Shown here: positions 1-64,000 of the stretch, in pieces | How the letters are laid out: every line of letters starts with the position of its first letter | Position numbering within the stretch: the stretch's first letter is position 1 | Source of the DNA: a virus | Taxonomy: Duplodnaviria > Caudoviricetes | Virus record (IMG/VR): IMGVR_UViG_3300020577_006613 | Coordinates: 36,329 to 100,328 of that record | Reading direction: 5' to 3' (one strand) | DNA: 64,000 nucleotides | Position numbers and translations under genes: made by a program | The notes under the pieces: generated by a model | Seen by the model: the letters and a program-made list of their open reading frames with translations, nothing else | The model's database searches: none | What the model was told of the DNA's origin: nothing

Positions 1-468
1 GGCGACGGTAGCCCTACCTATCACTTTGCTTCTGTAGTTGATGACATTCAGTTTGGTATCAACTTTGTCATTCGAGGCAAGGACCATACAACGAATACTG
101 CTCGCCAAGTGGCTCTGTATAGTTGTTTGAAGTTTGTTTTGCATGACTACAACTACAGTTTGCCTCGTTATGCTCATATTGGTCTTATCCGCAAGGATGG
201 AGCAAAGCTTTCAAAAAGAGACGGCGCAGCAAGTATGCTCTCCTACAGAGAGAAGGGCTACGATTCTGACGCTATGCTTAACTTCATGGCTAGGCTTGGC
301 TGGGGACCAACTGTTGATGATAAAACAACAACATTGCTTCCAAGAGAGAAGATGTTGCAGCTTTTCCTGTCTGGCGGAAAGATGAAGAATTCTGATGCCA
401 ATATGGACATGGCTAAGCTTGACTCTTTTGACAAGAAGTACAAAGGAAGAAAAAGAGTTCAAACATGA
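1..468 (+). CDS. Glutamyl-tRNA synthetase-like catalytic domain (5' partial, lacks anticodon-binding domain; GluRS/GluQ family)
   Basis: Frame open from base 1: DGSPTYHFASVVDD..FVIRGKDH..NT, KLSKR (KMSKS), LNFMARLGW. Stop TGA overlaps next ATG. Confidence 0.85.
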   Translation, partial: GDGSPTYHFASVVDDIQFGINFVIRGKDHTTNTARQVALYSCLKFVLHDYNYSLPRYAHIGLIRKDGAKLSKRDGAASMLSYREKGYDSDAMLNFMARLGWGPTVDDKTTTLLPREKMLQLFLSGGKMKNSDANMDMAKLDSFDKKYKGRKRVQT

Positions 469-713
469 AAAAGCAAGAACTTCTTAGATTGCTAGGAGAG
501 TTGGCAGACGAAGCAAAAGGCTTTGGTGTATATGAACAATACAGCGAAGCTGGTGATTCTTTGTTAGCCTCTTCTGACCGAGTTTATGAGCTAGCAGAAG
601 AAATTGTTATGCTTGTAACAGGCGAGAAACCAACAAAGAAAGACCTTGAGAAAGTATTGGCCGTCAGCGTTGGCGAAAAAGGATTGTACGATAGTGATTC
701 CGAAGAAGAATAG
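465..713 (+). CDS. hypothetical protein
   Basis: ATGA-coupled to upstream gene. Confidence 0.7.
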   Translation: MKKQELLRLLGELADEAKGFGVYEQYSEAGDSLLASSDRVYELAEEIVMLVTGEKPTKKDLEKVLAVSVGEKGLYDSDSEEE

Positions 714-739
714 AACAATCTAGCCGATATGGTAGAACT

Positions 740-813
740 GCTCCTGTGGTATAACTGGATGTGCCTTCGCCTTCTAAGCGAAAGTTATGAGAGTTCGAGT
801 CTCTCCGGGAGTG
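740..813 (+). tRNA. tRNA-Arg(UCU)
   Basis: Acceptor GCTCCTG/CGGGAGT; anticodon arm TTCGC-CTTCTAA-GCGAA; T arm GAGAG-TTCGAGT-CTCTC; no encoded CCA. Confidence 0.9.
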
Positions 814-818
814 CTTAA

Positions 819-995
819 GTGGATATTGCTTACCCTATAACCTTGGTTGCTATTATCCTTGTCTTCATGCGAAGAGATAGGTATGATGGTATTTGCAGAA
901 AACACGGATGTAGTCTGAAGATTGAACCTGGATCTGAATACAGTTACCAGTATTGCGAAATATGTGAAGAAGAGACTCGTAAAGAACGCCTATAG
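819..995 (+). CDS. small membrane-anchored Cys-containing protein (58 aa, below track cutoff)
   Basis: GTG..TAG: N-terminal hydrophobic stretch, CRKHGC and CEIC. Confidence 0.5.
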   Translation: MDIAYPITLVAIILVFMRRDRYDGICRKHGCSLKIEPGSEYSYQYCEICEEETRKERL

Positions 996-1028
996 TTTGG
1001 GCGTTCTTTTCATTTGGAGAAAGAGTAA

Positions 1029-1241
1029 ATGAAAAGGCCCGATCTTTCAAGCAGAGCAATTCAGGACAATGTTGGCGAGAACTATTTGAAGGTCAAAAAG
1101 AAGATGGAAGAAGCTGGTCTTTCAGTTTCTTGCGCAGAAGAAAAAGGAAATACCACTACAACCAACTCCAGGGGTAGTGATGTAGAGATTCGCTATGATA
1201 GGTACAATGGCGAGATCATAAGGATTTGGAGATCAGGATAA
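1029..1241 (+). CDS. hypothetical protein
   Basis: GGAGA upstream; fills gap. Confidence 0.6.
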   Translation: MKRPDLSSRAIQDNVGENYLKVKKKMEEAGLSVSCAEEKGNTTTTNSRGSDVEIRYDRYNGEIIRIWRSG

Positions 1242-1246
1242 CTGGT

Positions 1247-1459
1247 ATGGCAAGTTTCATGGTTTACGAAAAGATCACGAAGAAACAACTCAAGCAAGTC
1301 ACAAAAGACACAATAAAGGGCATCAAAAAGTGGTTTACCGACAACCCTAAGCGTAAGATATGTAACGCTCAGTGGGTCTATGGCGAAATGTTCAAGGTTC
1401 GCCGTAACTATATTGAGGAAGATGTCAACGAAATGTCAGGTAAAACAGATACAAAGTGA
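1247..1459 (+). CDS. hypothetical basic protein
   Basis: ATG at 1247 after AGGA. Confidence 0.6.
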   Translation: MASFMVYEKITKKQLKQVTKDTIKGIKKWFTDNPKRKICNAQWVYGEMFKVRRNYIEEDVNEMSGKTDTK

Positions 1460-1463
1460 TTAG

Positions 1464-2819
1464 ATGGACACTAACCGAGTATACAACAACGCCAATCTTG
1501 AAAAGAAGCGCCGGAAGAAACTTCAAGAAGAAGCGGCTGCGAGTAGCCTCACAAAGTCTCGTCAACAGTTCCAGCCCAAGCACAACAGGATTGACATTGC
1601 ATACGATGAATCAGTAAATCCGCCCGAAGAAACCAAGAAGTCTTGGAGGCACACAAAAGATAAGCTTGTTGAACTCTTTGATTCAGTTTCAGGTAACGAT
1701 AAAGCCTATCTTCTTCGGCTGCTGAAGGTTGTTGAAAAAGAAACCGACTTCTTCGAAGACGAACGCTACTGTCTCAAGTTCATTGAGGGTTGTCGTGAAC
1801 TCGCCCGATGGGGCGATTATTGGATTCGTCAACCCGAAGATTGGGTAAACAAGACGCACAACGTTGAAAGACAGTTCCTTGGCCTTGTCAATCACCTGCT
1901 TGCTAAGTACAAAGTGCCTGCCTTCATGCACAAGTGCTTTTACGCGAACAATCAAGTAAACCGCAAGCACCAAGAGTGGTTCATGCATCTCGGAAGCGGT
2001 CAGAACATCAGGAATGCCAACGGTCTTCCTTTTCCACTTACGAAGATGATGGCGCATCACTTCACTCAAACTCCTGAAAACTTCTCTGTTCAGGAAGCCT
2101 TTACTTTTGCTCGCATTCGCTCTATTGGAGGTTCCAAGGGGCTTATTGAAGCATGGCTTGGTAGCCGCATGGCTAATACTCACTCGAACTCCGAGTTCTG
2201 GGATTCGGTACTTCGCTTCTTCATTGACAACCCTATGCTCGACCTTAATCAGGTTGGCCCTATTATTGACTACCTCTACAATCAAAAGTTCGTTGATAAC
2301 ATGGAACTCACTCAGGATGGTCAAAGAATTAATCACGGCCCTCCGCAGCCCTTCTTATCCATGAAGGGTCGTAATCCTGAAGTTCTTCTTGATCAGGTTG
2401 AGAAGTGGCACACTCAAACAGCAAAGCTCAAGAAGAGAGGAGCTTTCGTTCAATGGAAGCCTTGCGGTATCGACGGAGCGCGTTTTGAGGAAGGCGCTGG
2501 CCCTGGCAAGAAGGCTTTCATCATTACTGAACTTCTTAATTCCAGCGAACTCAAGGAAGAAGGCAGAGAAATGAGTCACTGCGTTGGCTCCTACTCTGAT
2601 TCTTGCTCTTCTGGTCGCTGCGCTGTATTCTCTTTGCGTCAGGTTGAAGGCGACGGCATTGGCCGCAAGGCAACCATCTCTATCAACTTCACCCCGAGTA
2701 AAGTCTTGAATGAAGCTCGCGGCAAGAGAAATGATGTTCTTTCGCAGAACATTTCTCGTCTTGTTCGTTCTTGGGCAAATGCAAGGTCTATTACAATCTC
2801 ATCTTGGGCGAGAATCTAA
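1464..2819 (+). CDS. PcfJ-like domain protein
   Basis: C-terminal LKEEGREMSHCVGSY...EARGKRN motif. Confidence 0.75.
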   Translation: MDTNRVYNNANLEKKRRKKLQEEAAASSLTKSRQQFQPKHNRIDIAYDESVNPPEETKKSWRHTKDKLVELFDSVSGNDKAYLLRLLKVVEKETDFFEDERYCLKFIEGCRELARWGDYWIRQPEDWVNKTHNVERQFLGLVNHLLAKYKVPAFMHKCFYANNQVNRKHQEWFMHLGSGQNIRNANGLPFPLTKMMAHHFTQTPENFSVQEAFTFARIRSIGGSKGLIEAWLGSRMANTHSNSEFWDSVLRFFIDNPMLDLNQVGPIIDYLYNQKFVDNMELTQDGQRINHGPPQPFLSMKGRNPEVLLDQVEKWHTQTAKLKKRGAFVQWKPCGIDGARFEEGAGPGKKAFIITELLNSSELKEEGREMSHCVGSYSDSCSSGRCAVFSLRQVEGDGIGRKATISINFTPSKVLNEARGKRNDVLSQNISRLVRSWANARSITISSWARI

Positions 2820-3419
2820 ATGCACTGGCGAGAATGGCATCCTGAATTATCATCTCAAAAGACCCTAAAAGAGGTTCTGTCTGAGATGCCAAGAGTTGCT
2901 CCTGACAAGATTCCCTGGCAAGTAAGGTTGCTTGAGAATCCTGAAAGTTCGGTAGCTTTTCCTGGCGCAATATCTCTTTTCAGGCACGACTGCATTCATG
3001 CCATTCTTTGTGCTTCTTTTCATCCATTAGATGAAGCCTTTGTTATTGGCTTCACTATGGGCAGCGATAAGCGTATGACAAAGAGGCTTGCAAGATTTTT
3101 CATGTGGCTCACAACTTGGTTTTATCCCAAGAAGTATAGATTCAAAAAGCAAGACCTTTTTCAGTTTGCTAAAGGGTTAGCTTTTGCAAGAAGAAGTCAG
3201 GTTACGAATCTTGCTGATTTTCGGTTTGAGGATTATCAGGATTGTACCCTTCTTCAACTCAGACAAACTCTTGGTATAAATTGGCTTGACAATGACCAAG
3301 AATACCGTCAATGGTCTAAAAGATGGGGACTCTACCAGTTCTGCATAAACGATGAATGCAGGTTTGACTGTTGGCTTCGAGCAAAAGCCGAGTCTCAAGA
3401 AAGCACAAATGGCGGCTAG
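2820..3419 (+). CDS. Coq4-like HDxxH metal-binding protein
   Basis: HDCIH-x11-E (RHDCIHAILCASFHPLDEAFVIGF). Confidence 0.5.
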   Translation: MHWREWHPELSSQKTLKEVLSEMPRVAPDKIPWQVRLLENPESSVAFPGAISLFRHDCIHAILCASFHPLDEAFVIGFTMGSDKRMTKRLARFFMWLTTWFYPKKYRFKKQDLFQFAKGLAFARRSQVTNLADFRFEDYQDCTLLQLRQTLGINWLDNDQEYRQWSKRWGLYQFCINDECRFDCWLRAKAESQESTNGG

Positions 3420-3448
3420 ACTTTCAACTCAAAGCCTAGAATACCGTC

Positions 3449-3949
3449 ATGCTAGACCTTCTCCTCAAAGCTGAAGCCGAACTTCCGCAACTCCTATTGG
3501 AGGGTGGATGGCGCAATGTTCATGTCATTTACGACAAGCCTCATGTCGAAAGATTGTGGCGTCAATGGGGAGAAAACCGCATAAGCCTACATGTGATTCA
3601 TCCATGCGATGAATCAGAATCTTTCTTTCATCCTCATCCTTGGCCTTCTGCTATGAGGGTCTTGAGCGGTGAGTATGCCATGAAAGTTGGTTTTGGAGAG
3701 GGACTGGTAACGCCTCCAACGGCATCAACTCTTGTTCTTTCTCCTGGCAGCGTTTATGAAATGACTCACAAAGACGCATGGCATTCTGTGATACCGAAAA
3801 CAGTATGTTGGACCGTCATGGTTTCTGGTAAGCCTTGGGAAAGAGAAATGCCTCAAGAACCCAAGGAAAAGCAGCCTTCGCTGGATATTGACAGGATCTA
3901 TGAGGTTTTGTCTTTCTTCCAGCAAAAGTACCCGTTAGTAGGGGGATAA
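3449..3949 (+). CDS. cupin-fold protein
   Basis: HPHPWPS..VLSGEY and later WHSV metal ligands. Confidence 0.65.
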   Translation: MLDLLLKAEAELPQLLLEGGWRNVHVIYDKPHVERLWRQWGENRISLHVIHPCDESESFFHPHPWPSAMRVLSGEYAMKVGFGEGLVTPPTASTLVLSPGSVYEMTHKDAWHSVIPKTVCWTVMVSGKPWEREMPQEPKEKQPSLDIDRIYEVLSFFQQKYPLVGG

Positions 3950-3950
3950 A

Positions 3951-4145
3951 ATGGAATCTTGCTGCGATATGATGAAAGAACAACTTGAGAGTAAGTGTGA
4001 AAAACACCCTCGCAAAGTCGATTGTCCCGATGTAGTTGTTATTGAAACCTCAAAGGGGTTGGCCCTTCCCATAAGGGATGGTGGAGATAGCTTTCTCGTC
4101 ATAAACTTCTGTCCTTGGTGCGCAAAACCTGTCTCCAAGAACTAA
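3951..4145 (+). CDS. small Cys-rich protein (DUF6980-like)
   Basis: CC..M...C.KH...DCPD...LPIRDGG.S...INFCPWC. Confidence 0.7.
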   Translation: MESCCDMMKEQLESKCEKHPRKVDCPDVVVIETSKGLALPIRDGGDSFLVINFCPWCAKPVSKN

Positions 4146-4149
4146 TATT

Positions 4150-4172
4150 GTCCTCGTAGCTCAATGGATAGA
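4150..4172 (+). pseudogene. 5' fragment of disrupted tRNA-Arg
   Basis: GTCCTCG-TAGCTCAATGGATAGA (acceptor strand plus most of D arm); pairs with CGAGGAC at 4696-4702. Confidence 0.85.
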
Positions 4173-4664
4173 AATTTGCCCGCTTAGCTCAGTTGGATAG
4201 AGCAGATGATTTCTAATCATCAGGTCAGGGGTTCGAATCCCTTAGCGGGCGCTTTGGATAGAAAAAGGATTTCTAAGCGTTTCTTTGTATTCATCTCTAT
4301 GGAGGTGGATTATGAAGAAATGCACAAGGTGCCAGTTAGAAAAGAAAGATTCAGAGTTCTACGAAAAAAGACCAGACAGAAAACAATCGCTTTGTAAGCC
4401 TTGTTTCAATGACTATTGTGTTGAAAGATGGATTCAACGAAAAAAAGACGCTGTTGCATATAAGGGTGGAAAATGCAAAATTTGCGGCTACAACAAGAAC
4501 TACGCGGCTCTTGAATTTCATCATCGAGATTCATCTACGAAAGATTTCGAATGGGTAAAACTTAGGCTCTACAAATGGGATAGAGTTCTTGAAGAACTGG
4601 ATAAATGCGATTTGCTTTGCAGTAACTGCCATGTTGAATTTCATCATCCACAACAGTCTATAAG
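4173..4664 (+). mobile_element. HNH homing cassette carrying a replacement tRNA-Arg, inserted in a tRNA-Arg gene
   Basis: Flanked by complementary halves of a different tRNA; contains intact tRNA plus HNH gene. Confidence 0.75.
4178..4251 (+). tRNA. tRNA-Arg(UCU)
   Basis: GCCCGCT/AGCGGGC acceptor, GATGA-TTTCTAA-TCATC anticodon arm, GGTTCGAATCC. Confidence 0.95.
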
Positions 4665-4668
4665 CTAA
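4312..4668 (+). CDS. HNH homing endonuclease with N-terminal Zn finger
   Basis: CTRC/CKPC finger, GGKCKICGY..ALEFHHRD..KCDLLCSNCH; GGAGGT RBS. Confidence 0.9.
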   Translation: MKKCTRCQLEKKDSEFYEKRPDRKQSLCKPCFNDYCVERWIQRKKDAVAYKGGKCKICGYNKNYAALEFHHRDSSTKDFEWVKLRLYKWDRVLEELDKCDLLCSNCHVEFHHPQQSIS

Positions 4669-4703
4669 GCGGCAGGTTACTGGTTCGAGTCCAGTCGAGG
4701 ACG
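4665..4703 (+). pseudogene. 3' fragment of disrupted tRNA-Arg
   Basis: CTAA-GCGGC-AGGTT-ACTGG-TTCGAGT-CCAGT-CGAGGAC-G. Confidence 0.85.
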
Positions 4704-4722
4704 TTTGTAAAAGGAACAAAGA

Positions 4723-4899
4723 ATGAAGTACATTTGCCTGATTTGTGGTGTTCTGTTGATCGCTCTTGCTCTTCTTTCTTGGATTTTCTACGGTCTAAAG
4801 AGTGGAGATCAAGGCGCAGGCTACGTTTTCGTGGGCATTGCTGGCGCTGTTATTGCTGGTTGGGGTGTTTCTATTTACGAAAAAGAAATGAAGAGATAA
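4723..4899 (+). CDS. small 2-TM membrane protein (58 aa)
   Basis: AAGGA RBS; MKYICLICGVLLIALALLSWIFY... Confidence 0.65.
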   Translation: MKYICLICGVLLIALALLSWIFYGLKSGDQGAGYVFVGIAGAVIAGWGVSIYEKEMKR

Positions 4900-4901
4900 T
4901 C

Positions 4902-5192
4902 ATGGACACACAAGACTTTGCTCGTTTTATGCTTCGCCCTATTGAGTGGGCCAAAACTCAGTACGCAGAGGCTTTTTGCCTCTTCGGTTTGATGGTTTTT
5001 ATCGGCGTACTGTGGGGAACAATGTTCCTGGCTTTCGGTCTGCCGATTGTCTTTTGGATTCTTGCTGGTATAGGCTTTGTTGGACTGATTTTGTTCCTCG
5101 TAACTCTTGTTCTCTTCGCTATGGAAGAGAAGCGAAAGGAACGAGAAGTTCTTGAACGCAGAAAGAAGAACGATGCATCTAAGCGAACTTGA
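4902..5192 (+). CDS. membrane protein
   Basis: ATG 4902 (MDTQDF); long hydrophobic core. Confidence 0.65.
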   Translation: MDTQDFARFMLRPIEWAKTQYAEAFCLFGLMVFIGVLWGTMFLAFGLPIVFWILAGIGFVGLILFLVTLVLFAMEEKRKEREVLERRKKNDASKRT

Positions 5193-6636
5193 ACAGGTAA
5201 GAAAGGCGCGTCTCGATAAGATTCGAGAGCTTAATGTTGATCCGTATGGATGCGCCATTCAGGGTGTTGAAAAGATCGCAAGCCTTGTGGACAATTTTAG
5301 AGTTGGCGAGCCTCTTGCTCCCAATCCTGAAAGCCTTTTCTATTCAACTCCTCGCAGAGCGCAGGGTCGCATTGTTCTCCGCAGAGACAATGGTGGCCTA
5401 ATCTGGTTCAAGATCAGAGATGACTCTGGCGAGATTCAGGTTGCTTTTAGCAAGAAGTCTGCAAGCGAACCAGAAAACTTTGCTCTTGCAAAGCTTACCG
5501 ATCTTGGCGATATCATCGCCGTTGACGGCCCTATTCGCCGTACTCAAACCGGCGAAATCACTATTTGGGCAAGCAGGATTTATCTTGCATGCAAGAGCCT
5601 TACGCATCCTCCCGATAAGGTAGAAGGATTGCAAGATGTAGAGATTAGGTATCGCCAACGATACCTTGATATGGCCTTTAACAGCGACTTTACTCGCCGT
5701 TTGCAGGACAGATCAAGAATCATTTCTCTCTTGCGCAAGGCCTTTGAGAGCCGCAGATACATTGAAGTTGAAACTCCCATGCTGCACCCCATTGCTGGTG
5801 GTGCAGCGGCGCGGCCATTTGCAACGCATCTCAATGCTCTTGATATCCCATTGTTTATGAGAATCGCTCCTGAACTCTATCTCAAGAGATTGATTGTCGG
5901 CGGCATGTCAAGGGTTTTCGAGATCAACCGTAACTTCAGAAATGAAGGCGTTGACGCAACGCATAATCCTGAGTTTACTGCGCTCGAAGCCTACGGAATC
6001 AACGAGACTGCTCAAAGCCTTATGATGATGGTTGAGGAAATCATTAAGGAAGTTGTTTTCTCCATTGACAATACTCCTCATGACCACCAGGGTATTTTCA
6101 AGTTCGGAGAGCATCTGGTTGATTTCAACCAGCCTTTTAGAGTTGTTTCTTTCAAGGAACTCTTCCAAAGAGGCGTTAGCAGAGACATTCTCCAAGAAAC
6201 TGACTTTATCAAGGCTAATAAGCTTTTCGAAGAGTTTTGTGAGCCTTTGATTGATCCGAATGTTCCAACATTCGTTTATGGCTATCCATCAGCCATTTCG
6301 CCTTTGACAAAGACGATTGCAGGAGCGGAAGTTCTTTCTCAGCGAGCAGACCTTTTCATTGGCGGCATGGAAATCGGAACCATCTATACGGAACAGAACG
6401 ATCCGCAGGTTCAGTTTGATGTCTTCAATCAACAGCTTTCTGATGACGAAGAATCAACTCATCGCACAATGGATACCGACTTTGTTGAAGCGTTGAAGGT
6501 TGGTATGCCTCCAACTGGCGGGTTGGGTATCGGGGTTGACCGACTTGTTATGCTTTTGACTGGACAGACCAGCGTAAGAGATGTCATTGCCTTCCCGTTC
6601 ATGCGACCGCTTGAAGTTCCGCAAAATCAAGGCTAA
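5173..6636 (+). CDS. lysS: lysyl-tRNA synthetase, class II
   Basis: OB anticodon domain, YRQRYLD, GGAAARPF, RIAPELYLKRL, FRNEG, HNPEFT, GMPPTGGLGIGVDRL. Confidence 0.97.
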   Translation: MHLSELEQVRKARLDKIRELNVDPYGCAIQGVEKIASLVDNFRVGEPLAPNPESLFYSTPRRAQGRIVLRRDNGGLIWFKIRDDSGEIQVAFSKKSASEPENFALAKLTDLGDIIAVDGPIRRTQTGEITIWASRIYLACKSLTHPPDKVEGLQDVEIRYRQRYLDMAFNSDFTRRLQDRSRIISLLRKAFESRRYIEVETPMLHPIAGGAAARPFATHLNALDIPLFMRIAPELYLKRLIVGGMSRVFEINRNFRNEGVDATHNPEFTALEAYGINETAQSLMMMVEEIIKEVVFSIDNTPHDHQGIFKFGEHLVDFNQPFRVVSFKELFQRGVSRDILQETDFIKANKLFEEFCEPLIDPNVPTFVYGYPSAISPLTKTIAGAEVLSQRADLFIGGMEIGTIYTEQNDPQVQFDVFNQQLSDDEESTHRTMDTDFVEALKVGMPPTGGLGIGVDRLVMLLTGQTSVRDVIAFPFMRPLEVPQNQG

Positions 6637-6686
6637 ACTCGCTGTCCTTAGACAAGGCTAGACTTTCCGAAAGAAAGAAGAGAGTA

Positions 6687-7697
6687 ATGAGCAGCACTAT
6701 TGTTTCAACTCGCAGAATTGATCAGGTTTCTTCGCACCCTAATGCTGAGAAGCTTGAACTTGCCATCGTTGGTGGGTGGCAGTGCTGCGTACAAAAGGGT
6801 AAGTACAAGTCTGGTGACTTGATTACCTACATCCCGCCCGATTCGGTTCTTCCTGTTGCCTTGTCTGACTCTCTCGGAGTCACTAAGTTTCTAAGCAACG
6901 GTCGTATCATCCCTATCCGTCTGCGCAATGAAGCGTCTTTCGGGTTGGTTATCGATCCCGTTGGCAACGAAGGCGACAACGTTGCTGATCAGCTTGGTAT
7001 TACCAAGTATCAACCTCCTGTTGACCCGAACGACAAGGAAGCAGAGGCAAGCAACCCCTTCTTTACTACTTATACCGACATTGAGAATCTTCGCAACTTC
7101 ACTGATGTCTTTCAGGATGGAGAAGAAGTTGTAGTTACCGAGAAGATTCATGGCAAGAACTCTCGTCTTGGGTACATTCTCAATGATGATGGAGTCTGGC
7201 AGCGACTTGCTGGTGGTCGTACTGTTCAGAGAAAGAACACTCCGGGATCTGCGCATTGGTATCCCTGGTCTTTGCCTCAGATGAACCTTCTTGCTGGGGC
7301 TATTCTTGCCGATCCAAAGGTTGCTCGCCAGATTGTTATGTTTGGCGAAATCTTTGGCAATCAGAAGAAAATGAAGTACGGTCTTCCTGGCGTACTTGGT
7401 TATCGCATGTTTGATCTGTTTACTGATGGTTCCTACTGGAACTACGATAACATGCATGACCTTGCGACTCAGTGCGGAGTTGAAACCGTTCCCGTTCTTT
7501 ACCGTGGTCCATACTCTTTGGCTAAGATCGTTGAGCTTAGCAAAGGCAAGTCAACTATTCCTGGCGCTGATCATATTCGTGAAGGCGTGGTTGTTCGTCC
7601 AGTTGTTGAACGATTGAATCCCAAGGTTGGTCGGGTTATTTTGAAGTACGTTTCCGACGACTATCTTTGCGGCGACTTCGACGCTTCTGGCGAGTAA
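6687..7697 (+). CDS. ATP-dependent RNA ligase with N-terminal tRNA-binding OB fold (DRB0094-type)
   Basis: HPNAEKLE N-domain; motif I TEKIHG; FGEIFG; FD; REGVVV; ILKYVS. Confidence 0.9.
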   Translation: MSSTIVSTRRIDQVSSHPNAEKLELAIVGGWQCCVQKGKYKSGDLITYIPPDSVLPVALSDSLGVTKFLSNGRIIPIRLRNEASFGLVIDPVGNEGDNVADQLGITKYQPPVDPNDKEAEASNPFFTTYTDIENLRNFTDVFQDGEEVVVTEKIHGKNSRLGYILNDDGVWQRLAGGRTVQRKNTPGSAHWYPWSLPQMNLLAGAILADPKVARQIVMFGEIFGNQKKMKYGLPGVLGYRMFDLFTDGSYWNYDNMHDLATQCGVETVPVLYRGPYSLAKIVELSKGKSTIPGADHIREGVVVRPVVERLNPKVGRVILKYVSDDYLCGDFDASGE

Positions 7698-7748
7698 GGC
7701 CAAGGCTAGACTTTCCATCGCAAAGCAAAAGCAACGAAAGGCTCTATC

Positions 7749-9332
7749 ATGACAAACGGAATTGCTGGTCTTCTGAATCTTGCTCGTTTCTCTCGGATGC
7801 GTCATCTTCAGCTTTGCGTTGGTTCTGCAACCGACAGCTACAAGATGACTCACTGGAAGATTTACCCTGATGGTCTTTCTTCCATGTCCTCTTACCTGGA
7901 AGCTCGTTCTGCTTCTGACTTCGCAGACGAAACAGTGTTCTTCGGTTTGCAGTATTTCATCAAGCGATTCCTGATTGGTGAAGTTATTACGCTTCGAGAC
8001 CTGCCCCGTCTCAAGGCTTTCTGCAAGAATCACTTCTACGGCGTTGAAGGCCTCTTTAATGAAGAGGGATGGCGATACATCATCAGTCATCACAAGGGTC
8101 GTTTGCCGGTAAGCATTCGGGCGGTTGCTGAAGGAACGGTTGTTCCTGTTGGTAATGCTCTCATGGTTATCAAGGAAACCGATCCGAAGTGCGCTTGGCT
8201 GACCAACTTCCTTGAAACCCTGCTTGTCGAGGTTTGGAATCCCATCACCGTAGCGTCTCTTTCTCGCGCTATGAAGAAGACGCAGTACGAATTCATGAAC
8301 AAGACAATGGATAGCGATGAACTTCTTCGCATCCTGATGCCTTCCAGAGTTCACGACTTTGGTTATCGTGGCGTTTCTTCGCCCGAAACCGCCGGTCTCT
8401 CTGGCGCTGCCCACCTTGTTAACTTTGTTGGAACCGATACGATTGCCGCAATCGACCTGATCGATCAGTTCTACCGAGGCAACGAGTTCAATGAACTGTT
8501 TGATCAGGATCTGACGGGCGAGTTTGACGAAAACGCTTCTTATGAGCGTTGGGATGCCTATTACAAGGCAAACATGCCTGGTTTCAGCATTCCTGCTACC
8601 GAACACTCGCAGATGACGCTTGGCGGCGAACTTGGCGAAAGAGACATTCTTGAGAACTACATCAGGAAGTTCCCCTCTGGCTTTATTGCCTGCGTTATCG
8701 ACTCGTTCGATACGTTCAACTTCATCAACAGCATTTCTGGTGGCGACCTCAAGGCTGAGGTTCTTGGTCGAGACGGTGTTCTTGTTCACCGTCCTGACTC
8801 TGGCGATCCTCCGAAGATGGTTGTTGATGTTCTCAATGCCCTTGGAATTAGGTTTGGTTATCGCACCAACGGCAAGGGCTACAAGGTTCTGAATGACAAG
8901 GTTCGCGTTATTCAGGGCGACGGAGTGAACTATCACTCTCACCGCAAGATTCTTGAAGCCGTTGTTGCTGCTGGCTGGTCTGTTGAAAACCTTGCCTTTG
9001 GTTCTGGCGGCGCTCTGTTGCAGAAGGTGAACCGCGATACCTTTAGCTTTGCATTCAAGTGCAGCTACGCCGTTGTTGACGGCGCTCCTCGGGCAGTATT
9101 CAAGAAGCCCAAGACTGATCCTCGTAAGAACAGCAAGCGCGGCGAACTCGCTCTGGTTATTTACAACACCAACTACATTACTGTTCCTCTTGAAGAGGCC
9201 AACAACTACCCAAGCGGAGATATGTTGAAGGAAGTTTTCCGTAACGGAGAACTCCTGATTGAGTACGATTTCTCCGATATCAGAGCGAGGGCCGAACTCC
9301 CTGAGCTTATGGCCGCTGCAAGTGTAAACTGA
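7749..9332 (+). CDS. nadV: nicotinamide phosphoribosyltransferase (NAMPT)
   Basis: TDSYK.TH, VHDFGYRGVSS, SIPATEHS, RPDSGDP, IQGDG, FGSGGALLQ. Confidence 0.95.
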   Translation: MTNGIAGLLNLARFSRMRHLQLCVGSATDSYKMTHWKIYPDGLSSMSSYLEARSASDFADETVFFGLQYFIKRFLIGEVITLRDLPRLKAFCKNHFYGVEGLFNEEGWRYIISHHKGRLPVSIRAVAEGTVVPVGNALMVIKETDPKCAWLTNFLETLLVEVWNPITVASLSRAMKKTQYEFMNKTMDSDELLRILMPSRVHDFGYRGVSSPETAGLSGAAHLVNFVGTDTIAAIDLIDQFYRGNEFNELFDQDLTGEFDENASYERWDAYYKANMPGFSIPATEHSQMTLGGELGERDILENYIRKFPSGFIACVIDSFDTFNFINSISGGDLKAEVLGRDGVLVHRPDSGDPPKMVVDVLNALGIRFGYRTNGKGYKVLNDKVRVIQGDGVNYHSHRKILEAVVAAGWSVENLAFGSGGALLQKVNRDTFSFAFKCSYAVVDGAPRAVFKKPKTDPRKNSKRGELALVIYNTNYITVPLEEANNYPSGDMLKEVFRNGELLIEYDFSDIRARAELPELMAAASVN

Positions 9333-9356
9333 TGCGGCTATACTCTCCTCACTCAG

Positions 9357-10445
9357 ATGAATGCTAAAGGTAGAAACATGACGAAAAGAAAGAATAGTCT
9401 CGGTAAGTTGTTGGTGGTTTTGCTTTCATGCCTGATGGTTTGCTCGTTTTCAAACGAAGCATACGGACAAAGAGCAAGTCGTGGTGGCGGTTCTTCTTCC
9501 AAAGCTTCTAAGCCTTCTTCTCGTCCTGCTGCCAAGCCTTCAAGCCCTAGCAAAACACCTTCTCGCAGTCCTTCCGTAAGCAAGCCCTCTGCTCCAAAAT
9601 CAAAGCCTGCTGTTGCGCCAAGCAGGTCTCCAAGCGTTTCAAAGCCTTCTTCTAAGCCAACACCTGCTGCAACACCAAGCAGGTCTCCAAGTGTTTCAAA
9701 GCCCTCTTCTAAGTCAACACCTGTTGTGACGCCAAGCAGGTCTCCAAGTGTTTCAAAGCCTTCAAGCCCAAGCATTTCGAAGCCTTCAACAAAGGCTCCT
9801 GATGTAAAAGCAACACCACCCGCACCGAAGAGTAACGCAACCAGTAGTGGCAGAAACTCTTCTTTGTCGAAGCCAAAAACTAGCGATCCTAAGCCTATTT
9901 CTACTGCTCTTTCTGGGGAAACAAAGCCTCGTCCCCCTCCGTCAACAAAGGCCACAAGCAGCGGTAGAAATTCAAGCTTATCAAAGACTACCACTTCCGC
10001 CCCAACAATGAGTGCGGCTGACAAGGCTCTTTACGAGAGAGCTAAGCAAAGCGGAACGGTTTATACCAGTCGAGAGCAAGCGGTAGATAGTTTCAAGACT
10101 AAGTATGCTAAGGAATTTACGACCAAGTTTCAGGAAGAACCCAAGGCTCGACCTGCGTATATTCCCTCAACATACTCCCCAAGTAGTAACAGTCCTTCGC
10201 ATACTGTTGTCTACAACCAGCGTTACGGCGGCTATGGATATTGGGACGGCGGCGGTCCTAATCTTGGAACCTTCATTCTGTATGACGCATTGACTGACGC
10301 TGCTGTTACCAGCAATCTTATGACCCAAAAGGGCTACTACTACGGCCCTCCGCCTCCTGCCGGTCATGTCCTTGTGGTTCTTGGGATTGTTTTCGGAATC
10401 ATTGTTCTTGTCGTTGTTGTCGGAGCGCTTGTCACAAGGAAGTAA
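9357..10445 (+). CDS. exported S/P/K-rich low-complexity protein with C-terminal TM
   Basis: Signal peptide (NEAYG), PSRSPSVSKPS repeats, YGGYGYW, C-terminal TM; start may be 9378. Confidence 0.8.
   Translation: MNAKGRNMTKRKNSLGKLLVVLLSCLMVCSFSNEAYGQRASRGGGSSSKASKPSSRPAAKPSSPSKTPSRSPSVSKPSAPKSKPAVAPSRSPSVSKPSSKPTPAATPSRSPSVSKPSSKSTPVVTPSRSPSVSKPSSPSISKPSTKAPDVKATPPAPKSNATSSGRNSSLSKPKTSDPKPISTALSGETKPRPPPSTKATSSGRNSSLSKTTTSAPTMSAADKALYERAKQSGTVYTSREQAVDSFKTKYAKEFTTKFQEEPKARPAYIPSTYSPSSNSPSHTVVYNQRYGGYGYWDGGGPNLGTFILYDALTDAAVTSNLMTQKGYYYGPPPPAGHVLVVLGIVFGIIVLVVVVGALVTRK
9618..9765 (+). repeat. 57-bp coding tandem repeat (x~3)
   Basis: CCAAGCAGGTCTCCAAGYGTTTCAAAGCC at 9618, 9675, 9732. Confidence 0.9.
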
Positions 10446-10447
10446 TC

Positions 10448-11113
10448 ATGAAGGTTGAACTCAGTCAAAAATTCTGGCGCAGCGTTACGCTAAATAGTCA
10501 GGTCAACTTGACTGATCAAGCTGCTCTTGACGCCTCTGCCGCCGAAGGTCGAGGAATGCAAGGCATGGAGTATGCCGTAAAGGAAATCCTTTCCATTACG
10601 GAAAAGGATAAGCTCTGCGAATGGCTTATCTTCAAGCTGGTTCATCCCAAGCAAACTCTCTATCTCGTTGTTAAGACGGTTGGAGACGAAGTTGATCTTC
10701 GAGTCTTCTATAACCCTGAGTCCATTATTGTTGGCGACCGTAACGACCAACTCAATGCTCAGAACTACTTCATGTTCGCCAACCATAACCCCAAGGGCAA
10801 AAACAATTTGCTTGGCTTGAAGTATACGCAACAGATTGCGTGGACCTTCGACTACGGTAATGGTCCTCAAGAAGTCATCTTCAATCAAAAGGGCAACATG
10901 GAGTTGACTGGTACGGCTTCTTACCAGCCTCGCCGCTTCGCTGGCGAAACTCTTGTTGCAACCGTTTCGGAGTATCTTGCCGCAAGCGATACCCCCGAAC
11001 CTGAAATCATGATTGTTGAAGTCGGAAACACCAAGAGCAAGACTGGCGGAGCCATTCTTCTTCTCGTCGGTAACTCAATCAATCAATTCGAAATGTCAAT
11101 TGTTCGCAAGTAA
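10448..11113 (+). CDS. YjfK/DUF4178-like beta-rich protein
   Basis: Operon position before pspA; C-terminal LLVG..I...E pattern. Confidence 0.45.
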   Translation: MKVELSQKFWRSVTLNSQVNLTDQAALDASAAEGRGMQGMEYAVKEILSITEKDKLCEWLIFKLVHPKQTLYLVVKTVGDEVDLRVFYNPESIIVGDRNDQLNAQNYFMFANHNPKGKNNLLGLKYTQQIAWTFDYGNGPQEVIFNQKGNMELTGTASYQPRRFAGETLVATVSEYLAASDTPEPEIMIVEVGNTKSKTGGAILLLVGNSINQFEMSIVRK

Positions 11114-11156
11114 ACCCGACTTTCTTCGGGTCAAGCAGCTAAGTAGGAGTTTCAAA

Positions 11157-11669
11157 ATGGGACAGGTTTCATCAGATAGCGTCGTCGTTCAAACCGCAGC
11201 AACGCCGGTTGAGCCTTCTGCTCAGGCGCAGTCTGTCGCAAGAAAGCTTGCAGAACAGGGCTATGCTGTTTCAACCAGCGGTAGGAATGTTCTTTCTGTT
11301 GCCGACAATATCGACGGCAATACGTTGAACATTGTTGTTCTGATTTCCGAGAACGGCGACGAGATTTCGTTTACTTGTCACGTTGGTAACTTGAACGACA
11401 TTCCTGAAGATCAGGTTGCCGCTCAGCGTGACTTCTGCTTTGTTCTCTGCAATATGAACGATGTTATTGCTCCTTTTGCGACTTCGTTCATTACTTCCGA
11501 GGATGATGGCAGCGTTGGCGATGGCAATGTCAATGTTGTCTTGATTAGCCGCAGTCATCTCAACTTCAGCAATGCCGCTGAAACAGAGCAGATGCTTCGT
11601 TACCAGATGGGCGCTCTCCGCAAGGCGGTTGTTTATTACAACCAGCAGAATGTTCTGATGTCGAACTAA
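11157..11669 (+). CDS. YjfI/T3SS-chaperone-fold-like protein
   Basis: AGGAG RBS, ATG 11157; LCNMNDVIAPFATSF pattern; directly before pspA. Confidence 0.5.
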   Translation: MGQVSSDSVVVQTAATPVEPSAQAQSVARKLAEQGYAVSTSGRNVLSVADNIDGNTLNIVVLISENGDEISFTCHVGNLNDIPEDQVAAQRDFCFVLCNMNDVIAPFATSFITSEDDGSVGDGNVNVVLISRSHLNFSNAAETEQMLRYQMGALRKAVVYYNQQNVLMSN

Positions 11670-11716
11670 CTCAAACCCAAACAACCATCACAGGTTTCTT
11701 GAAAGGAAAACAAACA

Positions 11717-12379
11717 ATGGAATTCATCAAGTCTCTTTTCCGTCGTATGCGTCAGGCCGACCATGAGGGCGCTCAGGCTATTGATGTTCCTGACGCCGAA
11801 AAAGGTCGTCAGGTCATTCAAGACGCAACCACTCAGATCAACAACTTCGAGCGTCAGGTGGCGAACCTGATGGCAAGCAAGAAGCAGAAGCAGGCGCAGC
11901 TTCCTGCTCTCGAAGCGAACATCAAAAAGTTCGAAGGCATCGCTACTAAGGCTGGCGCTGCTGGTAATGCTGATGATGTTCGAGAGGCTGTTAAGCATAA
12001 GCTGAACTTCCAGGGACAGCTTGATTCTCTCAAGGCTGAAATTGAGAAGGACGGCGTTCTTGAGGCTCGTCTTCGTAAGCAGTTGAGCGACGTTCGTGAC
12101 CAGATTGCTCGCTCTTCGGCCAAGGCTGACTCCCTCAAGGTTCGTCAGGAAAGCGCCAAGATTCGTCAGTCGCTCGCCAGCACGACTATGGATGGCTCTG
12201 GCGCTCTCTCGCAGCTTAACGAGTGGGAAAACAAGGTGATGAAGGATGAGGCTCTTGCTGAGGCGAAGGAAGAACTCGCCGGCGCGGGCAGCGTTACTCA
12301 GAACCTCACTGAGAAGTATCAGGATACTTCTGCCATTGACGAAGAAATGGCAAAGTACATGACCACGGCGAAGACCTAA
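11717..12379 (+). CDS. pspA: PspA/IM30 family protein
   Basis: N-terminal amphipathic helix, long coiled coil, ENKV...EALAEA..EL, IDEEMAK tail. Confidence 0.85.
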   Translation: MEFIKSLFRRMRQADHEGAQAIDVPDAEKGRQVIQDATTQINNFERQVANLMASKKQKQAQLPALEANIKKFEGIATKAGAAGNADDVREAVKHKLNFQGQLDSLKAEIEKDGVLEARLRKQLSDVRDQIARSSAKADSLKVRQESAKIRQSLASTTMDGSGALSQLNEWENKVMKDEALAEAKEELAGAGSVTQNLTEKYQDTSAIDEEMAKYMTTAKT

Positions 12380-12388
12380 TCACAACAT

Positions 12389-12419
12389 CGTTGCCGGTCT
12401 AACGACCGGCAACGGTTTT
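12389..12419 (+). terminator. intrinsic terminator
   Basis: CGTTGCCGGTC-TAAC-GACCGGCAACG-GTTTT. Confidence 0.75.
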
Positions 12420-12453
12420 CCAAACTGAGCCTTAACCATTAGGAGTATTTGAT

Positions 12454-13455
12454 ATGAAGTCTCTGGGAATCGTTCTTTCTCTTGCGGCCTCCATCTTTGT
12501 TAGTTCCAATGTTGTTGCGCAGGAAGCTCCTGTTACCGCAACTCGTACTGTCAATGTTGGAGTCTTCGAGACTGATCCTTTTGTTATGAAGGACGGCAAC
12601 GGTGGTTACACCGGCTTTGACATCGAGCTTTGGAATGCTATCGCTGCCGACCTGCATTTCAAGACGAACTTTGTTTCCGCCAACAGCTTCCCTGATCTTC
12701 TTGATTCGGTCAAGAACGGAAAGGTTGATGCTGCTCTTTCAAGCATCACCGTCAACTCTGATCGTCACAATGTTATGGACTTTTCTACTCCTTACTTCAA
12801 CTCTGGACTCATGATCATGGTCCGCGAAGGCGAAAACAAGGAGTCGATTGGTTCTTTCGTCTCTACTGAGCTTCCTCGGTCGATTAGCTCGCTCGGCTCG
12901 TACTTCCCCCTCTTTGCTGTCTTTACGCTTGCCACTCTTGTTCTTGTCTTTGGTCGTAGCCGCTGGGAGTCTTTCAAGAGCGTTCCCTTGACTGTTTTGA
13001 CTGCTGTTCTTGCTTTCGGTTCTATCTTCACTGGCATTATGAACGCTTCTCGTCTTAGCGCCGCTATGACGGCTGATCACTTCACCTATCAGGTTTCTCT
13101 GCCAAGAGACTTGCGAGGCAAGCCTGTTGCTACGGTTGCCGGAACAACTAGCGTTCCTGTCCTTGCGTCTTATGGAGCGAATGTCAACGCTGTAACTGAT
13201 ATCAACGATGCGTATGCCATGCTTACTGCTGGTCAGGTTGAGGCGGTTGTCTATGACGCTCCGACTTTGCAGTATTACGCCAAGACAACTGGCGCTGGTC
13301 AGGTTGCTGCTGTTGGTTCTCTTTTCGCTCAGCAGCCTTACGGCATTGCTCTTCCTCCGAACAGCGATCTGCGTAAGCAGATTGATGGAGCGATTCTCCG
13401 CCTTAAGGAGAATGGCGTCTATGACCGTCTTTACCAGAACTATTTCGGCGAGTAA
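12454..13455 (+). CDS. family-3 amino-acid-binding protein with two inserted TM helices (GluR0-like topology, no pore loop)
   Basis: GFDIELW, SITVNSDR..VMDFSTPY, TM-TM insert, DLRGK.VATVAGTTS, YGIAL. Confidence 0.8.
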   Translation: MKSLGIVLSLAASIFVSSNVVAQEAPVTATRTVNVGVFETDPFVMKDGNGGYTGFDIELWNAIAADLHFKTNFVSANSFPDLLDSVKNGKVDAALSSITVNSDRHNVMDFSTPYFNSGLMIMVREGENKESIGSFVSTELPRSISSLGSYFPLFAVFTLATLVLVFGRSRWESFKSVPLTVLTAVLAFGSIFTGIMNASRLSAAMTADHFTYQVSLPRDLRGKPVATVAGTTSVPVLASYGANVNAVTDINDAYAMLTAGQVEAVVYDAPTLQYYAKTTGAGQVAAVGSLFAQQPYGIALPPNSDLRKQIDGAILRLKENGVYDRLYQNYFGE

Positions 13456-13531
13456 TCGCCTCTCAAAAAGGGCGGCTAGACTTTCGCTCAAAGTTTAGAG
13501 TCTAGAATCAACCAAAAGAAAGGTCAAAGCA

Positions 13532-14164
13532 ATGCATCCCACTCTCGAACTCGTTACGCAGCACTTCCGGTCGGAATATAGCGGACCCAAGATCGCCTTC
13601 TTCGTTGCTGGCGGCGGCTTCTCCGCTCTTGATTTCCGCCGGTTTCCTGGAGGCAGCAACAAGTATCATACTGCTGTTGAGCCTTACAGTGAAGATACCG
13701 CAAACTTCCTGAACAGGTTTGCAAACGCAGGCATCAGCGACCCGAACAACTTCAGGTTTGTGAATGCTGATGGAACCGCTATGGCGCTTCAGTCGCTTCA
13801 ATCTTACTGCAATGATGATCACAGTCTTCTGTATGTTGTCATCAACAGTGCTTGCACCAGCGACCGTTTCCGTCGAGGAGACAATCGAGCATATATTCAT
13901 ACGAGCAGGGGCGATATGTACCTGTTCCGCATGAGCAAGCTTGATCAGGACGGTTACAATGCCCTTGCCAGCAAGAGCATGAACTATATTGACCAGATTC
14001 GGTTCGAAGAGGATCGTCGTATTGGTCAGGTTGCTCTTGCAATCATCATGGAAGACCCTTCGCTCTTCCCTGTTCTTGAGGCTGGCGAAAGCGTTGTTCG
14101 TCTGCATCGCGACAGCAATGGTAGTTGGGTCGAAAACTCCGCTGACACTCTCGCAACTGCATAA
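13532..14164 (+). CDS. CinA-like domain protein (N-half of CinA-like/nucleotidyltransferase)
   Basis: VAGGG...PGGS....EPY, RRGDNRAYI; adjacent to HxxH transferase. Confidence 0.6.
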   Translation: MHPTLELVTQHFRSEYSGPKIAFFVAGGGFSALDFRRFPGGSNKYHTAVEPYSEDTANFLNRFANAGISDPNNFRFVNADGTAMALQSLQSYCNDDHSLLYVVINSACTSDRFRRGDNRAYIHTSRGDMYLFRMSKLDQDGYNALASKSMNYIDQIRFEEDRRIGQVALAIIMEDPSLFPVLEAGESVVRLHRDSNGSWVENSADTLATA

Positions 14165-14166
14165 CA

Positions 14167-14820
14167 ATGAACGCTGACAAGATCAAATCACTTTACCAGT
14201 CGGTTGCGGGAGATCGTAACCGACTGTTTAACTTCGTAATCATGCCTGACGGGCAGATTGGCGAAACTCTTTCAACTCTTGGCCTACCCAATATGGGTCA
14301 CAGAGGAATGGATCATGGCATCTTTGCTGTTGTTCCAGGTAGTTTCAATCCGTTGCATGTTGCTCATCGGAAGATTTTCGATGGCATAAAGGGCTTGTAC
14401 CCGCATGCAAAAGAGCTTGCTCCTGTATATGAGATTTCGATCAATCGTAAAGACAAGGAACCCTTGTCTTTTGAAGACCTGCTTGAACGCCTTAAGCAGT
14501 TTGAGTGGTATGCTCCCGTTTGGGTTACGAATGCCTTGTTTTTCTTTGAGAAAACCGGACTTGTTTCTCAGTGGATTCAGCCTTCTTTCCATATTGGGTA
14601 TGATACCGCTGATAGACTTCTTCACGATCATGGAATCCTTGGAGTTGGCGGCATGGCTGCAAGGTTTGTAGTCTATCCAAGAATTGTCAATGGTGAAGTT
14701 TGCGATGTACAGACCCTGACAAACAAGTATTTTGGCCGCTGTCACAATATGGAAGCTGGTCCTCGTCTTTCTGATGAAGAAATGGCCGTTAGTTCAACGG
14801 CGATTAGAGCGAAACAATGA
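14167..14820 (+). CDS. cytidylyltransferase-family nucleotidyltransferase (NMNAT-like)
   Basis: PGSFNPLHVAH, EISINRKDK, IGYDT, VSSTAIR. Confidence 0.85.
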   Translation: MNADKIKSLYQSVAGDRNRLFNFVIMPDGQIGETLSTLGLPNMGHRGMDHGIFAVVPGSFNPLHVAHRKIFDGIKGLYPHAKELAPVYEISINRKDKEPLSFEDLLERLKQFEWYAPVWVTNALFFFEKTGLVSQWIQPSFHIGYDTADRLLHDHGILGVGGMAARFVVYPRIVNGEVCDVQTLTNKYFGRCHNMEAGPRLSDEEMAVSSTAIRAKQ

Positions 14821-15281
14821 TTACTGGTTCTAATCCATTCAAAGTTGTCAAAACTGGTTGGCATAAGTGGTTCTGTGAAGGACCATACCAGAGCGGTAAG
14901 CAGTGGGACACAGAAGACGAAGCGCTTGAAGAAGCCGCTTTACTCAATTCGGTCTACAACATTGGATATTTTGCTAACGTAGATCAGGCAAGGCTTGCTC
15001 GGCTTGAGGACAACGCTGCGCATGCTTACAGATGCGCTCAAGAATATGTTCCTGACTATCCTTGGCCTGATAAGCCTGATATGTCATGTCAGGCTTCTAC
15101 TGCTGTTTGGGCTTGCGGAGAATCATACAAGGGGGTCTCTGCTGCCTGCCAGGATTGGCAAGACCTGTTTGAACACCTTGCGCCAGAAGCCTACAAAGCA
15201 CTTTTTGAGAGGATAAAGGCTGACACCAAAGCCTATGATGCTCTGCTTCAAGAGATCAAGGATAAAAAGGCAAAGGGATGA
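14817..15281 (+). CDS. hypothetical protein
   Basis: ATGA-coupled on both sides. Confidence 0.7.
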   Translation: MITGSNPFKVVKTGWHKWFCEGPYQSGKQWDTEDEALEEAALLNSVYNIGYFANVDQARLARLEDNAAHAYRCAQEYVPDYPWPDKPDMSCQASTAVWACGESYKGVSAACQDWQDLFEHLAPEAYKALFERIKADTKAYDALLQEIKDKKAKG

Positions 15282-16273
15282 TCAAACGAGGACTCTGCTG
15301 CATTCATATGGGCCTTCAAGCGAGAGGCATTCGCTTTCAAACAATGACTTGGAAGCAGTTTTCTTCGCGCCCAAGAAAAGAATCTATCGAGATACTTGCC
15401 AAGCGGTATGAGAACAACCTGCAAGTTATCCATTCAATCCTTCGTCTATGCGCTGTTCCTGATTGGAACTACAGAGTAAGCAGTGACATCTTTCCTCTTA
15501 TGACTCATCCTGAGTCTAAGATTGTTTGGGATGAACTGCCCAACGTCGAAACTCTTAATCAGCTTTTCAGAATCTGCGCAGAAGAGGCCTTTTTCAATAG
15601 CACTCGCCTCTCTTGCCATCCTGACCAATTCAATGTTCTTGCAAGCGAGAACGATAAGGCTGTTGAGCAAACCATCACAGAGTTGAACCATCATGGCTGG
15701 TTCATGAGTAAGCTTGGCCTTGATCCTTCTACTTGCCAAGACCCTATTCTTAGGAAACTTCTTGGCGACACTAAGGGACTGCATAATCTTGGCTACGTTG
15801 CCCCTATAAACATCCATCTGAATTGCTCGAAGGGCGACCCCAAAGATATCACCAAGCGGTTTAAGGCCAATCTAGACCGCCTAAACGACAATGCCAAGAA
15901 GCGTCTTGTTGTTGAGGTTGAGGATAAGGGTATTTGGACCGCCAAAATGCTTGTTGATCATATTCATGAAGCTACAGGCGTTCCTGTAACTTTTGATTAT
16001 CTGCATCACAAGTGCAATCCAGGCGGGTTGACGGAAGAAGAGGCCTTCAAACTTTGCGCTGAGACTTGGGGTAGCGCAACTCCATTGTTCCATTTTGCTG
16101 AAACGTTACCAGGCCAAAACAACCCCAGAAAGCATGCTGACTTTCCTACTTTCGTACCTAATGACTACGGGTACAATATCGACCTGGATTACGAGTTCAA
16201 AATGAAGGACCAAGCGCTTCAAAAAGCACAAAAACTTGAAGAAGAACTTGAAAGCAAATCGGTAGGTGTCTAA
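15278..16273 (+). CDS. uvsE: UV damage endonuclease
   Basis: YRVSSDIFP, RLSCHPDQFNVL, EL.HH, INIH, FDYLHH, RKHAD, EFKMKD. Confidence 0.93.
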   Translation: MIKRGLCCIHMGLQARGIRFQTMTWKQFSSRPRKESIEILAKRYENNLQVIHSILRLCAVPDWNYRVSSDIFPLMTHPESKIVWDELPNVETLNQLFRICAEEAFFNSTRLSCHPDQFNVLASENDKAVEQTITELNHHGWFMSKLGLDPSTCQDPILRKLLGDTKGLHNLGYVAPINIHLNCSKGDPKDITKRFKANLDRLNDNAKKRLVVEVEDKGIWTAKMLVDHIHEATGVPVTFDYLHHKCNPGGLTEEEAFKLCAETWGSATPLFHFAETLPGQNNPRKHADFPTFVPNDYGYNIDLDYEFKMKDQALQKAQKLEEELESKSVGV

Positions 16274-16365
16274 GATTTTGCGTGGAGGCATTCAAGTTTT
16301 TTCCGATGGATGCCGATACAGTTTGTACTGAAGAACGCCTACCAAAGAACTTCTCAGTAAAATAG

Positions 16366-16482
16366 TAGATGTCGGAACTGGTCGAAGGACAGGACGGTTA
16401 ACTTTACCGCTCGCCGTAAGGCGATTTCAAAGTGCAGCCGCAAGGCAACCCGTTCGCCATAACATACCTTTTCCGCTTCTTT
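16366..16482 (+). ncRNA. Y RNA-like ncRNA A (Ro-binding stem plus 3-way junction with two GNRA hairpins)
   Basis: GGT-CGAA-GG / CC-ATAACAT-ACC; TCGCC-GTAA-GGCGA; GCC-GCAA-GGC; upstream of Ro60. Confidence 0.7.
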
Positions 16483-16520
16483 TGACCTGGCAACAGCTTA
16501 GCAGCTATTCGTCAAGGTTT

Positions 16521-16588
16521 GGTCATCGAGTCGAAGAATGAAGGTTAACGGCTAAAAAAGCCTTTGTTCACCAACATATTCGATGCCA
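16521..16588 (+). ncRNA. Y RNA-like ncRNA B (minimal)
   Basis: CATCGAGT-CGAA-GAATGAAGG / CCTTTGTTC-ACCAACAT-ATTCGATG. Confidence 0.7.
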
Positions 16589-16649
16589 TTTTGTAGCCTC
16601 TCGGTTCTTGAAGGAAACTTCAGGTCAACCGTATTGAAAACTGAATAAT

Positions 16650-16771
16650 GCGTCTGTAGTGTAATGGTAGCACACTAAAACATCCTGACCACTAACTTAC
16701 CGAACAGGTCGACCGGAAAGGGTTATCTCTATTACCAAGAGGTAGTTTGGGTTCGAATCCCAACGGGCGCT
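16650..16771 (+). ncRNA. tRNA-like Y RNA C (YrlA-type, permuted Ro module inserted in tRNA-Gly-like cloverleaf)
   Basis: GCGTCTG/CGGGCGC-T acceptor, D arm GTGT-AATGGTA-GCAC, T arm TTGGG-TTCGAAT-CCCAA, ~50-nt insert CC-ACTAACTT-ACC-GAACA-GGT-CGACC-GG. Confidence 0.8.
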
Positions 16772-16777
16772 TTGAAA

Positions 16778-17338
16778 ATGTTGATTGAATCGCTCATACC
16801 GATGCAGAACACTCTGCGAGAAGCGGAGCAGCTACCTGAAATGGTAGATTTTGTTCGCAGCGGCGGAGTCTTTACTGCTGAAACTCTTTCAGTCTTTGCG
16901 ACAAAGAAGAGAGAAAATGCAGTTAGTCTCTTTAAGCTCAACCCCATAAAGGTTGTCAGGTTTGAAGACGGAGCGATGTACCTTCACGATGGCCTTCATC
17001 GTACAACAGCTATATGGATGGCTGGAAGAAGGGTCTTGGATTCGAGAGAGTTTGTGTTAGAAGGTTGGGAGTATAAGGATTACCTGGAAATCAATCTTGA
17101 TCAAAAATGGTATACGCCATTTGATCCGAGAAAAGAAGTTCGCATCAATGACTTCCTCTCGTATAAGAGATTGGTGGAAGAGTTCATAACCAAGGAACCG
17201 AAGCCGACAAATGAAGAAATTCGGCTTTACATACTTGACCATTATGAGGTACAGTCGTATACTGAACCTCGTTCTGTGAAATCAGTAGCAGAAGTGGCAA
17301 GTCGGCATACTATGGCAATACCTGCTGTAGTCGAATAA
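16778..17338 (+). CDS. ParB/Srx-like N-terminal domain protein
   Basis: PIKV..FEDG.MYLHDGLHR..A motif. Confidence 0.55.
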   Translation: MLIESLIPMQNTLREAEQLPEMVDFVRSGGVFTAETLSVFATKKRENAVSLFKLNPIKVVRFEDGAMYLHDGLHRTTAIWMAGRRVLDSREFVLEGWEYKDYLEINLDQKWYTPFDPRKEVRINDFLSYKRLVEEFITKEPKPTNEEIRLYILDHYEVQSYTEPRSVKSVAEVASRHTMAIPAVVE

Positions 17339-17349
17339 GGAGTTGGGAA

Positions 17350-19047
17350 ATGGCAAATTACGGTAAGCACGCAGCGTCCATCAGCAAGAAGACCCCAAAG
17401 GCTACGCCTCAGACTGTGCAGACCCCTGGTACTGTGCAGAACAACGCAGGCGGCTATGTCTATGAGATTGATAAGTGGGAGCGCCTTGATCGTTTCCTGA
17501 TCTTGGGTACGGATGGCGCAACCTACTACTGCTCAGAGCGCAAGATGTCGCTCGATAACTCCAAGAACGTCCTTGAGTGCATCAAGGAGGACGGTATTCG
17601 TACCGTTAACCGCATCGTTGAGATCAGCGATGATGGTCGCGCTCCAAAGAATGATCCTGCTCTCTTTGCGCTTGCGCTCTGCGCTTCGCATGGTGATGAT
17701 GACACTCGTAAGCTCGCGCTGAACCTTCTCCCGAAGGTTGCTCGTATCGGTACTCACTTGTTCCAGTTCTCGCACTTCATTGACGGTCAGCGTGGTTGGG
17801 GTTCCGGCCTCCGCAACGCTATCGCCAACTGGTACAACGGAATGAAGCCTGAGCGCCTTGCTCTTCAGGTTGTTAAGTATCCGCAGCGTACTGCTGAGGA
17901 GGGTAACGCGAAGTCTTCCTGGTCGCACGATGACTTGCTCCGCAAGTCTCACGTTCGAGGCGATGAGCTTCACAACCTGATCTATCAGTACGTCACGAAG
18001 GAGGGTAAGCTTCCTGACCGTGTTCCTGAGCCTCTTGCTATCCTTGAGGGCGCAAGCCGCATGAAGTCTGCAAAGACTGAGGGCGATGTTGTTTCCTTGA
18101 TCGAGAAGTATGAGCTTCCGCATGAGCTTGTTCCGAAGGAGTTCGGCAACAGCGAAGCCGTATGGCGCGCTCTCCTGCCGCACATGCCTATCACGGCAAC
18201 TATGCGCACGTTGAACCGTCTTACGTCTTACGGCGTCCTCAAGCCGCTTTCGAGCGATTTGAAGATGGTTGTTGAGCGTTTGACCAACGTTGAGAATATC
18301 AAGAAGGGCCGCGTTCACCCGCTGGCAGTTCTCGGTGCGCTCAAGACGTACTCCAACGGTCGTGGTGTCAAGGGTAGTTTGACCTGGTCTCCTTTGTCGC
18401 AGATTACTGATGCACTTGACGATATGCTCTACCTCGCGTTCGATAACATCGAGCCGACTGGTAAGAACATCTTGATCGGTCTTGACGTTTCTGGTTCTAT
18501 GGAGAGCGGAAACATTGGTGGTCTTGACTTCGTTACGCCTCGCGAGGCATCTGCTGTCATGGCGATGGTTACGGCGCGTAGCGAGAAGAACTACCATATC
18601 ATCGGATTCACTGCCGGTGGCTGGACCGCAAGTGGTCAGCACTCTCGTTCAAGTTGGGGTGGCGGTGGCTACGGAGTTACCGACATTCACATCAGCCCTC
18701 GCGAGCGTCTGGATGCTGTCTGCAAGAAGATCGGCGCTCTCCCGATGGGAGGTACGGACTGTGCATTGCCTGTTCTCTACGCAATGGAGAAGGGTCTGCA
18801 TGTTGACGCCTTCATTACCTACACCGACAACGAGACCTGGGCAGGCGCTATCAAGCCGCATGAGGCTCTGGTACAGTACCGTAATCAGCGCAACGCTCAG
18901 GCGAAGCTGATTGCAGTTGGTATGACTGCAACCGAGTACAGCATTGCTGACTCGAACGATGCTGGTTCCATGAACTTCGTTGGGTTCGATTCGTCGGCTC
19001 CGGCGCTCATGGCAGACTTCATTCGTAAGCCGCTTCGCTCTCGCTAA
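17350..19047 (+). CDS. rsr: Ro60/Rsr (TROVE + vWA) RNA-binding protein
   Basis: QNNAGGYV, RFLILGTDG.TYY, ARIGTHLFQF, GRVHP, vWA LDVSGSM, GGTDCALP, TDNETW, GFDS. Confidence 0.96.
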   Translation: MANYGKHAASISKKTPKATPQTVQTPGTVQNNAGGYVYEIDKWERLDRFLILGTDGATYYCSERKMSLDNSKNVLECIKEDGIRTVNRIVEISDDGRAPKNDPALFALALCASHGDDDTRKLALNLLPKVARIGTHLFQFSHFIDGQRGWGSGLRNAIANWYNGMKPERLALQVVKYPQRTAEEGNAKSSWSHDDLLRKSHVRGDELHNLIYQYVTKEGKLPDRVPEPLAILEGASRMKSAKTEGDVVSLIEKYELPHELVPKEFGNSEAVWRALLPHMPITATMRTLNRLTSYGVLKPLSSDLKMVVERLTNVENIKKGRVHPLAVLGALKTYSNGRGVKGSLTWSPLSQITDALDDMLYLAFDNIEPTGKNILIGLDVSGSMESGNIGGLDFVTPREASAVMAMVTARSEKNYHIIGFTAGGWTASGQHSRSSWGGGGYGVTDIHISPRERLDAVCKKIGALPMGGTDCALPVLYAMEKGLHVDAFITYTDNETWAGAIKPHEALVQYRNQRNAQAKLIAVGMTATEYSIADSNDAGSMNFVGFDSSAPALMADFIRKPLRSR

Positions 19048-19074
19048 GCGATTTACGAGCAACTAAGTTGTTTC

Positions 19075-19106
19075 AGCCCCTTCGGTGTTCTACCGAGGGG
19101 GCTTTT
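19075..19106 (+). terminator. intrinsic terminator after rsr
   Basis: AGCCCCTTCGGT-GTTCT-ACCGAGGGGGCT-TTT. Confidence 0.8.
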
Positions 19107-19136
19107 CATTTAAGCCGAAAATCTAGAGAGGTTTTT

Positions 19137-19664
19137 ATGACACGAAATGACGTAATCAGGCTCAATGCTGCTCATATCAGAAGAGTTGGCGAGTTTCTTG
19201 TTCGGATATCAAACGAACTCAATCAAAGAGCAATAAACCATGACGCAAGCAAGTGGAGCGAAGAAGAGTGGCCTTACTTTGAGAAGGTAACTCCTAAGTT
19301 TGCGGGCGTAACTTACGGTAGCGATGAATACAAAGCTATTGTTGCTGAAGTAAAACCAGCCAATGAACATCACAACAAAGTCAACCGTCATCACCCAGAA
19401 CATTTTGCAAATGGCATCAATGACATGACGCTGTTGGATCTGATTGAAATGATGTGCGACTGGAAAGCTGCTAGCGAACGCAGTAGTGATGGAACAATTG
19501 CTAGGTCTATCGAGCATAATAAGAAAAGACTTGGCATTGAACCTCAACTTCTGAGAATACTAGAAAACACCTGTCGAGAACAAGGTTGGATGCCTCCCAA
19601 AGTAGAGCCATCTCAAACGACTGGTTACGCTGGTAGAGACGAGACTGGTGGTAGCGACTTCTAA
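19137..19664 (+). CDS. HD-like protein (DUF5662-like)
   Basis: HDASK, HH...NRHHPEH, DLIEM.CDW. Confidence 0.75.
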   Translation: MTRNDVIRLNAAHIRRVGEFLVRISNELNQRAINHDASKWSEEEWPYFEKVTPKFAGVTYGSDEYKAIVAEVKPANEHHNKVNRHHPEHFANGINDMTLLDLIEMMCDWKAASERSSDGTIARSIEHNKKRLGIEPQLLRILENTCREQGWMPPKVEPSQTTGYAGRDETGGSDF

Positions 19665-19673
19665 GGATGTTCT

Positions 19674-20069
19674 ATGGAAGCTCCGACTAAGTATTTCGAT
19701 TTCGATTCTCCCAAGGAAGCAATGAACCATTATGCCTCTTGGCCTCAACAGGTGCCTTGGGGTCTATTCCCTTGCAGGAAATGCAGAGGACAGGGATGGG
19801 AATATGATCCAGACGACCCGCCAGATCCGGTTGAAGGCTACAAGCTTGTAAGAAGACTGAAATGCGAAGTATGTAAAGGACAGAAACACTCATCGTTGGC
19901 TGAAGACAAAGTAGCATTTGAAGCTTACATAGAGTATCACAAGAATTCTTACCAGCAAAAAATGACTGAATATGAAAAGCACAACATTACTGTAGAGTCA
20001 GCTTTAGCCAAGCTCACCGCTGACGAAGTTTCCGCTCTTAAGAGAGAATGGACTCAAAGAAGATTCTAG
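19674..20069 (+). CDS. DnaJ-type Zn-finger protein
   Basis: CRKCRGQG, CEVCKG. Confidence 0.65.
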   Translation: MEAPTKYFDFDSPKEAMNHYASWPQQVPWGLFPCRKCRGQGWEYDPDDPPDPVEGYKLVRRLKCEVCKGQKHSSLAEDKVAFEAYIEYHKNSYQQKMTEYEKHNITVESALAKLTADEVSALKREWTQRRF

Positions 20070-20091
20070 TCTCATTACTCAGAAAGCAATC

Positions 20092-20433
20092 ATGAAAAAC
20101 TTACTTGTTTTGGCAACGTCTTTCCTTGTTTTTCTTAATGGATGCTCTGTCACTCCAATTGAACCAAAACTAGAAGCGCAAGCAGAAACTAAGGTAAGAG
20201 CTTCGCCCCTACCGATGATGATTGTCAATCCTGGATCTGTTATTCATACAAGCGTCAATAGAACAGTAATTGTCTTTCCCCAAGACATAATCATAAACAT
20301 CACAGAAACGGAAACGCTTGTCACATTCACTGACGCTTTTAGTGGTAACAGGACTACCGTTCAAGGCGATATTGATATGACGTTCCTGAAATCAACAGAC
20401 TACAAGATTGTAGATTGGAGAAAGAACAAATGA
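20092..20433 (+). CDS. putative lipoprotein
   Basis: lipobox LNGC. Confidence 0.65.
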   Translation: MKNLLVLATSFLVFLNGCSVTPIEPKLEAQAETKVRASPLPMMIVNPGSVIHTSVNRTVIVFPQDIIINITETETLVTFTDAFSGNRTTVQGDIDMTFLKSTDYKIVDWRKNK

Positions 20434-20639
20434 AAATGACCATTGTTTGCGATAGTATTGACGAAATCAGGCTTGAAAACTATGAAGCTCAAGTTACTTT
20501 TGGTAAAGTAACGAGCATTGATTACGACTTCAGGGACATAGACACTCTTGTTGAAATGATTGGAGTCGATAAGATTCTTGACGCTATTGACAGAGACAAA
20601 GTGCTTAATCACTTTGGCATCTTTGAAGATGAGGATTAA
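20430..20639 (+). CDS. hypothetical acidic protein
   Basis: ATGA overlap, GGAG RBS. Confidence 0.65.
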   Translation: MKMTIVCDSIDEIRLENYEAQVTFGKVTSIDYDFRDIDTLVEMIGVDKILDAIDRDKVLNHFGIFEDED

Positions 20640-20728
20640 AGCACTTCGTAAACCAAAGCGTGATACCTCAAAAGCTTCAACTAAAATGGTCGATCTCAAT
20701 AGAGGGCACCCGACAAAGAAAGGGCTTT

Positions 20729-21115
20729 ATGCTTCTAAGTGAACAGTTGCGAGAACAGATTGATCCGAGCCGAGTCTTTGATGAGAACCAAGAGATTGTA
20801 CAGAAGCTTTACACAGAAGCTCTGGCTGCGTCTTTTGGTATCGAACAGGATCGAGACGAAAGCTTTGCCATTATTTGCACAATGATGACTATTTGTATGC
20901 TGAAAAACCTCAATGAGGTTCCTCGCTCATTCGAAATAGATTATGACGACGAAGATGAAGAACTCATAGCTGAGCTTGCTGAGTCTCTGGGTTATTACTT
21001 GACTTTTGAGGCCATGTGTAGCCGAGGTATAGCAAAGAAGAAGATCGTTAACGGGTCTCCTGTTTACACGGTTCCCAAGAGCAGAAGCAGAAAGAGTGTC
21101 AAGAAGACAAAGTAA
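20729..21115 (+). CDS. hypothetical protein
   Basis: ATG 20729 in track ORF 20660..21115. Confidence 0.65.
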   Translation: MLLSEQLREQIDPSRVFDENQEIVQKLYTEALAASFGIEQDRDESFAIICTMMTICMLKNLNEVPRSFEIDYDDEDEELIAELAESLGYYLTFEAMCSRGIAKKKIVNGSPVYTVPKSRSRKSVKKTK

Positions 21116-21116
21116 T

Positions 21117-21695
21117 ATGCAGATACGAAGAGTCAACTTTTACGGCGGTCCTGGTCTTGGCAAAACAACGACCGCTTCTCATATCTTTGCCAGGCTCAAA
21201 AATACGATCATTCATAACAACCTGCCTACTCAGATTGAACTCGTTCAAGAGTATGTCAAGAATTGGGCATGGGAAGGTCGTAAGCCAAAGGGTTTTGATC
21301 AAGTCTATATCTGCGCTCAACAAATGAGGAAAGAGGAAATCCCTCTTCGAAATGGAGTTGATGTTGTTGTTACAGACTCTCCTCTTCTCATGCAATGCGC
21401 TTACGCTCGCAAATACGGGAATTCCTATTGGGAAGCTCTTACCGAATGCGTTCGTCATTTTGAGCAAGTATATCCTTCTATTCATATCTTGCTTGACCGG
21501 GGCGATAGGCCTTATGTTGCCAAGGGTCGTTACGAATCGCATGAACAAGCAAAGAGTATGGATAGCTATATCAAAGACGTACTTGATTCTCATGTAGACA
21601 GCTATGAGACAATGCCCTACAACGATATTGAAGCTATTGAAAACTTCGTGATGTCTAAAATCACACAGCACACAAAGACGATAAGTGGTTCATAA
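21117..21695 (+). CDS. NadR/Ttd14-like P-loop kinase (AAA_28-like)
   Basis: GGPGLGKTT, EYVK.WAWE, VVTDSPL. Confidence 0.75.
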   Translation: MQIRRVNFYGGPGLGKTTTASHIFARLKNTIIHNNLPTQIELVQEYVKNWAWEGRKPKGFDQVYICAQQMRKEEIPLRNGVDVVVTDSPLLMQCAYARKYGNSYWEALTECVRHFEQVYPSIHILLDRGDRPYVAKGRYESHEQAKSMDSYIKDVLDSHVDSYETMPYNDIEAIENFVMSKITQHTKTISGS

Positions 21696-21721
21696 CTCAT
21701 CGTAGTAGAAAGGACAGAGTA

Positions 21722-22255
21722 ATGGACAGAGATTTAGTTTACGCAGCACTTGACTCAGAAAGAGATTTTCAGGACGCATTTCTTGCCGACAAGGGCTTGA
21801 ATCCCAACAAGACGGTTGGAGAGTTTTTGACTCTTATTAGAACCTATGCAAACAGGGCTGATTATGCTTGGACTGGTTCTCCTGGCGATGCAGGCGCTTT
21901 GGAAGAAATCCGCAAGATTGCTGCTATTTGCGTTTCTTGTATGGAGAAGCATGGCACTACCATTAGGCCTCTCTACACAAGCCGAAATGCATCTGTTCAG
22001 AAGCCTCTTGTAACTCCCGCTCGTAGAACTCCATTCCAGAATATCAACTGGAACAGTGTTGTTTCTTCGAACATTCAAGCGGTTCGTTACGACCCTAATG
22101 CACAAATGCTTCAGATTCGTTTCAGAGATAGCGGTGTTTACGAGTTTGTTGGTGTTCCTCAGCATGTCTATCAGGCATTCGCTCTTGCTGCCTCTAAGGG
22201 CAAGTTCTTCCATGCAAACATCCGAGGCACCTACACAAGCCAGAAGGTAGGTTAA
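21722..22255 (+). CDS. helical (MazG-like) domain fused to KTSC domain
   Basis: EEIRKIAAICV; SSNIQAVRYD...L.IRF....YEF.GVP..VY......SKGKFF..NIRG. Confidence 0.75.
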   Translation: MDRDLVYAALDSERDFQDAFLADKGLNPNKTVGEFLTLIRTYANRADYAWTGSPGDAGALEEIRKIAAICVSCMEKHGTTIRPLYTSRNASVQKPLVTPARRTPFQNINWNSVVSSNIQAVRYDPNAQMLQIRFRDSGVYEFVGVPQHVYQAFALAASKGKFFHANIRGTYTSQKVG

Positions 22256-22261
22256 ACAGTT

Positions 22262-22948
22262 ATGAAAAAGCAATTAATCGCAAATTCAACAGTTCTTGAG
22301 ATTAGAGAAGCCAATAAAAAGCTTCTTGATATGGGCAAAACAACTCATGCTGCCCGTTATCGAGAACTGTCTAGGCGTTTCAATCTAAGCGAATGGTCTA
22401 TTCGCTGGATCTGTCAAGGCAGAGAGTATATTGGCGCAGGCGGCTTTATTGAAAGATTCGACCACGAAGGCGGCTTCAATAGAGCCATTTCAGATGCCGA
22501 AGCCCTTGCTGTCAAGCTTGAGTTTAGCAAAAACGCAACTGTTATTGACCTCGCCAATAAGTACAAGGTTTCTCCGGTTACGATTCAGAGAATTTTACTT
22601 GGCAAGACTTACAGAAACGTTGGCGGTCCTTTGGCCTTCAGAAGTTCTATTAAGAAGAGAATGGGCAACAAGTCCTCTCTCGTAGCCAGCACTCTTGCTA
22701 AACCGACAACGGTTATAGCCCCCAGAGTTATTTCTCATCCGCCACAGACAACGCCTATTAAGTCTGTATCTTCAACGCCTAATCTTTCCACTATAGATGT
22801 CTTTCTTATCAGAACTGGTTACTCTTTTGGCGCTTCGATTGAAGCTCTTCAGATTCAGTTCCGTCTTAGCAGGCAAACGGTAGTCGAAATCATCAACGGC
22901 AAAATGTTTCCCAACCTTCCTGGCCCCAAAGAAACGACACTTGTATGA
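22262..22948 (+). CDS. multi-HTH DNA-binding protein
   Basis: Three repeats of LA..Y/F.VS..TI..I..GK.Y. Confidence 0.65.
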   Translation: MKKQLIANSTVLEIREANKKLLDMGKTTHAARYRELSRRFNLSEWSIRWICQGREYIGAGGFIERFDHEGGFNRAISDAEALAVKLEFSKNATVIDLANKYKVSPVTIQRILLGKTYRNVGGPLAFRSSIKKRMGNKSSLVASTLAKPTTVIAPRVISHPPQTTPIKSVSSTPNLSTIDVFLIRTGYSFGASIEALQIQFRLSRQTVVEIINGKMFPNLPGPKETTLV

Positions 22949-23577
22949 GTCCTGAACAAATTCTTCGTAAAGCGGCTTTCATGATTAGAAGTGCAGACCC
23001 TTCTATCACCATACAAGAAGCCGAGGCAAGAGTAAGAAACTACACAGGCTTTCCATCATCGTCCAAAGACAGGGATGATTCATACAAAAGACTGTCGTGG
23101 GATGATTACTTCATGTCTTTGGCTTTTCTTGTAGCCATGCGTTCGCCTGACGCTCAAACTCAGCACGGATGCGTCATTGTTGATCAAAACAACAAGGTTA
23201 TTTCGACTGGCTACAATGGATGGTTGCAGGGGTCTTCTGATGAAGACATGCCCAACATTAGGCCTAAGAAGTATTTGCATGTTATCCACTCAGAAGTCAA
23301 TGCTGTTTTGTCGGCTCAGCAAAACCTTGTTGGTTGTAGAGTTTATGTAACTGGTCCGCCTTGTAATGAGTGCCTTAAGACGATGGCTCGCGTTGGAATC
23401 AAGGAAATCATCATAGGCGATAGGCCTCATGTTTTTTCTGAGGGATACCTTGAACTTCAGTCGTTCATTTGCGCATCTCAAGATATCAAGATTCGTAAGT
23501 TTACTGGAACTCTTGCGTCTTTGGATGGCAGAACCATATCAAAGGAAAGCCATGAGAGTTTACAAAGAACGAAATAA
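22945..23577 (+). CDS. dCMP deaminase
   Basis: WDDYFM.LA....RSPD, GYNG, HSEVNA, PCNEC. Confidence 0.92.
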   Translation: MSPEQILRKAAFMIRSADPSITIQEAEARVRNYTGFPSSSKDRDDSYKRLSWDDYFMSLAFLVAMRSPDAQTQHGCVIVDQNNKVISTGYNGWLQGSSDEDMPNIRPKKYLHVIHSEVNAVLSAQQNLVGCRVYVTGPPCNECLKTMARVGIKEIIIGDRPHVFSEGYLELQSFICASQDIKIRKFTGTLASLDGRTISKESHESLQRTK

Positions 23578-23968
23578 CCTCGAAGAAATAGACGCTCTTA
23601 TCCATGAACGGATTTATGGACTAACTACCTATAAACAGGACGCAAGCGTTCGAGACTGGCAGGGGTTGATCCCTAAATACTCTTCAGATTTTTCACTTGC
23701 AATGTCAGTCGCTGAGAAAGTCGGCCTTTTCGACACTATAATGCTGGCGAAGGACCGAGAGAACTGGATCACGCTTGAAGCCTCAGTAAGTAGTTTGAAC
23801 GAAACCCAGTCTCAGAAGTTCTATTCTTCAGGTCTTGATATCAAGGCCAAAGCTTTCTCTTCTGGCTTTACCGCTGCTGAAGCAGTTGCAAGAGCCTGTT
23901 TGGTTCTGAAGGTAAAAGAAAATGAGCAATCCAGCAGGTCCGATCAACAGAGTCTTGGAGTCCTTTAG
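23552..23968 (+). CDS. phage ABA-sandwich-like protein
   Basis: PKYSSDFSLAM.VAEK...AEAVARACL. Confidence 0.6.
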   Translation: MRVYKERNNLEEIDALIHERIYGLTTYKQDASVRDWQGLIPKYSSDFSLAMSVAEKVGLFDTIMLAKDRENWITLEASVSSLNETQSQKFYSSGLDIKAKAFSSGFTAAEAVARACLVLKVKENEQSSRSDQQSLGVL

Positions 23969-24953
23969 AAGACTTGTTCCAGAAGACAAATCTGCTGTTA
24001 TCGCATGCTCAGGCGGGGCCGATTCAATGGCCCTGCTTTTTTGCGCGCAAAAGACTGGACGAACCCTTATTGCTGCTCATGTTCTTCACGACATGAGGCC
24101 TTACGATGAAGCATCAAAAGACAGGGATCTGGTTCAGTCATACTGCGAAAGTAACGCCATTCATTTCGTTGACAAGGTTGCAAAGCTAAGGTTTGGCGAA
24201 AAAATCCCAACAGAAGAAGCATACGGATACGAAAGACAAAGACTCTTATGGGGAGTGGCTGATGAGTACAACGGATATGTTGTAACCGCTCATCACGCAG
24301 ATGACCAGCTTGAAACAATGCTCATGAAGCTCTGTAGAGGTTCAGGTCTTCGTGGACTGTCGGGCATTTCAGAGACACACAACCACAACGACAACATTAC
24401 TGTTCGACCAATGCTCTCAATCTCCAAGGATGATGTATACGAGATTTGCAGACAGAACAATGTTCCGTTCAATGAAGATCAAACCAACAAAGATACCAAG
24501 TACACTCGAAACGCTATTCGACACAATGTGATTCCTGCTTTGAAGGCTCTGTTTCCTCATTGTTCAGAAAAGGCAAACGACGCTGCTGCTATCTTTTCAC
24601 AGGCGCAGGAACTTGCAAACGAAAGCCTCTACGATCTCAAGTTGCACCAGAAGACTAACATTGTTTATGATCCCGACTGGGGAGGTGGCGGTACTTGCGT
24701 AAGCCTTCCTATTGAGGCTTTGCAACTTGCCAACAACATTACTATCTATGAGTGGCTTAGAAGTTCTGTTGTCTATCTTGCAGGAGGTTTTGAATACGTT
24801 GCTCATGACAGCGTAAACAAGGAAATGGTTGACAAAGTAATCTTGGCTATTAGAAACAGGTCTAAGAGAACCTTTGATTGGCCTCTCAATATCAAAGTTA
24901 GCGTTTCCAAGACTGAAGTAACAGTGATGATTGTTAAGAAGATTCTGCCATGA
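23922..24953 (+). CDS. tilS: tRNA(Ile)-lysidine synthetase
   Basis: SGGADSMAL, TAHHADDQLET.LM.L.RGSGL.GL, RPML, RNAIRH. Confidence 0.93.
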   Translation: MSNPAGPINRVLESFRRLVPEDKSAVIACSGGADSMALLFCAQKTGRTLIAAHVLHDMRPYDEASKDRDLVQSYCESNAIHFVDKVAKLRFGEKIPTEEAYGYERQRLLWGVADEYNGYVVTAHHADDQLETMLMKLCRGSGLRGLSGISETHNHNDNITVRPMLSISKDDVYEICRQNNVPFNEDQTNKDTKYTRNAIRHNVIPALKALFPHCSEKANDAAAIFSQAQELANESLYDLKLHQKTNIVYDPDWGGGGTCVSLPIEALQLANNITIYEWLRSSVVYLAGGFEYVAHDSVNKEMVDKVILAIRNRSKRTFDWPLNIKVSVSKTEVTVMIVKKILP

Positions 24954-25795
24954 AGAAAGCTCCTGTTGTCAAGTGGATTATTGAAGAAGGGACGTTTTCT
25001 GAGGATATAGCTTCAATTGTTGAGGCTGTGCGGTCTCAGAACATGATAGCTGAAACTGTAAGATATAGACCCTTTGAAAGCGGAGAATACAATCAGTTTG
25101 GTGACAACGACTGCGTTATTGTGCTGGGTTCGATCAACCTAGTCAGGCAAATCCAAAGACAAAAGCCTTGGATTCCTGGAAGCTTTGCCAATTTCCCCAA
25201 CTTCGACTGCATGACCTATTACGCCTACTTTGGCAAGTTTCTCTGGAACAATCCTTACTACATAATGCCTCTGGCAGAAGTAAAGAGAAAGTTCAACGAC
25301 TTACAGTTGAAGCACGGTAGACTCTTCATAAGACCTTGTACTGGCACGAAAGCTTTTTCAGGTCAGATTCTTGATTATGAAGATCTTCTTCGCCATGAAG
25401 ACCAATATGGAAAGCCAGAGCTTCCTGTTGTTATCGCTCCAGGAATGGAGATAAGAAGCGAGTTTAGGCTTTTCTGCTCCGGTAATAAAGTCATTGCCGG
25501 TTCAATGTACTACAATCAAGAAGGAATGTACGAAACCGCTCCTATTGATATGCTTGCCGGGGAGAAATATTCTACACTGGCAGTAAACTATGCCCATGAT
25601 ATTCTCAGTCAAGTTTCTTGGCGACCTGATAAGATGTTCGCTATGGACATCGGAATTGGCCCCAGAAACGAGGTAGGCCTTATCGAGATTAACAGCTTTA
25701 GCTGTTCTGGCTGGTACAGGTCTCCTCCATCTCTTATTGTTGCCGAAGCCGCTCGACTGGCAAGAGAAGAGTGGGAGGAAATTAACAATCTCTAG
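24950..25795 (+). CDS. ATP-grasp protein (DUF4343/R2K-like)
   Basis: FIRP...KAFSG, EFR.F, MDIG, IEINSFSCSG.Y. Confidence 0.75.
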   Translation: MKKAPVVKWIIEEGTFSEDIASIVEAVRSQNMIAETVRYRPFESGEYNQFGDNDCVIVLGSINLVRQIQRQKPWIPGSFANFPNFDCMTYYAYFGKFLWNNPYYIMPLAEVKRKFNDLQLKHGRLFIRPCTGTKAFSGQILDYEDLLRHEDQYGKPELPVVIAPGMEIRSEFRLFCSGNKVIAGSMYYNQEGMYETAPIDMLAGEKYSTLAVNYAHDILSQVSWRPDKMFAMDIGIGPRNEVGLIEINSFSCSGWYRSPPSLIVAEAARLAREEWEEINNL

Positions 25796-25888
25796 AAAAG
25801 AACGAACTTAAGAAGGATAAAGAAACCTTCGTCGGTAAGTTTCATAAAGACATCCACTTACGAGTGGAGGCCTACCTGGAGGCCCCTT

Positions 25889-26842
25889 ATGAAACTGATA
25901 CTCTTTGTCTTTTCTGTTCTTCTTGTTCTTTTCTCTAAACCAGCGTTTTCTAGCGTAACAATAGTTCCGCTGAAAGCAAATGACAAAGCAATCGACAACT
26001 TTCCGTTTGTTGGCATGATGATTAATGTCAGCAACAATTCTTGCGGATCTGGAACCGTCATTGGCGACGGTTCTTTTGTCTTAACGGCCAGGCATGTTGT
26101 AACTCATAATGGCTCGGATATGGGAATGTTGCTAGATGGCTCTAACTTTGTCTTTGTAATAGGGGATAAGAAGTACAAAGTCTTGAATGTTTATGGACAT
26201 CCTTCAGCAGACATAGCAATAGTCAAGATTGACGGAATACATCAACAAGCAGCAAAGCTTTCGTTTTCAACTCGTTTTATAGACAAAGAGTTCTACGGAA
26301 CAGGTTATGGTAAGGGGTCGTCTTCAACTACATCAAAGTGCATAGATTGGAACTTGGAATACGGAACTATGCGAGTCTATAAGAACAAGATGGATACCGA
26401 GTTTATTAGCCTCAAGATTTCTGATTCAAACATAACAATGACGAGAGTATTCGTTTTCGACCTTAGCGATCCCAATACGCTAGGGAAAAGTGATGGAGCT
26501 ATTGAGGGCGAAGGAATGCACGGCCCCGGCGACTCTGGTGGCGGTATCTTTGTTATTGAGGATGGAGAGCTTCATCTTTTCGGCGTTATATCAGCATTAA
26601 CTCAAGAAGCTCCATATATGGGATTTGTGCATGATGTTTCTGCATGTAAAGAATGGATTGAGTCTATTGTGAAAAATGCGGTTGCCGTTCCTAAGCTCCA
26701 AGCCCTAGGCGAACAGAATAGCATTATCGGTGAAGCCCTAAAAGCGCCTTCACCAAAAGTCGATACACCTATCACTCCTTTCTTGAGTAACGAAAGGCGA
26801 AGACGTAGCAGGATACCCCCATTCGATGAAATGCCCTTTTAA
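25889..26842 (+). CDS. secreted trypsin-like serine protease
   Basis: Signal peptide; LTARH, DIAI, GDSGGG triad. Confidence 0.9.
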   Translation: MKLILFVFSVLLVLFSKPAFSSVTIVPLKANDKAIDNFPFVGMMINVSNNSCGSGTVIGDGSFVLTARHVVTHNGSDMGMLLDGSNFVFVIGDKKYKVLNVYGHPSADIAIVKIDGIHQQAAKLSFSTRFIDKEFYGTGYGKGSSSTTSKCIDWNLEYGTMRVYKNKMDTEFISLKISDSNITMTRVFVFDLSDPNTLGKSDGAIEGEGMHGPGDSGGGIFVIEDGELHLFGVISALTQEAPYMGFVHDVSACKEWIESIVKNAVAVPKLQALGEQNSIIGEALKAPSPKVDTPITPFLSNERRRRSRIPPFDEMPF

Positions 26843-27686
26843 CTTTTCGAAGAACAAACCAGAAGAGATCAACTCTGAATGTTGGTTGAAGGTTTTCAGA
26901 TTGCATCCATCTGGTGTTGGTATTGAAAAAGCAAACAACAAGCTAAATGGGGATGCCAATGAAGGCGCAGTCAAATACTGCGGCCCCTATATTCATGCCA
27001 ACCAGTCTGGTTGGTGGCTAACCTCTCCCATAGATGTTGACATAACCTATCGAGGTAATGGACAATACGAAGAGAACTTTCTGTCCGAATACGAACCTTT
27101 AGAAAAGTTCGTTATCAGGTCCAACCTTCGACCCAATGACAAATTTAGGGATGAAGGCAGAACTCTTATTGGAAAGGGCGTTGCGGCTCCTGAAGTTTAC
27201 CAGATATGGACAGGTTGCATTTTTAAGACACCTCCAGGTTGGGGTCTTCATATTAGAACTCCGATCAACTTTACGCAAGTTCATCGTCGTCCATTCTGGA
27301 TTCAAGAAGGCATGCTTGAAACTGACTGGATGGCATATGACATTTGGATCAATCTGGAATTCCACACCATAAACCAAACAGTTTCTTTGCGCAGAAATAT
27401 GTGGCCTCCATTAGCCCAAATAATACCTGTACGCAGAGAGTCATATCAAAACAAATGGTCAATGACTGACGAAATCCTTGACTCTTCAAGAGAAGATCAT
27501 AAAGAGGTTTGGGATTTTTGGCAGGAATACAACTGGCGCAAGTGGAAGGCTATGGGAGAGAAAGATACTCGAACATACCACAAAACAAGAAAAGAAGCCA
27601 TGAGGCATCTCTACCCAACTCAGGAAACGACGGATTCTTCACCAGAATCTTTGCCGAACGAGGACGGTAGCCCTCCTGTCGCCTAG
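26826..27686 (+). CDS. DUF6065-like protein
   Basis: YCGP...AN..GW, F.TPPGW.L, EGMLETDW, PLAQIIPV.R. Confidence 0.6.
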   Translation: MKCPFNFSKNKPEEINSECWLKVFRLHPSGVGIEKANNKLNGDANEGAVKYCGPYIHANQSGWWLTSPIDVDITYRGNGQYEENFLSEYEPLEKFVIRSNLRPNDKFRDEGRTLIGKGVAAPEVYQIWTGCIFKTPPGWGLHIRTPINFTQVHRRPFWIQEGMLETDWMAYDIWINLEFHTINQTVSLRRNMWPPLAQIIPVRRESYQNKWSMTDEILDSSREDHKEVWDFWQEYNWRKWKAMGEKDTRTYHKTRKEAMRHLYPTQETTDSSPESLPNEDGSPPVA

Positions 27687-27753
27687 TATTCAACTCTAAG
27701 GCTAGACTTTCGCTAACAACTTGGTCTGTAAGACGTTCAAGACGGAGCAATTC

Positions 27754-29691
27754 ATGTCGAACAATGTATCAGGGTACAGTGGAGACAAAATCCAGGTACT
27801 CAAGGGTCTCGAAGCAGTTAGGCATCGGCCCGCAATGTATATTGGTGATACCGAGAAAAAAGGTCTTCACCATCTTGCCTCAGAGATTCTCGATAACTCT
27901 GTTGACGAGGCAATGGCTGGTCATGCCAAGAATATCTCAATCATTCTCTTTGCTGATGGAGAAACAATCTCCATTGAAGATGATGGTCGTGGTATTCCTG
28001 TCGATATGCACCCAACAGAGGGCAAATCGGCACTTGAAGTTGCAATGACAATGCTCCATGCTGGCGGAAAGATGACTTCCGATTCCAGCGGCTATGTCGC
28101 ATCTGGTGGATTGCACGGCGTTGGCGCTTCTTGCGTAAACGCCTTGTCTGATTCCATGATCGTTGAGGTTCACCGAGAAGGATACCTCTGGCGTCAGGAA
28201 TACTCCAAGGGCGAGCCTTTGACCAAAGTTCAAAAGGTTCGTAAGCTCGAAAAGGGCGAAAAGCCTACAGGCACGAAAACGACTTGGCATGCAGATATCT
28301 TGATCTTCAAGGCGGGCGTAAAGCTCGATGAGCATGAGATTACCCGCAGACTCAGAGAAGTTGCCTTCCTCAACAAAGGACTGCGCATTACCTTTGAGAA
28401 TCAGGCAACAGGCTCAAAGCAAGATTTCAAGTTTGACGGCGGCATCGGCGATTACGTTCTTTATCTGATTCAGAACAAGAATGGTATTTATCCTGATGCT
28501 CCCATCTACGGCCTCAAGACCGCCGAAAAGATGCAGATTGAAATTGCTCTTTCATGGACGGACGATGACGATGGCCTCCTGTTCTCTTACGCAAACAACA
28601 TCTACACCTTCGATGGCGGCACGCATCTTTCAGGATTCAAGACTTCGCTTACCAGAACGGTAAACAAGCTTGCGTTTGCAGCAGGACTTATCAAGGAAAA
28701 TGGAGAATCCCTCGAAGGTAAGGATATCCAGGAAGGCCTTACTGCTGTCGTAAGCATTCGTTTGTCGCAGCCTCAATTCGGAGGCGGTAACACCAAGGCA
28801 AAGCTGGTAACCCCAGAAGCAGAAGCTCTTGTAAGCGGCGTAACTTCCGATGTTTTGACCGACTTCTTTGAACGCAACCCCAAGGCCCTTGCTAAGGTTG
28901 TGGAAAGAGCCGTTCTTGCTCAGCGCGCCAGAAAGGCAGCTAAGGATGCTGCCAGCACCTTGAAGAAGAAGAGTTTCTTGGGCAATAGCGGTCGAATCCC
29001 CAGTAAGCTCAGGGATTGCCGTAGCGGAGACAACTCTATAACCGAGTTGTTTATCGTCGAAGGTGATTCCGCTGCCGGCTCTGCAAGCGGCGGAAGAGAC
29101 AGCGAAACTCAGGCAATCTTGTCTAACAAGGGTAAGATTATCAACGCCGAGAAAAGCGATTTCGCAGACCTCATGAAGAATGAAGAAGTCATCAACCTGA
29201 TGATTTCGATTGGCACAGGAGTCAAGGATAACTTTGACCTGTCTAAGCTCAAGTACGGCAAGATCATCATCATGTCGGACGCCGACGATGATGGATACCA
29301 CATTCGTACTCTACTGCTTACGTTCTTCTACCGTTTCATGCGACCTCTTATTGAGCATGGTCATGTTTACATTGCTCAAGCCCCTCTTTACATGATTGAA
29401 AGAAAGAGCGATCCTATCTACTGCTGGAATGATCAGGATCTCAAGGACCAGTTGGCTAAACTTGGTTCCAAGTTTGATGTCAAGCGGTTCAAGGGTCTGG
29501 GCGAAATGGATGCTGAACAGCTTGCAGAAACAACCATGCGCAAGGGAAAGCGTCACCTTCTTCAGGTAAGCATGGAAGACGCCGCCGAAGCTGAACGTAT
29601 CCTGACTGTGTTGATGGGAAAGAACGTCCCTCTTCGTCGTCAGCATATCATGGAAAACGTCAATAACTGTCTTGTTTCCGTTGGAGATTGA
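27754..29691 (+). CDS. gyrB: DNA gyrase subunit B
   Basis: LEAVRHRPAMYIG, EILDNSVDE, GGLHGVG, EGDSA, DADDDG, RFKGLGEM. Confidence 0.95.
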   Translation: MSNNVSGYSGDKIQVLKGLEAVRHRPAMYIGDTEKKGLHHLASEILDNSVDEAMAGHAKNISIILFADGETISIEDDGRGIPVDMHPTEGKSALEVAMTMLHAGGKMTSDSSGYVASGGLHGVGASCVNALSDSMIVEVHREGYLWRQEYSKGEPLTKVQKVRKLEKGEKPTGTKTTWHADILIFKAGVKLDEHEITRRLREVAFLNKGLRITFENQATGSKQDFKFDGGIGDYVLYLIQNKNGIYPDAPIYGLKTAEKMQIEIALSWTDDDDGLLFSYANNIYTFDGGTHLSGFKTSLTRTVNKLAFAAGLIKENGESLEGKDIQEGLTAVVSIRLSQPQFGGGNTKAKLVTPEAEALVSGVTSDVLTDFFERNPKALAKVVERAVLAQRARKAAKDAASTLKKKSFLGNSGRIPSKLRDCRSGDNSITELFIVEGDSAAGSASGGRDSETQAILSNKGKIINAEKSDFADLMKNEEVINLMISIGTGVKDNFDLSKLKYGKIIIMSDADDDGYHIRTLLLTFFYRFMRPLIEHGHVYIAQAPLYMIERKSDPIYCWNDQDLKDQLAKLGSKFDVKRFKGLGEMDAEQLAETTMRKGKRHLLQVSMEDAAEAERILTVLMGKNVPLRRQHIMENVNNCLVSVGD

Positions 29692-29699
29692 GAACCTAT

Positions 29700-32270
29700 A
29701 TGTCTAAGAAAAAGAATCAGGTCGTTGTTGATGTTCCTGACAAGGTTACTGCTGAAGAATTCAGCAGCGTAATGAATGCGGCTTACATTCGATATGCCTA
29801 TAAGGTAATCGAAGACCGAGCCATTCCTGACGCAAGAGATGGAATGAAGCCGTCTCAGCGCCGCATCTTGTACGCTATGGACCAGCTTGGTCTTCAGCCG
29901 AACAAGAAGCATATGAAGTGCGCCAAGATTTGCGGCAACACTTCGGGCGATTATCACCCTCACGGTGAAGCCGTTGTTTACCCGACTCTTGTGAAGATGG
30001 CTCAGAGTTGGGGTATGCGTACTCCTCTTGTTGACCCTCAAGGTAACTTCGGCAGCATTGACGGCGACCCGCCCGCTGCTATGCGATATACAGAAGCCAA
30101 GCTTTCCGCTGCTGGCGCTGTTCTTATGGAAGACCTTTCTCCAAGGGTTGTTCCATACAAGCGCAACTACGACGACTCCAAGGAAGAGCCTACTGTCCTT
30201 CCTGCCAAGCTGCCTAATCTTTTGCTGAACGGCGGCTCTGGTATCGCAGTCGGTTACGCGACCAACATTCCTCCGCACAACTTGCGAGAACTCGCAAACG
30301 TGTTTGAGGCGTTCGTCAAGAATCCCAATATCACCGCAGCCGAAATCATTCGTATCATGCCTGGCCCTGACTTCCCCACGGGAGGAAGACTTATGGGACA
30401 GGAAGGCGTTCTGGACTATTACCAGAATGGTCGAGGCAGCATCAAGGTTGAAGGCGTTTACTCGATTGAAGTTGACGCAAAGGGCAACGAAAGCATCGTT
30501 GTTACAGAATTCCCCGAAGGCGGTTCGCCTGAAAAGTTCAGAGAAGAAGTCAAAGACCTTATTGAAAGAGAGAAGATTGGCGGAGTTTCTGACCTCGCCA
30601 ACTACTCTTCTAACAAGGATGGAACCAGGGTTGTTGTTGAAGTTGGCCGTAACGGAAACGCCAAAGTAATTCTCAACCATCTCCTGTCTCACACTTGTTT
30701 GCGGGTTAGCTTCTCTATCAATGCAACCGTACTGATTGACGGCAAGCTGTATGCTCATGCCCCAATCACGATGCTGATTAAGGCCTTCATTGACCACCGG
30801 CAGGAAGTGATCAACAAGAAGTTCAACGCTGAACTTGCTGACGCTAAGGACCGCATTGAAGTTCTGGAAGGCCTTATCAATGTTGCTTCCAAGATTGACG
30901 AAGCAATCAAGCTGATTCGCTCCGCAGAGAACGCCGAAGATGCGGCTAGACTTCTGATGGAAAAGAAGCTCGTCACAACCGAGCGTCAGGCAAAGGCTGT
31001 TCTTGCGATTACTCTTGCAAAGCTCACGAAGCTTGAACACAATTCGCTTGTTGACGAAAAGAACAAGAAGGTTGAACGGGTTGCTTGGCTCAACAAGACG
31101 CTTGCTAGCCAGACCGACATTCTTCAGATCGTTGTCAATGAACAGAAGGAACTGGCAGCAAAGATTGGAGATGACCGCAGAACTAAGGTTGAGGCAGCGG
31201 CTGGTAACATCGCCGTTGCTGACCTTATCGACGTTGAAGATGTTGTTGTCTGCATCACTACTGACGATTGCATCAAGCGCGTTCCGTTGAGCGAATACAA
31301 GAAGCAGAATCTTGGAGGCCACGGCGTCTCTTCCGCAAATGGTAAGGAAGATGTTTTGATGCAGCATATGTTCTCTGCGTCAACTCATGACGACCTTCTC
31401 TGCTTTACTGATACCGGCAGAGTCTTCTCTATCAAGGTCTTTGAACTGCCGGAAGCAACAAGAACCGCCAGAGGTCGCCCGATTATCAACTTCATCAACC
31501 TGAAGGATGGCGAAAAGGTTTGCGCTTACTTGCCCATCAAGGGACTTGGCAAGCAGCAGATTTTCCTCAACTTCATCTCTCGTAACGGCATTATCAAGCG
31601 CGCCGCTCTTCGCCAGTATGCAAAGATCAACCAGTCCGGTATCATTGCAACTAAGGTCAAGGATGGTGACAAGATTGTTGCCGTTCTTGTTTCGAAGGGC
31701 ATTGATGATATCCTGCTTGTCACCCATCTCGGAAACGCAATCCGCTTCAGTGAACTTGAAATCCGTATCTCTGGCCGCAACTCTCAGGGAGTAACGGGCA
31801 TCAAGATTACTGACGACGAAGACTACGTTGTTGGCGGTATTGCAATCCCCATGCGCTATGACAGCGACGGAGACACTATTACCGACGACAAGGAGCTTAC
31901 CATGATGACCCTTACCAATAAGGGCTGGGGTAAGCGTACTAATGTTGACGAATACCTTGTTGCTCCTGGCGACGGTTCCAAGCTGCGTCAGCAGATGCGC
32001 GGCGGCAAGGGTCGCATTGATATCAACCTTGAAGGCAAGGCTGGTAAGAGCGTTGGAGTTATCCCTCTCAAGAAGGGTAACGATATCGTTGTCATTACGA
32101 AGCAGGGGCAGATGGTTAGAGTCTCCGCTGATAATGTCAGAGTTATGAACAGAGGAACCAACGGTAGCAGGCTTATCAAGCTTGGAGATGGCGATGAAGT
32201 CCTTGCGGCATCTCCTGTTGCAAAGGAAGTTGAAGAAGCCATTACCGAAGAACTCGTTGCTGCTAACTAA
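29700..32270 (+). CDS. gyrA: DNA gyrase subunit A
   Basis: DGMKPSQRR, YHPHG, AAMRYTE, beta-pinwheel CTD with QNLGGHG and QMRGGKG boxes. Confidence 0.95.
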   Translation: MSKKKNQVVVDVPDKVTAEEFSSVMNAAYIRYAYKVIEDRAIPDARDGMKPSQRRILYAMDQLGLQPNKKHMKCAKICGNTSGDYHPHGEAVVYPTLVKMAQSWGMRTPLVDPQGNFGSIDGDPPAAMRYTEAKLSAAGAVLMEDLSPRVVPYKRNYDDSKEEPTVLPAKLPNLLLNGGSGIAVGYATNIPPHNLRELANVFEAFVKNPNITAAEIIRIMPGPDFPTGGRLMGQEGVLDYYQNGRGSIKVEGVYSIEVDAKGNESIVVTEFPEGGSPEKFREEVKDLIEREKIGGVSDLANYSSNKDGTRVVVEVGRNGNAKVILNHLLSHTCLRVSFSINATVLIDGKLYAHAPITMLIKAFIDHRQEVINKKFNAELADAKDRIEVLEGLINVASKIDEAIKLIRSAENAEDAARLLMEKKLVTTERQAKAVLAITLAKLTKLEHNSLVDEKNKKVERVAWLNKTLASQTDILQIVVNEQKELAAKIGDDRRTKVEAAAGNIAVADLIDVEDVVVCITTDDCIKRVPLSEYKKQNLGGHGVSSANGKEDVLMQHMFSASTHDDLLCFTDTGRVFSIKVFELPEATRTARGRPIINFINLKDGEKVCAYLPIKGLGKQQIFLNFISRNGIIKRAALRQYAKINQSGIIATKVKDGDKIVAVLVSKGIDDILLVTHLGNAIRFSELEIRISGRNSQGVTGIKITDDEDYVVGGIAIPMRYDSDGDTITDDKELTMMTLTNKGWGKRTNVDEYLVAPGDGSKLRQQMRGGKGRIDINLEGKAGKSVGVIPLKKGNDIVVITKQGQMVRVSADNVRVMNRGTNGSRLIKLGDGDEVLAASPVAKEVEEAITEELVAAN

Positions 32271-32282
32271 GGATATTCGTAG

Positions 32283-32528
32283 ATGCTTGGGTTCCGAAAA
32301 TTCTTTAGCAGAGCAATGGCAACTGTATCTAGCCTAAGAGTCTACATTCCCAAAAATCCACGATATAAGGTCAAAAGAGCATGGTGTTCCATAACAGACA
32401 CAGCTTCTGGCGATGAGTCTGACATAGAACTTGCGATTGAGATTGAAGAGAAAATGAGCAGAATAAAAATCTGTAGAATAACAACTAGCTCCAACCAGAT
32501 CGTTGTTAGCCTTAAGGTGGAAAAATGA
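32283..32528 (+). CDS. hypothetical protein
   Basis: Coupled to next gene. Confidence 0.55.
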   Translation: MLGFRKFFSRAMATVSSLRVYIPKNPRYKVKRAWCSITDTASGDESDIELAIEIEEKMSRIKICRITTSSNQIVVSLKVEK

Positions 32529-33460
32529 GCAACATCATCCTCATTGTTGGCTATCAAGCGTCTGGTAAATCAACGCTCTCTCAAACACTTATCAATCAAG
32601 GCTACATTCATATCAACAGAGACAAAGAGGGTGGTTCTATTGCCGGTCTTGTTCCTCTCGTTGAGGCTGCTATCAAAAGCGGCAAGAATGTAGTCCTTGA
32701 CAACACCTTCCCTACCAAAGCTGGCAGGAAGATGTTCATTGACCTTGCTCATAAGCACAAGGCAAGCATTACTTGCTATTGGCTCAATACGAGCATTGAA
32801 GATGCGCAGTTCAACGCTTGCTCTCGACTCGTAAAGATGTTTGGCTCATTGCCGAGCAATAACGATATCAAGAAGTCTAAACATCCCAATGTCTTTCCTG
32901 CTGCTGCGCTCTTTGGATACCGCAAAGAATTTGAGAAACCAACGACGCAGGAAGGTTTTGATAAGGTTGAGGTTATTGAATTCGCAAGAGTCATAGACCC
33001 GACCTATAACAAGAAGGCCTTGCTTCTTGACTTTGACGGTACTTTGAGAGACACGAAAAGCGGCGCAAAATTTCCAACAGACCCGAACGACATTTTCATC
33101 CTTCCTGGCAGAAAAGAACTTCTTCAAGCCAAGAAGAAAGAGGGTTACATACTGCTTGGAGTAAGCAATCAAAGCGGAGTAGAAAAGGGCGATCTTACAA
33201 TGGAGCAGGCAAAAGCTTGCTTTGATAAGACAATCGAACTTCTTGGAGTTGATATTGATGTTTCGTTCTGTCCTCACAGAGTACCGCCCATTAGTTGCTA
33301 TTGTCGCAAACCGATGCCCGGACTTCCGGTTCAATTCATTGAAAAATACAAACTTAATCCATCTCTTTGCATTCTTGTAGGGGATATGACTACAGATAAA
33401 ACTTGTGCAGCAAGAGCAGGAATGCAATTTGTTTCTGCTGATGAATTTTTCAAAGGATAA
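32525..33460 (+). CDS. polynucleotide 5'-kinase/3'-phosphatase (PNKP)
   Basis: GYQASGKST, INRD, LDNT; HAD DFDGTL, SNQSG, CRKP.PG, VGD..TD. Confidence 0.9.
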   Translation: MSNIILIVGYQASGKSTLSQTLINQGYIHINRDKEGGSIAGLVPLVEAAIKSGKNVVLDNTFPTKAGRKMFIDLAHKHKASITCYWLNTSIEDAQFNACSRLVKMFGSLPSNNDIKKSKHPNVFPAAALFGYRKEFEKPTTQEGFDKVEVIEFARVIDPTYNKKALLLDFDGTLRDTKSGAKFPTDPNDIFILPGRKELLQAKKKEGYILLGVSNQSGVEKGDLTMEQAKACFDKTIELLGVDIDVSFCPHRVPPISCYCRKPMPGLPVQFIEKYKLNPSLCILVGDMTTDKTCAARAGMQFVSADEFFKG

Positions 33461-33466
33461 TTAAAT

Positions 33467-33508
33467 CTTCTGTCGAAAACCTATATATCAATAGGCTTTT
33501 GACAGGAG
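33467..33508 (+). promoter_or_regulatory. RBS-sequestering hairpin of HNH gene
   Basis: CTTCTGTCGAAAACCTAT-ATATCA-ATAGGCTTTTGACAGGAG; 3' arm contains GGAG. Confidence 0.7.
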
Positions 33509-33514
33509 ATATCC

Positions 33515-34018
33515 ATGAAATGCAACAGATGCAAGGCAGAAAAACCAGAGTCCGAATTTGTTTCAGGTTCTAAAAGATGCTCTAAATGCCGAGTTTATCT
33601 TGCGAAATACTACAAGAAAAATAGAAGAGCGTCCATTGAAAGAGCAACTAAGAGCCAAAATAAAGATAGAGACAGGACCAACGCCTATAAACGCAGCCTC
33701 ATTCGAAAAAATCCTGTAAACTATATGTTTGGACAAGTTAAAAGTAGGGCCAAAAAGTTTGGAATAGAATTCGATATTGAAAAATCGGACATTCAAATTC
33801 CTGATATATGTCCTGTTCTTGGATTAAGACTAGAAATAGGAAATATCAAGTGTCATTCTAGTTCTCCAACTCTTGACCGTATTGATTCCTCAAAGGGCTA
33901 TGTAAAAGGCAATGTTCATGTTATATCGCATAAAGCCAACACAATTAAGAGCAATGCTTCTCTTGAAGATTTGCAAAAAGTTGTTGATTTCCTGCGAGCC
34001 ATGTCGTTGCGGCTTTAG
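33515..34018 (+). CDS. HNH homing endonuclease
   Basis: CNRC/CSKC finger; CPVLG...SPTLDRIDSSKGY.KGNV.VIS.KAN.IK; AT-rich. Confidence 0.9.
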   Translation: MKCNRCKAEKPESEFVSGSKRCSKCRVYLAKYYKKNRRASIERATKSQNKDRDRTNAYKRSLIRKNPVNYMFGQVKSRAKKFGIEFDIEKSDIQIPDICPVLGLRLEIGNIKCHSSSPTLDRIDSSKGYVKGNVHVISHKANTIKSNASLEDLQKVVDFLRAMSLRL

Positions 34019-34046
34019 GTTTGCTGATGCTGATGAGTTCTTTGGG
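34005..34046 (+). pseudogene. displaced original 3' end of PNKP
   Basis: Translates RCGFRFADADEFFG vs current C-terminus RAGMQFVSADEFFK. Confidence 0.75.
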
Positions 34047-34139
34047 GCTAGACTTTTGCCACAAAATAGTTGAATGCTTGCTTTGATTGCCTACTATTTG
34101 ACTGGATTGCTCAAGGACTCTTACAAAGGAAGCAAAAAA

Positions 34140-35450
34140 ATGACAGCAACCCTTACGGCGGAAAAGAAGACAACCAAGGCGCAACGTCTTGCAGAGTTTA
34201 GGGAACAATTTATTTGTCCCTTTAACGGCACTCTCAAGTCGCCTCTTGACATTAGTAGGTTCAGTGAAAAAGACGCAAGACCTACAAATGACGAAGTTAT
34301 CGCCAATTTGCCGACTCTTTCAGAATACCTGAAAGACCGTCGCTCTCCTGTTGCTTATGGGCTTTACGACGTTGTAAAGCTCGACGATTCTGAATACAAG
34401 AATGTGTTTATTCCAGGCGTCTGCTCAAATCACGCCGAGATCCTGTTCATCAATCCTGAAAACGGCTTTACATACAGAAGCGAAGAAAGCCTTCCTAATC
34501 TTACGCCTTCTTCTCATTTTCTCGCTTACCTCGAAACTGGTCAAAGAGAGTCGGAAGTTAACGATTATGGGCGATATGTCGAAGATGGTCCGGCCCTTGA
34601 CGGTGACTACCTTCCTGGAGCCTTGCTGATTGGCAATGAACTTTTGATTAACGCCGACGAGGATGTTGCTGATCTGGATTTTGTTGCAAGCGAAAACTAC
34701 AAGGAAAGACCTTGCGTAAGCTTCAATTGCCTTGTTAACCTTATCGAAGACAAGGTTATTACTTCTACCTCCGCAAGAGAAAAGGTTCTTGATAAAGCAG
34801 ATATTGAAATCCTTGCTTTCTCTGTTGCAGAAACCCGCAAGATTACCAAGACTCTTCAGGCATCGCTGACGGCTGCTCGTAAGTCTTCAAATTTCAGGTT
34901 CCTTGCTTGGGGAGCCAAGCAGACTCCTCCTGCTCCTGGCTTCTCTCTGGTCAATACTTCTCCTGCAACATGGCACAAGTCGGCAACCGTTTTGATTCGC
35001 AGCGGCAAGAGAACTTTCCTCATGGGGCAGGATGAGGGAACCTACTTCGGCTGTATCCTCGCTGACAATCCTTCTAGCATTGACGATGCTTATACTTCAC
35101 TGATGCCGGAAGAGGCTCGCGGAGTCAAGGGAGTTCTTCGACAGGGAGAGTGGTTCGCTATTCCTGTTCGCAATCAGAAGTCGGTTCCTAACCAGTTTTC
35201 TCCTGAAACGATTCTCTGGACCGACATCAACAATGACGATACCGCTCTTTGCTTTGGTATTGAGGATGATAGCTCCAATCATCACCATTTCAGAGGCGAG
35301 GTAATCATCACCAAGGATGGTCGCTATTTTGCTCGCGACTTCTCAATTGAACACGACGAGCATGCTTCTATGCGGGGAGAGAACGGTATCTGGTATACCT
35401 TCGCTCGTAATACGGCAAAGGCGTCGTACTCTGCTGAACGGGTTGACTAA
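34140..35450 (+). CDS. hypothetical phage protein (RQGEWF, His-rich C-terminus)
   Basis: Long ORF, AAGGA RBS, downstream of 11-mer. Confidence 0.8.
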   Translation: MTATLTAEKKTTKAQRLAEFREQFICPFNGTLKSPLDISRFSEKDARPTNDEVIANLPTLSEYLKDRRSPVAYGLYDVVKLDDSEYKNVFIPGVCSNHAEILFINPENGFTYRSEESLPNLTPSSHFLAYLETGQRESEVNDYGRYVEDGPALDGDYLPGALLIGNELLINADEDVADLDFVASENYKERPCVSFNCLVNLIEDKVITSTSAREKVLDKADIEILAFSVAETRKITKTLQASLTAARKSSNFRFLAWGAKQTPPAPGFSLVNTSPATWHKSATVLIRSGKRTFLMGQDEGTYFGCILADNPSSIDDAYTSLMPEEARGVKGVLRQGEWFAIPVRNQKSVPNQFSPETILWTDINNDDTALCFGIEDDSSNHHHFRGEVIITKDGRYFARDFSIEHDEHASMRGENGIWYTFARNTAKASYSAERVD

Positions 35451-35461
35451 TCAAAATCAAC

Positions 35462-35493
35462 AAAGGCCCGCTCAACGGCGGGCTTTTGCTTTT
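35462..35493 (+). terminator. intrinsic terminator
   Basis: GCCCGC-TCAACG-GCGGGC-TTTT. Confidence 0.75.
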
Positions 35494-35527
35494 AACGGCT
35501 AGACTTTCTGGCAGAAAAGAGAGACCT

Positions 35528-35974
35528 ATGGCAAAGAAGGTAACAAAAGAACAACAGGTAGAAATAGAATACTCAAAACGCTGCGAAAGAGTAGCCAGTC
35601 TTCTTGGCGTTCAGGTCTTTGGAGGCAGCGCTGGCGTAGGATTCACCACAACTAATCAGGTACATATACCTCATGTTGTGGTTGACTTTCTTGACAATCC
35701 AGAGGCAGAAGAAGACCCAATCATGAAGCGGTTGGTTGACTGGATTGCTGAGAAGAACTATGCTAGAGGGCATAGAACCGGCGAACTCCTCAGAGACGCC
35801 CTTACTTGCATAAACAAGATGAAACGAGGACTTAGACGATTCAAAGCTCCTCCTGGTACGGTTGTTGATGACAAGGGAGAAGTTATCAAAGGCTCCTGGA
35901 CCATCAAGAACGGTGGACATGGTGAGTATTGGTGGCGGTTCGATGCGCAAGAAGTTGTAAGCGATGACGACTAA
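35528..35974 (+). CDS. hypothetical protein
   Basis: ATG 20 nt after 11-mer. Confidence 0.65.
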   Translation: MAKKVTKEQQVEIEYSKRCERVASLLGVQVFGGSAGVGFTTTNQVHIPHVVVDFLDNPEAEEDPIMKRLVDWIAEKNYARGHRTGELLRDALTCINKMKRGLRRFKAPPGTVVDDKGEVIKGSWTIKNGGHGEYWWRFDAQEVVSDDD

Positions 35975-36194
35975 AGAATCAAAGCACAAGCCATACTCAT
36001 GCCCCGAATGTACCGCTTCTTGTACTTTCGAGGCTATGGTTTTTTGTGTAAGAGACAACGATGAAGAGTGCCCCGTTATCTGCGATCTAAAGTCAGGCAA
36101 GATAACTGATAGAAGGCCTGATGATTTAGACCCCAATTTCCCTTCCATCTTCACCTACACAGAGATAACGAATGAAAGAATACCCGTCCATTGA
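35964..36194 (+). CDS. small Cys-rich protein
   Basis: CPEC..C, CPVIC. Confidence 0.55.
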   Translation: MTTKESKHKPYSCPECTASCTFEAMVFCVRDNDEECPVICDLKSGKITDRRPDDLDPNFPSIFTYTEITNERIPVH

Positions 36195-36792
36195 GGGTCC
36201 AAACGGCGACTTTGGAAAGCCATGTATTGCTTTCTATAAGTACGATGGTAGCAACTTGCGCTTTGAGTGGAGTCCTAAGAAGGGCTGGAACAAGTTTGGC
36301 ACCAGAACCAGACTCTTCGATAAGTCAGATCCGGTCTTCGGCTCTGCTGTTGACCTTTTCATGGCAACCCAAGCGGAAGGCATTGAACGAGTCATTCGAG
36401 ACACGAAAGAGTTTCGTAACAACGAGCGAGTAACCGCTTATTGCGAGTTTTTTGGTCCTAAATCGTTCGCTGGCATTCACGACCTAGAAATCCCCAACGA
36501 GCCAATGGAACTCGTTCTTTTTGACATAAACCTTCATAAGAAGGGTATTCTTGGCCCAAGGGAATTTGTCAATCACTTCGGTCATCTCAAAACCGCTCAG
36601 GTTATCTATGAGGGCAACTTCAATCAGACGCTAATCGACGCTGTTCGTAATAGAACTCTTCCTGTTTGGGAAGGCGTCATTGCCAAGGGCGGCAACGGGC
36701 ACGATCTCTGGATGCGCAAGATTAAGTCGAACGATTACCTTGAAAAGTTGCGAGCAGTCTTTAGGGATGGTTGGGAAAAGTACGCAGAGTAA
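36172..36792 (+). CDS. compact ATP-dependent RNA ligase (Rnl2-like adenylyltransferase domain)
   Basis: YPSI, motif I KYDGSN, CEFFG, LFDI, EGVIAK, RKIK. Confidence 0.8.
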   Translation: MKEYPSIEGPNGDFGKPCIAFYKYDGSNLRFEWSPKKGWNKFGTRTRLFDKSDPVFGSAVDLFMATQAEGIERVIRDTKEFRNNERVTAYCEFFGPKSFAGIHDLEIPNEPMELVLFDINLHKKGILGPREFVNHFGHLKTAQVIYEGNFNQTLIDAVRNRTLPVWEGVIAKGGNGHDLWMRKIKSNDYLEKLRAVFRDGWEKYAE

Positions 36793-36796
36793 GGCT

Positions 36797-37135
36797 TCAG
36801 ATTTTGATGCCCTTCTTGACATCGCTGACGATATTGCCCCAATGACGAATGAACGCCTTCCTGACTCTGTTCTCAGCTTGCTTGGCTGTTTCATGGCCCT
36901 GCAACTCAACTGAGAAACAGCAGGCAATGCACATCTCCATAGCATTTGTGCAAGTAACGCCAGGTTCCTCGTTCATTTTGTAGGCAACAAGTTCAACAAC
37001 CCCTCGCCAGTCGTTAGCGTTAAGACCGTTATCAATCTGTTCTTTTGACGGAACAGGAAGGGCAATGTTATTTCCAATTCTCGGAGTTATCGAGAAGTCA
37101 ATACTTGTCGTGCTTGAGTCGAATTGAGTTTTCAC
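36797..37135 (-). CDS. hypothetical protein
   Basis: Coupled to upstream minus gene. Confidence 0.65.
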   Translation of the reverse strand: MKTQFDSSTTSIDFSITPRIGNNIALPVPSKEQIDNGLNANDWRGVVELVAYKMNEEPGVTCTNAMEMCIACCFSVELQGHETAKQAENRVRKAFIRHWGNIVSDVKKGIKI

Positions 37136-37917
37136 TTGATCAGTTTCCTGTTCCGAAGATCCTGCAAGATAGTTTCTGCCGACTGTCGGGCAGTCAAATT
37201 GCGACTGTTTGCGGCTCTTGCGCGAGCAGCAGGGCTATACCTTTCCTCCCATTCCTTGCGATCCTTTTCAGCTTCTTTTTGCTCAGGAGGCCAAGCTTTG
37301 CCCTCAGACTCATAAAGAATCTTGGAGATTTCCTTAGACAAAGCCTTCCTGGATTCAAGTTCCTTTTCGTTGAGTCCGTTACCTGATTCTCCGAAATGAA
37401 GACGCAGATCGCTTTTGGAAAGGATGGTCTTTTCAGTGAAGTCAATCTTTGCGGCAAGGGCAGCCTCAAGATACTCAACGCAAAGAGCAAGAAACTCAGC
37501 CTTTACGTTGTCAGGGATTGACCAGACAGCATAGTATTGACAGAATGTTGACAGCATGAACGAACGAGGAACTTCCTCTCTTTCCTGGTTCATTTGAAGA
37601 TATCTCTTCGCAAGATCTTCAACACTCTCGCCTCTCATTGAAGCGCTTTGAGCAATGGTCTTTTGGGCGTGTTCCAGTTGATGCTTCCAAAGCATATCTT
37701 CGACTGACGGAGCCTTACCTTTGCGAACAAGGCTCATCATGCTCTTGTACTTTTTGTCAGGATGAGAGTAAAGAAGCTCTCCATCCTTCCAGTAAAAGTT
37801 GCTAGATGTCATCATGCTTTCAAGGCATGAAAGACGGTTTCCGTAAATAGACGGATATAGCAACTGACAAGTCAGGAACATCGTTTCAGCATTTGTTGAG
37901 CCTGCTGTCTTTTGCAT
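37132..37917 (-). CDS. hypothetical protein
   Basis: ATG 37917 (MQKTAG), minus-strand 11-mer 46 nt upstream. Confidence 0.7.
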   Translation of the reverse strand: MQKTAGSTNAETMFLTCQLLYPSIYGNRLSCLESMMTSSNFYWKDGELLYSHPDKKYKSMMSLVRKGKAPSVEDMLWKHQLEHAQKTIAQSASMRGESVEDLAKRYLQMNQEREEVPRSFMLSTFCQYYAVWSIPDNVKAEFLALCVEYLEAALAAKIDFTEKTILSKSDLRLHFGESGNGLNEKELESRKALSKEISKILYESEGKAWPPEQKEAEKDRKEWEERYSPAARARAANSRNLTARQSAETILQDLRNRKLIK

Positions 37918-38029
37918 GAATAGACCCTTGAGAAAAACCTTATCACTTTGGGAAAGCGTAGGAAAGTCTAGCCTCAACACCCTTCGTGAACCAAGAAACA
38001 AAAAGCAAATCTTGGGTCGAAATAAGGGA

Positions 38030-38896
38030 ATGAACAGAACATATGGCGGACACATTGACGACCGTAAAAGAGAAGACATCAATCTGCACAAAGATGCGGC
38101 CTCCCGCATCGAGGCTATTTACAAGAGCCTTGGTAAGTCGCTCGTTTCTAACGACGACGAATCTATTATGAAGAATTGTTATCATTGGGTAGACTCTGAT
38201 GATAACAAGATACAGGTGATTGCCGCCAGAACCTTGCGCAGCGAGAATGGCCCTGCTTTGGTTGTTGAGAGCAAGGGTATTAGAATGTACAGCAAAAAGA
38301 CCCGTAAGGGGTATCATATGCCTGGTCGCATTAGAGACAGTAAGGCAGATGTTATCTTTTTCGTTTTGTATATGGAAGACTCAACAGTTAGAATCGTTGA
38401 GATCGCTCCCAAGGCTCTCGTTGATTACCTTGATAGATTTGCAGATGCACAGAGAGTAATGGCGAAGTTTCCAGAAGACGAAAGCAGACAAGCTAGAAAG
38501 AGAGCTATCGCCAACTGGAATTCAGCGCTCAAGATAGACAGCAAGGGAAAGATTCGCATGGTCACTCCAATAACAGTACATGAGCTTGTTTCTCTTTCAA
38601 ACAAGAACTCATTACTTCGAGTAGACGCCCTTCCTGCAAACTCGCTTACTCATTCGTTCGGAAATGATGACTCCATCGAAGATGCTGATATATTCTCAAC
38701 CAGCAATACTCCTGCTCCTGTCATCGCTCCTGTCATTACTTCTGCTGCACCAAAGAAAAAGGCAGCAAAAGAGACAAAAGCTCCCGTCGCTCCAATGGTT
38801 TTCAGCATCAACATCGAAAGCGGCGACACGAAGTTTGGTACATCAAATGTCTCGATAGAGAAGGTCAGGAAGATTGTTGAAATTCTGATTGGCTAA
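38030..38896 (+). CDS. hypothetical protein (possible PD-(D/E)XK-like)
   Basis: AAGGG RBS; VVESKG, ADVIFFV. Confidence 0.6.
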   Translation: MNRTYGGHIDDRKREDINLHKDAASRIEAIYKSLGKSLVSNDDESIMKNCYHWVDSDDNKIQVIAARTLRSENGPALVVESKGIRMYSKKTRKGYHMPGRIRDSKADVIFFVLYMEDSTVRIVEIAPKALVDYLDRFADAQRVMAKFPEDESRQARKRAIANWNSALKIDSKGKIRMVTPITVHELVSLSNKNSLLRVDALPANSLTHSFGNDDSIEDADIFSTSNTPAPVIAPVITSAAPKKKAAKETKAPVAPMVFSINIESGDTKFGTSNVSIEKVRKIVEILIG

Positions 38897-38943
38897 GCTA
38901 GTTTGATTTTGTGCTATTCCTCCTCACATAGAATAGACGACAC

Positions 38944-39056
38944 ACCGAGCCTAGCCCTTTGTGGCGTTGTAACGAAGGGAAGTCCCAGAGGGAGTTTCGA
39001 AGGCCCCTCACCTTTCAAAGCTAGGAAGGCACAACCTGGGCGACTGCTGGTTTGGT
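38944..39056 (+). ncRNA. candidate structured RNA upstream of rtcB
   Basis: Nested stems and a potential pseudoknot (see findings). Confidence 0.45.
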
Positions 39057-39100
39057 AGGGGATTTATTTCTCTTGCCAGACTTTCAAAAAGGAATGGTAT

Positions 39101-40372
39101 ATGGAAGCTGTAACCGAAAAGCTTGGTCCTGTTGTGATTCCCCCAGAAGAAACCGGAGGAGTCCCTGTCAAGTGCTGGACAAAGGATAAAGATCCTGAAA
39201 CCGGCAAGCCCATCCTGAATCTGGAAGCAGGCGCAATCCGCCAAGCTAGCGAGGCAGCTAGACTTCCTTGCGTTTTCAGGCACGTTGCCCTCATGCCTGA
39301 CGCTCATACGGGCTTTGGAGTACCTGTAGGTTCAGTGCTTCCTCTTGTTAACGCAATTTCCCCGAATGCCGTGGGCGTGGATATCGGGTGCGGAATGTGT
39401 GCATGGAACTCAGGAATTAAGGTTACGGACCTCGATGTTCGCAAGCTTATGACGGCTATTAAAGATGATGTTCCTGTTGGCGAAGGCAAGAATCGCACCA
39501 ATAGCGACCTTTGGCTTGGGCATAAGCGCATCGTTGACCATATTGCTGATGTCGAGAAAAAGGTTCAAGAGGCAAAAGAACTTTGCAAGACTCTTGATTA
39601 TCCTGAGTGGGGACGCGCAAGAATCCAGATTGGAACTCTTGGCGGCGGTAATCACTTCATTGAACTTCAAGAAGACGGCGAAGGCAACGCCTGGTTCATG
39701 CTTCATAGCGGTTCAAGAGGCCTTGGCGCTCAACTCGCAAAGAAGTTCCATCATCTTGCGGTTCAAACATGCAAGAAATACTACACTCGCCTTCCTAATG
39801 AAGAATTGGCATTCTTGCCTACTGACTCCGATGAAGGTCAGTGGTATATCGCAAGCCTTCTTGCTGCGCAAGACTATGCGCTCGCTAATCGCTTGTTGAT
39901 GATGATCTGTTGTCAGGAAGCAGTTAGAGAACAGCACCACCAGACAAATCCTCTCAAGGATATCATCAATATCCACCATAACTACGCGACCATCGAGAAC
40001 CATTTCGGTCAGAATGTTTGGATTCACCGCAAGGGAGCAACGCTCGCTCGCAAGACGACCGTTGGCATTATTCCTGGTTCCATGTGCAGCAAGAGCTATA
40101 TCGTAAAGGGCAAAGAAAACCCTGACAGCTTTAACTCATGCTCGCACGGAGCAGGTCGTCCTTACAGCAGAACCGAAGCGAGAAGGCGAGTCAAGGAAGG
40201 TATTGACCCTTCTCAAGCATCGCAGCTTGGTAATGTTGAGCTTTATGGCGTTCGTGAAGCTCACGACGAACTTGGCTCTGCATACAAGAACATTGATGTT
40301 GTTATGGACAATCAGAAAGACCTGGTTGCCATTCAAACAGAATTGAAGCCTGTTGCCGCTTTGAAGGGATAA
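39101..40372 (+). CDS. rtcB: RtcB RNA 3'-phosphate/cyclic phosphate ligase
   Basis: MPDAH.G.G, VGVDIGCG, GTLGGGNHF, HSGSRG, HHNY, HRKGAT, PGSM, SCSHGAGR, YKNI. Confidence 0.97.
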   Translation: MEAVTEKLGPVVIPPEETGGVPVKCWTKDKDPETGKPILNLEAGAIRQASEAARLPCVFRHVALMPDAHTGFGVPVGSVLPLVNAISPNAVGVDIGCGMCAWNSGIKVTDLDVRKLMTAIKDDVPVGEGKNRTNSDLWLGHKRIVDHIADVEKKVQEAKELCKTLDYPEWGRARIQIGTLGGGNHFIELQEDGEGNAWFMLHSGSRGLGAQLAKKFHHLAVQTCKKYYTRLPNEELAFLPTDSDEGQWYIASLLAAQDYALANRLLMMICCQEAVREQHHQTNPLKDIINIHHNYATIENHFGQNVWIHRKGATLARKTTVGIIPGSMCSKSYIVKGKENPDSFNSCSHGAGRPYSRTEARRRVKEGIDPSQASQLGNVELYGVREAHDELGSAYKNIDVVMDNQKDLVAIQTELKPVAALKG

Positions 40373-40375
40373 CTC

Positions 40376-40669
40376 ATGCCTCCTATCAAGCCTAGCGAAG
40401 TGTCCAAGCAAATTCCTGAACAGGTATTTGAGGCCTTCAACCACTTCATAAATCAAAATCACAACGGAACATATTCCGTTGTCAAGCAAGAAGAAGTGGT
40501 GCAAATGCTTGTTAGTTCTGGCATGGATAGAAGTGAGATTTTCAGCAAGCGAATGCTTGACGTAGAAGGACACTACAAGAAGGCTGGATGGGATGTAAGC
40601 TACGAAAAGCCAGCATATAATGAATCTGGCGAGGCTTATTTCACTTTCAAGAAAGCGAGCAAAAGATGA
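40376..40669 (+). CDS. conserved phage hypothetical protein
   Basis: LDVE..Y..AGW.V.Y.KPAYNE. Confidence 0.7.
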   Translation: MPPIKPSEVSKQIPEQVFEAFNHFINQNHNGTYSVVKQEEVVQMLVSSGMDRSEIFSKRMLDVEGHYKKAGWDVSYEKPAYNESGEAYFTFKKASKR

Positions 40670-41115
40670 GTTTCTATTACCTTTTAATCCGCAAGGGAAT
40701 GACCGGCGGCTCGGCTCGCGCTATCTATAAGATGCTGTGTACCTCTCCAGGATGGGTAGACCAGCCATCAAAAGGGTGTCTTGATTTCGCTGCGCTTGGA
40801 GTCATTACGCACTCTATCTGTTGGAGTGTTGAAGAAGCAGCAAATCAGCAGGAAGCTGACTCAAGAGTGAAGTACATTAATAGCCAATCAGCAAAAAATG
40901 GCTATGATGCTTTCTGTATCAGCTTTGAAGATGCCATGAAGATTGAAAAGGGCGAAGAAGTTAACGAGTCACCAGGAACTCTGCTTCCTGAAGTAGTAAA
41001 CCTTCTTCGAGAAACCTATCTCAAGAAGAAAGAGGCTGGCGAAGAGACTCCTGATGTTATCATCGTCTCGAAAGAAGAACTCGAAAAGAGAATTGGAAAA
41101 CAAGATGGAACTTGA
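40666..41115 (+). CDS. hypothetical protein
   Basis: ATGA overlap. Confidence 0.65.
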   Translation: MSFYYLLIRKGMTGGSARAIYKMLCTSPGWVDQPSKGCLDFAALGVITHSICWSVEEAANQQEADSRVKYINSQSAKNGYDAFCISFEDAMKIEKGEEVNESPGTLLPEVVNLLRETYLKKKEAGEETPDVIIVSKEELEKRIGKQDGT

Positions 41116-41368
41116 GAACATCGCATCTGAGTTGCAGTTTTGGGCAAGACGCTACGCCGAAGGCAGACAAAGCGTTGCTTGTTCTGTCGTTAACGATCTT
41201 ACGGAAAAACTCATTCTTCAAGGCGTTAATTGCAATCCAGAAACTGCTGGCGAAAGAGAAGGTAGCATCTGGGCTTATGACGGCGACCCAAGATGCTGCA
41301 ATGCAAAGTTCTTTGAAGAAAAGTACGGCAAAACTGGCGAGAAAGTCAAACAAGGAAAGACAGAATGA
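41105..41368 (+). CDS. hypothetical protein
   Basis: ATG 41105 (MELENIAS). Confidence 0.65.
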   Translation: MELENIASELQFWARRYAEGRQSVACSVVNDLTEKLILQGVNCNPETAGEREGSIWAYDGDPRCCNAKFFEEKYGKTGEKVKQGKTE

Positions 41369-41721
41369 GCGGAACCTATCAAATAGCCCTCTGTACTCGT
41401 CGCAAGATGCCAGTTGGACGAAGGCAGGACGGCTGGACTTACCTTCCGTCAGAAGCAAGATTTGATCTTGTTGCTATGGTTCAAATCAAGTCAATAGAAA
41501 CTGAAGTTGTTGAATACAACGGCAAATACTACTCATACCTTGAAGAGCAATTCAGCGGCTGTGACATCTTTTTGGAAGTTGGGTTTGAAAAGATAGAAGA
41601 CACTACTCCCAGAAAACATAGATTTGGTCCTCCGCTAACTTCTCATGGAGAGACATGCGCAGTATGCGGTATCCATAGCAATTCATCTGATGGTGATAAG
41701 GACTGCCCAGGCAGTGACTAA
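41365..41721 (+). CDS. hypothetical protein, C-terminal H..CxxC Zn site
   Basis: ATGA overlap. Confidence 0.6.
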   Translation: MSGTYQIALCTRRKMPVGRRQDGWTYLPSEARFDLVAMVQIKSIETEVVEYNGKYYSYLEEQFSGCDIFLEVGFEKIEDTTPRKHRFGPPLTSHGETCAVCGIHSNSSDGDKDCPGSD

Positions 41722-42277
41722 AAAGGCTCTCTATCTTGGCTTAGCGATGATTGCTCTTGGCTTTGCGGGAGGAGTTGTTACAACTCTACGCATTATGAAG
41801 CCAGACAAGAGTAGCATTGCTTTTGTCAATCCTGACTTCTCTAGCCTTGACCTTTGCGACGTTCAGCATGTTGCGGATGGAGATACTTGCACTCTTAAGC
41901 TTCCCAACGGCGATACTGCCAAGATTCGCCTTGTTGGTGTCGATACACCAGAAACAGTCGATCCTCGTAAAGAAGTTCAGTCCTATGGTCCAGAAGCGTC
42001 AACTCATCTCAAGAACCTCTTACAAGGCGAAAGAGTCTGGTTGGAATCTGCTTCAAAACCTGACAAGTATGGCAGAACTCTTGGATACTTGTATAGGTAT
42101 CCTGATGGCCTTTGTATCAATCTAGAAATTCTGCGCAACGGATATGGCCGCTATCCGACTCAGTATCCCTGCAAGTACAAAGAGGCTTTCATGGCCGCTG
42201 CTGAAAAGGCAAAAGAATCTGGCAAGGGTCTTTACAATGAAGAACCCAAGAAGCCAGCAAGAAAGAAAAAGCCATGA
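41714..42277 (+). CDS. thermonuclease (SNase-like), membrane-anchored
   Basis: DGDT, IRLVGVDTPE, DKYGRTLGY, A.....KGLY. Confidence 0.9.
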   Translation: MTKKALYLGLAMIALGFAGGVVTTLRIMKPDKSSIAFVNPDFSSLDLCDVQHVADGDTCTLKLPNGDTAKIRLVGVDTPETVDPRKEVQSYGPEASTHLKNLLQGERVWLESASKPDKYGRTLGYLYRYPDGLCINLEILRNGYGRYPTQYPCKYKEAFMAAAEKAKESGKGLYNEEPKKPARKKKP

Positions 42278-42603
42278 GCAAGACTCCTGCTGAAATAGAT
42301 GCTCTACTAATAAGTTGGTACGACAATTCCAGCTTCTGCTCTTTTTGGCACATGATGGTTAAACAAGAAGGCTATGAAGAACTCATTTCTATTGGATACC
42401 CAGTAGTACCTCGCATACTGAAGCTAATCAATGAAGGCGAAATATGGATTGGATACTCGCAGCTTCTTTGCGTTTTGACCAAAGAAAAACCTGACTACCA
42501 ACCAGAAATGGTTGGAGGATTTGCTGCGTTCAAGGTTTCTGATTTTGCCCAATCTTGGATTGAATGGGCAAAGAAAAAGGGAATAGAAATTCCCAAGGAG
42601 TAA
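42274..42603 (+). CDS. hypothetical protein
   Basis: ATGA overlap. Confidence 0.65.
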   Translation: MSKTPAEIDALLISWYDNSSFCSFWHMMVKQEGYEELISIGYPVVPRILKLINEGEIWIGYSQLLCVLTKEKPDYQPEMVGGFAAFKVSDFAQSWIEWAKKKGIEIPKE

Positions 42604-42605
42604 GA

Positions 42606-43058
42606 ATGAAAAGCTTTATCAACCTTACAGCAATTGCTGTCTCAGTTATGGCGTTTGTAGTTTCAGCTATTACGCTTTCTGGATGCTGCGACAGAAACGC
42701 TACCCCGCAAATCGTCAAGTATCCTCATGTCGAGAGGGTCTTCATGCACGATCCAGGACAATACAGCTTTCTCTACAGAGACGAATCGAGCAATCAGTTA
42801 TTGTCTGTTAGCAGCAGGATCTTTGGCGGAGATAACTATAGAGCTAAAAGTTTTCTTGTGGCCGATGTCAAGAAGGAAGACTTTTGTTGGGCAGAAGTAG
42901 ACATGAATAACTACACCATAACCATACACGTTCATGATGCTTCCGAAATTTCCGGCGGAGGCTGGAATCATGGAAAGTTTGGCTCTGGTTCAACAAGCCC
43001 TGTTGACGGCTTTTCCACAAATGATGCCACAATGCCCACAATGCCCTCTGGCGACTGA
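42606..43058 (+). CDS. putative lipoprotein
   Basis: GGAG RBS; lipobox LSGC. Confidence 0.7.
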   Translation: MKSFINLTAIAVSVMAFVVSAITLSGCCDRNATPQIVKYPHVERVFMHDPGQYSFLYRDESSNQLLSVSSRIFGGDNYRAKSFLVADVKKEDFCWAEVDMNNYTITIHVHDASEISGGGWNHGKFGSGSTSPVDGFSTNDATMPTMPSGD

Positions 43059-43112
43059 GCCAAGGCTAGACTTTCTTTCGCAATCCCTTCATTAGCCCTC
43101 AAAGGACTTCAA

Positions 43113-44147
43113 ATGAAACTTACTTTCTTCGGTACAAGAGGCTCCATCCCAGTTGCTGGAAATCAGTACAAAGAGTTTGGCGGGAATACAACCTGTCTTG
43201 GAATCCAGAGCGAATGCTTTCCTGAAGATTTTGGACTCTGCATTGACTCTGGTAGCGGGTTCATTCCTGCCTCTAAGAACGCTCTCCAAAACAAGAAACT
43301 CAAAGACTTTCATGTTCTCCATACCCATTGGCATCACGACCATACTCAAGGTATGACAATGAGCGCCTTGACGTTCAACAAGAATGTCAAGATGAATGTT
43401 TGGGGACCAGTTGAGGGCGACTATGGACCTCGCGAGATCATTAAGCATCTCATGAAGCCACCCTTCTTCCCCATCGACTTTGCCCGTGTTGGTTCTCACT
43501 TCGAGTTCTTCACGATTGAGAATCCTGACAGCAAGATCATCGCTATTCACAAGACAGGCGGCATCGTTATGATGACGCAAGAAGCCTTTGAGCGAGGCGA
43601 AGACTTTGTTTCTTTCGGTAAGAAAGGAACTTATCCTGTCAGCGATTGCATGATTGTTCGTATGCGTTGGACTAATCATCCTGAGCGGACAATCTCGTAT
43701 CGCTTTGAAGAAGGGCCTACAGGTCAGGTTTTTGTGTTCTTGACTGACCATGAAAATCAGGCTGAACTTTCCAAAGACATGCAGCGCCACCTCTATAATG
43801 CGGACCTCCTTGTAATGGATAGTCAATACAAGACAGAGCAGTATCGCATGTTTACGGCTGGCTTCGGACATGGTACTCCTGACTACTGCGCTGGTGTTGC
43901 GATAATGACTGGCGCAAAAATGCTCGGCTTGACTCACCATGCTCCCGAATCTTCTGATGAAGATGTTCGTCAGATTGTTGAAGACGCTAGAACTCACATC
44001 AAGAACGCAATGGTTGATAACGCTCATAACCTTTCTGGATTTGAGGCTCCCATTGTCTTTGCTTGCGGAGACTATATGGAAATCAATCTTTCAAACGAAC
44101 CCGTTTTGTCTGGAAGCATTGGAACAGAAACAAAAAGTCGTGCCTAA
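43113..44147 (+). CDS. metallo-beta-lactamase-fold hydrolase (RNase Z/PhnP-like)
   Basis: GTRGSIP, GGNTTC, HWHHDH, TDHE, GHGT, THH. Confidence 0.88.
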   Translation: MKLTFFGTRGSIPVAGNQYKEFGGNTTCLGIQSECFPEDFGLCIDSGSGFIPASKNALQNKKLKDFHVLHTHWHHDHTQGMTMSALTFNKNVKMNVWGPVEGDYGPREIIKHLMKPPFFPIDFARVGSHFEFFTIENPDSKIIAIHKTGGIVMMTQEAFERGEDFVSFGKKGTYPVSDCMIVRMRWTNHPERTISYRFEEGPTGQVFVFLTDHENQAELSKDMQRHLYNADLLVMDSQYKTEQYRMFTAGFGHGTPDYCAGVAIMTGAKMLGLTHHAPESSDEDVRQIVEDARTHIKNAMVDNAHNLSGFEAPIVFACGDYMEINLSNEPVLSGSIGTETKSRA

Positions 44148-44186
44148 AGAACGTAAGGCTAGACTTTAGACGAAAAACCCAACAGC

Positions 44187-44720
44187 ATGACCAAGAAACC
44201 CTTATACCTTGCGGAGAAAGCGCTCTTTTCGAGCCGCTGGATACTCTTCATTTTGTATTCGGGTTTGAGCATTGGACTCGGGTTGTATTGCTACAAGTTC
44301 TGTATTGAGCTTTGGCATATGACCATCAAGATTCAAGAACTCTCAAGCGAAATGACAATGCTGGCTCTGCTCGGCCTTGTTGATATCGTAATGGTATGCA
44401 ACCTGGTTATCATGATTGCGATTGGCAGCTACTCAATCTTCATCCGAGAGATTAGTCCTGATGCGATTACTAATCGCCCTCGCTTCATGAACCACATCAC
44501 GGCCTCTGGTCTAAAGGTCAAGATGGGTTCCTCGCTAATCGGCGTTTCTAGTATTCATCTGCTCAAGAAGTTCATTGAAACTTCTGATGCGCATGGCGTG
44601 GTAAACTGGAATTCCATTGGCGCTCTACTCGCTATACATGGCATCTTCATTCTTTCTACGCTCGCTCTTGCATACATTGATCGTCCATTCCCTTCTCAAA
44701 AAGAAGACAAGCATCCATAA
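44187..44720 (+). CDS. yqhA: UPF0114/YqhA membrane protein
   Basis: FSSRW, LGLVD...V.NL, GSY..F, LKVKMG.SLIG.SSIHLL..F. Confidence 0.85.
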   Translation: MTKKPLYLAEKALFSSRWILFILYSGLSIGLGLYCYKFCIELWHMTIKIQELSSEMTMLALLGLVDIVMVCNLVIMIAIGSYSIFIREISPDAITNRPRFMNHITASGLKVKMGSSLIGVSSIHLLKKFIETSDAHGVVNWNSIGALLAIHGIFILSTLALAYIDRPFPSQKEDKHP

Positions 44721-44733
44721 GAAAGGATATTAG

Positions 44734-45501
44734 ATGTCAAACAGAAATAGCAGCAGCCGTAACCCGTTTCCAACCCTCATTCTTGGCGCAGGCGCAAATA
44801 CTCCGCCCGCCTCAACCCCATCAAACGCAATCACCCCAACCTTTGCGCAGGCAGGAACCGCTCTTGCTGCGTCGAACGCTGATGGAATCGAGGTTCCTCA
44901 GTACGATCTGATTGACCTGCCTCCCAACATTTTGAGAGGTCGCCACACTCGTCTGGTCTGCGCCAACTATCAGTATGACGCTTGTGATGGTAATACTCCA
45001 TCTGACGAGCATCGTGAATACCTGCAACTCTTCAAGATGGCGGCTTGCATCCTTCCGATGTGTCCTACCGAAGGCAAGTACCTCCTGATTCGCCAGTTCC
45101 GTTATCCTGCTTGGTACAACGCCAACAAGAATCAGTCAACCACTCTGAATGATGATGGCTGGTTGTATGAGGCTATCGCTGGCGTCATCGAGCCTGGCGA
45201 TACTCCCGAAGCAACAGCCGTTCGAGAAGCGCAGGAAGAAGGCGGCATTAGCATTGATCAGAATGACATTCGCAAGGTTCACCAGTGCTTCATGACTCCT
45301 GGCATTACCAACGAAGAAATGTCAATCTTCCTTGGCATCGTCAACCAGACATCTCCCATCGGGCAGACTGGTCTTGTTGATCAGGGCGAACATATGCGAG
45401 CCAAGTGGATGACTGCTGACGAGATTCGTCGCCTCCATGCTAACGGTCTTATCAGAGATGCCAAGACGCTTCTTGCTCTCTACGCCGCAAAGGTTCTCTA
45501 A
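44734..45501 (+). CDS. NUDIX hydrolase (ADP-ribose pyrophosphatase-like)
   Basis: LIRQFRYP, Nudix box AGVIEPGDTPEATAVREAQEEGG, TPG..NE, DAKT. Confidence 0.85.
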   Translation: MSNRNSSSRNPFPTLILGAGANTPPASTPSNAITPTFAQAGTALAASNADGIEVPQYDLIDLPPNILRGRHTRLVCANYQYDACDGNTPSDEHREYLQLFKMAACILPMCPTEGKYLLIRQFRYPAWYNANKNQSTTLNDDGWLYEAIAGVIEPGDTPEATAVREAQEEGGISIDQNDIRKVHQCFMTPGITNEEMSIFLGIVNQTSPIGQTGLVDQGEHMRAKWMTADEIRRLHANGLIRDAKTLLALYAAKVL

Positions 45502-45510
45502 GCCTCTCTA

Positions 45511-45954
45511 ATGCCTTCCAGACGGAAAACAACCAACGCCGAAGTGTGTCGAGCTATTATCCTTGATATGACTTCTCCCAAAGAGAGGCCAGCCATGATC
45601 AAGAAGCTCGATGCCATTCGCAAAAAGGTTAAACAAGAAGTCCGGCAGGAAAAAGAGAGACAAAAGGCTGTGAAGGAGAGAGTTGAACAGATTGTCAAGG
45701 AGTCGGCTGTGAAAGAGCAATCCATTGACAAATGCGATAAGATCCCGATCTCAAAGGCTATCGTGCCTTTCACGGGAGCGCAAGTCTGGGTCAACTATTA
45801 CTGGGTTGTTGTTGATGAATGTATCCTGTTCTACAAAAGAACAGCACCTCAATGCAACTCGAACAAGGAGCTTACCGAAAGAGTCAGAGATAAGCTTTAT
45901 CCTGGCGCTGAAGTAAGATTCATTCCTCTCGTCTACGGCACTATTCACTACTAG
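45511..45954 (+). CDS. hypothetical protein
   Basis: Fills gap; C-half VWVNYYWVV..APQCN. Confidence 0.6.
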   Translation: MPSRRKTTNAEVCRAIILDMTSPKERPAMIKKLDAIRKKVKQEVRQEKERQKAVKERVEQIVKESAVKEQSIDKCDKIPISKAIVPFTGAQVWVNYYWVVVDECILFYKRTAPQCNSNKELTERVRDKLYPGAEVRFIPLVYGTIHY

Positions 45955-45976
45955 CTTACCTAAGATAACAACCCCC

Positions 45977-46009
45977 AAACACCAGGCCTTTTATGGCTTG
46001 GTGTTTTTT
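45977..46009 (+). terminator. intrinsic terminator
   Basis: AAACACCAGGCC-TTTTAT-GGCTTGGTGTTT-TTT. Confidence 0.8.
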
Positions 46010-46111
46010 CATTTAAGGCTTGTTTTATAGCATTTCCAGGGAGTGGTGCAAATTATGCGTGGAAAGAGTTCTCAGAGGGTCGAAATAGTCGAAGAAGAGA
46101 TAGGTTGTTCA

Positions 46112-46669
46112 ATGAGCAAACTTTGGAGTGAAACTATGAGCGAAACGAATCGAAAGACAGAATGGAATCAGAACTTTGAACAGGTGAAGGCGTTTGCAGC
46201 CAATAATAAGCGTTGGCCGTCAACGACTTCTAAGGATGAAACCGAGAAGGCACTTGGTCAATGGTGGAGCCGTCAGAAGTATCTGCTCGGCAAAAAGGCA
46301 AACGGAGATAAAGCCCCTGGTATTTCTCCTGAAAGAGAAGTTATTCTCAAGGCTCTTATCGAAGAGAACACAAGCTTCGAAAGAGACGGTATCTGGGAAG
46401 GTCGTTACAACAAGGTTGTTGCTAAGTTCAAGGCAGACGGTAAGCTTTGGCCCTACGCTACAACTGATATCGAAGAACTCAAGAGCATTCGTTGGTGGAA
46501 TCAGCAAAAGACTTTCGCGAGAAAGTTCAAGGCCGAACCCGACAAGGCTTATGGAGGCATGACTCAGGATCGCTATAACAAGATTGTTGTCCTTATGCGA
46601 GAAATGGGACAGGATCTTAAAGAGGCAACGGACGCCGCTCCGGTTGCTAATAGCGTAACACAGTCATGA
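46112..46669 (+). CDS. helicase-associated (HA) repeat protein
   Basis: Two repeats W...F/Y......F......WP......E.....WW..QK. Confidence 0.75.
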   Translation: MSKLWSETMSETNRKTEWNQNFEQVKAFAANNKRWPSTTSKDETEKALGQWWSRQKYLLGKKANGDKAPGISPEREVILKALIEENTSFERDGIWEGRYNKVVAKFKADGKLWPYATTDIEELKSIRWWNQQKTFARKFKAEPDKAYGGMTQDRYNKIVVLMREMGQDLKEATDAAPVANSVTQS

Positions 46670-47055
46670 GCGACTCTCCTAACCCGCTAGAAAGGAAAAG
46701 CCCTATGTCTACGACCGTATCTAAGAATGCATCAATCAACGATGGTATTGCAGCCCTAGACGACCATCGTAGACGACTTGGTATTGCCTCTCTACATGGT
46801 AAGATTAAGGCTTGCGCTGCCTTGCTAGATTACGCAAACAAGGTTTGCGGCGAAAGCGCTAAGTCTTACGAAGACCCTGAAGAAACAGAAGCGCATTTGT
46901 ACTCTTGTATCGAAGGCGTTTATACCTCCCTCGCAGAGGTTTTTGAGCATGTACAAGTTGGGCTTGTTCTTTGTCAAAAGATAGTTGGCGATAATAACGT
47001 CAACCCTCTTGAAAAGTTTACCGCTGCGATGAAAGAAGAAAATAAGATTGTATAA
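46666..47055 (+). CDS. hypothetical protein
   Basis: Start may be 46705. Confidence 0.65.
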   Translation: MSDSPNPLERKSPMSTTVSKNASINDGIAALDDHRRRLGIASLHGKIKACAALLDYANKVCGESAKSYEDPEETEAHLYSCIEGVYTSLAEVFEHVQVGLVLCQKIVGDNNVNPLEKFTAAMKEENKIV

Positions 47056-47126
47056 TCTCACGGCTAGACTTCCAGTTGACTAAAAATTAGATTCAGGAAA
47101 ACGAAACTCACAACAAGGTTGTTAAG

Positions 47127-47498
47127 ATGGATGTCTATTCAAAAGCTCTAAAGTATTTCAAAGAAAACCCAAGCAGAATACCAGAAGTATGGGATGACCC
47201 CAAAAGTCATTGGTCTGGTGTTCTGTTCCAATCTGTAACTCCCGATGGCTACGGCCAACAGAATGAAAACGGTCTTTTCTGCGGCGATTTATGCGAAATC
47301 CGCTCTCTTATGGCAAGCGCATGGACGCTTGAATTGCAGGAAGAGATTATGAACGACCCTCGCATCCCTAAGCTTTATGCGAGCAATGGTTACTTGCCCA
47401 AGCTTACAAGCGAAATACTCGAAGTCTTTGCTGAATGGCAAAGAAAGATCGATAAGGAAATTGACAGGAATCCTGAAGATTTCAAAGTTGAGGAGTAA
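47127..47498 (+). CDS. hypothetical protein
   Basis: Downstream of 11-mer variant. Confidence 0.7.
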   Translation: MDVYSKALKYFKENPSRIPEVWDDPKSHWSGVLFQSVTPDGYGQQNENGLFCGDLCEIRSLMASAWTLELQEEIMNDPRIPKLYASNGYLPKLTSEILEVFAEWQRKIDKEIDRNPEDFKVEE

Positions 47499-47503
47499 GC
47501 CTT

Positions 47504-47851
47504 ATGACGGATTCAATACCACAGAATCCTCTTAAGGTTCTTGAGGAACTCTGTAAGCATCCTGTCCTTTACATCAATACGCACTTCAGAGACTACGATG
47601 GAAATAAAGCCTTCGTTGTTTCTGTTTCTAACGAAGAGCCTCATATCATTGAGGACAAGAGAGAAGCGTTATGGCAAAAGAGCGCAATGGTTGTTGATAT
47701 CTTCTACGACCCCAACCTTCATCTTGATAATCTCAATACAGAAGTATTGTACTCTCTTACTCATTGGGTCAAGATATTCTGCTATACCTTGACGTTCAAA
47801 GGACACGAAGTGTTCATTGAAAACAAGCTTTTCCGACCATTTGAGGACTAA
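47504..47851 (+). CDS. hypothetical protein (paralog of next)
   Basis: YTLTFKGHEVFI. Confidence 0.65.
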   Translation: MTDSIPQNPLKVLEELCKHPVLYINTHFRDYDGNKAFVVSVSNEEPHIIEDKREALWQKSAMVVDIFYDPNLHLDNLNTEVLYSLTHWVKIFCYTLTFKGHEVFIENKLFRPFED

Positions 47852-47852
47852 C

Positions 47853-48401
47853 ATGGAAGTTGACATTACAAGTCTTGATTATCAAGCTTCTATTGCTAGA
47901 GCTAAGCTTTGCGAAGATATCTTCGATAGCATCTCCATCTACATGCACATCACAACGAGCGAGTCTCTTACAACAATGGAAGATACCGCTCATCATCTTT
48001 CCAGACTCTCCATATCAAATGTTGAGTTTACAGACCCGACATGGAAGGATGCCTTGTTCCACATAGATGCCGATCACTTCTCCGAAGCAGCAAAAGAAGA
48101 AATGAAGAGTATGGGAGAAGCAGACCCGTCTTTTCTGGTATCTTTTTCTAACGCAAGCTATGAACGCCACAAAAAACTCATGCTTGACCTTGCCTACATC
48201 CTTACTATTCGAGGCCATGAAGTCTTCATCTGCACTTCTAGAAATCCATCCGAGAGAAATGGAAGCTATACTGACTTCTCCAAACCTCTCCGAGACACTA
48301 TACGAAAAATGAAAGACACCCTGGAGCCTAAAGCATGCGCTTGCGGTAAATGCGAATCCTGCGTTACAGCGTATGCTAGCCTCCACAGAGATAGCTGGTA
48401 A
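47853..48401 (+). CDS. hypothetical protein
   Basis: GAGG RBS; YILTIRGHEVFI; CACGKCESC. Confidence 0.65.
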   Translation: MEVDITSLDYQASIARAKLCEDIFDSISIYMHITTSESLTTMEDTAHHLSRLSISNVEFTDPTWKDALFHIDADHFSEAAKEEMKSMGEADPSFLVSFSNASYERHKKLMLDLAYILTIRGHEVFICTSRNPSERNGSYTDFSKPLRDTIRKMKDTLEPKACACGKCESCVTAYASLHRDSW

Positions 48402-48414
48402 AGGAAATCACATC

Positions 48415-48639
48415 ATGATCATCAAACTTTTGTTCGGTATCCTCCTGTTCATCGCCGCCCTCGGCCTTTGGAATAATCCCTCCAATATGAATGCGTCTGC
48501 TCGCAGAGCAATCGCAACCATATGCGGAGCCATAGGTATTATCTTCCTGCTTCCCGCCGTTCTCTCTTTCGCTATCTCTGGCATCATAACAGTTGCCGTA
48601 ATCCTCGCCATCGTTGTTCTCATCAGAATCATCTTCTAA
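48415..48639 (+). CDS. small membrane protein
   Basis: AAGGA RBS; hydrophobic. Confidence 0.65.
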   Translation: MIIKLLFGILLFIAALGLWNNPSNMNASARRAIATICGAIGIIFLLPAVLSFAISGIITVAVILAIVVLIRIIF

Positions 48640-49427
48640 TGTCCGGTCAAAGGCCAAACTCGAAGCCCATTTACCACAACTACACAGTCTTGTCGCCTGA
48701 TGGAATCGAAATGTTCCGTTGCGATAAGAAAAAGTTCGAGTGGTATCTCAAAAGAGGACTGGCAACTCAAGTAGATGAGGATGCTATACGCCTCCTTTTC
48801 AAGCCTAAAGGCCTTGGATGGGCAGGAGAACACTTCTATCTACAAGACAGAGAGAATAGATGCTGCGTCTGCGGTTGTAATGAAAACCTGACAAAGCATC
48901 ACGTTGTTCCATATTGCTATCGCAGATATATGCCAGTTGATATCAAAGAGAATAACTACTTTGATGTTCTTCCTGTTTGCGTTGATTGTCATGCTGACTA
49001 TGAAAAAATCGCGCAACAAAAGAAGAAAGAACTCGCCAAGCAATATGAAGCGCCGCTCGAAGGTATCAACAACCTAAATGAGTCGAAGTCTCTCAAGCAC
49101 GCTAGAACCCTCAAGCAACATGGTAGCAAAATACCAGAAGCTCGTCGGAAACAAATGATCGGAAGCATCGCAGAAGAACTTGGAATCACAGAACAAGAAC
49201 TTGAAAAAGTCATAAATCACGACATAACCTGTAACAACATATCCTGGAACAAAGAAGCTACTAACTTCAAAGCGCATGGCGAAATTGTGATAAGCAAGAT
49301 TCCCTCCATTCAAAGTTTCTTCGAGGAGTGGAGAAGTCATTTTGTCGCTTCCATGAAGCCGAAATACCTTCCGAAGAACTGGGAAATCGAAAGGGATTCT
49401 CATGGCAGACGAAAAGCGACCGGCTAA
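48639..49427 (+). CDS. HNH-like protein resembling EXD2 C-terminal region
   Basis: IYHN..VLSPDG..MF.CD.KK..WYL.RGLA; CCVCG..ENLT.HHVVP.CYR; C..CH..YE. Confidence 0.7.
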   Translation: MSGQRPNSKPIYHNYTVLSPDGIEMFRCDKKKFEWYLKRGLATQVDEDAIRLLFKPKGLGWAGEHFYLQDRENRCCVCGCNENLTKHHVVPYCYRRYMPVDIKENNYFDVLPVCVDCHADYEKIAQQKKKELAKQYEAPLEGINNLNESKSLKHARTLKQHGSKIPEARRKQMIGSIAEELGITEQELEKVINHDITCNNISWNKEATNFKAHGEIVISKIPSIQSFFEEWRSHFVASMKPKYLPKNWEIERDSHGRRKATG

Positions 49428-49803
49428 ACTTATCAAGGCTGTCCCCGTCATATGCTTGCAGATTTTCTGCTTGTTTATTGTGCTACTCGGAAGCCTAGCA
49501 TTCTTTCTTCTCTTCTTCTACTCTTCACTTTTTACCGCCCTCGGCTTTTTGGGCACTATTGTACTTCTTGCCCTGCTATGCCTAGGATCGGCCTTCCTTG
49601 CGGCAACAGGATTCAAGTATGTTACAACCCTCACCTCCCAAACAGAAGTTCCGTGGTTTGAGGTTCTTGCAGTATACTTCATCTCGATAATGTTGACTGC
49701 AACTTGTGTTGTCACAGCCGTCAGGGGCGTTCCTTGGGCTTTGAAACACTATTTGAAGTTGGAAACCAGGTGGGATGTCCCACCAATAAAAGGAGACTCA
49801 TAA
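49402..49803 (+). CDS. membrane protein
   Basis: 3 hydrophobic segments. Confidence 0.65.
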   Translation: MADEKRPAKLIKAVPVICLQIFCLFIVLLGSLAFFLLFFYSSLFTALGFLGTIVLLALLCLGSAFLAATGFKYVTTLTSQTEVPWFEVLAVYFISIMLTATCVVTAVRGVPWALKHYLKLETRWDVPPIKGDS

Positions 49804-49804
49804 A

Positions 49805-50125
49805 ATGAGTACGCAGACTTGTTCGCAAACTGGTAATACTGGCTCAGACGTTGGAGGCAGCGGTAGCTGCAATAGCGGCGGCAATGGCGGAGGCTTCGGT
49901 AGCAATAGCTTCCGCATGATCGTTGGTATCATCGCCGTTGTTGCTGTTGCTGGTGGTATTTACATCTGGTCTCAGTCGTCCTCTGAGCCTGCCCCCAGCA
50001 CCCGCGCTCAAACCCCCAACCGAGTCAACGCGCCAACTCCCGCCAACACGACCGTCCCCTCTACTCCTGCTGCACCCGCAACGCCTGCGGCTCCTGCACC
50101 CGCTCCGACCACCAGCGGATCGTAA
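49805..50125 (+). CDS. single-TM protein with G-rich N-tail and P/A/T-rich C-tail
   Basis: AGGAG RBS. Confidence 0.7.
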   Translation: MSTQTCSQTGNTGSDVGGSGSCNSGGNGGGFGSNSFRMIVGIIAVVAVAGGIYIWSQSSSEPAPSTRAQTPNRVNAPTPANTTVPSTPAAPATPAAPAPAPTTSGS

Positions 50126-50151
50126 ACAACAACTTTGATTCTTGAACTCCT

Positions 50152-50180
50152 AAACGGCGGGTACTTCACCCGCCGTTTTT
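50152..50180 (+). terminator. intrinsic terminator
   Basis: AAACGGCGGGT-ACTTC-ACCCGCCGTTT-TT. Confidence 0.85.
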
Positions 50181-50283
50181 CTGTGCCTTCACTTGTTTCT
50201 TGCCTTTAGCCAACAAATGACTTACAATACTCTTCGCATAATCCCACTTCCGCGCAAATACAAACTCAAGCAAGAGACAAGTA

Positions 50284-50745
50284 ATGCAGATCTTCTTTTT
50301 TCATGGCGAAGAGATTTCTCAATACAGACAGTATGAGGCCATTCTCTTTGGCCCTGGAAGACTTCACTTGCACGGAGGACTCTTTAGAGTTCTCCAAAAC
50401 CCAATAGCTTATCCCCCAACCATCTTCGCCGTAGCAGAAGATAGTTACAAAAGTCCCTTTAGCTTGGTTACTATCACAAGTAATCCCGCTAAAGGGACTT
50501 CTCTTATATGCGATGCCTCATTCTCAACTACCAATAACCCCTACGTCTTCCCTAACCACGAAATGATGGCCTTCACAGATCCTGATTTCAGAGGAATCGG
50601 TAGAACAAAGAAAGTCATCAAAAAGCTCATCCAACATCGCGGAGTTGATAAGAATGACCAAATCTATGTCTACTCCCAACGTATGCGACATATGGTGTCC
50701 TCTCTTGGACATAAAGCCATCAACCTCCACGAATACACAACCTGA
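50284..50745 (+). CDS. possible GNAT acetyltransferase
   Basis: FTDPDFRGIG motif A-like. Confidence 0.5.
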   Translation: MQIFFFHGEEISQYRQYEAILFGPGRLHLHGGLFRVLQNPIAYPPTIFAVAEDSYKSPFSLVTITSNPAKGTSLICDASFSTTNNPYVFPNHEMMAFTDPDFRGIGRTKKVIKKLIQHRGVDKNDQIYVYSQRMRHMVSSLGHKAINLHEYTT

Positions 50746-50755
50746 AGGAATAAAC

Positions 50756-51001
50756 ATGAAGCCCACTCTCCTCAAGTTCATGACAAACATTCTTGTAATC
50801 GTTTTGATTGGACACTCTGTATCCCAGTTCTTTCTCTATTCATACCTTCAACAATCGCTCTCTACAGAAGACGTTTATCGCATACTCCTTCTCAACTCTT
50901 TCTTCACCCTTCTCGCCTGGACCGTTTTCACTCCCCTTTATTATCACCTCGTTCATGGTCGCCTCTTCCGGCAAACCCCCAATAAGGAGATTCTCTCTTG
51001 A
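50756..51001 (+). CDS. small membrane protein
   Basis: AAGGA RBS; 2 TM. Confidence 0.6.
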   Translation: MKPTLLKFMTNILVIVLIGHSVSQFFLYSYLQQSLSTEDVYRILLLNSFFTLLAWTVFTPLYYHLVHGRLFRQTPNKEILS

Positions 51002-51174
51002 ATCGTTACATCGCTGTTCGTAATGAACTTCATGAAAGAGTCGGAGATGAACTCCGTATCATCGCAACCTTCCAGTTCGAAGAAGATTGCTATGCCGTCG
51101 CAAAATCTATGAACGAAAGATTTTCGCGCACAAAAGCCGAAGAACCAGCAGAACTCGAACTCGTAGAGGTGTAA
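50998..51174 (+). CDS. small hypothetical protein (58 aa, TTG start)
   Basis: AAGGAG RBS; MNRYIAVRNELHERVGDELRIIATF... Confidence 0.55.
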   Translation: MNRYIAVRNELHERVGDELRIIATFQFEEDCYAVAKSMNERFSRTKAEEPAELELVEV

Positions 51175-51816
51175 TTGCTCACAATCGAAGCAGGACTGGC
51201 TCTCGGAGACTCTATTATCTGCAATGGTATGGTTCGCCATTACGCAGAAAAACAACCAATTCAACTCTACTGCAAAGACTTCCTGGAACCCCAAATACGC
51301 TTCATGTACAGAGACCAGCCCCAAATCACAATCCTGCCCCTAAAAACAGATTCAAAAGGCGATACCCTACCACACCCTAAAGCAGATGTTCATGCAGAAT
51401 ATAAAAGAAGAAGAAACTTCGACTCCCTCATGTACCAAGAAACTAACACACCCTTCGAGTACAGATGGAAAAAGTTCAAGATACTAAGAGACCCACAAAG
51501 AGAAGTTTCTCTTTTCCAAAAGCTTAATCTCAAACCAGACCACTCCTACATACTCTACTGTAATACAACTTCTACTAAAACCTATGATCTCAAACTGCCA
51601 GAAGTAAAGCATAAAGTAAAGGTCGAACCCCTTACTAACCTGATATTCGATTGGCTCGCAGTTGCTCAGTTCTCTAAAGAAATACACACAGTCGATACGT
51701 CATTTTTCAATCTTGTACAGTCATTCAGTAATATGCCCAAAATCTTCCTGCATGACCTCAAAGATTGTCCTCACCCAAGCCTTAACTATCAAACATCTGT
51801 AATAAAATACCCATGA
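51175..51816 (+). CDS. GT-B/glycosyltransferase-like protein
   Basis: LGDSIICNG.VR, IFDW, EIHTVDTSF. Confidence 0.55.
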   Translation: MLTIEAGLALGDSIICNGMVRHYAEKQPIQLYCKDFLEPQIRFMYRDQPQITILPLKTDSKGDTLPHPKADVHAEYKRRRNFDSLMYQETNTPFEYRWKKFKILRDPQREVSLFQKLNLKPDHSYILYCNTTSTKTYDLKLPEVKHKVKVEPLTNLIFDWLAVAQFSKEIHTVDTSFFNLVQSFSNMPKIFLHDLKDCPHPSLNYQTSVIKYP

Positions 51817-52007
51817 ACCCCAAACTCCTCAAAATAGCCAGAATCTCTATCTATGCCCTCACCTCTGCCTACTTCTCGTTCCAAGCCTACAACTCGTCAC
51901 TCATCCATGATGCCTTCAAGTCGGTTGTCTCCCTCACACTCGCCCTGTACATAGTAGCAATGTCAATGTTCCTACTCATAACAGAACTCACGGATAAAAA
52001 ACAATGA
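51813..52007 (+). CDS. small membrane protein
   Basis: ATGA overlaps. Confidence 0.6.
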   Translation: MNPKLLKIARISIYALTSAYFSFQAYNSSLIHDAFKSVVSLTLALYIVAMSMFLLITELTDKKQ

Positions 52008-52381
52008 CAGTTTCAATATCTTCAGACTCAGAATCAGTCGTCAACAAGGCTTTGTCTACATTCCTTGAAGCCCTGCCAAAACAAAAGCTTCCAGAAGAGG
52101 CCCAAGCTCACCTAGTAACGAAAGGCGGTAAACTCGAACAGATTCGTATTCGAGTCTTCATGGGCAAGAAATGGTTCATTCTCAATAACTACAAAACACT
52201 TGCCGTTATCTACGTCTACCAAGACATAATGTATGACTACAACCTCAAAGTTGTCTGCTACGACAAAAGCGTTGAAGAAGCCTGCTTGGAAGCTATGAAA
52301 GAAGTTGCTAATCAAGTTCCTGAATTCCAGAAAACAATGTTCGGCGAGCATTGCTCCCTAACCCGTAAAGGTTACTATTGA
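52004..52381 (+). CDS. hypothetical protein
   Basis: ATGA overlap. Confidence 0.65.
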   Translation: MTVSISSDSESVVNKALSTFLEALPKQKLPEEAQAHLVTKGGKLEQIRIRVFMGKKWFILNNYKTLAVIYVYQDIMYDYNLKVVCYDKSVEEACLEAMKEVANQVPEFQKTMFGEHCSLTRKGYY

Positions 52382-52392
52382 AAGGAAACCTT

Positions 52393-52680
52393 ATGAAGAA
52401 AGCTTTCTCCCTCATCGAACTCTTTGTTGTTGTCGCCGTTATAGGCATCATCCTCGCTATTGTCATTCCAGCAGTTTCATCTGTAAGGAAAAATGCAACA
52501 GAAGCGACCCAAACCCAAAATCATACCTTCATTACCCTCGGAGAGCCTTCTCCAATAGGCTCCTTCAAATATGCCTATGTCATAAAAGATACCGAAAATG
52601 ACCAGGAATACATAGTCATCTCCGAAACAGGAGCAGCCGTCACTATCACCCCAAGACTGCCTAAGAAAAAGGAAGAATAA
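52393..52680 (+). CDS. prepilin-type N-terminal cleavage/methylation protein with DUF6440-like C-domain
   Basis: KKA|FSLIELFVVVAVIGIILAIVIPAV; VIKDTENDQEYIV...ITPRL. Confidence 0.8.
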   Translation: MKKAFSLIELFVVVAVIGIILAIVIPAVSSVRKNATEATQTQNHTFITLGEPSPIGSFKYAYVIKDTENDQEYIVISETGAAVTITPRLPKKKEE

Positions 52681-53099
52681 TGAAGACCCACAGAAAAGGC
52701 TTCCATGCCCCTGAAACCCTCGTAGTCTTGGCTATCCTCGGACTCCTCGCAGGTATCCTCATACCAGCAATCTTCAAAGTTCGACAAACCGCTATTTCCG
52801 CGCAAAAACAAACACAGTCACAAACTAAATACCAACCACCCTCCCCAGAAGTCATCCAACAACGACAAGAAGCCGCCAGAAAAAGAGCAGAAGAACGACA
52901 GCAGCAAGAAGAAATCGAAAGACAAGCACAACTCGAACTCGAAAAAGAAAATGCAGTCTACGAAATCAACTTCATCCAAATCGACAGAGAACGTAACTTC
53001 AATATCTATACCCTCAGACACAGAAGAAATAACACAGAATACCTCCTCGTTGTTACACCAGAAGGCTCCTCCATCACCCCACTCCTAAAACCCCAATGA
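52680..53099 (+). CDS. second prepilin-like protein, paralog of previous
   Basis: RKG|FHAPETLVVLAILGLLAGILIPAI; TEYLLV.....SITPLL. Confidence 0.75.
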   Translation: MKTHRKGFHAPETLVVLAILGLLAGILIPAIFKVRQTAISAQKQTQSQTKYQPPSPEVIQQRQEAARKRAEERQQQEEIERQAQLELEKENAVYEINFIQIDRERNFNIYTLRHRRNNTEYLLVVTPEGSSITPLLKPQ

Positions 53100-53548
53100 A
53101 AACTCATAACTATCACCAAATAGCTGATTCCATCCAAATCATCAGACAACTTGTTGATGAACATAAACGCTATCAAGAAGCTCTCACAATTATTGCGGGT
53201 ATCAAGTACCATACCCTCAGAACTACAGCACACGCCATCGCCGAATCTGCCCTCAATAACCTGCCCCTCCCACCAGGCACAGGCGTAGATTCTGATAAAC
53301 AATCTACTAATAGATACTTCAAGCCCAAACACTCCCTCTGGCCCTTCATGTGCGCCTTCGACCAAAATGGAAATCACTTGCCCACAAACGAATTCCCATA
53401 CGGAATCCCCCCACCAGAACAACCCTCCCTCCAAGCAATACTCACAGAAGTAAATCTTGGAACATGGGTAGAAGTCTTCGACCCACTCAACCCTAATCCC
53501 ACCAACCCCTGCCATATATGCGGAAATCCTGATTGTAAGAAAAGTTGA
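53096..53548 (+). CDS. hypothetical protein, C-terminal CHICG..C
   Basis: ATGA overlap. Confidence 0.55.
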   Translation: MKTHNYHQIADSIQIIRQLVDEHKRYQEALTIIAGIKYHTLRTTAHAIAESALNNLPLPPGTGVDSDKQSTNRYFKPKHSLWPFMCAFDQNGNHLPTNEFPYGIPPPEQPSLQAILTEVNLGTWVEVFDPLNPNPTNPCHICGNPDCKKS

Positions 53549-53859
53549 ACTTACCCCAATTTTTCGCGCAAACAAGCTCAACCCCACCAACAACAATCCC
53601 ACCACCAACCGTAGCACCAGAAAGAGAAGCATCCATGCTCGTAATAGCCCTCGCCATACTGTACACCCTCATAGGCTTTTATGTAGCTTTCCTATGCCTA
53701 CTCTTCCCCTTAGCCTTCCTCCCCAACTGGATAGATAAGCTCATCAACAAAGTCAAAACACCAGAACTCAAAATAATACTCGCTGTATCCCTACTCATTC
53801 CCCTCTGGCCTATGGCTATACTCCACTTCGTATACACCTTCTTTAACCTCAAACTCTAA
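53545..53859 (+). CDS. membrane protein
   Basis: 2 TM, LWP motif. Confidence 0.55.
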   Translation: MNLPQFFAQTSSTPPTTIPPPTVAPEREASMLVIALAILYTLIGFYVAFLCLLFPLAFLPNWIDKLINKVKTPELKIILAVSLLIPLWPMAILHFVYTFFNLKL

Positions 53860-53936
53860 AGGATTCAACATCCTTCGAAACCTTAGAAAATCTTGCAGTA
53901 CAAAACCTTAGAATATCAAAGAAAAAGAATACACTC

Positions 53937-54341
53937 ATGAATGTCATAAAGAAGCTTCCTAAACTCAAACTTCCTCAACCCAAGACAGTCTTCTTTGTTA
54001 CCCTTTTAGTGTATGCTTTGCTTTTTACCATAGACATCTTCTATGGCAAAGCTCATACAGCAAACTTCTTCCTGTATGGCTTTGTACTTGCCGTTCTCTA
54101 CTTCGTATGGAAGTATGATGAAAAGCAAAAGATAGAACAAGCCCTTGAAGACCATAAGCTCAATGCAGAACTACTCAAGGCTTGCGGAGTTCTTCGTAAG
54201 ACACTAGTTGACAATGAAGCTACCAGAAAGGATTCATCATGTGGATGCACTCATGGGTGCCCCGCTGGGCTGACCCCAAAGAACCCCAACCAGAGTTCCG
54301 AGACCTCTCCTCCCTCTACTCCAAACCAATCAAATTGTTGA
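53937..54341 (+). CDS. membrane protein
   Basis: 2 TM plus coiled tail. Confidence 0.65.
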   Translation: MNVIKKLPKLKLPQPKTVFFVTLLVYALLFTIDIFYGKAHTANFFLYGFVLAVLYFVWKYDEKQKIEQALEDHKLNAELLKACGVLRKTLVDNEATRKDSSCGCTHGCPAGLTPKNPNQSSETSPPSTPNQSNC

Positions 54342-54430
54342 AAAGTTTGATGCAATGGTTGCGAAGAAGATGAACCCCAAGGATAACTCGTCGGAACTCC
54401 GAGGCTAGACTTTCAAAAGCAAACTTTGTA

Positions 54431-54682
54431 CTACAAGTGTAGCTGCAAGTTTACACTTGATGTCAACCAGAGGTTGCAACTTTCAAATGTAGTTGCAAGT
54501 TTCACTTGCAGACCCGTCTGGTGACGTAGAAATGAGGTTTTGTTGTGTCAAGAGTTAGAGGCTTGCCCCACTTTGCCCCCTTTTACCCCACTTGGACCCA
54601 CATGCGCTGAAATGTCATTCATTAGCGCGTCTGTCTTTAACAACTTGTAACTTCTAATTCACAAATAATAAAGCTACAAGTT
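54431..54682. repeat. iteron-like YTRCAAGT repeats in non-coding region (candidate replication origin)
   Basis: TGTAGCTGCAAGTTTACACTTG (54438) and TGTAGTTGCAAGTTTCACTTG (54488), plus CTACAAGT, GCTACAAGTT and inverted AACTTGTAAC; coincides with GC-skew switch. Confidence 0.6.
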
Positions 54683-54720
54683 ATGAGCTATAACGGCAGC
54701 ACTGAAACGGTTCCCACTGA

Positions 54721-54999
54721 ATGAAAGAAACGCTAATGCTAACACTGTTTCAAACTTTGGGATTACAAGCGCCGCCAACGCCGTTGTGGTTTCAATACTT
54801 GTTTTGTTATTTGGGAATGGGAGTAGCACTGAATGCTACTTTGAGCGAACTGCTCTTTCCGAAACGTAGCACTGAAACTCGTCCCACTGAACTACTGCTA
54901 ATGCTCTTTTGGCCTGGCTTTCTTAGTGTATGGTTTGTTAAGCTGTTGGTTCAGTTTGTTGGAATAATAAAGCTGTCGTTTATTCGTTGGATGGGTTAA
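54721..54999 (+). CDS. small membrane protein
   Basis: 2 TM, FWP motif similar to 53545 ORF; overlaps CACTGAA repeats. Confidence 0.45.
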   Translation: MKETLMLTLFQTLGLQAPPTPLWFQYLFCYLGMGVALNATLSELLFPKRSTETRPTELLLMLFWPGFLSVWFVKLLVQFVGIIKLSFIRWMG

Positions 55000-55003
55000 C
55001 GAT

Positions 55004-55036
55004 AAACGGCCCCTGAGATAACCTCAAGGGCCGTTT
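55004..55036. terminator. bidirectional terminator
   Basis: AAACGGCCCCTGAG-ATAAC-CTCAAGGGCCGTTT. Confidence 0.75.
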
Positions 55037-55160
55037 AGAATCCGACGACTTCCAGTTGGGAGAAGACAACTGTTGCCGCCCCGCCGACCTCCACTGCTAC
55101 TCTCTTCACTCCGAAAGGCGAAGCAAGATCCGAAAGCTCTTGTGGAGGCGGACTCCGCCG
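55037..55160 (-). ncRNA. candidate structured small RNA
   Basis: Own minus-strand 11-mer and TATTGT; several GC-rich stems; ends at terminator. Confidence 0.55.
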
Positions 55161-55246
55161 TACAATAGGACTTGTCCAAGAAAGTCTAGCCTTGGAGAGG
55201 ATACCTAGCAAAGCTAGCCGCCCCTCCTTGAAAGGGAGATGTTCTG

Positions 55247-55909
55247 ATGCGAGTACGAAAAGTTGAAGTAGATTGGGGAACAGGTAAAGCTTCATTGGAT
55301 TGTCGCAATGAGAGTGGCAGGCCTTTGCCCATAGTTGGTCTTCATGGGCCTAATGCGTCTGGCAAGACAATGTTGATGAGGGCTGTGACAAGAAGCATAT
55401 CTGCAAGCGTTGGCAGGGATATGGCTTTTCTTGACTGGAACAAGATAAAAGCTACGGTTGAGCTTGATTTGGGTTCAACCATTGCTACCTGCGTTATTGA
55501 TGCAGGAAATGTCAAGCAAAGGCTTGTTGGCGTAGACATGAAGGTTTCGTATCCGAACTTGACGGATGGGGCCATGTTCTACGAATATGGGATGAGGGCG
55601 TATATTGCTCATATAAACGTAACCGAGCTTTCTTTTGCAGAAAGTGTCATGAAGCCTATCCTGGAAGACTTATACAAAGGTAAAATCCGCAATTCGGTTA
55701 TCTGGGTAGATGACTTCAGTAGGGGTTTGGATGATTCTGTTGCGCGGGATTTTTTACAAGTCTTGACAAAGAAGAGCATGGAAGGCGACAATCAGTTGAT
55801 TGTTAGCACTGAGCGGGAGAGTTTGTTGGTTGGTATGGGACCAGAGAGTTGGCGTCCACTGCGCGGCTCGGGCACGAACTTGGTCTCCACTGTTTTGAAG
55901 CGTTTGTGA
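55247..55909 (+). CDS. ABC/AAA-type ATPase (compact)
   Basis: GPNASGKT Walker A, IWVDD Walker B, QLIVST. Confidence 0.7.
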   Translation: MRVRKVEVDWGTGKASLDCRNESGRPLPIVGLHGPNASGKTMLMRAVTRSISASVGRDMAFLDWNKIKATVELDLGSTIATCVIDAGNVKQRLVGVDMKVSYPNLTDGAMFYEYGMRAYIAHINVTELSFAESVMKPILEDLYKGKIRNSVIWVDDFSRGLDDSVARDFLQVLTKKSMEGDNQLIVSTERESLLVGMGPESWRPLRGSGTNLVSTVLKRL

Positions 55910-55938
55910 AATATATTCTTCTTAAGAAGAATATATTT
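55909..55938. repeat. perfect 30-bp palindrome
   Basis: AAATATATTCTTCTT|AAGAAGAATATATTT. Confidence 0.95.
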
Positions 55939-55964
55939 AGAGTGGCGATCCACTGCGCAGTCAT

Positions 55965-56705
55965 TTAAGTAAACTTATACTCTCGATCTTGAAGTTCTTG
56001 AACTTCTTTGAGGAAGTCATTTTTATCTGTTGTTACTTTGAAGCGGAGGCCTGTGTTAAGTCTTACGAGGTTTTCGACTAGGCGTGCGATGCGATTAGAG
56101 CCATCGTTGAAAGGTTTGATGCAGCAGATGCGTAGGCAGAGGGTGTGTGCTGTTCTTTCTAAGATTTTCCAATCTTGGAGTTCGAGCATTCTGGGGTTAG
56201 AGAGGTTATCTTTGTACTTATCATGCACTGCGCAGAATTCTTGGAAGGCTTGGGCGAGGAGGGGTTTGATTTGGTCGGGAGGGGGCATAAGTCTGTCTCC
56301 CACCTTCTTATCATCTGTTCTATAGAAACCCAGTTCTGAGATTGATGGGTAGTCAATGGCGTTGAGGAGCTTCTCTCCTTCTTTCGCGAAATCAAACAAC
56401 AGGTTCCTATGAAGATAAACGAACCAGTTAAACTTCTTATCAAAGTTTGCAGGAGTAATTGAAGAAGCTGGTGGTAGCAGGTCAGGGTTACTGGCAAGTT
56501 CGATGATCCAGTCAAGCGCTCGTTGTTGACCTTTGACGGCTGGTTTGATTTTGGTTGGGATGAGGAGTTGAGCTTCAATCTCTTCGTACTTCATGACGAT
56601 GCGTTCAAATGAGTTTGAGTGCATTATGAAGTTGATCTTTTCTTCCGGCGAAATATCGGGGAAGAGTCGCTTATCGAAATCTGTTAGGGGGATGAGTTCG
56701 TCCAT
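55965..56705 (-). CDS. Fic-domain protein with degenerate active site
   Basis: HSNSFE, LHR.L, G.YR, KPFNDGSNRIARL. Confidence 0.8.
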   Translation of the reverse strand: MDELIPLTDFDKRLFPDISPEEKINFIMHSNSFERIVMKYEEIEAQLLIPTKIKPAVKGQQRALDWIIELASNPDLLPPASSITPANFDKKFNWFVYLHRNLLFDFAKEGEKLLNAIDYPSISELGFYRTDDKKVGDRLMPPPDQIKPLLAQAFQEFCAVHDKYKDNLSNPRMLELQDWKILERTAHTLCLRICCIKPFNDGSNRIARLVENLVRLNTGLRFKVTTDKNDFLKEVQELQDREYKFT

Positions 56706-56950
56706 AGACACTATATCGACGGAATGGTTATGAGTGGAGTAGGGCGAAATGGTTATGGGTGGAAGGCTTTTTGGGGCAAATACGGGCGCTGAGAACGAGA
56801 AACAGTCTAAAGTTCCTAAAGATGAGATTTGGATAGACTATGGGTAGGGAAATGGACGGACTTGAAATTCTTGCAGGTGCAGGTGTAGAATGTGACGGCC
56901 TATGCTTGGGGGCTGTTGGAAGAGGCCCTCATTTTGTTGGAGACGTTCAA

Positions 56951-57631
56951 ATGGGAAAAGTCAACGGAAGACAGGTATATCTGGATGTAGCAACTCATGC
57001 CAATGTACCTGTCAACGAGCGTAAGGCAGTTGTGAATGGTCGTGGCGGCGAGCGTAAGATTCCTCGCCGTTATCATTTGCAGGCTGACGAGATTGTTGCG
57101 TTGCGTAATCAGATGCAGGAAGAGGGAAAGTTCATTTCTCCTTACGGTACTGGTCGCATCTACACATACATCATTGAGTCATTGGTGAGTTTGGGCGCTG
57201 GCAAGGCTCACGACTTCAATCTTGTGTACGACAAGTTCAAGGAGCTTGCGTCTTCGGAGAAAACTCGGAACGCTTTGGGCAAGACGTTGTGGGATCGTTT
57301 TGCGGACAAGGAAGTACGGAACATTGAAACTGGTCGGGACGCAATGGGCAAGTTCATGCAGAATCTTGAGGTTTTGCAGCGGCTCGGCGGCGACCATCCG
57401 TATGCGTTCAAGTTGGCTCAGGTTGGCGCATGCATTGACATCTTGACTGATCAGAATCAGCAGGTTCGGGTGCAGTTGCGTACTGGTATTGCTGACGGTG
57501 ACATCGTGAAGCCTGTGAACACGAATCGTCGTCGCAACTACACGAAGACGGTAGATTCGGTTTTTGCGGGCATGATTATCCCTGGGCAGGCGGCTGCTGA
57601 GCTTGCGAAAGACGCTGAAGAGCAGTCCTAA
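56951..57631 (+). CDS. hypothetical protein
   Basis: GGAG RBS; sigma70-like TTGAAA(56862)-18-TAGAAT upstream. Confidence 0.75.
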   Translation: MGKVNGRQVYLDVATHANVPVNERKAVVNGRGGERKIPRRYHLQADEIVALRNQMQEEGKFISPYGTGRIYTYIIESLVSLGAGKAHDFNLVYDKFKELASSEKTRNALGKTLWDRFADKEVRNIETGRDAMGKFMQNLEVLQRLGGDHPYAFKLAQVGACIDILTDQNQQVRVQLRTGIADGDIVKPVNTNRRRNYTKTVDSVFAGMIIPGQAAAELAKDAEEQS

Positions 57632-57799
57632 AGGTCTTTGTTTTGAAACCCCCAACCCTCGTCCTTGGGTGTTCCTTGGGCGGGGGTTTTTTCATTGTTG
57701 GAAGTGGGGGCTAGACTTTCTCTTTGGAACCATCAAGGGTCAAGCGTCAGGCACGGTTGCCTTGCGTTAGGTTATTCCTTGGAAGGAACGGGCTACAAT

Positions 57800-58837
57800 A
57801 TGGGAAGAGTGAGTAAGTCAGTAACTGCTGATCAGGGTGCAACTCTGAACAATGAGCAGCGGATCAATCTTCTTTTGCAGCAGAGCAGCGACAACGACAC
57901 TGTGATGTATGTGCTTTGCCGTCTGAAGCCGAACTTGGCGGCTATTGAGGACGACAAGCAGCGAGCATCTCTTGCCGCGAAATTTCACATTGAGACGCCG
58001 GCTTTTGATCAGATGTTTCGTCAGCGGTTGTTGGAGCAGATCCGCAAATGCAAGAGCAAGATGAATCGAGATCTTCATGAGCTTCAGATCCATGAATCTC
58101 TTCAGGAGGATGACGGTCAAGCTCGGGAGTTGTCGGACATCCCTGTTATCGAGATTCCTCGTTTCAATCTTGGGATTGAGAGCCTGAACAAGTTGTTGGG
58201 GCAAGACCCTACGACTGGTGATTACGGAATGCCTTATGGTTGTTGCGCGATCTTTGGGGCATCAAGAGGAGTTGGCAAGACTCGTTTGATGGTGCAAGTT
58301 GCTGCGGCGGTTGGGAATCCTCTTAGCACTGAAGACGAGTTCGGCAACAACGGCGTGTTGTACATCCAGAACGAGGAGAAGCTTGAGGTTTTTCGCAGTC
58401 GGTATGCTCAGTCTTGGAGCGACGAGCATCGCATTTTGCTGTCGAACTCTGACGACCTTCTTCAGCATGCAGCACTGATCGACAAGCATCGTCCTCGGCT
58501 CATTGTTATTGACTCGATTCAGGACACTCGCCAAGCTCGTTTGTCGGCGGGGACCGTCAACATGCTGAAGACGTACAAGGCGATTGCGACGAGTTCGAAA
58601 TGCTCGTTCATCCTCATCAGCCATCTTACGACGAAGGGTACATTGAAGGGCGGTACTTACCCTGGGCATAAGGTGGACATTGAGCTTGTTGCTCGGAAGA
58701 AGGCGAAGAGCAGTCCTATCTTTTCGGTTCTCTGCCCTGAGAAGAACCGTTACGGGCCGAGCGGGATTGCTGCGGATTTCGTCCATCTTGAGAGGGGCAT
58801 CAGATCGACGGGCGACATTTACTCTATCGAGGAGTAG
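57800..58837 (+). CDS. radA: RadA/Sms-like RecA-family ATPase (no Zn finger, no Lon-like CTD)
   Basis: GASRGVGKT, LYIQNEE, IVIDSIQ, SHLT.KG.L.G, HKVD, KNRYG. Confidence 0.75.
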   Translation: MGRVSKSVTADQGATLNNEQRINLLLQQSSDNDTVMYVLCRLKPNLAAIEDDKQRASLAAKFHIETPAFDQMFRQRLLEQIRKCKSKMNRDLHELQIHESLQEDDGQARELSDIPVIEIPRFNLGIESLNKLLGQDPTTGDYGMPYGCCAIFGASRGVGKTRLMVQVAAAVGNPLSTEDEFGNNGVLYIQNEEKLEVFRSRYAQSWSDEHRILLSNSDDLLQHAALIDKHRPRLIVIDSIQDTRQARLSAGTVNMLKTYKAIATSSKCSFILISHLTTKGTLKGGTYPGHKVDIELVARKKAKSSPIFSVLCPEKNRYGPSGIAADFVHLERGIRSTGDIYSIEE

Positions 58838-58866
58838 GTAGGTGTTAGGTCGGTAATAAAAAGCGG

Positions 58867-59026
58867 GGCTAGACTTTCTGATGACAAATATGTAGAGTCC
58901 TACTTGACGGTTTGAGAGGTTGGTTCTAAAGTAGGTCATCAGAAGTTCAGGGCTAGACTTTCTAGACGAGTTTGATAGAGGTAAGACTTCAGAAAAACGG
59001 CCAAACAAAAACAACGGCTAGACTTT
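58867..59026 (+). promoter_or_regulatory. promoter cluster: three 11-mers plus sigma70-like TTGACG-17-TAAAGT
   Basis: 11-mers at 58867, 58951, 59016, each followed 13-15 nt later by TAGAG; TTGACG 58904 / TAAAGT 58927. Confidence 0.7.
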
Positions 59027-59117
59027 CTGAAGAGTTTCGTAGAGAGGGCAGTTAGCAACGGCGAAAGGTAGTAACCGATGCTGAAGCCCAAGACAAGCCT
59101 TGTTAGGAGAAAAAAAC

Positions 59118-59639
59118 ATGGCTGATCAGAATGGCAACGGCAACGGTTCGGTTCAGACTTTGATTGCGACGGCGACGGCGGCTGCGGCTGCTCTGTCGGA
59201 GGCGAATGCGGCGGCTCTCTCGGCTGCCCAGGCGCGTCTGACGGAAATCGACGCTGAGCGGGAGACGCTGGTTGCGACCATCGCCACCCTCGGCGGCGAG
59301 ACCGCGACCCCCCGCAAGGGTCGGAAGGTCCGCAAGGCTGCGAAGGCGGCTCGGACGGGCAAGCGGGCCACGAACAGCGTTTCGCTCCGCGAGGCGGTTG
59401 CTCGGGCGCTGAGCGACAAGCCCCAGTCTCCGACCGACATTCAGGAGGCGGTGGTCAAGGGGGGCTACAAGACTTCCAGCCCCAACTTCGCTCAGATGGT
59501 GGCGCAGCACCTGTCGAACCTCGGCGGTCTGCGGATGGGCAAGTCGCCCGTTGCGGTCAACGAGGACCGCGGCCTTTGGACGGCGGGCAGCGGCATGGAG
59601 CGCTACCTTGCTGACCCCTCGGCGGCTGTCGAGGCCTAA
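59118..59639 (+). CDS. coiled-coil + basic linker + winged-HTH (nucleoid/HARE-HTH-like) protein
   Basis: SLREAVARAL...SPTDIQEAV..GGYKTSSPNF..MV.Q.L...RGLW; AGGAG RBS; GC-rich codons. Confidence 0.75.
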   Translation: MADQNGNGNGSVQTLIATATAAAAALSEANAAALSAAQARLTEIDAERETLVATIATLGGETATPRKGRKVRKAAKAARTGKRATNSVSLREAVARALSDKPQSPTDIQEAVVKGGYKTSSPNFAQMVAQHLSNLGGLRMGKSPVAVNEDRGLWTAGSGMERYLADPSAAVEA

Positions 59640-59672
59640 TCGAGGCCTCTGAACGAGAGAGTTCGTTTCCCC

Positions 59673-59705
59673 AAGACCCCTTCTCACGGAGGGGTCTTTT
59701 CTTTT
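59673..59705 (+). terminator. intrinsic terminator
   Basis: AAGACCCCTTC-TCAC-GGAGGGGTCTT-TTCTTTT. Confidence 0.85.
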
Positions 59706-59778
59706 GCGCGAAAACGGAAGGCTAGACTTTTTCTCAAAGACTCTAGAATGTCAACCCTATTACGGAGCAATCTTCACT

Positions 59779-61437
59779 ATGAGACAGGTCAGCGTTCCCA
59801 AGGAGTTCTTTGTCAAGGAAAGGCGTATGTACTCCAACTGGCGTTTTGCCTTTTGGAGGGAGTTTTTCCAGAACTCGACTGATGCTCACGCTTCTCGCAT
59901 CCGTATCTTCCTGAGTCAGGATGCTCATAACAACATTACCGTCATCTTCGAAGACAACGGCTCTGGTATGAGTCGAGAGGTCTTGGAGAACGTCTACTTC
60001 AGTCTTGGGGCGTCAACGAAGACTGGCGGCGAGACGGTGGGCGGCTTTGGTCGCGCCCGCATCTTGACCTGTTTCTCGATGAAGAGTTACGAGATCCATA
60101 CCCAGACCAACTTGGTCAAGGGCAACGGCGGCGCTTACGATATTGAGGATGCTCCTCAGTTCGATGGCTGCAAGATTACCGTTGAGATGGAGAACGAGAG
60201 CTATAACGACTTGAAGGCGGCTCTTGATGAGTATTTGTCTCAGAGTCAGCTTGCATGTCGGGTCATCATTAACGACCAGGCATGGACGACTTGGAGCTAT
60301 CGTCGTCAGTTGACTCGTACCCTTGATTTGAGCGGAACTCCGTTTGCCAAGGTGTATGTTAACAAGACGGCTGCTAACAATCGCTTGTTGGTTCGTGTGA
60401 ATGGGACTGTTATGTACAGTCAGTACACTCGGGCCAAGGCGCAGGTGATTGTTGAGGTTGATTCTTCTGTTGCTCGCGAAGTTTTGAATGCTAACCGGGA
60501 CGGCATGCATTACAAGTATGCTGCCGTTTTGTCTGCCTTCATTGACGAGCTTGCGACGGATACGGATAGCGCTTTGCGTTCTCGGCTGAAGAACAAGAGC
60601 GCCACCATTCGGGGTAAGGGTCTTCTTGTTGCTCTTCGCAAGAGGGATGAGCAGAAGGTTGCAGCGGCTCTGAAGGCTGCCGTAGATCTGAAGGCTGCCG
60701 TAGATCTGCCTCAAGTTCCCGTTGAGCAGATGGTTGCAGCGCCGGGTCACAAGCTCGTTTTGCAGGGCCAGGGTTCGTTGGCTGATGTTCGAGACGTTCG
60801 GAGGGCTGCTGAGCTTCAGTCTGTTCCTATCGCTGAGATTACGGGAGACCTTGATGGGCTTCAGCTTGTTCCCAAGGCTGTGGTTCCTGTCAAGACGGAA
60901 CTTGAAGTCGGCGAGCGTTACCTGACGAATTTGCCTGATGTTTTCATTGTTGATGATACGGAAAACGAGGCTATTCGCAAGGTAATGGACTCGTACAACC
61001 CTGAGAACTGGGTGGTTGGTCAGACGCAGGGCAAGAAGTACAACAAGGGCGGCAATCTGTACAAGCTGTTGATGTTGTGGAAGGTTGCATGTCAGCATGC
61101 GATTGATGCGTACATGAGCATCCACAAGGAGCAGAAGCAGATCTCATGGGGTCTTGGTTGGCTCTTCGCTGATGATGCGGAGGCCAAGTGCGAGCCGGTG
61201 GCTGGCGGTCATGCTCTTCTCCTCAACCCTGTTGATGGCGAGGGCCGTCTGAAGTTCAGTCTTCGTTCGAGGAAGGATCAGAAGAGGCTGATGGCGATTG
61301 CGAAGCATGAGGTGACTCATTTGGCTTTCTCTTACCATGATGAGTCTTTTGCGAAGCTCATGACGGAGATTGACGGCTCTTACGACGAGAAGACCGTTTT
61401 CCGTCAGATGTCTGAGCAGTTGGGCGAGGTTGGCTGA
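59779..61437 (+). CDS. GHKL ATPase with C-terminal HExxH domain
   Basis: REFFQNSTDA, EDNGSGM, GGFGRA; KHEVTH...YHDESF. Confidence 0.75.
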   Translation: MRQVSVPKEFFVKERRMYSNWRFAFWREFFQNSTDAHASRIRIFLSQDAHNNITVIFEDNGSGMSREVLENVYFSLGASTKTGGETVGGFGRARILTCFSMKSYEIHTQTNLVKGNGGAYDIEDAPQFDGCKITVEMENESYNDLKAALDEYLSQSQLACRVIINDQAWTTWSYRRQLTRTLDLSGTPFAKVYVNKTAANNRLLVRVNGTVMYSQYTRAKAQVIVEVDSSVAREVLNANRDGMHYKYAAVLSAFIDELATDTDSALRSRLKNKSATIRGKGLLVALRKRDEQKVAAALKAAVDLKAAVDLPQVPVEQMVAAPGHKLVLQGQGSLADVRDVRRAAELQSVPIAEITGDLDGLQLVPKAVVPVKTELEVGERYLTNLPDVFIVDDTENEAIRKVMDSYNPENWVVGQTQGKKYNKGGNLYKLLMLWKVACQHAIDAYMSIHKEQKQISWGLGWLFADDAEAKCEPVAGGHALLLNPVDGEGRLKFSLRSRKDQKRLMAIAKHEVTHLAFSYHDESFAKLMTEIDGSYDEKTVFRQMSEQLGEVG

Positions 61438-61467
61438 TTCTCAGTTCTTTCTCGCAAAAACAGCAAC

Positions 61468-61496
61468 TTGACGGGACAGTAAAAATGAAGTAAACT
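61468..61496 (+). promoter_or_regulatory. sigma70-like promoter
   Basis: TTGACG-17-TAAACT. Confidence 0.55.
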
Positions 61497-61550
61497 CCGC
61501 AAAAAGGGGCGCATGGAAGCTCCCTTTGCCCAAGAAGAACGGATGGAATC

Positions 61551-62147
61551 ATGTTGATCAGCAGTTCAGAAGAGAGAATTCTTGATTCCATTCTGGCCTC
61601 CGCCGGGGCGAGCGCTACCCTGGACAAGTACAGGCTGAAGGAGTTTGCGATTTCTCGCGCAAAAAAGGCGATTCTCCGCAAACACCCTGACTGGGCTGAC
61701 CCGGACAAGGTGGACGATGAGCAGATGAAGCGGCTCATTGACTTGAACCTTCGGATGGATTTTCAGTTCGGAGCGGCTCGGTTGATCGAGGAGTTCATCG
61801 AGGCCTGCAAAGAGCTTCCTCAGACGGTCGAGGCTGTTGAGGTTGTCGAGGTCGTCGAGGTTGCAGCGCCGGCCAAAGAGATCCCAAAAGCCGTCTTGGT
61901 CATGCCCGAAATTCAGAAGGACAAGGACATCGACAAGCCAGTGGCAGGGGTGGTTGGTCGTCGTACTCGGCTTCATTTAGCCTGCGAGCAGGGCAACTAC
62001 GACGAGGTTGTTCGGCTTGTTGAGGTATGTGGGGCAAATGTGAAGGTACGGGACTCCTCGAATTGGACGCCAAGGGATAGGGCGAGGTACAACAACAAGA
62101 CGGAGGCTCATGCTCGAATCTTGGCTTACCTTGAGCGTTTTGATTGA
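61551..62147 (+). CDS. ankyrin-repeat protein
   Basis: RTRLHLACEQGNYDEVVRLV..CGANV..RDSSNWTP. Confidence 0.8.
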   Translation: MLISSSEERILDSILASAGASATLDKYRLKEFAISRAKKAILRKHPDWADPDKVDDEQMKRLIDLNLRMDFQFGAARLIEEFIEACKELPQTVEAVEVVEVVEVAAPAKEIPKAVLVMPEIQKDKDIDKPVAGVVGRRTRLHLACEQGNYDEVVRLVEVCGANVKVRDSSNWTPRDRARYNNKTEAHARILAYLERFD

Positions 62148-62197
62148 GGCTTCACAAGGAAAAGCGGGGCTAGACTTTCGAGCCTAAGATAGGCTAT

Positions 62198-62659
62198 ATG
62201 AAAGATGCATCCTCCAAAACTTCAGGTACAGGACTTGTTCTCTGCTATCTTACTGACGACTGGTTGAGTCGTCCGGTTGATGGGCCGAGGAGCAAGGGCG
62301 AAACGCTTGAATACCGTTACGGTATTACGGCGACAGGATTTGAGTGGAACCTGACCGAGTTCCGTAAGGGAACTCCTCCGCTCATTCGCATCCATGCAAC
62401 AAGGTTTGAGGACTTGGTTCCTTCTTTCAAGACTGAGGCCAATGTGGACCCTTTTGAGGGCATGGCTCGTTGTTTGGCTGCTTTGGAAAAGATTGCGCAA
62501 AAGAAGGCTGTGTTGACCATTCCCGAAAAGGGCAACAAGATTGAGAGAGCGATTGCATTTGCGGCTCTTGTTGACGCTGCGTATGAGACGAACTACGCTA
62601 TCCATGATAATGTGAGAGAGCGGTTCTTTGGAGACGCAGAAGACGATAGCGAAGATTGA
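62198..62659 (+). CDS. hypothetical protein
   Basis: Downstream of 11-mer. Confidence 0.7.
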   Translation: MKDASSKTSGTGLVLCYLTDDWLSRPVDGPRSKGETLEYRYGITATGFEWNLTEFRKGTPPLIRIHATRFEDLVPSFKTEANVDPFEGMARCLAALEKIAQKKAVLTIPEKGNKIERAIAFAALVDAAYETNYAIHDNVRERFFGDAEDDSED

Positions 62660-63108
62660 GTACCATGAAGAAGAGCATTTTCATCACGACGGCCAGGATC
62701 AATGACCCCAGAAATCCTGGGTCATTTATCGACCTTGACATTCACGAGGTTGAAGGCGGTGTCATTGGCATTTCAGCGGACTTCGTTGAGGAAGTAGCCA
62801 ACTATGTGGCAAATCCCTATGCGGACTGTCAGTTGGTGAAGTTGACGGACCCGCAGGGAAATGACGACATTCCTGATCCGCCGTTGGAGGAAGATGAGCT
62901 TGTTGGCTTCTTGAAGATTTTGAACGGTCTTGATAACACCGTTTCGCTTCTTCCTGTTGAGCAGAGGGATATCATCCTGAATGGTATTGCAAAGAGGGTT
63001 GGTCTGTCGAGAGACAGGATTGATGTGCTGCTTGGTTTGGCAAAAGAGACGCTGGACATGGCGGCGCTGAGCGAGTTTACAAGAGTCTTGAAAGATCCGC
63101 AAGCATGA
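62656..63108 (+). CDS. hypothetical protein
   Basis: Coupled; start may be 62665. Confidence 0.7.
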   Translation: MSTMKKSIFITTARINDPRNPGSFIDLDIHEVEGGVIGISADFVEEVANYVANPYADCQLVKLTDPQGNDDIPDPPLEEDELVGFLKILNGLDNTVSLLPVEQRDIILNGIAKRVGLSRDRIDVLLGLAKETLDMAALSEFTRVLKDPQA

Positions 63109-63722
63109 AGGTGACGTTCATTGGTGATGTTCATGGGAAGATGGCTCAGTATGAGCGTCTTCTTTATCGCTTTACGGAGCCGACTATTCAGATCGGCGAC
63201 ATGGGTGTTGGTTTCCGTAAGGACGGCAAATGGATTACCACTGAGGCCTTGGCTGACAAGGACAAGTGGTTTCATGGCAACCATGACGATCCCAAGATGT
63301 GCGAGACTGAGAAGGGCTACCTTGGTCGGTACGGGGTAACTGTCGAGGGCGTCTTCTTTATGGGCGGCGCTTTTTCGGTTGATGCCTTTTACCGTAAGGC
63401 TGGCATTGATTGGTGGCCCAACGAGCAGTTGAACTACGGCGAGATGGAAGAGGCCTTGGAGCTTTACAAGGCGACGAAGCCTGACATCGTTGCTACCCAT
63501 GACTGTCCGAGGAGCATGTATCAGTTCATGCTGAACAGGATTGGGAAGTCTGAAGGCCCACTGTATGAGAACTCAACTTCTCATGTTTTGGAGGCGATGT
63601 TGAGCTTTCATCAGCCGAAGGTTTGGGTCTTCGGTCATTGGCATCGTTCGGTAGATGAGGTGATTGGGAATACTCGTTTCATCTGTTTGAATGAGCTTGA
63701 GCCTGTGACTTTGGAGTGGTAG
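63105..63722 (+). CDS. calcineurin-like metallophosphoesterase
   Basis: GDVHG, GDMG, GNHD, THDCP, FGHWH. Confidence 0.9.
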   Translation: MKVTFIGDVHGKMAQYERLLYRFTEPTIQIGDMGVGFRKDGKWITTEALADKDKWFHGNHDDPKMCETEKGYLGRYGVTVEGVFFMGGAFSVDAFYRKAGIDWWPNEQLNYGEMEEALELYKATKPDIVATHDCPRSMYQFMLNRIGKSEGPLYENSTSHVLEAMLSFHQPKVWVFGHWHRSVDEVIGNTRFICLNELEPVTLEW

Positions 63723-63752
63723 GGCTAGACTTTTGCGCGAAAAGGAAAGTTC

Positions 63753-63899
63753 ATGTACGAACGACCAATCCCCAAGGGCAAGCAGAAGTGTTCGAACCCC
63801 AAGTGCGTAGGAGGGTTTGTTGCGGGCAATCCAAACGGAACCCCAATGCAAGCTCTTCCGAGTGTTTGTCCTACCTGCAAAGGTAAGGGTCACAAGTAA
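63753..63899 (+). CDS. small DnaJ-type Zn-finger protein (48 aa)
   Basis: AAGGA RBS; CSNPKC.GG...CPTCKGKG. Confidence 0.65.
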   Translation: MYERPIPKGKQKCSNPKCVGGFVAGNPNGTPMQALPSVCPTCKGKGHK

Positions 63900-63936
63900 T
63901 CAACACAAAAATCTTTCGTGTTGATTGAAGGAGTTT

Positions 63937-63964
63937 TTGACTTCTAGCCGAAAAGGGATATAGT
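63937..63964 (+). promoter_or_regulatory. sigma70-like promoter for ORF starting at 63972 (runs off window)
   Basis: TTGACT-16-TATAGT. Confidence 0.5.
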
Positions 63965-64000
63965 TCAACCATGAATACCAACTTCAACAGCTTGTTATGC

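Follow-up and report, generated by a model that had tools for sequence, protein, structure and literature searches.

Why should a phage tRNA-Arg gene lie in two pieces around a second, complete tRNA gene with the same anticodon and a nuclease gene? Homing endonuclease genes are thought to survive in conserved genes only through removal of an intron or intein, or else to sit between genes. The locus considered here lies in a stretch of 64,000 nucleotides from the DNA of a giant phage (the window, meaning the whole stretch that was analysed, to which all positions refer). We put the probability at about 0.8 that it is a mobile, non-splicing homing cassette, made up of a complete tRNA-Arg(UCU) and a free-standing HNH gene and inserted in the body of a resident tRNA-Arg(UCU).

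A resident tRNA-Arg(UCU) gene in two pieces

The features of the locus are as follows.

740–813, + strand: another tRNA-Arg(UCU) gene of the phage, also intact (ARAGORN; Rfam 46.3 bits); context, outside the cassette
4150–4172, + strand: 5' piece of the resident tRNA-Arg(UCU), tRNA positions 1–23 (read from sequence)
4173–4664, + strand: inserted cassette of 492 bases, in place of 11 bases of the intact allele, GCAGCCGCCTT (tRNA positions 24–34)
4178–4251, + strand: carried intact tRNA-Arg(UCU) (ARAGORN, tct; Rfam RF00005, 70.8 bits, E 2.6e-14)
4259–4275, + strand: hairpin TAGAA-N7-TTCTA in the HNH 5' leader, conserved among cassettes
4301–4307, + strand: ribosome-binding site GGAGGTG, 4 nt ahead of the HNH ATG (read from sequence)
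4312–4668, + strand: HNH (His-Me finger) endonuclease gene, 118 aa (phrog_2255 HNH endonuclease, E 4.1e-33)
4665–4703, + strand: 3' piece of the resident tRNA-Arg(UCU), tRNA positions 35–73 (read from sequence)

We find that 4150–4172 and 4665–4703 are the 5' and 3' parts of a single tRNA-Arg(UCU) gene. The 5' piece, GTCCTCG-TA-GCTC-AATGGATA-GA, holds the 5' acceptor strand GTCCTCG, U8-A9, the D-stem strand GCTC, the D loop and, in its final GA, the first two bases of the D-stem 3' strand; its 25-nt start is also found in intact viral tRNA-Arg genes, for instance at locus L029. The 3' piece, CTAA-GCGGC-AGGTT-ACTGG-TTCGAGT-CCAGT-CGAGGAC-G, holds CUAA, the anticodon-stem 3' strand GCGGC, the variable loop, the T arm, the 3' acceptor strand CGAGGAC and the discriminator G. 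It is identical at 35 of 39 positions to the intact carried tRNA of another viral contig, L002, and an exact search of viral contigs with it gave no match. As the first-pass annotation had read from the letters, the acceptor strands of the two pieces are perfectly complementary (7/7 paired), and the genes that it had placed between them, an intact tRNA-Arg(UCU) of different sequence and an HNH gene, were recovered by ARAGORN and Rfam and by phrog_2255, respectively. The carried tRNA follows the 5' piece after an AATTT spacer. At the other end the HNH reading frame, which begins with ATG at 4312, closes with a TAA (4666–4668) that is at the same time U36-A37-A38 of the split tRNA, and the stop codon thus does lie in the Arg anticodon loop of the 3' piece.

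The part of the resident gene that is absent from the window (positions 24–34) comprises the last part of the D stem, all of the anticodon-stem 5' strand and the first part of the loop. The two remaining pieces cannot make a tRNA and, since the insert cannot be spliced out, the resident gene is dead. A group I intron that has decayed, with an endonuclease reading frame in the tRNA-Arg anticodon loop, might look similar, and relatives of the HNH gene do adjoin tRNA genes whose anticodon loops contain real group I introns (L044, L051, L073 and L092; 59–77 bits with Rfam RF00028). Against this, positions 1–9000 contain no such signal even at E <= 1 (Rfam RF00028), 11 exon bases are missing, a whole tRNA gene lies within the insert, and the junction is 5' of the usual intron site, which makes this explanation very improbable and bears out the earlier view that the insert is not a spliceable intron. 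In the same interval Rfam found the two tRNAs and no other known RNA, and ARAGORN with introns allowed did not join the halves. An intron origin is possible for the HNH family, whereas the window locus cannot splice.

AGA is the most used Arg codon of the phage (27.5%), and a working tRNA-Arg(UCU) therefore matters to it. The further tRNA-Arg(UCU) gene at 740–813 has its ortholog at L002:1276–1350. Reading TAG as sense lengthens open reading frames no more than reading TAA as sense, and there is no sign of genome-wide TAG recoding. It is worth noting that LysRS and RNA ligase genes neighbour the cassette and that a PNKP-like gene lies about 28 kb downstream in the window.

Empty and filled alleles in sequencing runs

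The first-pass annotation had predicted that the allele of related phages would be uninterrupted, reading GTCCTCG...GCCGCCT(T/C)CTAAGCGGC...CGAGGACG, with about 11 nt that the two pieces lack. Exactly such an allele stands on a contig from a wastewater run (X6; 3,085 nt, depth 11.8) that is about 99% identical to both flanks of the window, with 3 differences in 3700–4172 and 10 in 4665–5200. At the joint 4172->4665 this contig skips the 492 bases and has the 11 letters GCAGCCGCCTT instead, so that the estimate of the missing length turned out to be exact. The 5' piece runs unbroken into this natural allele and the 3' piece is continuous with it, which shows that the halves are those of one split gene and not of two; the rebuilt allele is called as a tRNA-Arg(tct) with a perfect cloverleaf and a GCCGC/GCGGC anticodon stem. 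Because the empty allele has 11 letters that are missing from the filled one, it cannot have originated from the latter by simple deletion.

The filled form is found unbroken in contigs of X1 (7,211 nt) and X2 (961 nt), without a difference from the window, and of X4 (1,036 nt), as a variant. Mis-joins are favoured by tRNA-like repeats, and many foreign tRNA contigs do pile up on 4183–4245. Nevertheless, a chimeric assembly join at a repeated tRNA sequence is scarcely credible, given that single contigs from these three runs, which belong to two studies, span the junctions and that the same gene order occurs in L002 and L003, from two other samples. Minor joints were also seen (4172->4259, 4204->4674 and others); their sides match over at most 48 letters, the contigs are about 80–90% alike where listed, and they probably stem from genes of other organisms and were left out of account.

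The riverine variant from X4 differs from the window at only 3 of the 554 positions of the cassette and halves (4150–4703). Its flanks are far more diverged, with 16 of 450 positions different upstream (all 16 within 3808–4133; Fisher p 6e-4 versus the cassette) and 34 of 220 downstream (4704–4923; Fisher p 1e-16), in a haplotype that was built on short Logan contigs and whose upstream and downstream contigs are presumed to belong together from their depth and a 30-mer common to both. On both sides the exchanged tract ends where the tRNA halves have their outer ends. This pattern fits a recent lateral spread of the cassette. That the cassette is mobile and arrived recently is supported because a near-identical phage keeps the unbroken gene, with the one locus filled in X1, X2 and X4 and empty in X6, because the cassette is conserved above its flanks, and because the design recurs independently, as described below.

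The carried tRNA

The carried tRNA scores far above the Rfam threshold of 29 bits and has the acceptor stem GCCCGCU/AGCGGGC, the anticodon stem GAUGA/UCAUC and the loop UUUCUAA. The Arg identity elements are A20 and C35. Both are present in its sequence, and acceptance of Arg is thus predicted. Up to position 26 the carried gene is almost the same as the resident one; the largest differences between them fall in the anticodon stem (GAUGA/UCAUC versus GCCGC/GCGGC). An exact search of 185,579 prokaryote genomes with the carried anticodon arm gave no match and hence identified no donor or host, whereas the GCCGC/GCGGC arm of tRNA-Arg(UCU) has exact matches in bacteria (at least 120 genomes) and in viruses (at least 73 contigs). 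The GCCGC/GCGGC stem was found in 0 of 30 tRNA-Arg(tct) genes adjacent to HNH genes, and also in 0 of 99 baseline viral tRNA-Arg(tct)-like genes, so that its absence does not set the HNH-adjacent genes apart.

The difference between the stems is compatible with the idea that the carried tRNA gene would be immune to the nuclease. In L002 and in a Kuravirus described below, carried and target genes have the loop and adjoining stem bases in common (GCCTTCTAAGCT), so that no common rule of immunity emerges.

The HNH gene and its leader

HNH nucleases have a beta-beta-alpha-metal core with a catalytic His, an Asn and a second His, often accompanied by zinc-binding Cys pairs. These features are present here as H70-H71, N105 and H107 and as the Cys pairs C55/C58 and C103/C106, and C55, C58, H70, H71, C103, N105, C106 and H107 are invariant in 12 relatives. 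The AlphaFold2 model (pLDDT 90.2) contains the strand-strand-helix elements. No match was obtained in Pfam (E <= 0.01) or NCBIfam, a sequence-profile search of the PDB gave nothing significant, and a Foldseek search of the PDB with the model gave no match at E <= 0.001 (best E 0.1). The weak Foldseek matches are nearly all HNH nucleases, namely Cap5, PacI, T4 endonuclease VII, T5 SciA, the Cas9 HNH domain and McrA. In an alignment of the four closest cassettes (A3: window, L002, L004 and L005), the GAGGT of the ribosome-binding site is invariant. Since its metal-binding and catalytic residues are conserved and it has a good ribosome-binding site, the HNH looks active, as judged from its sequence.

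The block TAGAAnnAGGATTTCTAA at the leader hairpin is likewise invariant in the same alignment, and more distant cassettes have a TGGATAGA...TCTATCCA hairpin in the same position. The hairpin together with TGGATAGA at 4255–4262 resembles a middle piece of a tRNA. We considered such a piece at 4255–4280 (TGGATAGA...CTAAGCG repeats), arising from two nested insertions with target duplications, and rejected it, as a conserved leader hairpin fits better. Scans of 3800–5000 found no promoter-like site and one terminator-like site (3890–3912), no more than in shuffled sequences.

Recurrence in other phages

The same design recurs elsewhere, in L002 and L003, in other uncultured phages and in Kuravirus Ptacy1479. 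In L002 and L003, whose LysRS is 64–66% identical to that of the window, the genes follow one another in the same order at the syntenic locus. The halves of both differ in sequence from those of the window yet are again complementary at 7 of 7 positions (GTCCCAG/CTGGGAC), and those of L002 look undecayed, G19/C56 having been jointly replaced by A19/U56. Searches with LysRS for close relatives gave only L002 and L003 among viral contigs, and nothing closer than 52%, mostly cellular, among metagenome contigs; neither search gave an empty site. Arg halves enclose Arg(tct) and an HNH gene in L005, L006, L040, L042 and L045, and in L105 a 3' piece with a CAU loop accompanies tRNA-Met(cat) and an HNH gene. 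In every case with a legible split anticodon loop, this loop agrees with the anticodon of the carried tRNA.

In cultured phages, Ptacy1479 (from E. coli) has a 5' piece, an antisense HNH gene (55% identical), its own tRNA-Arg and a 3' piece, exactly where phiEco32 and WFI101126 have a single intact tRNA-Arg. Its 3' piece is identical over 48 nt to the WFI101126 gene.

Across 90 loci with HNH relatives, candidate orphan halves from the same locus had complementary acceptors in 17 of 145 pairs, as compared with 0.29% of cross-locus pairs, and a second detector found 36 nested pairs versus 2 with shuffled acceptor strands. The acceptor match of the halves is thus more than chance. A tRNA gene lies within 300 nt of the HNH relative in 66 of the 90 loci (Arg(tct) in 26 of the 66), counts that come from loci related to one another and are not independent events. 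Anticodons ending in T make up 77% of the tRNAs nearest to the HNH gene and 33% of the other tRNAs at the same loci (p 2e-10). Together with the neighbouring anticodon-loop introns, the proximity to tRNA genes and this bias point to the anticodon region as the likely site of HNH action.

Why the halves persist is a separate matter. They could be kept for a function at the RNA level, either as a tRNA-like handle (for RNase P and 3' processing) that serves processing or stability of the HNH message, or as a split tRNA. The acceptor strands do pair in the minimum-free-energy and centroid folds of 4140–4715 (z = -3.25), but any fold would be closed by a 7-bp G+C-rich helix. The halves look undecayed in the window and in L002, where the 19/56 pair changed together, yet after a recent insertion this would be so even without selection. 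A decoding tRNA is impossible, since it would lack the anticodon-stem 5' strand and the last part of the D stem. Furthermore, the L004 cassette has no detected 3' piece and other cassettes vary in the length of the halves retained, suggesting that the halves are dispensable. Altogether, a function at the RNA level seems decidedly unlikely.

Proposed mechanism

The preferred reading, a homing cassette, suggests the following course. During a mixed infection, a genome that lacks the cassette would have its intact tRNA-Arg gene nicked or cut, within the anticodon arm or close to it, by the HNH of a genome that bears one. Resection of the break would follow, and then repair by recombination with the cassette-bearing genome, for which the conserved tRNA halves would serve as homology arms, as exons do for a mobile intron. 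The carried working tRNA, having the same anticodon, would compensate for the dead resident gene. The carrier genome would presumably stay uncut because its target is destroyed and the carried anticodon stem is very different. On balance this would amount to a drive by which one tRNA-Arg allele replaces another. The site in the carrier is physically disrupted by the replacement of 11 bases; that the HNH cuts the intact allele and that the carried tRNA gene is immune is what we infer from the sequences.

Two steps allow other readings. Given the second intact tRNA-Arg(UCU) at 740–813, the phage may have been able to do without the resident gene even if no copy had been carried in. In addition, homology-dependent repair or the specificity for the target could by themselves produce matching anticodons, and no selection for compensation would be needed.

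A different view makes the HNH a passenger, with the tRNA and HNH genes having entered together by ordinary recombination between co-infecting phages at conserved tRNA sequences, as tRNA genes are portable stretches of homology, and with the HNH acting elsewhere, in trans on other tRNA genes in the manner of T4 SegB, or being inactive here. The tract boundaries at conserved tRNA ends, in the population of the window and in Kuravirus, are also expected from homology-limited recombination, and SegB cuts many tRNA genes far from its own gene (PMC2330249; PMC13096335). However, the product of homologous exchange would be a whole, chimeric tRNA gene, and not one in which 492 foreign bases stand in place of 11. 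In addition, the junction falls within the same small region (positions about 23–34) across independent cases, and the HNH gene is almost always between the halves in nested cases, with its catalytic residues conserved. We therefore regard a passenger HNH as unlikely.

It is also conceivable, though unlikely, that the homing cassette is more than a selfish element and acts as an allele-swapping drive from which the phage benefits. In this scenario the common GCCGC/GCGGC arm would be exchanged for the rare GAUGA/UCAUC arm, which would escape host anticodon-arm nucleases and be spread by the HNH, with LysRS, RNA ligase and the PNKP-like gene as parts of the same tRNA-conflict toolkit.

Relation to known systems

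Other HNH-type enzymes encoded in a phage tRNA cluster are, to our knowledge, intergenic and not tRNA-nested cassettes with a replacement copy. In the literature we found no published description of a tRNA-nested HNH gene with a replacement tRNA, and we rate the cassette as a new form of intronless homing. SegB of T4/T6 resembles it as a free-standing nuclease gene among phage tRNA genes; this GIY-YIG homing endonuclease of the tRNA gene cluster recognises a conserved tRNA-gene sequence and drives preferential inheritance of itself and of neighbouring tRNA genes, which it carries along (PMC2330249; PMC13096335). SegB differs from the HNH described here in its nuclease family, in the position of its gene, which is flanked by tRNA genes and does not interrupt one, in its recognition of a T-arm motif and in having no split target; nor is a spare copy with the same anticodon, nested in the broken gene, described for it.

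Collaborative or intronless homing is known for F-CphI and the psbA intron of cyanophage S-PM2 (PMC6083498) and for T4 mobE/I-TevIII (PMC2790892), and SegF is cited as a further example in PMC13096335. In those systems, as is proposed for the window cassette, the nuclease gene adjoins its target, the interruption protects the carrier, and the break is repaired with co-conversion of the flanks. Those systems keep gene function, through a self-splicing intron or an intergenic nuclease gene, whereas in the window cassette the target is destroyed and a second, carried gene would supply the function. Group I introns in the anticodon loops of bacterial tRNAs share the target region, the tRNA anticodon arm (PMC3984707). 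Unlike them, the window cassette has no ribozyme and has lost exon bases, and splicing is impossible.

The conserved gene nrdA of phage Aeh1 is reportedly split by a free-standing homing endonuclease gene. More generally, conserved genes broken by insertion of such genes have been called 'fractured genes' (PMC2677866). The pieces of fractured genes stay functional through split inteins or subunit assembly, while those of the window tRNA are dead and a spare whole gene would compensate. Nuclease genes also mark boundaries of genetic exchange between phages as a general pattern in ICP1-like phages (PMC10448857). The window cassette is similar in that it marks a sharp change of divergence between related genomes, although that pattern does not concern tRNA-nested cassettes.

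Implications for phage tRNA genes

Besides removal by an intron or intein and residence between genes, the locus represents a third solution for a homing endonuclease gene, in which the target is destroyed and a spare copy is brought along. With empty and filled alleles available in nature, and with a cultured Kuravirus pair (Ptacy1479 versus WFI101126 or phiEco32), the idea is directly testable in E. coli, and a nuclease family that reads tRNA-gene DNA could have practical interest. If true, the mechanism would explain the fast turnover and diversification of phage tRNA genes, of tRNA-Arg(UCU) above all, as well as the HNH genes that pepper phage tRNA clusters and the orphan tRNA halves that litter them. 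tRNA genes would then be portable landing pads, by which a cassette moves between phages with diverged flanks.

Anatomy of the split tRNA-Arg locus

The first-pass annotation had described complementary tRNA halves around an intact tRNA-Arg and an HNH gene, with the HNH stop codon TAA lying inside the split anticodon loop. This layout is present at 4150-4703, with 7/7 pairing between the acceptor strands of its 5' and 3' pieces; U36-A37-A38 of the broken tRNA form the TAA stop of the HNH ORF.

Features of the split tRNA-Arg locus
4150-4172: 5' piece of the resident tRNA-Arg, GTCCTCG-TA-GCTC-AATGGATA-GA (direct reading)
4173-4177: spacer, AATTT
4178-4251: carried intact tRNA-Arg(tct) (ARAGORN; Rfam 70.8 bits)
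Between carried tRNA and ORF: HNH leader, 60 nt, with ribosome-binding site
4312-4668: HNH ORF, 118 aa
4665-4703: 3' piece of the resident tRNA-Arg, CTAA-GCGGC-AGGTT-ACTGG-TTCGAGT-CCAGT-CGAGGAC-G (direct reading)

The HNH ORF matches phrog_2255 'HNH endonuclease' (E 4e-33), with no match in Pfam or NCBIfam, and carries an HH...N...H motif and two Cys pairs that are invariant across 12 relatives. Its AlphaFold2 model is confident (pLDDT 90.2), and the PDB matches of that model, while weak (best E 0.1), are nearly all HNH nucleases. The leader contains a 17-nt hairpin (TAGAA-N7-TTCTA, 4259-4275) shaped like an anticodon arm, which is invariant at the matching place in three related loci (L002, L004, L005); in distant cassettes a TGGATAGA...TCTATCCA hairpin takes its place. 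The hairpin may act as an operator or mark a site of processing.

The IMG/VR record holding the window is 100 kb long and estimated to be ~20% complete, so its source is a giant phage. Neighbouring genes code for PcfJ-like and DUF6980 proteins, a class II LysRS, an RNA ligase and NAMPT. Directly downstream of the cassette (5203-9332), the LysRS, the ligase (Rnl-type) and NAMPT would fit a theme of tRNA repair or tRNA conflict.

A natural empty allele

Part of 3700-5200 is contained in 20 public sequencing runs, and the Logan contigs of four were mapped onto this stretch. In a wastewater run (X6), one 3,085-nt contig (depth 11.8) covers 3700-4172 with 3 differences and 4665-5200 with 10, without 4173-4664; its two sides are joined by the 11 letters GCAGCCGCCTT. 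Together with the 5' and 3' pieces these letters make a 73-nt gene, which ARAGORN calls as tRNA-Arg(tct); its cloverleaf is perfect, the anticodon stem being GCCGC/GCGGC and the loop CTTCTAA. The first-pass annotation had predicted this uninterrupted allele in related phages and had noted that about 11 nt were missing from the split tRNA, and the X6 contig bears out both. The empty allele holds 11 letters that are absent from the filled one, which makes the filled form derived and rules out simple deletion as a route back to the empty form.

Filled contigs identical to the window occur in X1 (7,211 nt), which is probably the source sample of the window, and in X2 (riverine; 961 nt); a third filled contig comes from X4 (riverine; 1,036 nt). 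That single contigs from three runs carry the filled form argues against an assembly artefact. A search for known RNAs in 1-9000 found no intron and, besides the tRNAs, no other known RNA, in keeping with the earlier view that this is not a spliceable intron; as far as can be judged from sequence, artefact and decayed intron are both excluded. The halves themselves might hold a functional role, as their acceptor strands close the predicted RNA fold, but the recent date of the insertion and the absence of a half from some cassettes make such a role unnecessary.

Divergence around the cassette in X4

The X4 haplotype shows signs of lateral spread. Its filled contig has 16 differences from the window within 3808-4133 and only 3 within 4150-4703 (4467, 4506, 4662). 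Two X4 contigs continue from 4674, one with 34 differences, all from 4704 on, and the other with none. Divergence is thus ~0.5% in halves and cassette, 3.6% upstream and ~15% downstream (Fisher p 6e-4 and 1e-16), in a comparison of short contigs whose linkage across 4703 is inferred from depth and a shared 30-mer. The breakpoints coincide with the outer ends of the split tRNA; homing into a diverged genome, with the tRNA sequence acting as homology arms, would be expected to leave this pattern.

A recurrent design

A LysRS search found just two viral contigs, L002 and L003 (64-66% identity), and gene order near the locus is conserved. At the syntenic position in L002, a 5' piece (GTCCCAG...) and a 3' piece with the end CTGGGAC-G enclose, in this order, an intact tRNA-Arg(tct), the same leader and an HNH gene with 59% identity; these halves, too, are 7/7 complementary but differ in sequence from those of the window. 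Since the tRNA carried by L002 is a homolog of the window's broken tRNA (first 16 nt identical, 3' part 35/39), the same kind of gene is cargo in one genome and victim in the other.

HNH relatives were gathered from viral contigs at 90 loci, which are not mutually independent. A tRNA gene lies within 300 nt of the HNH gene in 66/90 and within 100 nt in 50/90; Arg(tct) is the nearest tRNA in 26 of the 66, in tandem, convergent and divergent orientations relative to the HNH gene. The anticodon ends in T in 77% of nearest tRNAs versus 33% of other tRNAs of the same loci (p 2e-10, with loci not independent). Complementary nested halves were found in 17/145 same-locus pairs versus 0.29% of cross-locus pairs, and nested half pairs numbered 36 versus 2 with shuffled acceptor strands. 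An HNH gene and a carried tRNA within halves are clear in the window, L002, L005, L006, L040, L042, L045, L019 (Kuravirus) and L105. The split anticodon loop matches the carried anticodon wherever it is readable, including the non-Arg case, L105, in which a CAU-loop piece surrounds tRNA-Met(cat). In the window, L002, L005, L105 and PAK_P4 the downstream tRNA supplies the stop codon of the HNH ORF, the TAA at its positions 36-38.

The junction in nested cases always falls between D arm and anticodon loop. This bears on the alternative that the HNH gene is a passenger on a segment brought in by ordinary recombination, which would yield chimeric intact tRNAs rather than an 11-for-492 replacement at a recurrent position. 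The interpretation first proposed, of a cassette that splits tRNA-Arg and brings its replacement, is instead supported by the empty allele, the X4 divergence and this recurrent design.

Two further loci were observed. In Pseudomonas phage PAK_P4 (L017:1873-1949) the HNH ORF crosses the 5' half of a tRNA-Lys(UUU) gene, annotated and intact but uncalled by ARAGORN, and stops on its anticodon-loop TAA. L005:1379-2106 holds a further split tRNA (GGTCCCG.../...CGGGACT), a homolog of window tRNA 740-813, interrupted by ~700 nt without a tRNA or a relative of the window HNH.

Cultured phages

The HNH family is present in 412 phage records, including the tRNA clusters of PAK_P4 and a Felixounavirus. 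On the tRNA strand, the order in E. coli Kuravirus Ptacy1479 is 5' piece (positions 1 to ~28), antisense HNH gene, the phage's own tRNA-Arg(tct), spacer and 3' piece. In phiEco32 and WFI101126 one tRNA-Arg(tct), intact, lies between the same upstream sequences, which makes a clean filled-versus-empty pair. The Ptacy1479 3' piece is identical to the WFI101126 gene over 48 nt, and the upstream flank is 55/60 identical. Because sequence downstream of the tRNA is unrelated in these two phages, the tRNA end is a mosaic boundary, as in X4. Phage Paul has a different tRNA-Arg and a different HNH at the same spot.

Predicted target and immunity

Resident and carried tRNAs are nearly identical through position 26 and diverge most strongly from the anticodon stem onward, which would be compatible with the proposed immunity of the carried gene. 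The resident anticodon arm is widespread (exact matches: at least 120 prokaryote genomes, 73 viral contigs); the carried arm has no such match in the prokaryote genome collection. Some HNH relatives lie directly beside tRNA genes with anticodon-loop group I introns, a layout that resembles collaborative homing. Taken together, the stem differences, the arm distribution and these intron neighbours point to the anticodon region as the predicted site of HNH action. A check for avoidance of the GCCGC stem near HNH genes showed no contrast, with 0/30 tRNA genes beside an HNH gene having the stem versus 0/99 in the baseline.

Group I introns (RF00028, 59-77 bits) were observed in anticodon loops of phage tRNA genes at L044:2852-3134, L051, L073:2113-2411 and L092. 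L055 has the same split tRNA layout beside an HNH relative, with no Rfam match.

Other observations in the genome

A tRNA-like gene at 16650-16771 (+; Rfam tRNA 40.3 bits), in which 66 nt replace the expected 15-nt anticodon arm, lies at the end of 500 nt that hold no ORF and precede a 565-aa ORF; it is conserved (L002:10798-10921) and missed by default ARAGORN. A second nuclease gene (33515-34018, 167 aa), HNH-like by sequence motif alone, directly follows a PNKP-like gene (32525-33460). The frame over its 3' end (34005-34046) translates to RCGFRFADADEFFG, resembling the PNKP C-terminus RAGMQFVSADEFFKG; 33515-34046 looks like the same insert-and-replace logic applied to a protein gene. In the genome containing the window (C1), ~30.7 kb upstream of it, two adjacent tRNAs have anticodon CTA (amber suppressors; C1:5497-5648); there is no sign of genome-wide recoding, as TAG read as sense lengthens ORFs no more than TAA does. 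Some 1.6 kb before the window starts, an orphan 3' part of a tRNA (C1:34650-34718) combines a loop of Glu-UUC type, CTTTCAA, with a good T arm; no tRNA is called there, and the part may be another remnant.

Relation to known systems

Among the closest described systems are SegB of T4/T6, whose free-standing gene lies in a tRNA cluster and whose product cuts tRNA genes (PMC2330249, PMC13096335), and the F-Tfl HNH enzymes of T5 (named in PMC2330249). Others are homing of the collaborative or intronless type (PMC6083498, PMC2790892), the fracture of genes by inserted nuclease genes (PMC2677866) and nuclease genes at exchange boundaries (PMC10448857). Full-text literature searches returned no description of a nuclease and spare-tRNA cassette nested inside a tRNA gene. 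The comparisons support a mechanism that would be a new variant of intronless homing, with the action of the nuclease predicted.

What the first reader, a model, noticed from the sequence alone, without database searches (positions are those of the whole stretch)
16366..16771. Array of three Y-RNA-like genes: one shared Ro-binding module, three different effector domains
Seen: the 500-nt ORF-free gap upstream of Ro60 has three elements with the same asymmetric internal loop closed by different but pairing stems. A: GGT-CGAA-GG / CC-ATAACAT-ACC. B: GAGT-CGAA-GAATGAAGG / CCTTTGTTC-ACCAACAT-ATTC. C (strands in reverse order): CC-ACTAACTT-ACC-loop-GGT-CGACC-GG. All three continue to GGTTA. A carries a junction with two GNRA hairpins, B only a short A-rich loop, and C a tRNA body. 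Spacer hairpins lie at ~16482-16515 and ~16602-16631. Established: bacterial Y RNAs lie next to rsr, carry a GNCGAA(N)G Ro-binding motif and tether Ro to effector proteins. Inference: a phage Ro60 with an interchangeable adaptor-RNA set, probably one precursor cut by tRNA-processing enzymes. A and B would be missed by tRNA-like YrlA models. This is my best candidate for an undescribed system.
Basis: partly seen in the sequence, partly recalled or inferred. Interest (0 to 1): 0.9.

Follow-up and report, generated by a model that had tools for sequence, protein, structure and literature searches.

The report
Three Y RNAs beside phage Ro60
A giant phage carries, just upstream of its Ro60 gene, three small RNA genes that share the Ro60-docking helix of Y RNAs; this kind of array is already known, but one of the three has true tRNA ends, a widespread layout that I could not find described.

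Summary
Between a UvdE-like gene and a ParB-like ORF that precedes Ro60, the window has three elements on the Ro60 strand. Each has the same asymmetric loop (C-GA-A/C opposite AAC-A/U-U) between two helices, followed by GGUUA(A/U)C.

All three are conserved in related giant-phage contigs and show compensatory base changes:
- A: 8 of 17 pairs.
- B: 14 of 21 pairs.
- C's tRNA frame: 13 of 16 pairs.

The combined motif occurs nowhere else in the 64 kb.

They are Y RNAs. Arrays of two to five Y RNAs beside rsr, made from one precursor, are already published, including for phages. "Undescribed system" is therefore overstated.

The less ordinary part is C. It is a circular permutation of YrlA: a complete tRNA frame in which a capped Ro-binding helix replaces the anticodon arm. 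With a model built here I found 91 such RNAs at 63 Ro60 loci (25 viral or metagenomic, 38 bacterial). They have near-perfect covariation and R15:Y48 co-variation. Rfam's YrlA model misses them, and I found no paper describing this layout.

This scan had already met the same class on other DNA (e1-5466571, e1-5486589). Expression, Ro60 binding and partner proteins remain untested.

The parts
16248..16276 (+). Putative sigma70-type promoter of the array (-35 TTGAAA, 17-nt spacer, -10 TAAGAT), overlapping the end of the UvdE-like gene
   Evidence: Consensus scan, 9 of 12 matches. The same position holds TTGACT-17/18-TATAAT in L071 and L006, and TTGCTA-17-TAAGAT in L005. Its function is inferred.
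16285..16352 (+). Conserved leader block with no consensus structure (ATTCAAGTT ... GCCGATAnAG ... ACGCCTACCAA)
   Evidence: Many columns are invariant across win/L004/L005/L006 (A3) and the block is also present in L071. RNAalifold predicts no pairs. ACGCCTACCAA occurs only here in the window as an exact match. Its role is unknown.
16373..16475 (+). Y RNA A: the termini pair, followed by the Ro-binding bulged helix (GGU-CGAA-GG / CC-AUAACAU-ACC), a GGACGG/CCGUUC stem, GGUUAAC, and a junction with two GNRA hairpins
   Evidence: The MFE fold shows this architecture. In a 5-genome alignment, 8 of 17 consensus pairs have compensatory changes. The GCC-GNRA-GGC hairpin is conserved in four genomes and is a UUCG hairpin in L071.
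16484..16519 (+). Spacer hairpin 1, between A and B
   Evidence: MFE -10.6 kcal/mol, z -1.36. A hairpin sits at the same place in 5 genomes but the consensus is weak, at -3.5 kcal/mol.
16524..16585 (+). Y RNA B: a long hairpin with an 8-bp terminal stem, CGAA opposite ACCAACAU, a 9-11-bp second stem, GGUUAAC and an A-rich apical loop
   Evidence: Fold z-score -3.1. 14 of 21 pairs are compensatory in 5 genomes. Model R2 scores 87.5 bits here and has no other hit in the window. All 30 of its hits across 710 kb lie on the Ro60 strand.
16602..16631 (+). Spacer hairpin 2, between B and C
   Evidence: MFE -13.3 kcal/mol, z -1.68. In relatives, an extra Y RNA (B2) occupies this interval.
16634..16649 (+). 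Conserved 16-mer TTGAMAAYTGAATAAY that abuts the 5' end of C
   Evidence: Present in win/L004/L005/L006/L040. It is not repeated elsewhere in the window. Its role is unknown; it may be an RNase P leader.
16650..16771 (+). Y RNA C: a tRNA-framed (circularly permuted) YrlA. It has a 7-bp acceptor stem, D arm, S2 helix, ACUAACUU strand, ACC-GAACA-GGU capped helix, CGACC, GGUUAUC, V arm, T arm and discriminator U. No CCA is encoded.
   Evidence: Rfam tRNA model: 40.3 bits with a 66-nt insert. ARAGORN makes no call. No RF02553 hit. R1 scores 114.8 bits. In 91 homologues 91.8% of cells are paired and 28 of 29 pairs are compensatory. The 15:48 pair co-varies.
16778..17338 (+). ParB/Srx-like ORF between the array and Ro60
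   Evidence: Weak Pfam ParBc_2 match, E 0.0047, below the cut-off. It is conserved directly upstream of Ro60 in L005, L006, L040, L071 and L064, and is absent in L004.
17350..19047 (+). Ro60 (TROVE + vWA) gene
   Evidence: Pfam TROVE 2.7e-31 and vWA_Ro60 1.1e-52. Full-length match to D. radiodurans Rsr 2NVO at E 7e-108, and to Xenopus and human Ro60.
19075..19103 (+). Intrinsic-terminator-like hairpin after Ro60; the first strong one downstream of the array
   Evidence: 13-bp stem with 8 GC pairs, followed by a U tract.

Best explanation
The gap encodes three Y RNAs, the non-coding partners of the phage's own Ro60 ring protein.

Each carries the Ro60-docking module. This is a bulged helix of the type 5'-GGU-C-GA / UU(AU)-ACC-3', the bacterial counterpart of the metazoan GGUCCGA/CUUGAC site. 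It sits between two helices and is followed by G-UUA(U/A)C.

A and B have the classical layout, with the termini paired in the docking stem and a variable distal domain. C is the same RNA class as YrlA but circularly permuted. Its termini form a 7-bp tRNA acceptor stem, and the docking helix, closed by a pentaloop, stands where the anticodon arm would be.

Inferred course of events:
1. One transcript starts at a sigma70-type promoter near 16248-16276. It runs through a leader, A, B, C, the ParB-like gene and Ro60, and ends at the terminator at 19075.
2. RNase P and the tRNA 3'-end enzymes (with CCA addition) excise C. This also separates the RNAs from the mRNA.
3. A and B are trimmed back to their terminal stems and stabilised by Ro60.
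4. As in Deinococcus, Salmonella and Thermus phage phiLo, the distal domains then tether Ro60 to partner proteins such as host PNPase, or gate its cavity. Different distal domains give differently specialised particles.

Shown here: sequence, conservation, covariation and genomic linkage to Ro60.
Not shown: expression, processing, Ro60 binding and partner identity.
For: - Ro60 identity.
- The motif is clustered and strand-specific, with 3 sites against 0.42 expected.
- The array is conserved upstream of Ro60 in five related phage contigs with 64-79% Ro60 identity. Element content varies: A+B in all five, C in four, and an extra B2 or B1 in some.
- Compensatory changes: A 8/17 pairs, B 14/21, and 13/16 pairs of C's tRNA frame in 11 sequences.
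- C's class across 91 sequences from 63 Ro60 loci: acceptor, D and T stems are 99.8-100% paired, and the two docking helices 85-98%, against about 45% when the partners are slid. G15:C48 occurs 52 times and A15:U48 35 times, with 3 exceptions. G-UUAUC and GGC-CG / CUU-GCC are conserved.
- Every hit of the B-type model (30/30) lies on the Ro60 strand.
- Hairpin Y RNAs at related loci almost reach the Rfam nematode sbRNA family, a Y RNA homologue, at 34-37 bits against a cut-off of 38.
- Encoded CCA follows 12 of 91 tRNA-framed units, where about 1.4 would be expected.
- Published precedent: the GNCGAAN0-1G motif, at least two Y RNAs per rsr locus, a polycistronic precursor, and RNase P cleavage plus CCA addition in M. 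smegmatis YrlA (PMC4201824). Phage phiLo Yrl1 and Yrl2 bind phiRo60 and PNPase (PMC12135203).
- The promoter is conserved and there is no earlier strong terminator.
Against: - There are no expression, processing or binding data. The host is unknown because this is a metagenomic viral contig, about 20% complete.
- Single-sequence fold z-scores for A and C are unremarkable, at -1.2.
- C's motif departs from GNCGAAN0-1G at one base (GUCGACCG).
- In A and B the position opposite the second A of CGAA is A rather than U, so the metazoan-type G.U/A-U continuation is not fully formed.
- The large alignment A10 was fitted to the model's structure, which favours pairing.
- The partner-protein step rests only on analogy.
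- One relative (L071) lacks C and another (L004) lacks the ParB-like gene, so neither is obligatory.
Confidence: 0.8

Rival explanations
1. The three modules are cis-acting parts of the 5' leader of the ParB-like/Ro60 operon. In this reading they are Ro60 binding sites through which the protein autoregulates its own mRNA, as ribosomal-protein leaders do, and not stable trans-acting RNAs.
For: They lie between the conserved promoter and the coding genes, with no terminator in between. A conserved, unstructured leader block precedes them.
Against: The tRNA frame of C is a ready-made excision signal. It is kept with full covariation at 63 loci, including loci where the units lie downstream of Ro60 or inside tRNA arrays. 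Equivalent upstream elements in M. smegmatis and D. radiodurans are processed into stable Rsr-bound RNAs. The two roles are not mutually exclusive.
Confidence: 0.1
2. C is a decoding tRNA gene carrying an intron or insertion in its anticodon arm, and A and B are unrelated hairpins such as processing sites or terminator-like structures.
For: The Rfam tRNA model scores C above its gathering threshold, 40.3 against 29 bits. The phage has real tRNAs, a class II aminoacyl-tRNA synthetase and a TilS-like gene nearby. Atu_ph07 has tRNAs with short inserts.
Against: There is no anticodon loop, and ARAGORN makes no call. The insert is not variable intron sequence: it carries the same conserved Y-RNA strands and G-UUAUC as A, B and 90 other units, always at Ro60 loci. 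The hairpin that remains is the poorly conserved V arm of YrlA, with no conserved U33 or purine 37. A and B co-vary as long bulged stems and share the same loop.
Confidence: 0.03
3. The elements are decaying relics or chance look-alikes with no present function.
For: Element content differs between relatives (C lost in L071, truncated in L040, B2 absent here).
Against: Compensatory substitutions maintain every helix across phages whose Ro60 proteins are only 64-79% identical. The loop strands are invariant. Motif clustering far exceeds the shuffled controls.
Confidence: 0.03

Closest known systems
YrlA (Y RNA-like A; Rfam RF02553; Chen et al. 2014, PMC4201824; structure in Wang et al. 2018, bioRxiv 10.1101/312249)
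   Same: Element C has every module of YrlA: the GNCGA-type 5' strand, G-UUAUC (the paper's YUAY) opening a variable V arm, a T arm with GGUUCGAAUCC, a 7-bp acceptor-type stem, a D arm, and R15:Y48 co-variation. It is encoded beside rsr on the same strand.
   Different: The topology differs. YrlA has its 5' and 3' ends in the Ro-binding stem and a loop-closed acceptor stem, so it is described as 'a circularly permuted tRNA'. C has its ends in the acceptor stem and a loop-closed Ro-binding helix, which restores tRNA gene order. RF02553 gives no hit at E<=10, while the tRNA model does hit. C is the one-piece equivalent of M. smegmatis YrlA after RNase P cleavage.
YrlB / Yrn2-type short hairpin Y RNAs of S. 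Typhimurium, M. smegmatis and D. radiodurans (PMC4201824)
   Same: A and B resemble these RNAs. The termini pair in a long stem that holds the Ro-binding motif. They are encoded in the same cluster as the tRNA-like Y RNA and probably come from the same precursor.
   Different: The published examples end in a small pyrimidine-rich loop. B ends in a conserved A-rich loop, and A ends in a three-way junction with a conserved GCC-GNRA-GGC hairpin. Both keep GGUUAAC, the junction sequence of YrlA.
Yrl1 and Yrl2 of Thermus phage phiLo with phiRo60 (PMC12135203)
   Same: A phage-encoded Ro60 with several CGAA-motif stem-bulge-stem RNAs directly upstream. For phiLo, binding to the phage Ro60 and complexes with host PNPase were shown experimentally.
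   Different: phiLo has two RNAs and neither is reported to have a tRNA frame. Here there are three, one of them tRNA-framed, in a giant phage of an unknown host, and nothing has been tested experimentally.
Metazoan Y RNAs and nematode sbRNAs (Ro60-binding bulged helix GGUCCGA / CUUGAC)
   Same: The docking site has the same logic: a short G-C-rich helix, a bulged C, then G.U and A-U pairs. The consensus of 91 units is GGC-CG(R)A opposite CUU-GCC. Hairpin Y RNAs at related loci score 34-37 bits on RF01656.
   Different: The window's own A and B do not reach any Rfam Y or sbRNA model. Metazoan Y RNAs have no tRNA-like module.

Membership tests
Bacterial/phage Y RNA (Ro60-associated ncRNA) | Encoded within about 4 kb of the Ro60/rsr gene, on the same strand | tested here: met
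   A, B and C lie 580-980 nt upstream of Ro60 on the + strand. The same holds for all homologous units found.
Bacterial/phage Y RNA (Ro60-associated ncRNA) | GNCGAAN0-1G motif on the 5' strand of the Ro-binding stem | tested here: met
   A has GUCGAAG and B has GUCGAAG. C has GUCGACCG, one mismatch, while its orthologues have GUCGAACG or GUCGAAUG.
Bacterial/phage Y RNA (Ro60-associated ncRNA) | [quoted passage not shown] | tested here: met
   Met for A and B by covariation. Not met for C, whose ends pair in the acceptor stem.
Bacterial/phage Y RNA (Ro60-associated ncRNA) | Physically bound by Ro60 and accumulates as a discrete RNA | not testable with these tools
   No transcriptome or binding data are available for this metagenomic phage.
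YrlA (Rfam RF02553) | tRNA-like domain with D and T arms and tRNA tertiary pairs | tested here: met
   For C, the D and T stems are 100% paired across 91 homologues. G15:C48 occurs 52 times, A15:U48 35 times, other combinations 3 times.
YrlA (Rfam RF02553) | Termini in the Ro-binding stem; acceptor-like stem closed by a loop | tested here: not met
   C is arranged the other way round: an open 7-bp acceptor stem and a Ro helix capped by GAACA.
YrlA (Rfam RF02553) | Score at or above the curated gathering threshold (69 bits) | tested here: not met
   No RF02553 match at E<=10 in 16200-16900. As a control, canonical units in L009 and L010 score 42 bits. tRNA-framed units in bacteria are also missed.
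tRNA (Rfam RF00005) | Acceptor, D and T arms of the cloverleaf | tested here: met
   40.3 bits against a gathering score of 29.
tRNA (Rfam RF00005) | Anticodon stem with a 7-nt anticodon loop | tested here: not met
   A 66-nt insert carrying the Ro module takes its place. ARAGORN does not call a tRNA.

The most novel reading that the evidence does not exclude
Element C would belong to a large, so far undescribed topological class of Y RNA, the 'tRNA-framed YrlA'. Here it was found at 63 Ro60 loci of phages and of Myxococcota, Chloroflexota, Armatimonadota, Verrucomicrobiota and Desulfonema. In this reading the class is transcribed within tRNA-type operons, matured by RNase P and the 3'-end enzymes, and CCA-tailed like a real tRNA. 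It therefore presents Ro60 on a genuine tRNA body. In this phage it would work alongside two non-tRNA adaptors (A, B), so that one Ro60 ring could be programmed for different partners during infection.
Probability: 0.4. Interest if true: 0.7.

Novelty: new variant of a known kind. Interest (0 to 1): 0.55.

Why it matters
Ro60/Y RNA particles are conserved from bacteria to humans, yet their partner RNAs in most bacteria and phages are unannotated.

This locus gives a compact three-RNA set for one phage Ro60. It also shows that the tRNA-mimicking Y RNA exists in a second gene order, with real tRNA ends. Three consequences follow:

- **Missed annotations.** The published YrlA model fails at many Ro60 loci because those RNAs score as odd tRNAs instead.
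- **Origin.** The finding bears on whether YrlA arose from a tRNA gene.
- **A testable idea.** It makes testable Wang et al.'s (2018) suggestion that some YrlA RNAs may come to resemble canonical tRNAs. RNase P cleavage, CCA addition and perhaps aminoacylation of a Ro60-bound RNA can all be assayed.

For phage biology, it adds to the evidence that giant phages bring their own RNA-surveillance particle together with tRNA, synthetase and RNA-ligase genes.

Tried and rejected
- **Rfam on the gap at E<=10.** Only the tRNA model hits. There was no YrlA, Y RNA or sbRNA match, so family membership could not be settled by Rfam.
- **Whole-gap fold.** The MFE structure mixes the elements and has z -1.4, so it was uninformative. 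The elements had to be folded separately and by alignment.
- **Cultured phages.** There is no DNA relative of the array. Atu_ph07 has Ro60 but no recognisable Y RNA beside it, and its long R1 hits are insert-bearing tRNAs, not Y RNAs. Actinophage loci give only partial canonical YrlA hits at 36-41 bits.
- **Low-scoring R1 hits (24-52 bits).** In L009, L015, L018, L021 and L025 these turned out to be chimeric readings across two neighbouring canonical YrlA units, not tRNA-framed RNAs. I therefore counted only hits with E<=1e-10, and checked 55 hits by eye for acceptor pairing and a loop-capped Ro helix.
- **The 16-mer upstream of C and the ACGCCTACCAA block as repeated phage promoters.** Neither recurs in the window.
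- **The leader block as a fourth structured RNA.** RNAalifold predicts no pairs.
- **PHROGs for the neighbouring ORFs.** No hits.
- **Reviews that might mention the permuted form.** Sim et al. 2020, Boccitto & Wolin 2019 and Burroughs & Aravind 2016 are not in the held library. 'Not described' therefore rests on the searchable papers only.

Full report
**Where the window comes from.** The window is part of a 100,328-bp IMG/VR viral contig judged about 20% complete. Its closest relatives are 370-506-kb contigs, so this is a giant phage of unknown host.

**Genes around the finding, all on the + strand.**
- A UvdE-like gene at 15278-16273.
- A 498-nt stretch with no ORF of 40 aa or more inside 16292-16731.
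- A 188-aa ORF with a weak ParB-like match.
- Ro60 at 17350-19047, with TROVE plus Ro60-type vWA domains and E 7e-108 to D. radiodurans Rsr.
- Within 12 kb upstream: two tRNA-Arg genes, a class II aminoacyl-tRNA synthetase, an RNA ligase and NAMPT.
- Downstream: a TilS-like PP-loop protein and a deaminase.

**The observation.**
- A (16373-16475) and B (16524-16585) pair their ends. They carry GGU/AGU-CGAA on the 5' strand opposite (A/C)(U/C)AACAU on the 3' strand, then a second helix and GGUUAAC.
- C (16650-16770) is hit by the Rfam tRNA model at 40.3 bits, with a 66-nt insert where the anticodon arm should be. ARAGORN does not call it.
- Inside that insert the same two strands occur in the opposite order and are joined by the pentaloop GAACA. 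GGUUAUC follows.
- The composite pattern TCGA-N6-16-GGTTAWC has three distinct sites in the 64 kb. All are here and on the + strand, against 0.42 expected from shuffles.
- The spacer hairpins exist (16484-16519 and 16602-16631) but are weak on their own and only loosely conserved.

**Conservation in the phage's own clade.** The Ro60 protein found five related phage lineages with the upstream region intact.

| Locus | Ro60 identity | Elements present |
|---|---|---|
| L004 | 79% | A, a long B1, B, C |
| L005 | 71% | A, B, B2, C |
| L006 | 67% | A, B, about 300 nt of other sequence, B2, C |
| L071 | 64% | A and B only |
| L040 | 76% over the N terminus | B, B2 and a C whose 3' half is replaced where an HNH-type ORF is inserted |

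Consensus folding supports all three elements:
- A: 17 pairs, 8 with changes on both sides.
- B: 21 pairs, 14 compensatory.
- C: in an 11-sequence set, all 16 pairs of the acceptor, D and T stems, 13 of them compensatory.

The loop strands, GGUUAAC, and the GCC-GNRA-GGC hairpin of A are invariant or nearly so. The GUAA hairpin of A lies in a 12-nt insertion peculiar to this phage.

**What they are.** Chen et al. 2014 (PMC4201824) established several points:
- Bacterial and phage Y RNAs lie within a few kb of rsr on the same strand.
- They share GNCGAAN0-1G.
- There are two or more per locus.
- In M. smegmatis and D. radiodurans they are cut from one precursor, which can include a tRNA.
- One of them, YrlA, mimics tRNA.

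A and B fit the short-hairpin type and C fits YrlA module for module. Thermus phage phiLo has two CGAA-motif Y RNAs upstream of its Ro60. They bind that protein and also host PNPase (PMC12135203). An array of Y RNAs beside a phage Ro60 is therefore a new member of a known kind, not an undescribed system.

**The unusual part.** Published YrlA has its ends in the Ro-binding stem and a closed acceptor stem. Wang et al. 2018 (bioRxiv 10.1101/312249) call it a circularly permuted tRNA, and speculate that some YrlAs might be processed to look more like tRNAs. C is the reverse permutation, with tRNA gene order restored. RF02553 gives no match here even at E<=10, although it recognises canonical units in L009 and L010 at 42 bits.

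I built a covariance model (R1) from 11 tRNA-framed units and searched three sets of Ro60 loci:
- the loci already fetched, including the 35 metagenomic loci;
- 74 further viral loci;
- 80 loci from bacterial genomes.

At E<=1e-10 this yields 91 units at 63 loci: 25 viral or metagenomic and 38 bacterial. The bacterial loci include cultured Polyangium strains and the complete genome of Desulfonema magnum. Every unit is on the Ro60 strand, and there are up to four per locus.

I inspected the sequences of 55 of the hits. Nearly all have a 7-bp acceptor stem (35 of the 40 inspected at E<=1e-10 at 7/7), and the Ro helix is capped by a short loop, often GNRA or UUCG. Lower-scoring hits in tandem arrays of canonical YrlAs are chimeric readings and were discarded.

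Measures on the 91-row alignment:
- 91.8% of cells are paired, against 40-51% with slid partners.
- 28 of 29 pairs show compensatory change.
- The acceptor, D and T stems are 99.8-100% paired, and the two helices flanking the Ro loop 85-98%.
- Position 15 against 48 reads G:C 52 times, A:U 35 times and otherwise 3 times. This is the tertiary Levitt pair, so these RNAs fold as tRNA-like L shapes.
- The consensus docking site is GGC-CG(R)A opposite CUU-GCC, and G-UUAUC is more than 95% conserved. This matches the metazoan GGUCCGA/CUUGAC bulged helix.
- Encoded CCA follows the discriminator in 12 of 91 units.

One caveat: the alignment was fitted to the model's structure, which favours pairing. 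The independent MAFFT alignment of 11 sequences gave the same result for the tRNA frame.

The Rfam tRNA model scores the six bacterial and phage units that I looked up at 40-52 bits, and the YrlA model misses them. I found no paper describing this topology, but three reviews could not be read. Earlier follow-ups in this scan reached the same class on other DNA (e1-5466571, e1-5486589).

**The B type is general too.** A model of B (R2) gave 30 hits at E<=0.01 in 710 kb searched on both strands. All 30 are on the Ro60 strand, 24 lie outside the training set, and they fall in about 17 other loci. Hairpin Y RNAs at two related loci nearly reach the Rfam nematode sbRNA family.

**How it probably works.**
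- A sigma70-like promoter sits at the same place in all five phages. It is a perfect TTGACT-17-TATAAT in L071 and TTGAAA-17-TAAGAT here at 16248-16276.
- The first strong intrinsic terminator follows Ro60, at 19075-19103.
- I therefore infer one transcript: leader, A, B, C, ParB-like gene, Ro60.
- Excision of C as a tRNA would also free the upstream RNAs from the mRNA.
- Binding to Ro60 through the shared helix, and tethering of partners through the distal domains, follow from the Deinococcus, Salmonella and phiLo work. Neither is shown here.

**Left unexplained.**
- A conserved, unstructured leader block at 16285-16352.
- A conserved 16-mer that abuts C's 5' end.
- The ParB-like ORF, kept between the array and Ro60 in six related loci (five distinct contigs) but absent in L004.

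**Verdict.** The array is an ordinary, if rich, Y RNA locus. Its tRNA-framed member belongs to a widespread variant of YrlA that is not in Rfam's YrlA family and, as far as I could search, is not in print.

Noticed in passing
window 16285-16352: A non-coding block upstream of element A is nearly invariant in five related phages (ATTCAAGTT, GCCGATAnAG, ACGCCTACCAA) but has no consensus secondary structure. It may be a leader or a protein-binding site of the Y RNA/Ro60 operon.
   Followed up: partly
window 16634-16649: The conserved 16-mer TTGAMAAYTGAATAAY lies directly against the 5' end of the tRNA-framed RNA in five phages and is not repeated elsewhere in the window. It may be an RNase P leader or another processing signal.
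   Followed up: partly
L040:2730-3430: In a relative, the T arm and 3' acceptor strand of element C are missing, and an ORF with an HNH-type motif sits between the remnant and the ParB-like gene. This looks like a homing-endonuclease insertion into the Y RNA gene, reminiscent of the tRNA-Arg cassette noted elsewhere in this window.
   Followed up: no
window 16778-17338; L005, L006, L040, L071, L064: A ParB/Srx-like ORF is kept directly upstream of Ro60 in six related giant-phage loci (five distinct contigs; Ro60 identity down to 51%). It is absent from L004 and from the bacterial loci. It may be a clade-specific partner of the particle.
   Followed up: partly
L010/L030/L032/L036:1-3900: A phage-like contig carries a bacterial-type RNase P RNA (252.7 bits) and more than 20 tRNA genes immediately upstream of a Y RNA array and Ro60.
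   Followed up: no
L187, L141 (Polyangium and Polyangiaceae genomes): Ro60 in these bacteria sits in the middle of dense arrays of dozens of tRNA genes, and the tRNA-framed Y RNAs are interspersed among them.
   Followed up: no
Agrobacterium phage Atu_ph07 NC_042013.1: 335109-335213(-) and 323906-324023(-): Two tRNA genes carry inserts of about 33-45 nt in or next to the anticodon loop. The Ro60 gene of this phage has no recognisable Y RNA next to it.
   Followed up: no
L024:2657-2818 and L117:2848-2912: Hairpin RNAs beside Ro60 score 34-37 bits on Rfam RF01656 (nematode stem-bulge RNA, a Y RNA homologue), just under its 38-bit cut-off.
   Followed up: no
window 5107-7697 and 22945-24953: The same phage region encodes a class II aminoacyl-tRNA synthetase, an RNA ligase, a cytidine/adenosine-type deaminase and a TilS-like PP-loop protein. 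The Ro60 locus therefore sits among tRNA-metabolism and RNA-repair genes.
   Followed up: partly

What the first reader, a model, noticed from the sequence alone, without database searches (positions are those of the whole stretch)
16650..16771. tRNA-Gly-like cloverleaf with a Ro-binding hairpin inserted, retaining an anticodon-like arm
Seen: GCGTCTG-TA-GTGT AATGGTA GCAC-A-[~50-nt Ro hairpin]-ATCTC TATTACCAA GAGGT-AGT-TTGGG TTCGAAT CCCAA-CGGGCGC-T. Established: G1-C72, C2-G71, G3-C70, U73 and an xCC anticodon are tRNA-Gly identity elements. As I recall, described YrlA RNAs replace the anticodon arm with the Ro stem. Here a vestigial TT-ACC-AA arm persists beside the insert. Inference: an evolutionary intermediate between tRNA and Y RNA that might be CCA-added and glycylated, or act as a decoy for anticodon nucleases.
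Basis: partly seen in the sequence, partly recalled or inferred. Interest (0 to 1): 0.8.

Follow-up and report, generated by a model that had tools for sequence, protein, structure and literature searches.

The report
tRNA-shaped Y RNA beside phage Ro60
This 122-base gene of a giant phage encodes a small RNA with the full shape and end-to-end order of a tRNA, carrying the docking helix of the RNA-surveillance protein Ro60 as an extra arm; it belongs to a large, apparently undescribed family in phages and bacteria that is a circular rearrangement of the known YrlA RNAs.

Summary
Window 16650-16771(+) scores as a tRNA (Rfam RF00005, 40.3 bits) with a 53-nt insert, 579 nt upstream of an Rsr/Ro60 gene.

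It is one of at least 150 related elements, found beside Rsr in 26 of 77 viral loci and 63 of 80 bacterial loci. Covariation supports every helix: 93-95% of cells are paired, against 37-52% in slid controls.

The architecture is a complete cloverleaf. The 5-bp anticodon stem is interrupted between nt 28 and 29 by a linker, a closed Ro-type bulged helix (UUGCCC / GGGCCGA; UUACC / GGUCGA in the window) and UUAUC.

The small hairpin keeps an anticodon-loop signature with free middle triplets. Canonical phage YrlAs carry the same modules in circularly permuted order. A family profile matches them in two swapped pieces, and as one colinear hit after in-silico permutation.

The retained anticodon-like arm is therefore not what is new, because YrlA's "V" arm is the same thing. 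What is new is the native tRNA connectivity with a free acceptor end. CCA is encoded in register in 21 of 71 bacterial members, but not in the window.

Glycylation, decoy action and Rsr binding are untested. I found no description of this in the literature held. The scan noted the same kind before on other DNA (e1-5465964) and on this genome (e1-5884922). I class it as a new variant of a known kind.

The parts
16650..16656 (+). Acceptor stem, 5' strand (GCGUCUG); pairs with 16764-16770
   Evidence: Rfam tRNA alignment. This helix is 100% paired in 30 viral relatives and 99.8% paired in 71 bacterial relatives, with compensatory changes at all 7 pairs.
16657..16674 (+). U8 A9, D arm (GUGU / AAUGGUA / GCAC) and A26
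   Evidence: U8 and A14 are present in 100 of 101 family members. A15 pairs with U48 (16746), the Levitt pair, which covaries as G:C in 55 and A:U in 39 of 101.
16675..16676 (+). nt 27-28 (CU), the proximal two pairs of the anticodon stem; partners are G 16742 and G 16741
   Evidence: Helix 3 of the family structure is 100% paired (viral set) and 92.9% paired (bacterial set), with four pair types.
16677..16682 (+). A-rich linker AAAACA (family consensus AAAAC). The same linker follows the D arm in canonical YrlA of L009 and L010
16683..16722 (+). Ro60-type hairpin. Basal helix UCCUGACC / GGAAAGGG (6 of 8 positions paired), internal loop ACUAA-C / CC, then U-U (16697-16698) paired with G-A (16711-16712), bulged C 16710, apical helix ACC (16699-16701) / GGU (16707-16709), and loop GAACA where the ends of a Y RNA would lie
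   Evidence: Family helices 4 and 5 are 80-92% paired, with a near-invariant U-G pair next to the bulge. The family consensus UUGCCC...GGGCCGA fits the YrlA motif GNCGAAN0-1G (PMC4201824). The window's own version is weaker (GUCGAC, 3-bp apical helix). An alternative pairing, UGACC/GGUCG, is what the free-energy fold prefers.
16723..16727 (+). Conserved UUAUC joint between the Ro hairpin and the small hairpin
   Evidence: Nearly invariant in the family and in canonical YrlA.
16728..16742 (+). Anticodon-like arm: UCU (29-31), 7-nt loop AUUACCA, AGA (39-41), then GG (42-43) running on without a gap
   Evidence: Helix 6 is 89.5-93% paired with four pair types. The loop is 7 nt in 67 of 101 members. 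Among those, position 2 is U in 64 of 67 and position 6 is a purine in 57 of 67, and the middle positions show 34 different triplets.
16743..16746 (+). Variable loop UAGU (4 nt); its last U is the partner of A15
16747..16763 (+). T arm UUGGG / UUCGAAU / CCCAA
16764..16771 (+). Acceptor stem 3' strand (CGGGCGC) and discriminator U. No CCA is encoded (UUGAAAAUG follows)
17350..19047 (+). rsr: Ro60 orthologue (565 aa), the presumed protein partner
   Evidence: Pfam TROVE 2.7e-31 and vWA_Ro60 1.1e-52.
16778..17338 (+). ParB/Srx-like ORF between the RNA and rsr, starting 7 nt after the RNA; probably co-transcribed
   Evidence: Weak Pfam ParBc_2 match, 0.0047. RNA-library contigs run across the RNA/ORF boundary.
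16370..16492 (+). Upstream Y-like RNA 1 in the ordinary order (GGUCGAAGG ... GGUUAAC ... AACAU ... CUUUUGACC), ends approximate
   Evidence: Sequence and fold. Not analysed comparatively.
16520..16590 (+). Upstream Y-like RNA 2 in the ordinary order (GAGUCGAAG ... GGUUAAC ... AACAU), ends approximate
   Evidence: Sequence and fold, z = -2.68. Conserved in L003 and L006.
19075..19103 (+). Intrinsic-terminator-like hairpin (13 bp plus a T run) closing the RNA-ParB-rsr unit

Best explanation
The element is a Y RNA of the YrlA lineage, that is, a partner RNA of the phage's Ro60/Rsr protein, built in the native connectivity of a tRNA.

Shown:
- It is a complete cloverleaf: 7-bp acceptor stem, D arm and T arm, with U8, A14 and the 15:48 tertiary pair.
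- The 5' strand of its anticodon stem is interrupted between nt 28 and 29 by a linker, a closed Ro-type bulged helix and UUAUC.
- It is homologous, module by module, to canonical YrlA, but circularly permuted.
- It belongs to a large family encoded beside rsr on the same strand.

Inferred:
- It is transcribed with the two upstream Y-like RNAs and the ParB-like/rsr mRNA.
- It is cut out by the host's tRNA-processing enzymes, RNase P at the 5' end and a 3' trimming activity.
- It receives CCA.
- It binds Rsr through the bulged helix, so that the L-shaped tRNA body serves as the module that brings Rsr together with tRNA-binding factors or with an exoribonuclease such as PNPase.
- Because this phage also encodes RtcB, an RNA ligase, Pnkp, an aminoacyl-tRNA synthetase and a TilS-like enzyme, the most likely setting is tRNA quality control or repair during infection, possibly against host defences that cut tRNA.
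For: - Rfam tRNA match at 40.3 bits with the insert.
- Rsr gene with TROVE and vWA_Ro60 domains 579 nt downstream on the same strand.
- Covariance models find 30 viral and 71 bacterial full-length relatives beside rsr. These are 93.2% and 95.5% paired, against 64-76% in shuffles (0 of 500 reach the observed value) and 37-52% when partners are slid. 33 and 30 of the 35 pairs carry double changes, and each of the seven helices is supported.
- The bacterial set shared no sequence with the seed.
- The Levitt pair covaries (G:C 55, A:U 39 of 101), and U8 and A14 are invariant.
- The Ro site consensus UUGCCC/GGGCCGA has the bulged C and the U-G pair, and matches GNCGAAN0-1G of YrlA (PMC4201824).
- A profile of the family hits canonical YrlAs of L009, L010 and L172 as two pieces in swapped order. 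After in-silico permutation it hits them as one colinear match of 51-67 bits.
- Census: this order occurs in 26 of 77 viral and 63 of 80 bacterial Rsr loci.
- Encoded CCA is enriched exactly in the tRNA register: 21 of 71, against 0-2 at other offsets.
- M. smegmatis YrlA is cut by RNase P and CCA-added (PMC4201824), which is a precedent.
- The window also encodes RtcB, RNA ligase, Pnkp, a class II synthetase and a TilS-like enzyme.
Against: - No binding, processing or expression datum exists for this RNA.
- The window's own Ro site is degenerate: GUCGAC instead of GNCGAA, a 3-bp apical helix and two mismatches in the basal helix. The free-energy fold prefers another pairing, and folding energy is not better than shuffles.
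- The closed helix is much shorter on its apical side than the terminal stem of known Y RNAs, so Rsr binding is an extrapolation.
- The window encodes no CCA, and no CCA-adding enzyme was found in the contig, which is only about 20% complete.
- The only RNA-library contigs run from the element into the ORF at depth 2-3. They show unprocessed transcript or carried-over DNA, not a mature small RNA.
- The well-kept anticodon-loop signature is not needed by this explanation.
Confidence: 0.78

Rival explanations
1. It is a working tRNA with an extra Ro-binding arm. It is aminoacylated (Gly-like acceptor in the window, G-1:C73 His-like in many relatives) and is used on the ribosome or by another aminoacyl-tRNA-dependent process, while Rsr rides on it or guards it.
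For: - The cloverleaf is complete, with the 5-bp anticodon stem preserved as 2 + 3 pairs and the 3' strand continuous.
- The 7-nt loop has U33 in 64 of 67 members and a purine at 37 in 57 of 67.
- CCA is encoded in register in 21 of 71 bacterial members.
- The window has G1-C72, C2-G71, G3-C70 and U73.
- 17 of 30 viral and 23 of 71 bacterial members have G-1:C73.
Against: - Anticodon triplets and discriminators do not make coherent identity sets. Ser- and Leu-type triplets occur without a long variable arm, and Cys, Ile and Asn triplets occur with C73. In the window UAC goes with U73 and C37. This rests and on identity rules recalled from E. coli work.
- About a third of members have no 7-nt loop, and some have no small hairpin at all.
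- Most members have an 8-bp acceptor stem.
- A 53-nt branch in the anticodon stem would have to be tolerated in the ribosomal A and P sites.
Confidence: 0.08
2. It is a bait. Its displayed anticodon loop is cut by host anticodon nucleases in place of real tRNAs, or it reports such cutting to Rsr and the phage's repair enzymes. This is a functional refinement of the main explanation rather than an alternative structure.
For: - The anticodon-loop shape is kept while the three middle bases vary freely: 34 triplets in 67 loops.
- Several elements with different loops occur per locus.
- The phage carries RtcB, RNA ligase and Pnkp.
- A Ro60-like protein of phage Bas63 counters the ppl defence system (10.1101/2024.10.10.617714).
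Against: - There is no direct evidence.
- The loop signature could be a relic, or could be kept for folding or for modification enzymes.
- Members without the loop exist.
- The defence countered by Bas63 gp130 is thought to act on DNA, not on tRNA.
Confidence: 0.07
3. It acts mainly in cis, as a tRNA-like punctuation mark. It makes RNase P and 3' processing enzymes separate the upstream Y RNAs from the ParB-like/rsr mRNA, and has no role of its own afterwards.
For: - It lies at the 3' end of the RNA array, 7 nt before the ORF.
- RNA-library contigs bridge the boundary between RNA and ORF.
- tRNA-like processing signals in operons are established biology.
Against: - This role would not need a conserved, covarying Ro-type helix or an anticodon-like hairpin.
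- In other loci the elements lie downstream of rsr, in tandem, or amid tRNA arrays.
Confidence: 0.05
4. The insert is an intervening sequence that is removed, giving an ordinary 69-nt tRNA.
For: Removing 16677-16727 would leave a regular cloverleaf with a 5-bp anticodon stem.
Against: - At 53 nt the insert is far too small for a group I intron, the only tRNA intron type established in bacteria.
- It sits in the stem between nt 28 and 29, not after nt 37.
- It carries its own conserved motifs and covarying helices, shared with YrlA, where the same modules are not excised.
- The RNA-library contig X15 spans 16602-16865 without a joint.
Confidence: 0.02

Closest known systems
YrlA (Y RNA-like A; Rfam RF02553; Chen et al. 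2014, PMC4201824; structure in Wang et al. 2018, 10.1101/312249)
   Same: - Encoded beside rsr on the same strand.
- Ro-type bulged helix with the GNCGAA-type 5' strand.
- UUAUC joint, and a small hairpin before the variable loop (the 'V' arm).
- T arm, acceptor-like stem, UA, D arm and an A-rich linker.
- tRNA tertiary nucleotides, including the covarying 15:48 pair.
- A family profile aligns canonical YrlAs over their full length once they are permuted.
   Different: The connectivity differs. In YrlA the ends lie in the Ro helix, the T arm precedes the D arm, and the acceptor-like stem is closed by a loop. Here the ends lie in the acceptor stem, the D arm precedes the T arm as in tRNA, and the Ro helix is closed by a loop. 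Rfam's YrlA model gives no hit here even at E = 10. Wang et al. state as a general feature that in YrlA the T arm lies 5' of the D arm.
[quoted passage not shown]
   Same: A Y RNA with a 7-bp acceptor stem that offers a free, CCA-ended acceptor end.
   Different: There the RNA becomes two pieces held together by pairing. Here one continuous chain has that end from the start.
Canonical tRNA (Rfam RF00005)
   Same: Full cloverleaf, scoring above the family threshold (40.3 against 29 bits). In relatives, CCA is encoded in register.
   Different: 122 nt long, with a 53-nt structured branch inside the anticodon stem. No coherent identity set. Not called by ARAGORN.
Metazoan Y RNAs and D. radiodurans Yrn1
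   Same: Both strands of the Ro helix can be recognised (CUUG(N)CC / GG(N)CCGA, bulged C, G-U and A-U pairs). Relatives such as L007 read GGACCGAAGU...GGGUUAUC and CUGCA..ACUUGUCC.
   Different: Those RNAs have their ends in the Ro helix and no complete tRNA body.
b7a-tRNA of Burroughs and Aravind 2016 (known to me only through 10.1101/312249)
   Same: A predicted tRNA-like RNA of RNA-repair loci, said to lie next to Rsr occasionally.
   Different: It is described as closely resembling an authentic tRNA and as the partner of Band-7 proteins. I could not read the paper, so overlap with this family cannot be excluded. No Band-7 gene lies next to the window's element.

Membership tests
YrlA (RF02553) | Encoded within a few kb of rsr, on the same strand | tested here: met
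   The element ends 579 nt before rsr (17350-19047), and both are on the + strand.
YrlA (RF02553) | Ro-binding helix with the 5'-strand motif GNCGAAN0-1G | tested here: inconclusive
   The window has GUCGAC-CG, 5 of 6 motif bases. The 79%-identical-Rsr relative L003 has GUCGAACG. The family consensus GGGCCGA(A) fits the motif.
YrlA (RF02553) | tRNA-like domain with D and T arms and tRNA tertiary nucleotides | tested here: met
   U8, A14, the GG of the D loop, the UUCGAAU T loop and the 15:48 covariation.
YrlA (RF02553) | Ends in the Ro helix, T arm 5' of the D arm, acceptor-like stem closed by a loop | tested here: not met
   The order here is acceptor 5' strand, D, Ro hairpin, small hairpin, T, acceptor 3' strand. 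There is no T arm upstream and no D arm downstream. The acceptor helix covaries across the whole element. The Rfam YrlA model gives no hit at E = 10.
YrlA (RF02553) | Bound by Rsr in vivo | not testable with these tools
   Needs immunoprecipitation or a gel-shift assay.
tRNA (RF00005) | Cloverleaf scoring above the family threshold | tested here: met
   40.3 bits against a gathering score of 29.
tRNA (RF00005) | Uninterrupted 5-bp anticodon stem with a 7-nt loop; length about 70-95 nt | tested here: not met
   122 nt long, with 53 nt inserted between nt 28 and 29. ARAGORN is silent.
tRNA (RF00005) | Anticodon and acceptor identity elements that agree | tested here: not met
   In the window the loop is AUUACCA. 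That gives UAC at positions 34-36 with C37, together with U73 and the G1 C2 G3 pairs. The Gly set lacks C35 and the Val set lacks A73. Across the family there is no agreement either. The identity rules are recalled from memory.
tRNA (RF00005) | Aminoacylation and use in translation | not testable with these tools
   Needs charging assays.
Intron-containing tRNA gene | Group I intron fold (more than 200 nt) or an insert after nt 37 with a bulge-helix-bulge motif | tested here: not met
   The insert is 53 nt and sits in the 5' strand of the stem. No Rfam intron family matches in the window. The bulge-helix-bulge motif was not searched for formally.

The most novel reading that the evidence does not exclude
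These elements are the ancestral form of the tRNA-like Y RNAs: tRNAs that acquired a Ro60-docking arm in the anticodon stem. Canonical YrlA then arose from tandem copies by permutation-through-duplication. The T half of one copy, the spacer and the D half of the next copy became the new RNA, and the two halves of neighbouring Ro hairpins became its terminal stem.

On this reading they still behave as tRNAs at the acceptor end. They are cut by RNase P, carry CCA and are possibly charged, for example by HisRS on the G-1:C73 members. They would so link Ro60 physically to synthetases, EF-Tu, the ribosome or anticodon nucleases.
Probability: 0.22. Interest if true: 0.85.

Novelty: new variant of a known kind. 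Interest (0 to 1): 0.66.

Why it matters
Y RNAs are the obligate partners of Ro60, from bacteria to humans. Their origin and the job of their second module are open questions. YrlA is known to mimic tRNA, but only in a back-to-front order. [quoted passage not shown]

A large family with the same modules in the true tRNA order supplies the missing form that this model needs. The family shows free acceptor ends, encoded CCA and tandem arrays with 6-7 nt spacers. It also makes the model testable by phylogeny.

The family suggests that much of the Ro60 world in Myxococcota, Chloroflexota, Armatimonadota, Verrucomicrobiota and jumbo phages uses partner RNAs that existing searches and Rfam miss, or discard as odd tRNAs.

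For phage biology, it ties a Ro60 particle to a genome full of tRNA-repair enzymes. That points to a role in the contest over tRNA between phages and host defences.

Tried and rejected
- ARAGORN finds only the two tRNA-Arg genes, not this element.
- Rfam at E up to 10 gives no YrlA or Y_RNA match in 16300-17000.
- Free-energy folding is not informative. The whole element has z = -1.23 and the insert z = +0.39, and the fold picks a pairing (UGACC/GGUCG) that the family does not support.
- MAFFT alignments of the insert were out of register by 1-2 columns. I therefore built a first model with the tRNA part only (R1), then a seed of 7 consistent sequences (R2).
- A parse as tandem canonical YrlAs is rejected. 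In L007 the acceptor 3' strand of one copy does not pair with the 5' strand of the next, whereas pairing within each copy is perfect and covaries.
- A pseudogene with a chance insert is rejected on conservation and covariation.
- Seven cultured phages with Ro genes were scanned: Gordonia BearBQ and Forza, Microbacterium Zooman, Streptomyces Evy and SparkleGoddess, Rhodococcus Trina, and Agrobacterium Atu_ph07. None gave a strong match in tRNA order. BearBQ has a canonical YrlA. Trina has a 209-nt 'tRNA-OTHER' pseudogene call upstream of Ro that I did not resolve.
- Public runs: only low-depth contigs (depth 2-3) from two metatranscriptome runs of one study, plus one run of uncertain kind, touch the element. 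They bridge into the ORF and show neither ends nor abundance.
- No CCA-adding enzyme (PF01743) was found in the 100-kb contig, which is about 20% complete.
- Neighbours of rsr in other loci are varied (RtcB, AAA ATPase, ParB-like, RecT, PcfJ), with no constant third partner.
- Sim and Wolin 2018, Sim et al. 2020 and Burroughs and Aravind 2016 are not held in the library, so a prior description there cannot be excluded.

Full report
**Observation**

Rfam's tRNA model matches it from end to end at 40.3 bits (gathering score 29), skipping 66 nt in the anticodon region. ARAGORN does not call it. Free-energy folding is unremarkable, with z = -1.23.

The window is part of a 100-kb IMG/VR contig, rated about 20% complete, so it comes from a jumbo phage. 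All genes around the element lie on the + strand:
- UvdE at 15278-16273.
- A 500-nt non-coding stretch that ends with the element.
- A ParB/Srx-like ORF at 16778-17338.
- A 565-aa Ro60/Rsr orthologue at 17350-19047, with TROVE 2.7e-31 and vWA_Ro60 1.1e-52.
- A strong terminator-like hairpin at 19075-19103.

**A family, not a one-off**

Relatives of the Rsr protein in IMG/VR carry elongated tRNA-like hits of 120-127 nt next to rsr. One contig (L007) has three in a row, separated by 6-7 nt.

I built two covariance models. The first (R1) carried only the tRNA helices. The second (R2) carried the full structure and came from seven consistent sequences.
- R2 finds 30 clear members in 22 viral loci.
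- R2 finds 71 members at E below 1e-11 in 47 bacterial Rsr loci, none of which was in the seed.

The bacterial carriers span Armatimonadota, Chloroflexota, Myxococcota, Verrucomicrobiota, Abditibacteria, Longimicrobia and others. They include the cultured Desulfonema magnum and Polyangium strains.

A profile-HMM census finds this kind in 26 of 77 viral and 63 of 80 bacterial Rsr loci, 153 elements in all. The canonical YrlA order was detected in only five of these loci. That census samples only the Rsr proteins closest to the window's own.

**Structure**

On the model-fitted alignments, 93.2% (viral set) and 95.5% (bacterial set) of cells form standard pairs.
- Column shuffles give 64.4% and 76.2%, and 0 of 500 shuffles reach the observed value.
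- Sliding the 3' partners by 1-3 columns gives 37-52%.
- 33 and 30 of the 35 pairs show changes on both sides.
- Each of the seven helices is supported.

These alignments lean towards the model. However, the slid controls, and a bacterial set independent of the seed, make the result robust.

The order of parts is as follows:
- Acceptor stem, 7 bp (8 bp in most relatives).
- U8 A9, the D arm, and N26.
- Two pairs, 27-28 with 42-43.
- An A-rich linker.
- A hairpin made of an 8-bp basal helix, an asymmetric internal loop, U-U paired with G-A, a bulged C, a 3-4 bp apical helix and a loop.
- UUAUC.
- A 3-bp stem with a 7-nt loop, whose 3' strand runs straight on into nt 42-43.
- A 4-5 nt variable loop, the T arm, the acceptor 3' strand and the discriminator.

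The canonical 5-bp anticodon stem is therefore intact as 2 + 3 pairs, and the Ro module is a branch between nt 28 and 29.

About a third of members differ. In these a full 5-bp stem encloses the Ro hairpin, and the small hairpin is reduced or missing.

Tertiary signals of the tRNA L shape are kept. U8 and A14 are present in 100 of 101 members. The Levitt pair 15:48 covaries as G:C in 55 and A:U in 39 of 101. The window has A15 with U48.

**The Ro site**

The family consensus is UUGCCC [loop] GGGCCGA. This gives helix GCCC/GGGC, a bulged C, then G-U and A-U pairs. That is the conserved Ro-binding helix of Y RNAs, and it contains the YrlA motif GNCGAAN0-1G (PMC4201824). Some relatives even read like vertebrate Y RNAs on both strands (CUGCA..ACUUGUCC and GGACCGAAGU..GGGUUAUC). 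This last comparison rests on my recall of the hY1 sequence.

The strands stand in the reverse order to a Y RNA, and a loop sits where the RNA's ends would be.

The window's copy is weaker: UUACC [GAACA] GGU-C-GA, followed by C instead of A, and two mismatches in the basal helix. Within its own clade the basal helix shows one compensatory change, C-G to U-A, between window/L003 and L006/L005 (by eye). The free-energy fold prefers UGACC/GGUCG. Binding of Rsr to this particular copy is therefore an inference.

**Relation to YrlA**

Canonical YrlAs of related phages match Rfam YrlA at E of about 5e-6, below the gathering score. These are L009, L010 and Gordonia phage BearBQ. They contain the same modules with the same local sequences:
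- The GNCG 5' strand.
- GGUUAUC.
- A 3-bp hairpin with a 7-nt loop (CCA[CUGUAAC]UGG).
- Two bases that pair with the two bases after N26.
- AGGUU, the T arm, a closed acceptor-like hairpin, UA, and the D arm.
- N26, UAAAA(A)C, and the 3' strand of the Ro helix.

A profile HMM of the 71 bacterial elements matches these RNAs in two pieces in swapped order. Profile positions 58-117 come first, then 4-55, at 36+16, 30+12 and 22+20 bits. When each RNA is cut in the acceptor loop and its ends are joined in silico, the match becomes one colinear hit over profile positions 4-117, at 66.9, 51.2 and 53.6 bits. The two kinds are therefore circular permutations of one another.

The distinctive point is the native tRNA connectivity. 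Wang et al. (10.1101/312249) describe T-before-D order as a general property of YrlA. They also cite the model that YrlA arose from dimeric tRNA transcripts.

**tRNA-like ends**

In the bacterial set, CCA starts one or two bases after the acceptor 3' strand in 21 of 71 members. At any other offset it appears in 0-2 members. These RNAs therefore evolved under the rules of tRNA 3' ends.

Most members have an extra -1:73 pair. G-1:C73 occurs in 17 of 30 viral and 23 of 71 bacterial members. The window has a plain 7-bp stem, with U-1 and U73 unpaired and no CCA.

**The anticodon-like loop**

The loop is exactly 7 nt in 67 of 101 members. Among those 67:
- Position 2 is U in 64.
- Position 6 is a purine in 57.
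- Position 7 is A in 53.
- The three middle positions are nearly random, with 34 different triplets.

This is the signature of an anticodon loop. However, the triplets do not agree with the discriminators or the variable-arm types, so a general decoding role is unlikely. That judgement uses identity rules from memory.

In the window the loop is AUUACCA: UAC at positions 34-36, C37, and U73. Its close relatives have AUAUCCC, CUAUCCA and CAUACCAA. The NCC in these loops is always one position out of register, which fits descent from a tRNA-Gly rather than present Gly identity.

**Mechanism**

The best-supported reading is a Ro60 partner RNA matured by the tRNA pathway.

Shown: homology to YrlA, linkage to rsr, the structure, and tRNA-type ends in relatives.

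Inferred: co-transcription from a promoter-like site at 16248-16276 with the two upstream Y-like RNAs and the ParB-like/rsr mRNA; excision by RNase P and 3' trimming; CCA addition; docking of Rsr on the bulged helix; and use of the L-shaped body to bring in tRNA-binding factors or PNPase.

Precedents:
- Rsr-Y RNA-PNPase complexes in D. radiodurans and Salmonella (PMC4201824).
- A Thermus phage Ro60 that recruits host PNPase (PMC12135203).
- A Ro60-like protein of phage Bas63 that counters the ppl defence (10.1101/2024.10.10.617714).

The window also encodes a class II aminoacyl-tRNA synthetase (5107-6636), an RNA ligase (6687-7697), a TilS-like enzyme (23922-24953), Pnkp (32525-33460) and RtcB (39101-40372). 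tRNA repair or quality control during infection is therefore the likely setting.

Contigs from RNA libraries cover 16602-16906 without a joint and at low depth. This shows at most an unprocessed transcript.

**Rivals**

The alternatives are listed with their tests under rival explanations:
- A chargeable, decoding tRNA with a Ro arm.
- A bait for anticodon nucleases.
- A mere processing signal.
- An excised insert.

None explains the conserved Ro helix together with the rsr linkage better than the Y RNA reading. The bait idea is compatible with that reading.

**Novelty**

Rfam 15 has no family for this order. The literature held describes only the permuted order. [quoted passage not shown]

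I could not read Sim and Wolin 2018, Sim et al. 2020 or Burroughs and Aravind 2016. The last of these describes a 'b7a-tRNA' said to lie occasionally beside Rsr.

Other notes of this scan reached the same reading on this genome (e1-5884922, e1-5884938) and on another virus (e1-5465964). I reached it independently before seeing them, and I tested it here.

Verdict: a real feature, and a new variant of a known kind.

Noticed in passing
window 16370-16492 and about 16520-16590: Two further Y-like RNAs lie upstream in the ordinary order (GGUCGAAGG or GAGUCGAAG, then GGUUAAC, then AACAU, then a closing strand). They have no tRNA body and resemble YrlB. The locus therefore encodes three candidate Rsr partners in a row.
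   Followed up: partly
window 5107-6636, 6687-7697, 23922-24953, 32525-33460, 39101-40372: The phage carries a tRNA-centred toolkit: a class II aminoacyl-tRNA synthetase (D/K/N type), an RNA ligase, a TilS-like PP-loop enzyme, a polynucleotide kinase-phosphatase and RtcB. It also carries two tRNA-Arg(UCU) genes at 740-814 and 4178-4252.
   Followed up: partly
L093, L130, L139, L170, L158, L136, L096 (bacterial Rsr loci): In many bacteria the rsr gene and its tRNA-shaped Y RNAs sit inside long arrays of ordinary-sized tRNA genes, 10-20 within 7 kb. This suggests a mobile or accessory tRNA island that includes Ro60.
   Followed up: no
L007 5853-6238 and 6250-6330: There are three tandem tRNA-shaped Y RNAs with 6-7 nt spacers downstream of rsr. 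A fourth piece follows that has the GAGCCGAAGUUGAAGGGUUAUC half-site but no tRNA body. Rfam's YrlA model weakly matches the junction of two copies (E = 0.0034).
   Followed up: partly
A8 and A9 members; e.g. L092 2442-2560, L101 2431-2552: Most relatives have an eighth acceptor pair, often G-1:C73, which is the hallmark of tRNA-His. In many bacterial members this pair is followed by A-CCA. Whether HisRS or RNase P reads this is unknown.
   Followed up: partly
L177 3098-3306 (Rhodococcus phage Trina, NC_042040.1 84277-84485): RefSeq annotates a 209-nt 'tRNA-OTHER' pseudogene directly upstream of the Ro gene, and a Band-7-like gene directly downstream. The RNA there matched my model only weakly and was not resolved.
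   Followed up: partly
L010 238-565: A viral contig with a canonical YrlA and rsr also encodes a bacterial-type RNase P RNA (252.7 bits) at the head of an array of more than 25 tRNA genes.
   Followed up: no
window 16778-17338: The ParB/Srx-like ORF is wedged between the RNA array and rsr. Another viral locus (L085) has a ParB_N/HTH_ParB gene upstream of its elements. This may be a recurrent partner.
   Followed up: no
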